Source of the DNA: Psammoneis japonica
Taxonomy: Eukaryota
Direction of reading: 5' to 3'
Assembly: GCA_008632985.1 (NCBI GenBank)
Contig: QPGO01000222.1
Location: forward strand, 49,205-69,204
Length of the DNA stretch: 20,000 nucleotides
Shown here: one piece after another, positions 1 through 20,000 of the stretch
Layout: each line of letters begins with the position of its first letter
How positions within the stretch are numbered: the stretch's first letter is position 1
Position numbers and translations under genes: made by a program
Notes under the pieces: model-generated
The model's input: only the letters and a program-made list of their open reading frames with translations
Told to the model about the DNA's origin: nothing
The model's database searches: none

Positions 1-700
1 CAATGCAAGGCATCTTTTGAGCAAAAGGCTGATCAGCTCTTCCCTGTGGGCCAAGCATTTGCAAGTTGTGCCCAACTGGCAAAGGCTGCAAAGCTTTTTT
101 TGGACATGTGGGGTGTCATGAGTTGTCACAAGCAAAAACGAGTAAATTGTTTCCACTCTGTGAGCACCAAGAAAAGCAAAAGAAAGGCTCAGCCGCTTGC
201 TGAGAACTCCAGCAGTCGCAATGTGGGCCCATCCTTGAAAAAGCAATGCAAATGCCCACTTCACATTGAGCACAGTTTTGTGAGGAAAGTCAAGGATCCA
301 TTCACAGGAAAGGTTTGGCCTGACATGTTTTGCAATGTCAAGATGACAGGTGCCGTGTACAAACACACGTGTGACCTCCACACGGTTTCCCATCGAGTGG
401 CAAAGCAAGCAAGTGGCTCAATTCAACCGAGCTCAGAGGGGCTCCAAAGCACCATTGATGATCTCAGGCTTGAACCTTGCATGAAAGCCGAGGATCTGCG
501 TCCAAAGCTCCTCAAGCATTTGCCGTTGCACATCGGATGCAAAATTCATCAGAACGCAAAATTCATCAGCAACTTTCGCAGCCTTGTCAGCAAATGGACA
601 TTGCAGCATGAGGAAGACAAAGAGGGTGTTGTGTGAAGATCTGCAGCAACTTGCATCAAAGCACCCCATTGCATCAGATGAACTTGTTGTGCCAACCTTT
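1..700 (+). mobile_element. Degenerate Mutator/MULE-like transposase N-terminal fragment (FAR1/WRKY-GCM1-type Zn-finger region), running in from the window edge
   Basis: Frame 1 is open from base 1 to 636 (..LFPVGQAFASCAQL..W..; CKCPLHIEHSF..PDMFCNVKMT..YKHTC). The CxC...HxC spacing resembles MULE-associated Zn fingers from recall, not from a search. The reading continues frameshifted after ~625 (LCEDLQQLASK). No DDE domain is visible. Almost no TpA, with excess Cys/His. Confidence 0.45.
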
Positions 701-779
701 GGCATCAGATGGTGTCAGCATGCATGCTGTGCAAGCCCCGTTTGGCACCTTCAACATTCCATGGGTGGAGAAGTGGCAG

Positions 780-1380
780 TTCCAGCAGCAGCAGGTGCAG
801 TGCAAAGTGCCTTTCTCACAGCCTGACTGGTGCTGTGTCCCCTTCTTGTCACCCGACTGTAGAAATTGCAGTGGCAGCAGCAGAGGCTCTTGCAGCAGCA
901 GCAGCCAGTGGCAGTTGTTGCCCCACCAGAGTGGCAAGTGACAACAGCCACAACTGCAGTTGCAGCAGCATTCACAGCGGGAGTGCCGCAGTGATGCCCT
1001 GTCCCCTTCTCATCACCCAGCTGGTGCCGCACCCCCTTCCAGCCACACAACAATCTGAGTGGCCATGGGGACAGATGTCAATGCAAAACAAATGGGTTGA
1101 GAAAACAAAGAAAGAGAGTCAGCGCTGAGAATGTGTGTGAGATGTCCACCACAGCACTGCACCTTGTCCCCTTGTTGTCCTCAACCAACCAAAGGAATCC
1201 CTGTCCACAGCAGTTGCAGCTGCAGCAGCAGTCACATCAACAGCAGTCACAGCAACAGTTTTCGCCCCCCCACAAGAGTCGCAAGTAAAAACAGCCACAG
1301 CAGCAGCTGTGGCAGCAGTTGCAGCAGCAGTTGCAGTGGCAGCACCACATCCCCTTCTTGTCACCCAAGAGTTGATGCAG
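780..1380. repeat. Degenerate CAG/GCA-rich tandem repeat region, period about 165-185 bp
   Basis: A tgtccccttcttgtcaccc-like motif recurs near 836, 1000, 1165 and 1348, separated by (gca)n/gcagtt runs. Confidence 0.6.
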
Positions 1381-2130
1381 AGAGTGCGTGCTGGATGTGC
1401 TCACCATGGAGCATGAGATGGAGATTCAGAGACAACAAGCAACAAGCTGGGTGCGCGCACAAATTCTGCCTCTGCAAGAAGCCATTGAGAAATGCAGCAG
1501 TGCTGGAAGAGAGAAACAGCATCAAAGACAGCACACTCACTCACCAGAACTCGCCAGTTCAACAACATTGTCGGCAGCAGCAGGGAAAAACACTCCAAAC
1601 ACACCAGCCAGCCAAAAGGAGTGAAAACACCAGAAACTCCGGAGGTGCAAACAAACAAACACCAACATCTCACTCAGCGTGCATTGGCTCCCACCCACAC
1701 AGTGTCATCCCAGTGACATTCAATTTATGAACGGGGCCAAGTCTCCACAATGCTGCAGTGCTGTTCTCAGCGAGCGATGACTTGGACGACGCTTCCAACT
1801 GCCGTGTGTGCTGTGTGCCGGGCATGCGCTTGTGTTGACGCGTGTTTTTTTTTTGTTCTTTTCGCGGTGCTCGACAACACTGCATTATTATGGCATACAA
1901 GCACAGTTACGTCTCGTACACATGATGCGATTTATGCTTTTATATAATTCTGAAAATGTCAGGTAATGATGATGTCGTTTGCAATCTTCAGGACCTCATA
2001 AATCTGAATGCATAATGCACTGACCAAGCGTCTGGCCGTGGGGAGTTTGGGGCGGGAAAATTCGAGAACCTGATGGACGACAGACGTGGTGCGGATTTGG
2101 TGCGCGCGCGCGGAAGTCCGTGGTGCGGAG

Positions 2131-2259
2131 TTAGACTCTACCGGTACTCTCTACTCTATCTCTAGCTAGTAGCTACAAGGAGTACGGTAGAGAGTAGCTA
2201 GCTAGAGAGAGTAGAGAATATAGAGAGTAGCTAGCTCTAGCTAGAGTAGAGAGTAACTC
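2131..2259. repeat. Low-complexity TAG/CTAG/AGAGTAG tract with imperfect inverted symmetry
   Basis: Left arm actctctactctatctctagctag is complementary to right-arm ctagctagagagagtagag units; very TpA-rich. Confidence 0.75.
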
Positions 2260-3060
2260 TCATGAGGAGCCAAGGTTTCGTTCCGGCGCACCAAGATGCC
2301 CGGAGAAAGATGCGAGCTGACAACCAACGACGCAAGGATTTTGCACATCTCTGAAGGGAAGACAGAGCATTGTCGTTCAGACCTGAGCTGGGTCCAGAGG
2401 ATGAGGGTGGTCCCAAACATTGTGCTGGCACATGACATCGGAGAGTTTCTCAATGCTTCGGTCAACACCTGTGCCGGCATGCAGCGGTGAACTCACTGTG
2501 CCGCTTGTCCGTCCTGAGAACCCAAGCATTGACATTCCCCTCAAGGAATGATGGTTTTCCGGTCTTTGTGGGGACCCACGCGGAACTTGACAGTGAAGCT
2601 TCTTTTGATCGTCATGATTGCTTTCATTGGATGCTGGGCAGGCTGTGCGACGGCTTCGCGATAATGACACTGTCGTTGACCTGTGGCGAGCCCAGCTTTT
2701 CGCATGTTGTTTCCCAAGATTGACTTCGTTTTTCTTGCACGATGTCGCGCTTGTTGCAAGGTATCTTGGATTCAATGCCGACGCATCGGAAGCACGGCCT
2801 TGCCTTCCAGTTGAAACAGTTGGTGACACTCCCCCGAAGTGGGACGACACGACTCCAATCTATCTACGCGCAACCATTCTTTGTTTTCGAGACACTGTTG
2901 AGTACGGTAATTTCATCCCGGTGAATGTCTACGTCACATTCGAACTCGTGATATGCTTGTATCATCTTTCTAGTTAACCTTTTCCAAGATATGTATCACA
3001 CGAAGATCGACACTCGAGCTGTTGCACCAAGTAATTCACTCATAACGTCAAAAGAAAACA

Positions 3061-3992
3061 ATGGCAAAGACATCAACTGAGTGCTCGAGGGAGTGGAGGG
3101 CCCGCCTAATCGAAGCGAAAGGACTCGAAGGGTACCAGAAAGAACGTCAGCTTGAAGTCAAAGAGTGTCGCAAGAAGATAGAGGAGGAACAAGAAAACGG
3201 GACTTCAGAATTCCTTTCTGCAGTCAAGGTGCATCTAAAGGACCATGGGAAGGAGCGTGGACACCTTCTGGGTAGCCAAGCGGAGGAGCGCAAGCCTTAT
3301 GCGAGATTGATTGGTGCGAAACCGACCGCAACAGAGAGCCACGAACGTCATCACGACGAGGACTTGTCGGATGGTGAGATACTCGAGCAGGAGCACGAAC
3401 CCGCCTTGGTGGACGAAGAGGAATGCTCTGACGACGAGGAAACTAGTGTCGGAAACCTTCGTGGACCCAACAAGCACTGGAAAAAGGGCGACAGGATAGT
3501 TTTACCCTTTACCACGGAGCGTCGAGAGGTCTGCCCTGACTTGAACAATCATGCCTAAATCTCCACGGTTGGATCGAGGCTTTTCCATGAAGCGTTTGAA
3601 ACCTACGTGCCGGTAGAGAAAAAGAAGAGTCTCGGTTTGATCTTAGGACAAGTCGCAGATGACTTGGACAGTAGGGCTCTTCAGAGCCTGCGGTACATTC
3701 TAAATCACCGCAACAGTGTTCAGCATAAAAGTGGTCGTACCGGTTGAACAACCGTGAGTTGTACGGTAAGGAGTTGGTATTTGTCCTGGATAAACTCTGT
3801 CCGGAGTGGGAATTGATACCCGACAACCCCGAAGCGCAACGCGTCTACGAAAACAACGCGATGACGCATACGCAGAGCTTGATGATGCAAATGCAGAGAT
3901 TAGGCGGCTTGGGCGAGAGCTGTCCAGCCGCCAACATGATGCCGACTACCACCGACCGACAAAGCGCCCCCGCCGAGATGACTATTGAATAA
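3061..3992 (+). pseudogene. Disrupted orphan ORF with charged/acidic N-terminus and an RNxxxH motif
   Basis: ATG ORF 3061-3558. The same frame stays open past TAA 3556-3558 to TGA 3745-3747 (..LQSLRYILNHRNSVQHKSG..). Protein-like sequence then continues in another frame to 3992 (LNNRELYGKELVFVLDKLCPEW). Confidence 0.4.
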
Positions 3993-4269
3993 TAGATTGC
4001 CAGCATTATCGCGCATCAGATGGGATACTACTTCTGTTGTAATTAACTTCTATAACTAACGTCTCTGGAATCAGTTGTAACACATCATGTACGGTATGTA
4101 TAGCAATACTGCACGAGTGTGATTTTAACGAATCGACTACTTTTTTGAGGCGTCCGGTTGGACACTAGGATAACACCATTCTCGAGCCACGGCTTTACCT
4201 ACCGTTACTGGATCGGTGGGAAGGAGAGACTTGCGCTGAGAAAAGCCTCCTCAATAAATTTCCCAATAA

Positions 4270-4375
4270 TCAAAAGCAAAGACTGGATGGACAGAACGCT
4301 TGTTCCTTGGTTTGTTTGCCTCTTGCGATTCTCCTGACGGTTTTCGCCTTTCTTCTTTCCGCGCTTGTCCTTCTG
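4270..4375 (-). repeat. Diverged partial duplicate of the NOP2 3' coding end
   Basis: acagaacgcttgttccttggttt...tttcttctttccgcgcttgtcctt at ~4291-4372 matches ~4678-4758; it encodes [11 protein letters not shown] vs [11 protein letters not shown]. Confidence 0.85.
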
Positions 4376-4577
4376 ATATAGTTTTGTTTGTGATTATAAG
4401 AGTTGCGTGTGGTTCACAAGTCTCCAGTGTCGGTGCGGATTCGCTCTTTAGATGTAGTGTTAACATGTGCTATATCTTGCATAAACCTAGTACCATATGC
4501 ATTATTGGAAGCTTTGAAACGCTTTGGACTTTCTTAGGGCTGTTATATAGTTTCGAGTGTACTCTGTCAAAGGCACT

Positions 4578-6520
4578 CTAGTTTCCCGTATCCTGCTTCT
4601 TTGGTCTTCTCGGTTTCATCGTCTTGGCGTTCAACTTCTTCAACTTTTTCTTTTTGTTTTCAGTGGAGACTGGAGGGACAGAACGCTTGTTCCTTGGTTT
4701 CTTTTCCTCTTGGGCTTCCTGTTGGTGTTCGGCTTTCTTCTTTCCGCGCTTGTCCTTGTTTGAATGTTCCTTGCTAGACTTTTTCTTGTCCTTGTCATTG
4801 GCTACTGTTTCGCTTGGTAGTGCCTCATCGACATTGGTCTCTTCCTGTACGGTATCCTGAGGCTGACGAGGGCCATTTAGCTTTTGAATTCGTGCAACAA
4901 AGAATCCATCCATATTGTGAACATGAGGGTAGAAACGCCGTGTCAAAGCCAAGGATGGGTGAAAACGTTTGTTCTGGTATCGCGTGAAACCAGGTTTGCC
5001 TGTGCGACGCAATAACAAAAGTATGTGAGACGGCTATTGTTGAATAGCAACATGGACTTGCTAAACACAACACAACACTATTTGGTCCCCGTACCAAATT
5101 CCAATTCCGCTGGAACAATCTTAATGTTGCGTTTCGTCAAGGCATATTGGACTACTTCTTCGTTTTCTGCCACTGCAACACTACAAGTCGAGTATACCAT
5201 GAATCCACCTCCTTTGGCCTTGGGGTTGAGCGCGTCAATAGCACTCAGCAACAATTCCTTTTGCAAATGCGCCGTGCGGTTAATATCCGCCATGGTGCGC
5301 TGCACCTTGACGCTGGAATCTCTGGAAATGACACCCAATCCGGAGCATGGAGCGTCGAGCAAGACCCGATCAAACTTGTTTTTAAACATGCTACCGAGTT
5401 TGCGTCCATCCACGACGGACGTTACTACATTTTTGACTCCTAGGCGGTGCATATTGGCAACCGTTGCTTTTTGTCGGTCTGCCTTGAGATCATTGGCAAC
5501 AATGTAGCCCGTGTTTGCCATGAGCTGAGCAATATAGGACGTTTTTCCACCCGGCGCCGCAGACATGTCCAAGACCTTTTGATTCCGCTGTGGATCTAGA
5601 GCCAAGACGGGGCACATGCTGGCGGCACTCTGCAACATGTACTGGCCACTCAAAATACTCGGGAGTAGCACCAATCGGAATATTGGAAGCCTGAATCAAC
5701 AATCCCACTTTGGACCAGGATGCCAATGGATCAAGCGTAACGCCACGTTTCATGAGAGACGCCGCTAGATCCTTACGTCGAACCTTGAGTGTGTTGGTCC
5801 TTACGACAAGAGGCGAGTGACATCCGAAGCCATGACAAACTCCCATGCTTCCGACGGCCCAAGCATGCTGACAATGTACTCCATCAACTCTGGCAAGTAT
5901 CCATAGAGTTCCGCCATGTCAGCAATCAACTGATCCATGTATTCACTCCGAGACCGGTGTGTCTGACGACGTGTTTTAAAGTCGGCCAACACTTCTAAAA
6001 TTCCTTCAATCCGCTCGCGCAATTCCGAAGGCGGTACGACTCTGTCTTGTTCTTCTTCCAACTCTTGCGCCGTTGGTAAACGAAATTTGGCTGTCGACTG
6101 ATTAATCATTCTCTGGTATTCGTCGTGTGCCTCCTTTTCCTCTAATTCCATTTCTTCGTCTACCTGTTGCGCTTGACGTTCCACTTCCAAGAGTTCATCA
6201 TCATCTTTGTCACTATGTTCCTCGTCCGAGGACAACAACAATTGCGACTTGTTTTTGCTGCCTTTTGGCTTGAGCCATGATGCGTTTTCATCCGTATAGA
6301 AGTTTCCCTCCTTTTCATCGCTACTGCTGCTTTCATCGTCACTGCTACTTTTCTCGTCCGCCGTTTTGGTTTTTGGTTTTTTGACTTGTGGCTCATCCTC
6401 GCTGGACGTTTCGTCGTCACTGCTGCTGTTTTCTTCTTCTTCTTCTGACGACGACGAAGACGAGTCTGTTTCCTCGTCCGAGCGCTCGTGATCGACCTTC
6501 ATGGTACGCTTTTTCTTCAT
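4578..6520 (-). CDS. NOP2: 25S/28S rRNA cytosine-C5 methyltransferase NOP2/NSUN1 (two exons: 6520-5095 and 4999-4578)
   Basis: Acidic N-terminus, then [57 protein letters not shown] and [15 protein letters not shown], with a Lys-rich tail. Apparent 1-bp loss at ~5812 and 1-bp gain at ~5653. The start codon is uncertain (6520, or 6571). Confidence 0.95.
5000..5094 (-). other. Spliceosomal intron of NOP2 (95 nt, phase 1)
   Basis: G|GTACGG...GCACAG|GC; splicing restores [11 protein letters not shown]. Confidence 0.9.
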
Positions 6521-6882
6521 GGAACAATTGCAGAAACTGAGTGTTACTTTGGCGAGCTTGGGCAACGACATGTACACAAAAATGAGGAACAGCTCTTGGC
6601 TCTTGGCGGCATTTTTTGATGGCTCTGCAGCGGCCACATGGGGAGACGGACAGGCCAAAAAATCTTTATATCATCTACGTTCACAGTGATCTTTCATTGG
6701 AATCTAATGCGTAGAATTCTACAAGAAGATCCAGTACTGAGCGCCATGGTGGGCTTTGCCCCATCCGAAAAACACACTCGTGCTGTTGTCATGATGCGGT
6801 CATTGTATGCCGCGCCGTCCACATCCGACATGATATCACCTTGCCAACAGTTTGTAGCTATTACACCAAATTACACGCAACA
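6521..6882. promoter_or_regulatory. Putative bidirectional promoter between divergent NOP2 and DPAGT1
   Basis: About 360 bp separate the head-to-head start codons; inferred from geometry only. Confidence 0.5.
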
Positions 6883-8546
6883 ATGATGCTTCAGCCACGA
6901 CGAAGCAACATTGTACTTGCCCTTATTCCAATGATGCCACCAGCGTTGTTGTTGGCTCGGCAGCTACCGGCGAATCCCTTGCCGATTTTCGTCGGGTGGA
7001 TTCGCTTTTTCATGAGCAGCTCTTCTCGTGTGGGAAACGACAAGGATGCCATTCCACCCGTAGAGTCACAGCTCTTGGCATACCTCACCATGGCTGTACT
7101 CGGATACATTGCTACAAACAACTTGGTACCGAAAATAAAGGTAAGAGGCTGATTGAGTACTCTACTGTTTTTTTTTGTTTGCTCTGACCTGAAGCAAAGC
7201 GCAAAAACTGAACTTTGTTTTGTTCCAACTTGAACTACTTAGGCCTATACATTACGAAAGGGTATATCAGGAAGGGATTTGGGGAAAACGTGGGACTTCC
7301 ATTGCAGATAAGGAAATGTAAGGGCAACATCCAGACATGGGATCTTACTCGGTTGTTGTCTCGTTCTCCATCGCGAAACGTATTTTTTGCTCAGAGCTTT
7401 GCCTCTTTTGTTTTCAACAGACCGGAAGCTCTTGGCATTGTCCCTGGTGCAATATTTCTTATTTGTCTAATTGTCTGCCTTGTTGGATATGCCACATCTC
7501 ATCCCGACAAGGTAAGCATACGAAAGAAAAAGCAAAGGCCGTTGTCCTTTTTCTTGAAAGAATATCTGATGTAACGTCTCTTTTTGTAGTTGCTGGACTG
7601 TAATTCAGCACTGCTCTCCATTTGCTTTATGCTATTCCTGGGCTTTACAGACGACGTCTTGGAATGGCCTTGGCGATACAAGTTGCTCTTGCCCTTTTTT
7701 GCATCGCTGCCTCTCCTTTGTTGCTATGACGGTAGCACCACAATTGTCATTCCCATTCCACTCCGTCAATTGCTGGCAAGTGATGGAAACTTTACCTTAC
7801 TCGGTGCAATTCTAAGAGACCACTTTTACATGCCAGCCGATGGGTCCAATATTGATTTGGGACTCTTGTATAAGCTTTACATGTTGGCGCTTTCTGTCTT
7901 TTGCACCAATGCAATCAATATTTACGCCGGCATTAATGGATTGGAAGCTGGTCAATCGTTTGTCATTGGTTGCGCCGTGCTTGTACATAACTTGATGGAG
8001 ATATCGTTGCACGACCGAAACGATCGAATCCGGGAGAACCACTTGTTTTCTTGCATGACCATGCTGTCCTTTGTGGGAGTCACATTGGGATTGTTGCGAC
8101 ACAATTGGTATCCGGCCTCCGTCTTTGTGGGGGATACGTACTGCTACTTTGCAGGCATGACCTTTGCGGTGGTGGGGATATTGGGGCACTTCAGCAAGAC
8201 TCTGCTCTTGTTTTTCATTCCGCAAGTACTCAATTTTGTATGGTCGGTTCCTCAACTCTTTCGATTTGTACCGTGTCCAAGACATCGATTGCCCCGTTTG
8301 AATGAAGAGACGGGTCTCATGGAAGCGTCAACGTTTCCTTGTGAACCACATCAATACAAGCTACTCAAGAAGAAACCGGACGACACGGCAGTTCCAAACA
8401 TGACTGTGATTAATCTATGTTTACAACTATTTGGGCCAATGAATGAACGAACACTTTGCATTGTGCTCTTGGGATTTCAAATATTATGTTGTGCCTTTGG
8501 GCTCTTCCTGAGATATCGCATTGCACAGTACGTATTTGAAGAGTAA
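6883..8546 (+). CDS. DPAGT1: UDP-GlcNAc:dolichyl-phosphate GlcNAc-1-phosphotransferase (exons 6883-7140, 7243-7317, 7421-7511, 7590-8546)
   Basis: Motifs [63 protein letters not shown] and CPRHRLP. Three GT-AG introns (7141-7242, 7318-7420, 7512-7589). Exon 2 is 75 nt where 74 is needed, implying one extra base in ggggaaaac at ~7285. Confidence 0.95.
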
Positions 8547-8595
8547 AAGAAAAGCTAAACAAAATGGAATGGGAATATTTTTACATTGACCACAG

Positions 8596-8990
8596 CATTA
8601 CGGGACGGAAGCAGCGTCTCGCAGCAGATATACCGGACAGCCCTATGGTACCTAGCTAGCTATATTGTAGTAGAGATCTGGCATTCTACCCCGCTAAAGT
8701 GAATTCTGTTTCCACCACACAACCTAACAAACAAAGCATACATGCCACCAATCGTTGGTCATCTTTCTGCTTAACTGCTTCTCCAGTTCATTACGAGACG
8801 GAAGCAGCGTCTCGCTGCAGATGTTCCGGACAGACCCTACCTATGGTACCTACTAGCTAGCTACATAGTAGTAGAGTTCTGGCATTCTTCTTCACTAAAG
8901 TGAGTTCTGTTTCCACCGCACAACCTAATACAAAAAGCATAGATAGCACCAATCGTTGCTTATTTTTCTTCTAAACTGCTTCTCTAGTAC
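8596..8990. repeat. Diverged tandem duplication (~195 bp x2) between the convergent DPAGT1 and glutaredoxin 3' ends
   Basis: cattacgRgacggaagcagcgtctcgc...ctaaagtgaRttctgtttccacc...caccaatcgttg...aactgcttctc starts at ~8596 and again at ~8790. Confidence 0.9.
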
Positions 8991-10090
8991 TTTCTCGATT
9001 TCGTTGCTGTACCCCACTGCTTGAGCAACTCCTCCAGTTCTCCGTTTTCTTCCATTTCCTTGAGGATATCTAAACCACCAATCAAGTCTCCCTCGACGTA
9101 AAGTTGCGGGGTAGGTTGGCCAATCAGAGTACTTCTTAAGCCCTTGGCGTACTTCTTCATCCTCCAAGATATTGAAAGAATCGTAACTGGCACCGTGCTT
9201 GTCCAACAACTCAACGGCCTGTCGCGAGAAACCACATTGAGGCGCAGACGGCAGGCCCTTGAGAAAAAGCATGATACGATGCCGCTTTACGAGTTTGCTC
9301 AAGCGTTCGTCCAGTGATTCCTCCTCTTGCTGACTTGGTGCACCACTAGAGCCACCTGCTTGTTCATCAACTCCAAGCTGAGCAGCTAGATTACCGCTCT
9401 CGGAATCCTCCATCATTTCCTTGACGATATCCAATCCACCAATCAACTCGCCATTGACATAAAGCTGCGGATACGTCGGCCAATCTGAAAACTTCTTTAA
9501 CCCTTGACGGACCTCTTCATCTTGCAATATATCAAAAGATCCAAACTCGACCTGGTTTTCTTGCAACAACTCACAATTTGCCGTGAAAAGCCACAACGAG
9601 GAGCCGTTGGATTGCCCTTCATGAAAAGCATCACGGTTGTACTAGTCGTCAAGCGCTTCAACTTGTCATTCAGATCCTCTTTTTCTTCAGTCAGAGCAGC
9701 AGCTGGTGCAGCATTTGAAGGTGCGGCCATGCTGTTTGTGCTGCCGTTCTTGATTCTTTCCTCCAATGCCTTGACTGCTTGCGTGACGAGCGCGACATCT
9801 TCGACCCCATCTAGTTTCTGTACTAGCGTATTTGTAGACGAATCCAAAAGACACACGGTAGGAATCACAGTGACGCCCAGTTCTTGAACCAAGTCAGGAC
9901 ACGCTTCAGCCTCGACACGGCCGAATTGAATGCCGGATGACGAAATGGATGCGAGCGCCTGCATCACACTGTAGATATCGCCGCCCTCAACCGATCCGTC
10001 GTGCCATGATGCGCCAAAGAGTAGCACAAGACCACCGGTGACAGGTGGTGGTAGCTCTGAAATGTCAACGAGACGAGACGAAGAAGACAT
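8984..10090 (-). CDS. GLRX3: Multidomain monothiol glutaredoxin (thioredoxin-like domain + two CGFS Grx domains; GLRX3/PICOT/Grx3-4/GRXS17 class)
   Basis: N-terminal Trx-like region (LLFGASW...FGRVEAE..P..V..IPT), then [37 protein letters not shown] and [37 protein letters not shown]. Apparent 1-bp loss at ~9572 and 1-bp gain at ~9110. Confidence 0.93.
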
Positions 10091-12798
10091 AATGATGTTG
10101 TGCTCTCTTTGGGGTTGACGATGGATTCGTTCTTCCTTTATTCTTTATTTTGTCTTTGTCTTGTTTTGTCTCACGCTTGCTCTTGCTCTCACGCGAGAGA
10201 AATCGAAATAAATTTTCGCCTGCCCATCGCCCGCTTCGGGTTGTTTCATAATGTTGTTTTTGGCGATCGGACATTTTGGCAACAGTTGTCTAGTATGATA
10301 TTCTCGTATGTTTCTACGATGAACCCGATGTCACAAAAAATCAAACCCACTCGTGTTTGAAACTTGAAAACAAGGTCTCTTCACGCAAAAACCACACAAT
10401 CTCACGATGCTTTCAATCACATCCACAATGTCCAAACAAACAATGAGATACAACCTTTCTTCCCGCACCGTTCCAATGGAGAGCATGGGGCGTGCTCGCA
10501 TGAGCGTCGGCGACAAACGCAGCAGGCTGTTGACCGAAGACGAGGTTTCCCGCGACATGAAGCTTTCGACAAGCGGACGTCCTTCGAAACGTCTCCAATG
10601 GCAGTCATCGGTTCAGTTGAGCGTCATTCCAAGCAAACACGATGCCTCCGATGTGTGCTTGCTGGACGAATTGACAAGCATTGATGCATCCTCAACAACA
10701 TCCGAGCATGAATCACGACAAGGCATTTCGAAACCATCTCGTCTGGAAGTTCAGCCGGAGCTTTCAGACTGGTCACCGACATGCTTGGGTTCAGACGAGT
10801 CGTCATCGCTACTCCGATGTTACAATGAGCACTCTCAGCACGATCACTTTGCAAGCATTGTGCAACAGATTGCCAGCCAGTCTTCAAGCGAATGCCTGTT
10901 CATCGATCCGAGTTCTGGTCACAAGAGGATGTTGCGGCACACATGCAGTGCGGAACTTGGTTCACGCAAACGTCGTCGGACTTCCAACAAGCAAGATGAT
11001 GAGGTCGTTCTTGTTGGTTCCAGTCACGAGGAGACTTGTGACAACGGAAACAATCATCTGGCATTCGGCTGGGGTCGCCCAAAGCCTTGCTCATGTGTGA
11101 ACCACATCTGCTTTCCTCGCACGCGTCGAGACCTCCACCCAAAGACTGTCCGTGCCCCGAGGAAACGCCGCATGGATGAGCACTCCAAGCCTGACCATTC
11201 ATTGCACGTCATGGAGAAGCTGTCTGTTCAAGAATCATCGAATGAACGTTTCACAGACACCTTCTCCGGTGACAAAAGGAAGCATCAGCGCAGAGGGTTG
11301 GGTTCTCGGAAACGACGCATTGTCACACGTGATCAAGATGACGCATGCGGTGGCATTGCCGGCAGACTCAGCGCTGGTCCTGAGGAGAGCAGTCAGAGGG
11401 TGAGTCATTTTGTCGTTTGCATTGTCACTCCTTTTCGTTGACAATTGACCAAAACCTGTTTCTACTTCTACTTTACTCTCTACAATCACAGCTTGCACCT
11501 GACACATCGAGTCAACACGAGACATCTTCCGTTGCGTCTGTTGCGGCAGAGAATCCTCTCGATGCGATTCTTTTAGATGATGATCACGTCCAAGAGGTGA
11601 CGGTTCCTGCAGCGGCGAGTGCGGTGCAAGATGACCCTTCCGATTTCGATGCGTTTGGTCCAGATCATCACAATGACTTGCACGAAGTGTTGATTGGTGA
11701 ACAACAATTGGAAGGGTCTCACTTGCCTGCTTCGGACAAGGATGGTCCCTTCCACAATGTGGCATCAGCAATGGCGGTGCCTTCGGCGTGCGAGGTTCCG
11801 TCTGACGATGAGGCTTCCGTTCCAAACCAACACAATGGCGTGCCTGAAGCCTTGGGAGAAGATCGAGAAGAAGAAGAAGAAGAAGGGCATGTCGAAGTGC
11901 GGGAATCCCTCACTGCGGATCACCGTGCTTTTAACAGCGACGATCCTATCCACGAGACGGCGTCAGCAGTGGTGGCACCTTCGCCACAAGAGATCCCTTC
12001 CGACGAAGGCAATGAGCGCATTCCAGACCAGCACGTTGGTGGAGACGGGTTGATGGTGGAGACGGAACAGGCAGAAGATCAGCACGCTGTTTCACCCACA
12101 TCCCTCATTACGGATTCCGTCATTCCAAGGCGGTCTGCTTGGCTCAAAGAAGCTGTGGGAAGCGTGCATGTCCTCTCTGCTCATGGGAGAACTGTTCGAA
12201 GGTCCGCTAGAATCTTGAACCGGCGACATGGCACCGTGGGGTAGTTCGAGTGCTTGAGGGAACGAAGAAATACATGGGAAGAGAGAAAAGTGGTAATTAG
12301 AGATAGAGAGAAAGGAGCGGGAGTTAGAGAAAGGGAGTGGAGCATTTAGAAAAGAGAGAAAAGGAATCGGGGAAATGGCGAGGCGGGACGAAGACTGGGT
12401 TCGGAAAGGACTGTAGGCAGCAACACTCACACTTGCTTTTGTTTGCTTCACCAGTTCCAAAGGGAAGAATTGAGTCTGGCGGCGGGTTTTCTGACCATGT
12501 GCTGGATCCGTGTGCATGAATCATCATGGTGCAGTTGCTTTTGTGATCGTGTCGATCGGCAAGTCTCGGGTGAGCAGCGACATTCTATCGAGTACAGAAT
12601 CTTCGTGGCGCCTGCAGTTCGGCCCACATTACACACAACACGTACCTTTACATTCAACACTACGGATTCAGCTTTGTGGGGGATTGAAAACTCAAAGCCC
12701 GATTCGATGATTCCTTTTTGGGCCTGAACAAGCACCATTGGCCGTGGACAGTGTGCTGCTTGCACCGTAGACGGATTCAGCATTGGTTTTGCGTGAAG
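9976..12798 (+). repeat. Segmental duplication copy A (TpA-poorer copy; runs into the assembly gap)
   Basis: Colinear and near-identical to 16104-18945, from tatcgccgccctcaacc to ggttttgcgtgaag. Confidence 0.97.
10407..12244 (+). CDS. Orphan, probably disordered ~581-aa protein, copy A (exons 10407-11399 and 11492-12244); may be non-functional
   Basis: Two long ORFs are joined in frame by a phase-0 intron 11400-11491 (GTGAGT...CACAG). Basic clusters (RKRRRT, RKRR), an acidic region and C-terminal RRSA/RRSAR motifs. No recognisable domain. Confidence 0.55.
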
Positions 12799-13736
12799 NN
12801 NNNNNNNNNNNNNNNNNNNNNNNNNNNNNNNNNNNNNNNNNNNNNNNNNNNNNNNNNNNNNNNNNNNNNNNNNNNNNNNNNNNNNNNNNNNNNNNNNNNN
12901 NNNNNNNNNNNNNNNNNNNNNNNNNNNNNNNNNNNNNNNNNNNNNNNNNNNNNNNNNNNNNNNNNNNNNNNNNNNNNNNNNNNNNNNNNNNNNNNNNNNN
13001 NNNNNNNNNNNNNNNNNNNNNNNNNNNNNNNNNNNNNNNNNNNNNNNNNNNNNNNNNNNNNNNNNNNNNNNNNNNNNNNNNNNNNNNNNNNNNNNNNNNN
13101 NNNNNNNNNNNNNNNNNNNNNNNNNNNNNNNNNNNNNNNNNNNNNNNNNNNNNNNNNNNNNNNNNNNNNNNNNNNNNNNNNNNNNNNNNNNNNNNNNNNN
13201 NNNNNNNNNNNNNNNNNNNNNNNNNNNNNNNNNNNNNNNNNNNNNNNNNNNNNNNNNNNNNNNNNNNNNNNNNNNNNNNNNNNNNNNNNNNNNNNNNNNN
13301 NNNNNNNNNNNNNNNNNNNNNNNNNNNNNNNNNNNNNNNNNNNNNNNNNNNNNNNNNNNNNNNNNNNNNNNNNNNNNNNNNNNNNNNNNNNNNNNNNNNN
13401 NNNNNNNNNNNNNNNNNNNNNNNNNNNNNNNNNNNNNNNNNNNNNNNNNNNNNNNNNNNNNNNNNNNNNNNNNNNNNNNNNNNNNNNNNNNNNNNNNNNN
13501 NNNNNNNNNNNNNNNNNNNNNNNNNNNNNNNNNNNNNNNNNNNNNNNNNNNNNNNNNNNNNNNNNNNNNNNNNNNNNNNNNNNNNNNNNNNNNNNNNNNN
13601 NNNNNNNNNNNNNNNNNNNNNNNNNNNNNNNNNNNNNNNNNNNNNNNNNNNNNNNNNNNNNNNNNNNNNNNNNNNNNNNNNNNNNNNNNNNNNNNNNNNN
13701 NNNNNNNNNNNNNNNNNNNNNNNNNNNNNNNNNNNN
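12799..13736. other. Assembly gap (938 N)
   Basis: Run of N. Confidence 1.
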
Positions 13737-15244
13737 AGCAAACCCGAAACCTTTCCACTGCGCCCCTGCTGACGACAGAAATGGACAAACTCCTGGTTGA
13801 TTCCAGCTGCCTCATGAATCATCTCGTGAGCTTCTCACAACTACGAATGGTCCATCCCAAAGAAAAAGGATCCTCTTCGTAGCAGACATGTGTAAGGTTT
13901 GGGTGTATCCAGGGCGACTCGGCTGGTTCTCCAACACTGGTTTGTGTGCCAAGGGGGTCGGCAACCATCATTTCTGCAATTGCCGAAACATTCATCTTTT
14001 TTCTTTTAGGCTGAAAGATCTCGATTGGTGCAACCGGCAAAGAGGGTGCTTCAGAGGGATCGACAACATACGACAGCACTGGAGAGCAAAAAAAAAAAGA
14101 AGCATGATCGAACAGATGGCACCGCCTGTGAGACATAGGAAACGTGCAGGCAAATCATGGGAACAAGAAGTCAACAAGCGGGGAGCACGGACGGCAGTTC
14201 CGGCACATGTCGAGTACGTACCGGTTGGACATTGATTTCTTTATCTCAAAGTAAGATTTCAACGGAAATTTTGGGAACAGTTGCAGGTGGGTAGGAGATG
14301 ACAGCTTCTGCGCCATTAACGTCGTCCACAGGGTGCTCTTCACCTTTTCCTTTCTTCTCTTCCTACACCTCTGCAGGATGCATGAACATGAAAAGAATGA
14401 CACCAAACTTAAGAGCCCCGTCCAGGCGCCCAGAAAGGACGGCACACAAGCTGTCGTCCACAGCACTAACCCAAGACGCCAAATCGGCGTAACCGGCGAG
14501 AGACATTTTTCATCGATTGCTCTTTGAATGCTGCCGAGTACGCCTTTCAACTTTCCTCCGACCAAGAAGGTTCAGCGCAATGTTCACAGGCTCGGAAGAG
14601 CTATTCCACGAGATCCTCAAATTCAGCGATTCAGTCCATTCCGCAATGTCCTTGGCATCCCATCTCACACGGCGACTTTTGCTGAGGATTTTGAGCGATC
14701 GTACTGTAGATCTTCATGATGACATTTCCAGCCCGAGCATGATGTACCGTAAAGCATTTCTTGCATTCATTGTAAGTAGTGCTCACCTGGTATGGCACGG
14801 GCAATAGGGCCCTACTGATATAACATAACGCATCTTGGAACTTTGCAGGTTGACCCCAGACGCATTTTTCACCTCATTATAACTGTCGTTCTGTTATTTG
14901 TATCGGTTCGCATGGTTCGGTGCGCAAGTGAATGTAAAGGCAGACAGGCAAGAGGCGCGCAGGGGGTGGCTTGCGGCGTTATTGTTTTCCCATCCACACA
15001 AGATGAGCTCCATTTGTCGTGTTTAGTCAGATCGCGACAAGTCGGAGAGTTCTCTCGACAAGAGACTTTGAATAGCCCAGATACAGATTCACAAGCTAAC
15101 GTTATAGCAACCCAATTTGAAATGTGATTCTGTAGGCACTCGCAGCAACAGACCCCAACAGAGCCTCAAAAAGAGGAAAGGAGGTGAGGCGTCACCGACA
15201 AACAAACTTGACGTCTCACCCCTGTGTTGTGCACGACAAACACA

Positions 15245-16103
15245 CCAACTGCCTCGAACAATGTGTGAATGCAGCTACTCGCGCAATGGTTCTTCCCAGT
15301 GCAAAGCTAGCAGACTCGAGGCATTGCACAGTTGAGGATTTGAGCTTTGGAAGTTGCTTGAAAAGATTGAGCTCGATGCGTCGATTCAGAATCATCAAAA
15401 GCGGTATCAACGCCACGCATTGTGACACAGCCGTCCCAATTGCCACGCCCGCAGCTCCCCAAAGAATCAAAATGGGGTTCAATGCTATGTTCACTGCGTT
15501 TCATAGTATACTGCAAAGCAGCGGTGTCTTTGTATCACCAAGTCCTCAAAGGTGACAGACAATTTCAGAAGTTAGCTGGTCGGGATAGCAGCGCATAACA
15601 ACATGATCTTTCGTCCTTGCTTAGATTGGGCCAGCTCTTTGGAGTACCTACCACGAAATACACTGTTGGAAACAAGCCACAAGGTTGATACAGGTGCATC
15701 AAGAGCCCGAGCTCTCATGTAGGATATGGCAGTCGCTGCCATATCACTATCTTTCGATACGCCCATGGCGCTCAGGATTTGTCCGGCAAAAGCAGCGAAT
15801 GCAAACAACTGAAGCAATCCCACTACGAGAGCCAACAGCAAGGCTGTTAAAAGTGCTGCTGAAAGTTCTTCTGTATAGATCATAAGACGGATATGGGCAA
15901 ATGCTTATTGTTAGGTCAAGTTCAAACGTAACAACTCACGAGACAGCATTGCACGCAATACGAACCTGCTTCTGCTTTGCTCGCCTTGCTGCCTCTATAA
16001 GCCCCATACTTGGATGCAATGAGCGAAATTGTTGTTTTTGACAAGGGAGAATTGTATAGCTTGGAAACAGCAGCTTGTGATGCTCGTGCCACTCCCACAC
16101 CAC
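15245..16103 (-). pseudogene. MATE-family (DinF/DTX-like) transporter pseudogene, truncated at both ends
   Basis: GVGVARASQAAVSKLYN; ALLLALVVG..A..YMRARAL.AP; VFRG-LGDTKTPL; NIALNPIL..GAAGVAIGTAVSQ; LGRTIA. Introns at 15871-15965 and ~15545-15651. In-frame TGA at 15501-15503. Similarity ends near 15250. Confidence 0.85.
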
Positions 16104-16218
16104 TATCGCCGCCCTCAACCGATCCGTCGTGCCATGATGCGTCAAAGAGTAGCACCAGACCACCGGTGACAGGTGGTGGTAGCTCTGAAATGTCAACGAG
16201 ACGAGACGAAGAAGACAT
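16104..16218 (-). pseudogene. Duplicated 5' fragment (~38 codons) of the glutaredoxin gene
   Basis: [38 protein letters not shown] is near-identical to the translation of 10090-9976. Confidence 0.95.
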
Positions 16219-16560
16219 AATGATGTTGTGCTGACGATGGATTCGTTCTTCCTTTATTTTGTCTTTTGCCTGCTCTTGCTCTCGACTCCTCTCGACATGA
16301 GACAACGCGAGAGAAATCGAAATAAATTTTCGCCTGCCCATCGCCCGCTTCGGGTTGTTTCATTATTGAAAATATCTCCTTAAGTCACGGATAACGGTAT
16401 ATTTCATTGCTTAAATGTTGTTTTTGGCGATCAGACATTTTGGCAACAGTTGTCTAGTATGATATTCTCGTATGTTTCTACGATGAACCCGATGTCACAA
16501 AAAATCAAACCCACCGTTTTCAAACAAGATCTCTTCACGCAAAAACCACACAATCTCACG

Positions 16561-18396
16561 ATGATGCTTTCAATCACATCCACAATGTCCAAACAAACAA
16601 TGAGATACAACCTTTCTTCCCGCACCGTTCCAATGGAGAGCATGGGGCGTGCTCGCATGAGCGTCGGCGACAAACGCAGCAGGCTGTTGACCGAAGACGA
16701 GGTTTCCCGCGACATGAAGCTTTCGACAAGCGGACGTCCTTCGAAACGTCTCCAATGGCAGTCATCGGTTCAGTTGAGCGTCATTCCAAGCAAACACGAT
16801 ACCTCCGATGTGCACTTGCTAGACGAATTGACAAGCATTGATGCATCCTCAACAACATCCGAGCATGAATCACGACAAGGCATTTCGAAACCATCTCGTC
16901 TGGAAGTTCAGCCGGAGCTTTCAGACTGGTCACCGATATACTTGGGTTCAGACGAGTCGTCATCGCTACTCCGATGTTACAATGAGCACTCTCAGCACGA
17001 TCACTTTGCAAGCATTGTGCAACAGATTGCCAGCCAGTCTTCAAGCGAATGCCTGTTCATCGATCCGAGTTCTGGTCACAAGAGGATGTTGCGGCACACA
17101 TACAGTGCGGAACTTGGTTCACGCAAACGTCGTCGGACTTCCAACAAGCAAGATGATGAGGTCGTTCTTGTTGGTTCCAGTCACGAGGAGACTTGTGACA
17201 ACGGAAACAATCATCTGGCATTCGGCTGGGGTCGCCCAAAGCCTTGCTCATGTGTGAACCACATCTGCTTTCCTCGCACGCGTCGAGACCTCCACCCAAA
17301 GACTATCCGTGCCCCGAGGAAACGCCGCATGGATGAGCACTCCAAGCCTGACCATTCATTGTACGTTATGGAGAAGCTGTCTGTTCAAGAATCATCGAAT
17401 GAACGTTTCATAGACACCTTCTCCGGCGACAAAAGGAAGTATCAGCGCAGAGGGTTGGGTTCTCGGAAACGACGCATTATCACACGTGATCAAGATGACG
17501 TATGCGGTGGTATTACCGGTAGACTCAGCGCTAGTCCTGAGGAGAGCAGTCAGAGGGTAAGTCATTTTATCGTTTGTATTATCACTCCTTTTCGTTGACA
17601 ATTGACTAAAACCTATTTCTACTTCTACTTTACTCTCTACAATCACAGCTTGCACCTGACACATCGAGTCAACACGAGACATCTTCCATTGCGTCTGTTG
17701 CGGCAGAGAATCCTCTCGATGCGATTCTTTTAGATGATGATCACGTCCAAGAGGTGACGGTTCCTGCAGCGGCGAGTACGGTGCAAGATGACCCTTCCGA
17801 TTTCGATGCGTTTGGTCCAGATCATCACAATGACTTGCACGAAGTGTTGATTGGTGAACAACAATTGGAAGGGTCTCACTTGCCTGCTTCGGACAAGGAT
17901 GGTCCCTTCCACAATGTGGCATCAGCAATGGCGGTGCCTTCGGCGTGCGAGGTTCCGTCTGACGGTGAGGCTTCCGTTCCAAACCAACACAATGGCGTGC
18001 CTGAAGCCTTGGGAGAAGATCGAGAAGAAGAAGAAGAAGGGTATGTCGAAGTGCGGGAATCCCTCACTACGGATCACCGTGCTTTTAATAGCGACGATCC
18101 TATCCACGAGACGGCGTCAGCAGTGGTAGCACCTTCGCCACAAGAGATCCCTTCCGACGAAGGCAATGAGCGCATTCCAGACCAGCACGTTGGTGGAGAC
18201 GGGTTGATGGTGGAGACGGAACAGGCAGAAGATCAGCACGCTATTTCACCTACATCCCTCATTACGGATTCCGTCATTCCAAGGCGGTCTGCTCGCTTAG
18301 AGAAGCTTGGGAAGCGTGTATGTCCTCTCTGCTGATGGGAGAACTGTTCGAAGGTCCGCTAGAATCTTGAACCGGCGATATGGCACCGTGGGGTAG
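16561..18396 (+). CDS. Orphan protein copy B (exons 16561-17556 and 17649 onward)
   Basis: Intron 17557-17648 (GTAAGT...CACAG). Indels near 18290-18310 shift the frame to a stop at 18335; the stop equivalent to copy A is at 18394-18396. Confidence 0.55.
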
Positions 18397-18920
18397 TTCG
18401 AGTGCTTGAGGGAACGAAGAAATACATGGAAGAGAGAAAGTGGTAATTAGAGATAGAGAGAAAGGAGCGGGAGTTAGAGAAAGGGAGTGGAGTATTTAGA
18501 AAAGAGAGAAAAGGAATCGGGGAAATGGCGAGGCGGGACGAAGACTGGGTTCGGAAAGGACTGTAGGTAGTAACACTCATACTTGCTTTTGTTTGCTTAC
18601 CAGTTCCAAAGGGAAGAATTGAGTCTGGCGGCGGGTTTTCTGACCATATGCTGGATCCGTGTGTATGAATCATCATGGTGCAGTTGCTTTTGTGATCGTG
18701 TCGATCGGAAGTCTCGGTGAGCAGCGATATTCTATCGAGTACAGAATCTTCGTGGCGCCTGCAGTTCGGCCCATATTACACACAACACGTACCTTTACAT
18801 TCAACACTACGGATTCAGCTTTGTGGGGGGTTGAAAACTCAAAGCCCGATTCGATGATTCCTTTTTGGGCCTGAACAAGCACCATTGGCCGTGGACAGTG
18901 TGCTGCTTGCACCGTAGACG

Positions 18921-20000
18921 GATTCAGCATTGGTTTTGCGTGAAGTACTTGATGACCTTGAATAACTCTACTAGTCCGGAAGTTTTCTGTTGTGGTTTCA
19001 AGTAATCTGTGAATGTGTTAGGATATTAGCACATGGCGAGTTTTGAAGCTAACTGTTTTTTCGAATACATGATGAAAGCTCGTACCTTTATACTCATTCT
19101 GTAGGGTTTGTTTATTCAGCGTGTAGTCCAACAAGCATCAACTTTGTCCAACAGTTCTCGCCTTTTGTAGTTTATGTAGTTCGGTCTTATTGGTCGCTGC
19201 TCCCACCTACTGCATCGAAATTGACGAGAGTCGGGAACCCTTTGCAAATGAACACTAAGGACTCTTCAGAGCGAGATCAATCGTCTTGACCGCAGAGATA
19301 GCATGTAATGAGACTGGTAGCGATTAGTGGCGTATGGCTGCGGATAATCTGTGTGAATGTGTTATGAAATTAGGCATATGGCGAGTTTTGAAGCTAATCG
19401 TTTTTCAAATACATGATGAAAGCTCGTACCTTTACACTCATTCTGTAGGGTTTGTTTATTCAGCGTGTTGTCCACCGATTCAGCATTGGTTTTGCGTGAA
19501 GTACTTGATGACTTTTAATAACTCTACTAGTCGGGAAGTTTTCTGTTGTGGTTTCAAGTAGTCTGTGAATGTGTTAGGATATTAGGCACATGGCGAGTTT
19601 TGAAGCTAACTGTTTTTCGAATACATGATGAAAGCTCGTACCTTTATACTCATTCTGTAGGGTTTGTTTATTCAGCGTGTAGTCCAACAAGCATCAACTT
19701 TGTCCAACAGTTCTCGCCTTTTGTAGTTTATGTAGTTCGATCTTATTGGTCGCTGCTCCCACCTACTGCATCGAAATTGACGAGAGTCGGGAACCCTTTG
19801 CAAATGAACACTAAGGACTCTTCAGAGCGAGATCAATCGTCTTGACCGCAGAGATAGCATGTAATGAGACTGGTAGCGATTAGTGGCGTATGGCTGCGGA
19901 TAATCTGTGTGAATGTGTTATGAAATTAGGCATATGGCGAGTTTTGAAGCTAATCGTTTTTCAAATACATGATGAAAGCTCGTACCTTTACACTCATTCT
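18921..20000. repeat. 556-bp tandem repeat (at least 2 units, continuing beyond the window) with an internal ~125-bp sub-repeat
   Basis: gattcagcattggttttgcgtgaag occurs at 18921 and 19477. The subunit gtgaatgtgtta...atggcgagttttgaagctaa...gatgaaagctcgtaccttta recurs near 19005, 19345, 19560 and 19900. Confidence 0.95.

Follow-up and report, generated by a model that had tools for sequence, protein, structure and literature searches.

The window, i.e., the whole 20,000-nt stretch of DNA that was analysed, begins with 1885 nt that are almost devoid of the dinucleotide TA, and the question is how a sequence comes to lose one dinucleotide so completely. Only five TA are present (at positions 143, 358, 860, 1286 and 1726), where 108.8 are expected from base composition, an observed/expected ratio (o/e) of 0.05. 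The first TA beyond the tract are at 1886, 1889, 1896, 1908 and 1917. The recount thus recovers the five positions and the abrupt return at 1886 given in the initial annotation, and the computed expectation agrees with its estimate of about 100. In mononucleotide shuffles of 1–1885 (n = 2000) the TA count ranges from 83 to 137. The Poisson probability of five or fewer TA is 7e-40, and P = 1e-20 when the tract is scored against the background TA o/e of the whole window, 0.57. The TpA depletion is real. Since the tract continues past the 5′ end of the window, 1.9 kb is a lower bound on its length. Coordinates of the tract and of related features are in Table 1.

Table 1. Positions and properties of the TpA-erased tract, its parts and related features in the window.
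Feature	Position	Strand	Properties or basis
TpA-erased tract	1..1885		TA o/e 0.05, CG 0.34, CA and TG 1.82 each; leaves window at 5′ end
Dead yet open frame, MULE-like transposase N-terminal region	1..636	+	phmmer, tblastn
Putative WRKY-GCM1-type zinc finger and helical domain	within 1..636	+	homologue columns, predicted model
CAG/CTG-rich, internally repetitive portion of tract	637..1726		without detectable homology
Tract margin	1727..1885		159-nt TA-free gap, CG o/e 1.13
TA-normal spacer bounding tract	1886..2254		TA 34 vs 26.3 expected, o/e 1.29
Second, shorter TA-free patch	2255..2662		TA 0 vs 21.9 expected; CA 1.43, TG 1.40, CG 0.75
Copy A of duplicated repeat element, partly hypermutated	10644..12627		TA o/e 0.19
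Copy B, little-mutated counterpart	16801..18774		TA o/e 0.49

Ordinary DNA for comparison was drawn from inside the window. Among the other N-free segments of 1885 nt (n = 2681) the TA count has a maximum of 106 and a minimum of 11, the latter at 10316 within a hypermutated duplicate, and six housekeeping exons display TpA o/e values of 0.41–0.85. In the tract itself AA (o/e 1.12), AT (0.74) and TT (1.34) show no depletion. These values bear on the possibility that no mutation process is involved, and that the tract is the product of selection or composition (codon usage, UA avoidance in RNA, avoidance of nucleases or transposons that target TA) or else of faulty assembly or base calling. TpA is indeed slightly below expectation throughout the window, and the only public run that contains the tract may be the assembly's own source. 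However the depletion is 10-fold beyond that of genes, is found in all frames and in non-coding repeats, and stops within a few bases at 1886. In addition, conserved residues of the encoded protein are changed, and independently built contigs of the run show both mutated and unmutated states, so that an origin without mutation is very improbable. Gene-conversion bias, UV photoproducts and avoidance of TA-targeting nucleases were also considered and rejected, as a pattern that is sharply bounded, limited to TpA and present in one copy only is predicted by none of them.

The tract has an excess of the two dinucleotides that differ from TA by one transition: CA is present 256 times against 140.6 expected and TG 175 times against 96.2 (o/e 1.82 for both). 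The CA + TG surplus of 194 is close to the TA deficit of 104 plus a CG deficit of 82. There are 42 CG where 124.2 are expected (o/e 0.34), and versions of the tract differ by CA↔CG at 118, 490, 663 and 1065; thus the reduced CpG remarked on in the initial annotation is borne out. CpG depletion ends near 1727, and the remainder of the tract has normal CG and is still without TA. Transposons of diatoms are described as carrying methylation in the available text of PMC9998398. An ordinary second decay, CpG to TpG/CpA, is probably overlaid on 1–1726, as expected of a cytosine-methylated transposon. The likeness to CpG decay of methylated transposons lies in the CpG o/e together with the TpG/CpA surplus, but such decay accounts for about 82 of the about 194 extra CA + TG and for none of the TpA loss, and copy A, a second hypermutated element, has normal CpG (o/e 0.91).

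The loss of TA alters the coding properties of the tract. Over the six frames of 1–1885 there are only four TAA/TAG stops as against 79 TGA. Among sense codons, Tyr becomes His or Cys, the Ile codon ATA becomes Met or Thr, and the Val codon GTA becomes Ala. Because TAA and TAG stops are lost, the gene is killed by missense changes while its own frame and many spurious frames remain open.

The open frame at 1–636 has 145 homologues at E ≤ 1e-3 (phmmer), the best at 2.6e-46. When the homologues were used in tblastn, 136 of 136 HSPs fell inside 1–700, upstream of the catalytic domain; the MULE-type DDE (RNaseH-like) catalytic domain is thus absent from the part of the remnant that lies within the window. 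A ZSWIM1-3/MULE-type RNaseH-like domain (PF21056) is found downstream of the aligned part in 9 of 20 long homologues, although above the Pfam cut-off in only 1 of the 20, and in Atlas the best long homologue (P0002) has only MULE clusters as neighbours, with scores of 0.91 and 0.90. These weak Pfam matches and Atlas leads indicate that the family is probably Mutator-like (MULE). The transposon origin proposed from the sequence alone is therefore upheld, with the tie limited to 1–636. The five tract open reading frames themselves gave zero Pfam matches, a search for "longer" homologues with the 1–636 frame as query gave none, and a homologue search with the family alignment gave three metagenome proteins only. 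Run X2 consists of transcript-like contigs (spliced joints are present in a GlcNAc-1-P transferase gene); its cover of the tract is near nil, which has no bearing on silencing.

Conserved C50, C85, H122 and C124 in the family, and a predicted structure of the 1–636 product with pLDDT 86.4, suggest a zinc finger. The top VIA fold match, and the sole chain with Z ≥ 5, is AFT2 (4lmg_A), which we take to have a WRKY-GCM1 fold; the match (Z 5.5, rmsd 3.5, 71 aligned) is weak and under the tool's reliable level. A Foldseek search with the model gave nothing at E ≤ 0.001 (E 0.34), and a PDB sequence search with the family alignment gave no meaningful match.

Downstream of the frame, 637–1726 displays a degenerate repeat of approximately 165–183 nt with starts at 836, 1000, 1165 and 1348, and has neither an HSP of the transposase homologues (tblastn) nor a Pfam match. 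TA is lost outside of the frame too, with 3 TA against 66.9 expected over 637–1885. A CTAG-rich palindromic array at 2128–2255, with inverted repeats I1, I3 and I12, is located in or at the spacer. MULE/Mutator elements typically have long terminal inverted repeats and a target-site duplication of 9–11 bp. Around the right end of the tract (1886–2254) no convincing terminal inverted repeat or target-site duplication was found; the left end is beyond the window.

Important for the direction of change are the residues at positions where the family has tyrosine. At 11 consensus-Tyr columns of the 145 homologues the tract has Tyr once, His four times, Cys three times and other residues three times. 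In 122 pooled homologues, His or Cys occupies 96 of 1025 cells of the same columns, and none of the homologues is above 50% (binomial p 1.5e-5). As the tract has His/Cys at 7 of 11 columns and homologues rarely do, the direction is from TA to CA/TG, the reverse of fungal RIP; intact homologues do not share the Cys/His residues, whose sharing had been named as a result that would refute the initial reading. Ile to Met/Thr changes are also present at consensus columns of the frame. The back-conversion of MFCNVKMT to IFYNVKIT agrees with the family consensus I-F-Y-x-V-K-I-T (column counts I55, F54, Y63, V84, K80, I92, T103). That of LHIEHSF to LYIEYSF is half right: His 91 aligns with a Tyr column (count Y75), but His 88 is on a column with counts E30/K17 and not on Tyr. 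Reversion of CA/TG to TA betters the family fit at 21 of 62 non-synonymous sites, compared with 47 of 310 control transitions (p 0.001). It worsens the fit at the other 41 of 62 and creates stops in 14 of 122 cases; thus many of the CA/TG were there from the start, and how many TA were ancestral is an estimate only.

Versions of the tract in the public run show adjacent double CA↔TG changes at 675/6, 872/3, 1048/9 and 1373/4, as expected if a single ancestral TA was resolved in both ways, and a TA↔CA difference at 860. It should be noted that this run may derive from the assembled organism itself and so does not independently rule out an error of assembly.

A second locus displays the change at an intermediate stage. 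Copies A and B of the duplicated element are 98–99% identical, with 59 differences in 2773 aligned bases. Of the 63 TA sites that copy B has across the span of copy A, 40 are changed in A (23 to CA, 17 to TG). Copy B keeps TA at 40 of 40 changed sites, reverse changes number zero, and each of the 38 TA that copy A has is also present in copy B. These 40 sites, all at TA and with C/G in A where B has T/A, make up most of the 48 A–B differences within 10644–12627, and the A:T>G:C transition class comprises 45 of all 59. In the co-duplicated flanks 0 of 16 TA sites are changed (left 0/12, right 0/4). In this duplicate the rate of TpA change is about two orders of magnitude above that of other substitutions. 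The tract had earlier been linked to the process seen between the duplicates, and the same TA to CA/TG changes, 40:0 in direction, support the link. At 9 listed positions that are CA/TG in copy A, high-depth contigs of the public run have TA; the summed depth does not represent copy number. One site, 16813-4, is CA in B and TG in A, which points to B having been hit at least once as well. The element is unclassified, as Pfam gave no match for the open reading frames of the duplicated element and Atlas no usable match for that of copy B.

The base that follows the target A also has an effect: 32 of 74 adenines are changed before a pyrimidine versus 8 of 52 before a purine (p 0.00095), the individual values being C 18/39, T 14/35, G 5/31 and A 3/21. 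Judged from these alignments, the window holds a near-saturated tract plus the same process half-finished in copy A, and targeting appears to go by locus rather than by homology.

The copies also permit a decision on a RIP-like direction, whereby the TA-poor state would be ancestral and the other copies would have gained TA via C>T at CpA. The CA/TG↔TA differences between A and B do involve the dinucleotides of RIP, and diatom DNMT4 enzymes are grouped with the fungal RID family in the available text of PMC9998398. However homologues from elsewhere have Tyr/Ile at the tract's His/Cys/Met, and the adjacent CA↔TG double differences require a TA ancestor. Moreover, RIP enriches TA and cannot yield a 1.9-kb tract with five TA, and the supposedly "RIPped" copy B has a TA o/e at the level of ordinary genes in the window. 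A RIP-like direction is thus already contradicted.

A>G on both strands would also result if double-stranded transcripts were hyperedited from A to I at the RNA level (by an ADAR-like or ADAT-derived activity), reverse-transcribed, and then integrated or used in gene conversion. ADARs, which to our knowledge are metazoan, have a 3′-G preference on dsRNA, but here adenines with G at +1 are seldom changed (5/31). A DNA transposon is involved here, and the collinearity of A and B as genomic duplicates, along with their unchanged flanks (0/16), fits mutation in place and not re-integration. The U at −1 does resemble editing preferences cited in the discussion of a preprint on the chlorarachniophyte Bigelowiella natans (Mettrop et al., bioRxiv 10.64898/2026.01.13.699255, 2026); the mutations reported there, however, arose in the DNA of clonal lines, in single-copy insertions. 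RNA hyperediting therefore has very little chance of being the source.

The reading we favor, with a probability of about 0.75, is that the tract is a MULE remnant in a diatom-like nuclear genome, brought near saturation by local TpA to CpA/TpG hypermutation, with adenine deamination as the presumed chemistry. Comparison of copies and homologues establishes the dinucleotide specificity, the ancestral state of TA and the limitation of the process to repeats or transposons, whose flanks are unmutated. In the proposed chemistry, silenced or foreign DNA would recruit a host deaminase that turns adenine in 5′-TA-3′ into inosine, which is read as G. As TA is self-complementary, A:T>G:C on either strand would give CpA or TpG, and the changed adenine preferably has a pyrimidine after it (TAY). 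The evidence is wholly comparative: it gives the polarity, from copies and homologues rather than from an observed de novo event, and the enzyme is inferred. Its likeliest activity would be the deamination of adenine in DNA.

By the same self-complementarity, T>C via thymine modification and A>G agree equally well with the sequence. A TET/JBP-type enzyme may oxidise the T in TpA to 5hmU/5fU, or the T may be modified in another way, so that it mispairs with G, with the same tract and the same locality as a result; mispairing with G is a property of 5fU, and genes of the TET/JBP type are found in association with mobile elements. Thymine chemistry explains the CA and TG products equally (both 1.82; 23 and 17 in copy A), and the context bias is readable as R-T-A as well as T-A-Y. 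The sole experimental precedent, B. natans, favors a deaminase, itself an unproven candidate, and we regard thymine chemistry as unlikely.

Genes in the window are most similar to diatom genes. In literature searches the signature was described only in the B. natans preprint and no diatom report was found; such targeted TpA hypermutation is so far reported only from that one unrelated alga. If the diatom assignment and a shared mechanism are true, then a mutator that resembles a genome defence, described so far in a single preprint of 2026 on one alga, would be common among the main groups of marine phytoplankton, there would be a natural A:T>G:C DNA editor with sequence-context specificity to look for, and the lack of recognisable homologues for many repeats and "orphan" genes of diatoms would have an explanation. 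For annotation, TpA-erased DNA without TAA/TAG gives long spurious open reading frames in each of the six frames. The half-mutated copy pair offers a natural experiment for tract boundaries, motif and targeting rule.

Fungal RIP resembles the process described here in that dinucleotide-specific transitions inactivate repeated or mobile DNA in place, and CpA, TpG and TpA are involved in both. However RIP changes CpA to TpA and enriches TA, whereas here TpA is changed to CpA/TpG and TA is erased; RIP makes TAA/TAG stops, and here such stops are removed. RIP also mutates both duplicates, while here there are 40 hits in one copy and about one in the other. Hypermutation by APOBEC (G>A) and ADAR (A>G) likewise produces clustered, context-dependent transitions in mobile elements that are fixed in the genome. 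These enzymes act on replication intermediates (cDNA or dsRNA), but the DNA transposon and the genomic duplicate were apparently mutated in place and on both strands, and the context here is TpA with a pyrimidine at +1.

The closest likeness is to B. natans, with exclusive TpA>CpA/TpG transitions in locally bounded tracts of foreign or mobile DNA. In mutation-accumulation lines of that alga, two viral insertions are reported to have gained 231 single-nucleotide mutations, of which 230 were A>G/T>C, all at TpA; for cultures a de novo rate of about 1e-7 per site and generation is given, and a deaminase is proposed (Mettrop et al.). According to the same preprint, coding sequences low in TpA are enriched in transposase-type domains and some related insertions are unhit. 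Its long-term signature is defined as a Rho_TpA no higher than 0.43 together with a Rho_CpA+TpG no lower than 1.52 in at least three consecutive 1-kb windows; the tract has 0.05 for TpA and 1.82 for CpA and TpG over a visible length of 1.9 kb, i.e., less than three full 1-kb windows. Confinement of the same type is seen here in the MULE-like frame of the tract, in the return to a TA o/e of 1.29 right after 1885, and in copy A, with 40/63 sites changed inside and 0/16 in the flanks.

There are also differences. B. natans belongs to the Rhizaria and its targets are NCLDV and virophage sequences; here the genes are diatom-like (stramenopile) and the targets are a MULE remnant and an unclassified repeat. 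The NCLDV region has a Rho of 0.45 in the preprint, whereas the tract is near saturation. The preprint's main text does not contain the term "CpG", and its available parts describe the TpA context alone; here CpG decay appears overlaid on TpA loss and there is an additional +1 pyrimidine bias. The rate in B. natans was measured in lines, and the evidence here is from comparison of sequences. A process shared with B. natans is assumed from the signature alone. We tentatively propose, at somewhat less than even odds, that a TpA-directed adenine-deamination defence, a mirror of RIP, is SAR-wide (Rhizaria and stramenopiles), and that its diatom form mutates silenced transposons in place, at single loci instead of at every homologous copy, and with a TAY motif.

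Only five TA dinucleotides (at 143, 358, 860, 1286 and 1726) are found in positions 1-1885 of the window, where 108.8 are expected from base composition (observed/expected, o/e, 0.05). These are the same five sites that were listed, against an expectation of about 100, in the initial annotation, and the abrupt return of TA reported there is also seen, with TA at 1886, 1889, 1896 and onwards. The range across 2000 shuffles of the tract is 83-137 TA, the Poisson probability of the count is 7e-40 (1e-20 against the window background o/e of 0.57), and the minimum among 2681 other N-free 1885-nt windows of the same 20-kb stretch is 11 TA. There is no depletion of AA, AT or TT in the tract (o/e 1.12, 0.74 and 1.34), and six housekeeping exons of the window (NOP2-type methyltransferase, GlcNAc-1-P transferase, glutaredoxin/thioredoxin and MatE) have TA o/e values of 0.41-0.85. 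The GlcNAc-1-P transferase exon displays 62-74% identity to the 120 matches listed, and the fully legible names among these are all of diatoms (Seminavis robusta, Nitzschia inconspicua, Mayamaea pseudoterrestris and Nitzschia sp.). The host is accordingly taken to be a diatom or a near relative of diatoms, and not Bigelowiella.

CpG had also been thought to be reduced, and 42 are present where 124.2 are expected (o/e 0.34). CpA (256, 140.6 expected) and TpG (175, 96.2 expected) are both in excess, with an o/e of 1.82 each, and the excess of CA plus TG (194) approximates the sum of the missing TA (104) and the missing CG (82). The CpG depletion ends near position 1727, about 160 nt ahead of the TA return. 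According to PMC9998398, diatom transposons are cytosine-methylated and are de-repressed by loss of DNMT5a; the CpG decay of the tract would fit with such methylation.

Features of the window, with coordinates
Feature	Position	Strand	Remarks
TpA-erased tract	1-1885		TA-poor up to the TA return; 5′ end open at window edge
MULE-like transposase N-terminal ORF	1-636	+	211 aa, 5′ end open; 145 homologues
CAG/CTG-rich part of tract	637-1885		degenerate ~165-183 nt repeat, starts 836, 1000, 1165, 1348
Imperfect palindromic array	2128-2255		CTAG/GTAG-rich, very TA-rich, between the two TA-free stretches; arms 25-34 nt, 71-88% complementarity; 33-nt unit x1.9
Second TA-free patch	2255-2662		0 TA, 21.9 expected; o/e CA 1.43, TG 1.40, CpG 0.75; 369 TA-normal bases from main tract; partly covered by contigs of X2, a public run behaving like transcript contigs
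ORF at second TA-free patch	2377-2859	-	160 aa; no Pfam match
GlcNAc-1-P transferase introns	7139-7587		three (102, 103, 78 nt), GT..AG; confirmed by one spliced X2 contig
~200-nt unit	8596-8993		two to three tandem copies, 84-90% identical, downstream of GlcNAc-1-P transferase gene
Duplicate pair	9976-12797 and 16104-18944		59 differences in 2773 aligned bases
Co-duplicated first exon and upstream region, thioredoxin-glutaredoxin gene	9976-10250 and 16104-16414
Assembly gap	12798-13735		938 N; abuts copy A; hides right ends of repeat and hypermutated span
Truncated second thioredoxin-glutaredoxin exon copy	~15922-16359	-	left by duplication
Tandem array	18918-20000		556-nt period (344 + 212 sub-spacing), copies 77-100% identical; runs past window 3′ end

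The transposon origin proposed for the tract is upheld by the homologues of its ORF. The ORF itself has no Pfam match; HMMER, run over all 1.84 billion representatives, gave 145 homologues at E<=1e-3 (50 at E<=1e-10), with lengths of 824-1596 aa in some and a top match at 2.6e-46 and 49% identity. The Pfam ZSWIM1-3 RNaseH-like domain, a MULE-derived fold, is found in 9 of 20 long homologues, 70-100 residues past the part aligned with the window, and is above the curated cut-off in P0003 only (28.1 against 27.2 bits). Language-model Atlas neighbours of the best long homologue, P0002, are all PF10551 MULE clusters (scores 0.91, 0.90, 0.90), a lead and not a proof. A structure model of the window ORF was built on 24 sequences and has pLDDT 86.4; the DNA-binding domain of AFT2 is the sole PDB entry that it matches at Z>=5 (model 11-126, 71 residues aligned, Z 5.5, rmsd 3.5), a match that is weak by the standard of the tool and has a Foldseek E of 0.34. 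AFT2 is presumably a WRKY-GCM1-type zinc finger, and such zinc fingers precede MULE transposase domains. These three lines, domain, Atlas neighbours and predicted fold, point to a putative Mutator-like transposase. With tblastn the 145 homologues gave 136 HSPs, all inside 1-700, thus the window has the N-terminal part of the gene only; no relatives of the remaining tract were detected among these HSPs.

The family alignment has 11 columns with Tyr as the commonest residue, at which the window displays C H C H F K C Y H H W (Tyr 1, His 4, Cys 3), and 8 with Ile, at which it displays A V I M M T I I. His or Cys thus occupies 7 of the 11 Tyr columns, as against 96 of 1025 pooled cells (Tyr 413, Phe 149) in the 122 homologues with at least five of these columns; none of the 122 exceeds 50% His plus Cys (binomial p 1.5e-5 for the window). 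The back-conversion of MFCNVKMT suggested at the outset aligns on the family consensus I-F-Y-x-V-K-I-T, while that of LHIEHSF holds at position 91, which falls on Y75, but not at position 88, which falls on E30/K17. When each CA or TG was reverted in silico to TA and scored against the family, 21 of 62 non-synonymous sites gave a better fit (at least four-fold at 11), compared to 47 of 310 control transitions (at least four-fold at 15; p ~0.001). Many CA and TG of the tract are however original, since reversion worsens the fit at 41 of the 62 sites and creates stops in 14 of 122. Selection or artefact does not explain the tract, as it ends within a few bases, includes both coding and non-coding sequence, and has conserved residues replaced.

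In a public run the tract also occurs in other versions, which may be paralogues, alleles or strain variants and which provide independent evidence on polarity; they differ at 16 best-supported places, with 111 further places over 1-12700. The 16 include four adjacent CA<->TG double changes (at 675/6, 872/3, 1048/9 and 1373/4), which, judged from the sequences, are best explained as one ancestral TA resolved both ways. There are also one TA<->CA change (at 860), four CA<->CG changes representing CpG decay (at 118, 490, 663 and 1065) and three others. A RIP-like process, with polarity the reverse of TA to CA/TG, is contradicted by both the doubles and the Tyr columns.

The initial annotation regarded the tract as the saturated state of a process seen between the two copies of a duplicated repeat element, and the same changes are indeed found there, in one direction. 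At 40 differences copy A has CA (23) or TG (17) where copy B has TA, and the reverse occurs at 0; one site is TG in copy A and CA in copy B. The 38 TA of copy A are all common to copy B, which has 78. Converted sites amount to 40 of 63 B-TA sites within 10644-12627, and to 0 of 12 on the left and 0 of 4 on the right in the rest of the duplicate, whose left flank includes the first exon of the glutaredoxin gene. Because only 6 other single differences lie within the mutated span, TpA in copy A changed ~200x faster than other positions. At 9 listed places of copy A CA/TG, TA is present in contigs of 3-7x single-copy depth (a summed depth, not copy number), which would fit with copy A as the derived state. 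Change affected 32 of 74 TA sites with a pyrimidine after the adenine and 8 of 52 with a purine (p 0.00095). CpG is normal in copy A (o/e 0.91), and TA o/e is 0.49 in copy B. RNA hyperediting followed by re-integration fits poorly: the tract is from a DNA transposon, the co-duplicated flanks of the repeat are untouched, and G is scarce at +1.

The sequence shows that the changes are at TpA only, run in the A:T>G:C direction, are locally confined and prefer mobile DNA; a single process behind these patterns is probable (probability roughly 0.75). Adenine deamination as its chemistry is put forward with less confidence. Deamination would act in place on the adenine of 5′-TA(Y)-3′ in either DNA strand, with some silencing mark of the element as the possible means of recruitment. 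A thymine modification giving T>C has the same outcome and, because TA is self-complementary, is indistinguishable on sequence alone.

The six frames of the tract have 79 TGA and 4 TAA/TAG stops (3 TAA, 1 TAG), as against 56-80 TAA/TAG in three control segments. Since TAA and TAG are removed by the process, 1-2400 has 35 listed ORFs of 50 aa or longer (up to 211 aa), overlapping on both strands, and a frame of 211 codons stays open in the dead gene. The gene is inactivated by missense and not by nonsense, which differs from RIP. TpA-erased ORFs are possible false genes for gene callers.

Diatom-specific and wider literature searches found no diatom report of this signature, and a full-text search gave a single matching description. 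The one work in which a process of this kind has so far been described is that recent preprint, on an alga of another supergroup lineage of eukaryotes (Mettrop et al., bioRxiv 10.64898/2026.01.13.699255). The preprint reports that, of 302 nuclear single-nucleotide mutations in mutation-accumulation lines of Bigelowiella natans, 231 are in integrated giant-virus and virophage regions, and that 230 of the 231 are A>G/T>C, all on TpA, at ~6e-7 per site per generation, with only some lines affected. It also describes 324 low-TpA CDS enriched in DDE endonuclease and reverse-transcriptase domains, and proposes DNA adenine deamination with ADAT2 as candidate. Over its visible 1.9 kb the tract is well beyond the dinucleotide thresholds of the preprint. 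Several points set the window apart: its host belongs to another lineage, a MULE remnant and an unclassified repeat are the DNA that was hit, and TpA loss in the tract is almost saturated. CpG decay overlies it here, whereas the word CpG is absent from the main text of the preprint. Also distinctive are the +1 pyrimidine bias and the striking of one of two near-identical neighbouring copies.

Follow-up and report, generated by a model that had tools for sequence, protein, structure and literature searches.

One-sided TpA differences between two copies of a duplicated segment in the diatom Psammoneis japonica suggest localised TpA to TpG/CpA hypermutation

The 20,000-nucleotide stretch of Psammoneis japonica DNA analysed here, referred to as the window, contains a direct duplication that was delimited by MAFFT alignment of positions 9901-12900 with positions 16001-19050 (Table 1). 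The host is a diatom and not a fungus; the best named relatives of a GT4/ALG7-like open reading frame (ORF) in the window come from Seminavis, Nitzschia and Mayamaea, at 67-70% identity. A Pfam scan of the 89 ORFs of at least 80 codons placed the glutaredoxin, glycosyltransferase and RsmB/Nop2 ORFs and a MatE-like ORF above the curated cut-off, with thioredoxin and a few others below it, and returned no match for the ORFs of the duplicated segment or of two TA-free islands near the start of the window. Because the 5′ end of the thioredoxin-glutaredoxin gene lies inside the duplication, copy A occupies the parental locus, with copy B carrying a fragment of that gene; because copy A ends in a run of N, the tandem order A-B rests on the scaffold join.

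Table 1. Coordinates of the features discussed, numbered from the first base of the window.
Feature	Position	Strand	Basis
Thioredoxin-glutaredoxin gene; 5′ end (9976-10144) inside the duplication	8928-10144	-	Alignment, Pfam
Copy A, with CA or TG at the 40 diagnostic sites; cut off by the scaffold gap	9976-12798	+	Alignment, substitution counts
Putative exon 1 of the orphan gene of copy A; 331 codons, open; without Pfam family or homologue	10407-11399	+	ORF, Pfam, homologue searches
Putative intron, GTGAGT...CACAG	11400-11491	+	Sequence
Putative exon 2, with stop codon	11492-12244	+	Sequence
Tract with all 40 TA-versus-CA/TG differences; first site 10643/4, last 12627	10643-12628		Dinucleotide table
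Run of N (scaffold gap), starting about 170 bases past the last private letter of copy A	12799-13736		Alignment
Copy B, with TA at the 40 diagnostic sites; composition like that of the window	16104-18945	+	Alignment
TA-free, CA/TG-rich island; 5 TA in 1726 bases	1-1726		Composition
Another TA-poor island; about 600 bases with 2 TA, observed/expected 0.09 for TA	2255-2860		Composition

The duplicated segment holds a putative two-exon orphan gene, the second exon of which is frame-shifted near its end in copy B by indels at about 12140-12160. No homologue of exon 1 of copy A was found in a near-length search or in a representative library of 1.84 billion entries, and a scan of JGI metagenomes gave only a chance-like match of 22 residues (L001) with no similarity at the DNA level. 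Searches of IMG/VR for relatives of exon 1 of copy B, and searches for homologues of the ORF at 1-633, were likewise negative; an eroded foreign origin of the segment is conceivable. By blastn there are no further copies of the segment inside the window, and the contigs of a public sequencing run (X1) identify it as a member of a multi-copy orphan family.

Copies A and B differ by 62 substitutions, comprising 27 positions with C in A and T in B, 21 with G in A and A in B, and 14 others. Read as dinucleotides, a TA of copy B is matched in copy A by CA at 23 sites and by TG at 17, while the reverse case (TA in A, CA or TG in B) occurs nowhere (0/40; binomial P=1.8e-12) and no diagnostic site reads CG. 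The aligned duplication accordingly holds 78 TA in copy B and 38 in copy A, all 38 being common to both. A preliminary description of this DNA had counted by eye about 40 one-way differences, some 17 to TG and 23 to CA, with none running the other way, and these counts and coordinates were reproduced exactly.

The differences are confined both in context and in space. Within the tract, 40 of the 61 TAs of copy B differ from copy A, and over 0.5 kb (10944-11457) every consecutive TA does so (18/18). When the core (10640-12630) is read from B to A, 40 of the 123 bases in TpA context are changed as against 2 of the 856 other A/T bases (Fisher P=1e-36), which is to say that 40 of the 42 weak-to-strong transitions fall on TpA, a context that comprises 123 of the 979 A/T bases. 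The same core read from A to B has 41 of 322 C/G bases changed in CpA/TpG context and 1 of 702 changed elsewhere, and a single one of 243 bases in CpG context is altered. The order of CA and TG along the tract is random (20 runs observed, 20.6 expected; P=0.49). The context table returned a TpA-specific difference in the ratio 40:0, and the earlier proposal of one dinucleotide change acting on both strands is supported as far as the sequences go. Within the duplication, changes at shared TA positions number 0/12 left of the core, 40/61 inside it and 0/5 to its right (P=4.6e-7), the left 670 bases being untouched, and divergence between A and B outside TA sites is about 0.5%. Other repeats of the window display no excess of TA-versus-CA/TG differences.

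The composition of the two copies reflects this pattern. The observed/expected ratio of TA is 0.17-0.18 in copy A, 0.46-0.51 in copy B and 0.51-0.61 in the unique DNA of the window; in copy A a TA ratio of 0.17 is accompanied by 1.41 for CA and 1.22 for TG, and the ratio of CpG is 0.95-1.03 in both copies. The 581 residues predicted from copy A include 2 Tyr and 31 His; the protein predicted from copy B has 7 Tyr and 26 His. Of the coding changes 8/27 are synonymous, where chance predicts 31%, and thus there is no sign of selection at the coding sites. Of the 10 TA positions in the putative intron, 6 are not the same in A and B, and the 4 that are the same lie in the pyrimidine tract.

Which of the two copies holds the older state was examined through other members of the family, read from Logan contigs of four public runs (X1-X4) rather than from reads and compared without a root; variants are the best 40 of 233, ranked by support, and X2-X4 cover only parts of the stretch. 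The runs listed as containing the stretch include no RNA run. In X1, the unique flank has a depth of 60 and the repeat a summed depth of 230-960 in 94 contigs, of which 26 are at least 99% alike, 24 are 95-99%, 22 are 90-95% and 22 are below 90%. Among the variants listed (the best 40 of 233), 19 of the 40 diagnostic sites are represented; at 17 of these the counted depth belongs wholly to the copy B letter, and at 2 that letter makes up 85% of it. The latter are 12418 and 12421, where about 125 of 855 depth units carry the letter of copy A. Since A and B, TA sites apart, are only about 0.5% divergent, copies that are 87-90% alike should lie outside the A/B split. Two such diverged paralogue contigs cover 15 diagnostic sites and have TA at 6 of those listed among the best 40 of 233 variants: contig record 4 (11109-11351; 32 differences from A; depth 101) at 11148, 11205 and 11322, and contig record 7 (12201-12580; 40 differences; depth 240) at 12418, 12421 and 12499. 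The 220 variant places of X1 consist of 44 C>T, 43 G>A, 30 T>C, 24 A>G and 79 transversions, and no excess of C>T/G>A is left once the 40 diagnostic sites are removed (44 with the other four sites at which A has C or G and B has T or A).

Two places present three states. At 10780-1 they are CA (copy A), TA (copy B) and TG (a contig of depth 336); at 10656-7 they are TG (copy A), CA (copy B) and, in a contig, a letter A at 10657. Each state lies one step from TA, which fits a TA ancestor; a CpG ancestor was rejected, as it would need 4 steps per site and C>T at CpA in addition. Some of the CA states of copy A must also be present in contig record 8 (depth 275; 3 differences over 12201-12435), so that they are not private to it throughout, and at 11503, 11759, 12449 and 12560 the majority contigs have TA where both A and B have CA or TG. 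TA content falls from the majority contigs through B to A, a series that can be read from either end.

Three further approaches to polarity were taken. The bases flanking the 40 sites resembled those at TA sites of the window rather than those at its CA/TG sites, with a log-likelihood ratio of +4.1 where a draw from TA sites would give +4.2 and one from CA sites -4.5 (sd 3.0; P=0.002); the result is not robust, since a smaller background brought it to -0.01 and local CA sites to +1.15. A test based on stop codons was set aside, in that 29 of 299 RIP-able coding sites of copy A would make a stop and the 27 hits made 0 (P ~0.06), as was composition, which is weakened as a test of polarity by other ORFs of the window that are equally TA-poor. 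The suggestion in the preliminary description that TA is the older state and copy A the changed copy is accordingly one towards which the evidence leans, by way of the 6 listed TA sites in diverged contigs, the missing C>T excess and the flanking bases, all as read from contigs and from the best 40 of 233 variants.

The most likely explanation is that a TA-specific DNA mutator, of a kind shown so far only in one unrelated alga, rewrote copy A. It is probable, from the comparison of sequences, that this took the form of localised, DNA-level hypermutation of TpA to TpG or CpA in copy A, with copy B and the other family copies keeping TA. The change would turn A:T into G:C at one or other of the two base pairs in the TpA step, and is confined to a gene body of about 2 kb. 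An ADAT/TadA-like enzyme deaminating adenine after T could be the agent, and a T-directed lesion would serve equally well, because TpA is its own complement. Several rounds of mutation would be involved, given that both outcomes alternate at random along one molecule, and the target would be a locus or transcription unit rather than repeats. No candidate mutator enzyme is encoded in the window. The preliminary description had named the process 'reverse-RIP', with duplication as its trigger and repeats as its target, and in this respect it is not supported: one copy only is changed (40:0), other family copies in the contigs keep TA, no repeat was found in the window for the TA-free islands at 1-1726 and 2255-2860, and the main target in the alga Bigelowiella natans is single-copy, according to a 2026 preprint (10.64898/2026.01.13.699255).

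It is this preprint that also supersedes the earlier supposition that the process had not been described. In it, mutation-accumulation lines of the chlorarachniophyte B. natans exhibit TpA hypermutation arising de novo, with 230/231 mutations in two viral regions being A>G or T>C and all on TpA, together with long-term TpA-poor, CpA+TpG-rich clusters of mostly unannotated genes (Mettrop et al., bioRxiv 10.64898/2026.01.13.699255). The authors propose an ADAT2-like adenine deaminase as the agent, the same hypothesis as had been raised for P. japonica, and cite DNA editing by ADAT2/3 in amphioxus (BjADAT2) and Trypanosoma (TbADAT2) (10.64898/2026.01.13.699255). The two cases have in common the restriction to TpA, the outcome of TpG or CpA by strand, a local action that leaves neighbours untouched and independence of duplication. 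They differ in that B. natans has tracts of 25-186 kb in integrated viral DNA, whereas the diatom, a stramenopile, has a gene body of about 2 kb in a segment with no recognisable viral or transposon origin; the hit rate (40/61, and 18/18 over 0.5 kb) is much above that of B. natans, and direction is deduced here and was observed de novo there. Literature searches found no description of TpA hypermutation in diatoms, this preprint being the only account retrieved.

Other known systems resemble the tract in part. Likeness to AID-driven somatic hypermutation and to DNA editing by ADAT2/3 would lie in the proposed action of a deaminase on both strands of nuclear DNA, and a tract that starts about 240 bases past the start codon and extends for about 2 kb may resemble a transcription-coupled one, with the geometry of AID tracts; AID acts on C in WRC motifs, whereas the target here is TpA. 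ADAR-type hyperediting of double-stranded RNA followed by retro-copying shares the A>G change and the preference for U/T before the edited A, and was rejected because a retro-copy would record one strand, while 17 A>G and 23 T>C are interleaved here and the putative intron is both kept and hit at 6/10 TAs. Decay of 5-methylcytosine at CpG likewise enriches TpG and CpA, and is discounted by the single changed base among 243 in CpG context and by the even CpG content of the two copies. Mutagenesis by diversity-generating retroelements (DGR) changes A to any base on one strand and was dismissed as well.

Read in the opposite direction, the same differences would mean that copy A kept CA and TG, and that copy B and the amplified copies underwent C-to-T change at CpA on both strands in a RIP-like manner, conceivably through the diatom DNMT4; we consider this possible but rather unlikely. 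Fungal RIP, which in Neurospora depends on RID, likewise produces dense transitions between CpA/TpG and TpA on both strands of duplicated DNA and spares the flanks, and the concentration of change in CpA/TpG context (41/322 against 1/702), the multi-copy nature of the segment and the place of copy A at the parental locus would all suit it. So would the increase in TA content along the series A, B, majority contigs, which recurrent rounds would produce, and the TA-poor ORFs elsewhere in the window, which allow for a TA-poor ancestor. RIP, however, mutates both copies of a duplication, typically in strand runs, and mutated DNA is marked by TpA/ApT above about 0.89 and (CpA+TpG)/(ApC+GpT) below about 1.03. 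Here the split is 40:0 with outcomes in random order, the host is non-fungal, the left 670 bases of the duplication escaped, and the indices of copy B (0.48-0.50 and 1.19-1.20) are not raised, lying at the baseline of the unique DNA of the window (0.56-0.62 and 1.34-1.44). On present evidence the direction is also the opposite one, given the diverged contigs with TA at 6 listed of 15 covered sites (best 40 of 233 variants) and the want of a C>T/G>A excess in other copies after removal of the A-specific sites; moreover, the three-state sites would need TA>TG or TA>CA steps in any case. In favour of a RIP-like process, CpA>TpA in duplicated DNA is its established signature, and DNMT4, related to fungal RID, is present in 31/60 diatom species (PMC9998398).

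Two other explanations were weighed. Copy A might not be faithful to one genome, having come from another sub-culture or strain, from miscalls at modified TpA or from a mis-built repeat copy, which seems improbable. The share of the 31-letter words of copy A that X1 contains is 0.55, and the share of these words that are free of A/B differences is 0.549, so practically none of its private words are in the X1 contigs, and they appear to be absent from X2 as well; no counted contig has the copy A letter at 17 of the 19 diagnostic sites listed (best 40 of 233 variants), the copy ends at a scaffold gap, and sediment-metagenome contigs from X3/X4, perhaps one data set, have B-like letters at 12182, 12418 and 12421 in two contigs of 151 letters. 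Contig building, however, drops rare variants and removes low-depth variant paths in repeats, so that absence is not proof and would be expected even of a real copy. Assembly of short reads for 2.8 kb into a repeat would presumably need private variants, and the contig ends some 170 bases beyond the last of these; the copy A letter does occur in X1, at 12418 and 12421; and we know of no sequencing artefact giving TA>TG/CA with random strand choice. Still more remote is the explanation that no special mutator acted and that weak-to-strong changes became fixed in A through GC-biased gene conversion or because an expressed gene was under selection to lose UpA/TpA. Read from B to A, every one of the 40 changes goes from A/T to G/C, the tract is short and bounded as a conversion tract would be, and avoidance of UpA in expressed RNA is known (PMC3829696). 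Biased conversion nevertheless lacks a context rule that would put 40/42 weak-to-strong transitions on TpA, and 40 changes stand against a background divergence of about 0.5%; sites were hit as by chance with regard to synonymy, and the intron and 3′ flank were hit also.

Hypermutation of copy A at TpA, the preferred reading, may have a counterpart in the TA-poor islands elsewhere in the window. Island 1-1726 has observed/expected ratios of 0.05 for TA, 1.82 for CA, 1.85 for TG and 0.26 for CG, contains 14 ORFs of at least 80 codons in several frames, and passes B. natans-type cut-offs of composition, which are species-specific; it is separated from the second island by a TA-rich spacer, and it may represent the end state of the same process. 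More speculatively, and with some doubt, diatoms and chlorarachniophytes might share a locus-targeted TpA system, operating on nuclear DNA by adenine deamination or thymine damage, that in diatoms would act at the scale of single transcription units and near saturation, and leave TA-free islands that read as long, multi-frame orphan ORFs (His/Cys-rich, Tyr-poor, with TAA and TAG lost); copy A would then be a snapshot of the process, copy B the state before it and island 1-1726 its end. For annotation the consequence is that TA-free islands lose two of three stop codons and so give rise to long spurious or orphan ORFs.

If the direction holds, DNA hypermutation of TpA to TpG/CpA would be known from a second lineage and, with P. 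japonica, for the first time from a diatom, which would point to an old process within the SAR group and not to the oddity of one alga. The duplication would also provide the same 2 kb in its states before and after the change, a natural comparison that the B. natans preprint lacks, in which the tract has sharp limits, conversion is nearly complete over 0.5 kb, the strand is chosen at random and coding sites show no selection. If the direction is instead reversed, a RIP-like process would exist in a diatom and would provide a candidate function for the RID-related DNMT4, the function of which is given as unknown (PMC9998398).

Alignment of the two copies of the directly duplicated segment, copy A and copy B, shows a few indels and 62 substitutions, the latter dominated by two classes, with C in copy A and T in copy B in 27 cases and G in copy A and A in copy B in 21. 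Where copy B bears TA, copy A bears CA at 23 sites and TG at 17, and the opposite case, TA in copy A and CA or TG in copy B, was found at none (binomial P = 1.8e-12); every one of the 38 TAs in copy A has its counterpart in copy B. These figures reproduce the counts and coordinates of the preliminary description, and the difference between the copies is genuine and far beyond chance.

Main features of the duplicated segment and its surroundings
Feature	Position	Remarks
ALG7-like glycosyltransferase-4 ORF	7590-8543	Best named relatives Seminavis, Nitzschia and Mayamaea (diatoms), 67-70% identity
Tandem duplication, 201 bases	8596-8988	83% alike; reaches ~60 bases into the lower end of the glutaredoxin ORF, with the rest just below it
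Copy A	9976-12798	Meets scaffold gap (N run, 12799-13736)
Putative two-exon gene (copy A coordinates)	ATG 10407; intron 11400-11491; stop 12242-4	Lies in the duplicated segment
MatE-like ORF	15575-15904	Minus strand; adjoins copy B
ORF over copy B start	15925-16359	Minus strand; spans the copied thioredoxin-gene fragment and unique DNA
Copy B	16104-18945	Second member of the direct duplication
Tandem repeat	18918-20000	556-base unit built of related 344- and 212-base parts

The specificity of the change is pronounced. If B is taken as the starting state, the core of the tract (10640-12630) shows change at 40 of 123 TpA-context bases and at 2 of 856 A/T bases in other contexts; with A as the starting state, the counts are 41 of 322 for CpA/TpG-context bases and 1 of 702 for other C/G bases, and only 1 of 243 CpG-context bases is altered. 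CA and TG outcomes follow one another randomly along copy A (20 runs, 20.6 expected), and CG occurs at none of the 40 diagnostic sites. The tract has limits inside the duplication, as none of the shared TAs beyond it is changed (0/12 on the left, 0/5 on the right; P = 4.6e-7), and within it the changed TAs form clusters (P = 0.007 by runs test): the 18 successive TAs of 10944-11457 all differ between copies, while the four TAs of the intron pyrimidine tract and 7 of the 9 in 12227-12347 do not. No comparable excess of TA versus CA/TG differences was found in the other repeats of the window.

Judged by the best named relatives of the glycosyltransferase ORF, the host is a diatom and not a fungus. 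The start of copy A falls within the 5' end of a minus-strand thioredoxin-glutaredoxin gene (one thioredoxin part and two glutaredoxin domains), so that the parental locus is that of copy A, and copy B holds a piece of the gene; the ORF spanning this piece may be chimeric or a pseudogene. The tandem repeat, whose two complete units show a single substitution over 435 aligned bases, begins right at the end of copy B, and the last 28 bases of copy A match it at 19474-19501. The putative two-exon gene is open in both copies, with a frame-shift near the end of B, and belongs to no Pfam family; no homologue was returned by a near-length search, a 1.84-billion representative library, JGI metagenomes or IMG/VR. 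The changed sites show neutral behaviour in the coding sequence: of 27 coding changes, 8 are synonymous (31% expected) and none creates a stop, where 9.7% of sites would give one (P about 0.06).

The duplicated segment is multi-copy. It was detected in two public sequencing runs of one organism (X1 and X2) and, as a small share, in two sediment metagenomes (X3 and X4), all examined as assembled contigs. Over 9500-12798 the unique flank has a depth of 60 in X1 and the repeat a summed depth of 230-960, the latter covered by 94 contigs from >99% to <90% alike. The TA versus CA/TG class dominates variation of the whole family and is not limited to A versus B; other contigs carry TG or CA at 11932-3 and 12630-1, where both copies bear TA. 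In X3 and X4, whose identical figures may reflect one data set, two 151-letter contigs within 12179-12455 are 95-99% alike and agree with the majority contigs (G at 12182; T at 12418, 12421 and 12449), so that the sediments sampled contain either this family or an organism closely related to the present one.

The meaning of the pattern depends on which state is older: were CA/TG ancestral, it would be that of fungal repeat-induced point mutation (RIP, CpA to TpA), and were TA ancestral, its mirror image. We lean, from sequence comparison, towards TA being ancestral and copy A changed. Among the best 40 of 233 rows of the variant table, ranked by support and including 19 of the 40 diagnostic sites, the copy B letter holds all counted depth at 17 of these sites and 85% at two, with 2 to 16 times single-copy depth behind it. 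Two diverged contigs, recognised by their listed ends and separated from copy A by 32 differences in 243 letters and 40 in 380, have TA at 11148, 11205 and 11322 and at 12418, 12421 and 12499, the six of 15 covered diagnostic sites included in those rows. As A and B diverge by only about 0.5% outside TA sites, these contigs should branch outside the A/B split, and at these six sites the change would then have run from TA to CA/TG, in copy A. Three states occur at 10780-1 (CA, TA, TG) and 10656-7 (TG, CA, TA), each one step from TA. Composition agrees, with TA observed/expected ratios of 0.17-0.18 in copy A, 0.46-0.51 in copy B and 0.51-0.61 in unique DNA, and with 2 Tyr and 31 His among the 581 residues of protein A. 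The bases flanking the 40 sites fit the TA sites of the window and not its CA/TG sites (P = 0.002), a test that turns neutral with a smaller background.

The contrary polarity, in which a RIP-like C>T change at CpA acted on copy B and the other copies, is unlikely but has evidence of its own. One abundant contig class has some of copy A's states, other ORFs of the window are as TA-poor as copy A, and at 11503, 11759, 12449 and 12560 the majority contigs have TA where A and B alike have CA/TG, so that the gradation in TA content (majority, B, A) fits either direction of change. The 220 X1 variant places (C>T 44, G>A 43, T>C 30, A>G 24, transversions 79) nonetheless show no C>T/G>A excess once the 40 diagnostic sites are removed (44 with the other four sites reading C/G in A and T/A in B), and the other copies were thus not RIPed relative to copy A. 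The direction first proposed, TpA to TpG/CpA on copy A, is favoured but not proven. That copy A is a product of assembly, strain or base calling is improbable. X1 contains 0.55 of its 31-letter words, and the share of these words that avoid every A/B difference is 0.549, so that its private letters are essentially absent from the X1 contigs and copy A is without independent confirmation; contig building loses rare variants, however, and such absence is no proof against the existence of copy A. Very unlikely, given the neutral behaviour of the coding changes, is an origin by selection or biased gene conversion.

A locus-targeted A:T to G:C change at the TpA steps of copy A, over several rounds, is the most likely explanation, in which we have moderate confidence. 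One round on a single strand would yield just one of the two outcomes, and a TpA once changed would be a target no more, which fits the absence of CG outcomes. Because TpA is self-complementary, adenine deamination is indistinguishable here from a thymine-directed lesion. The tract extends from about 240 bases past the start codon to about 380 bases past the stop, sparing promoter-side TAs, which suggests possible coupling to the transcription or chromatin of the transcription unit. The repeat-induced trigger implied by the earlier term 'reverse-RIP' is unsupported, since one copy alone changed.

A published precedent exists in another alga, in the one directly relevant paper found by literature search (Mettrop et al., bioRxiv 10.64898/2026.01.13.699255). 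Of the 302 new mutations in mutation-accumulation lines of Bigelowiella natans, 231 lay in two integrated viral regions; 230 of these were A>G or T>C, and all affected TpA and gave TpG or CpA. The principal target is single-copy, and the agent is proposed to be a DNA adenine deaminase of ADAT2-like type. Clusters of TpA-poor, CpA+TpG-rich windows number 124 in that genome, and most of their genes lack annotation. Island 1-1726 of the present window, with 5 TAs (observed/expected TA 0.05, CA 1.82, TG 1.85, CG 0.26), falls within the species-specific cut-offs given there for a long-term trace. This island extends past the left edge of the window and holds 14 ORFs of at least 80 codons in several frames; none of the 14 matched Pfam, a homologue search for one returned none, and the five that were translated contain almost no Tyr and much His and Cys. 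A second island (2255-2860) has 2 TAs in about 600 bases, and the spacer between the two (1727-2254), which includes a 33-base TAGAGAG-type tandem repeat at 2188-2252, is very TA-rich (35 in about 370 bases). Island 1-1726 may represent an end product of the process at work on copy A, or it may be nothing more than cryptically simple sequence.

The B. natans paper makes no mention of diatoms, and literature searches returned no report of TpA hypermutation in them. Of bearing on the RIP-like reading, diatom DNMT4 enzymes are described by Hoguin et al. (PMC9998398) as related to fungal RID, present in 31 of 60 species and of no known function. The present case is probably a TpA hypermutation process of the kind with precedent in B. 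natans, here in a new host group, of which copies A and B would form an unusually clean before-and-after pair.
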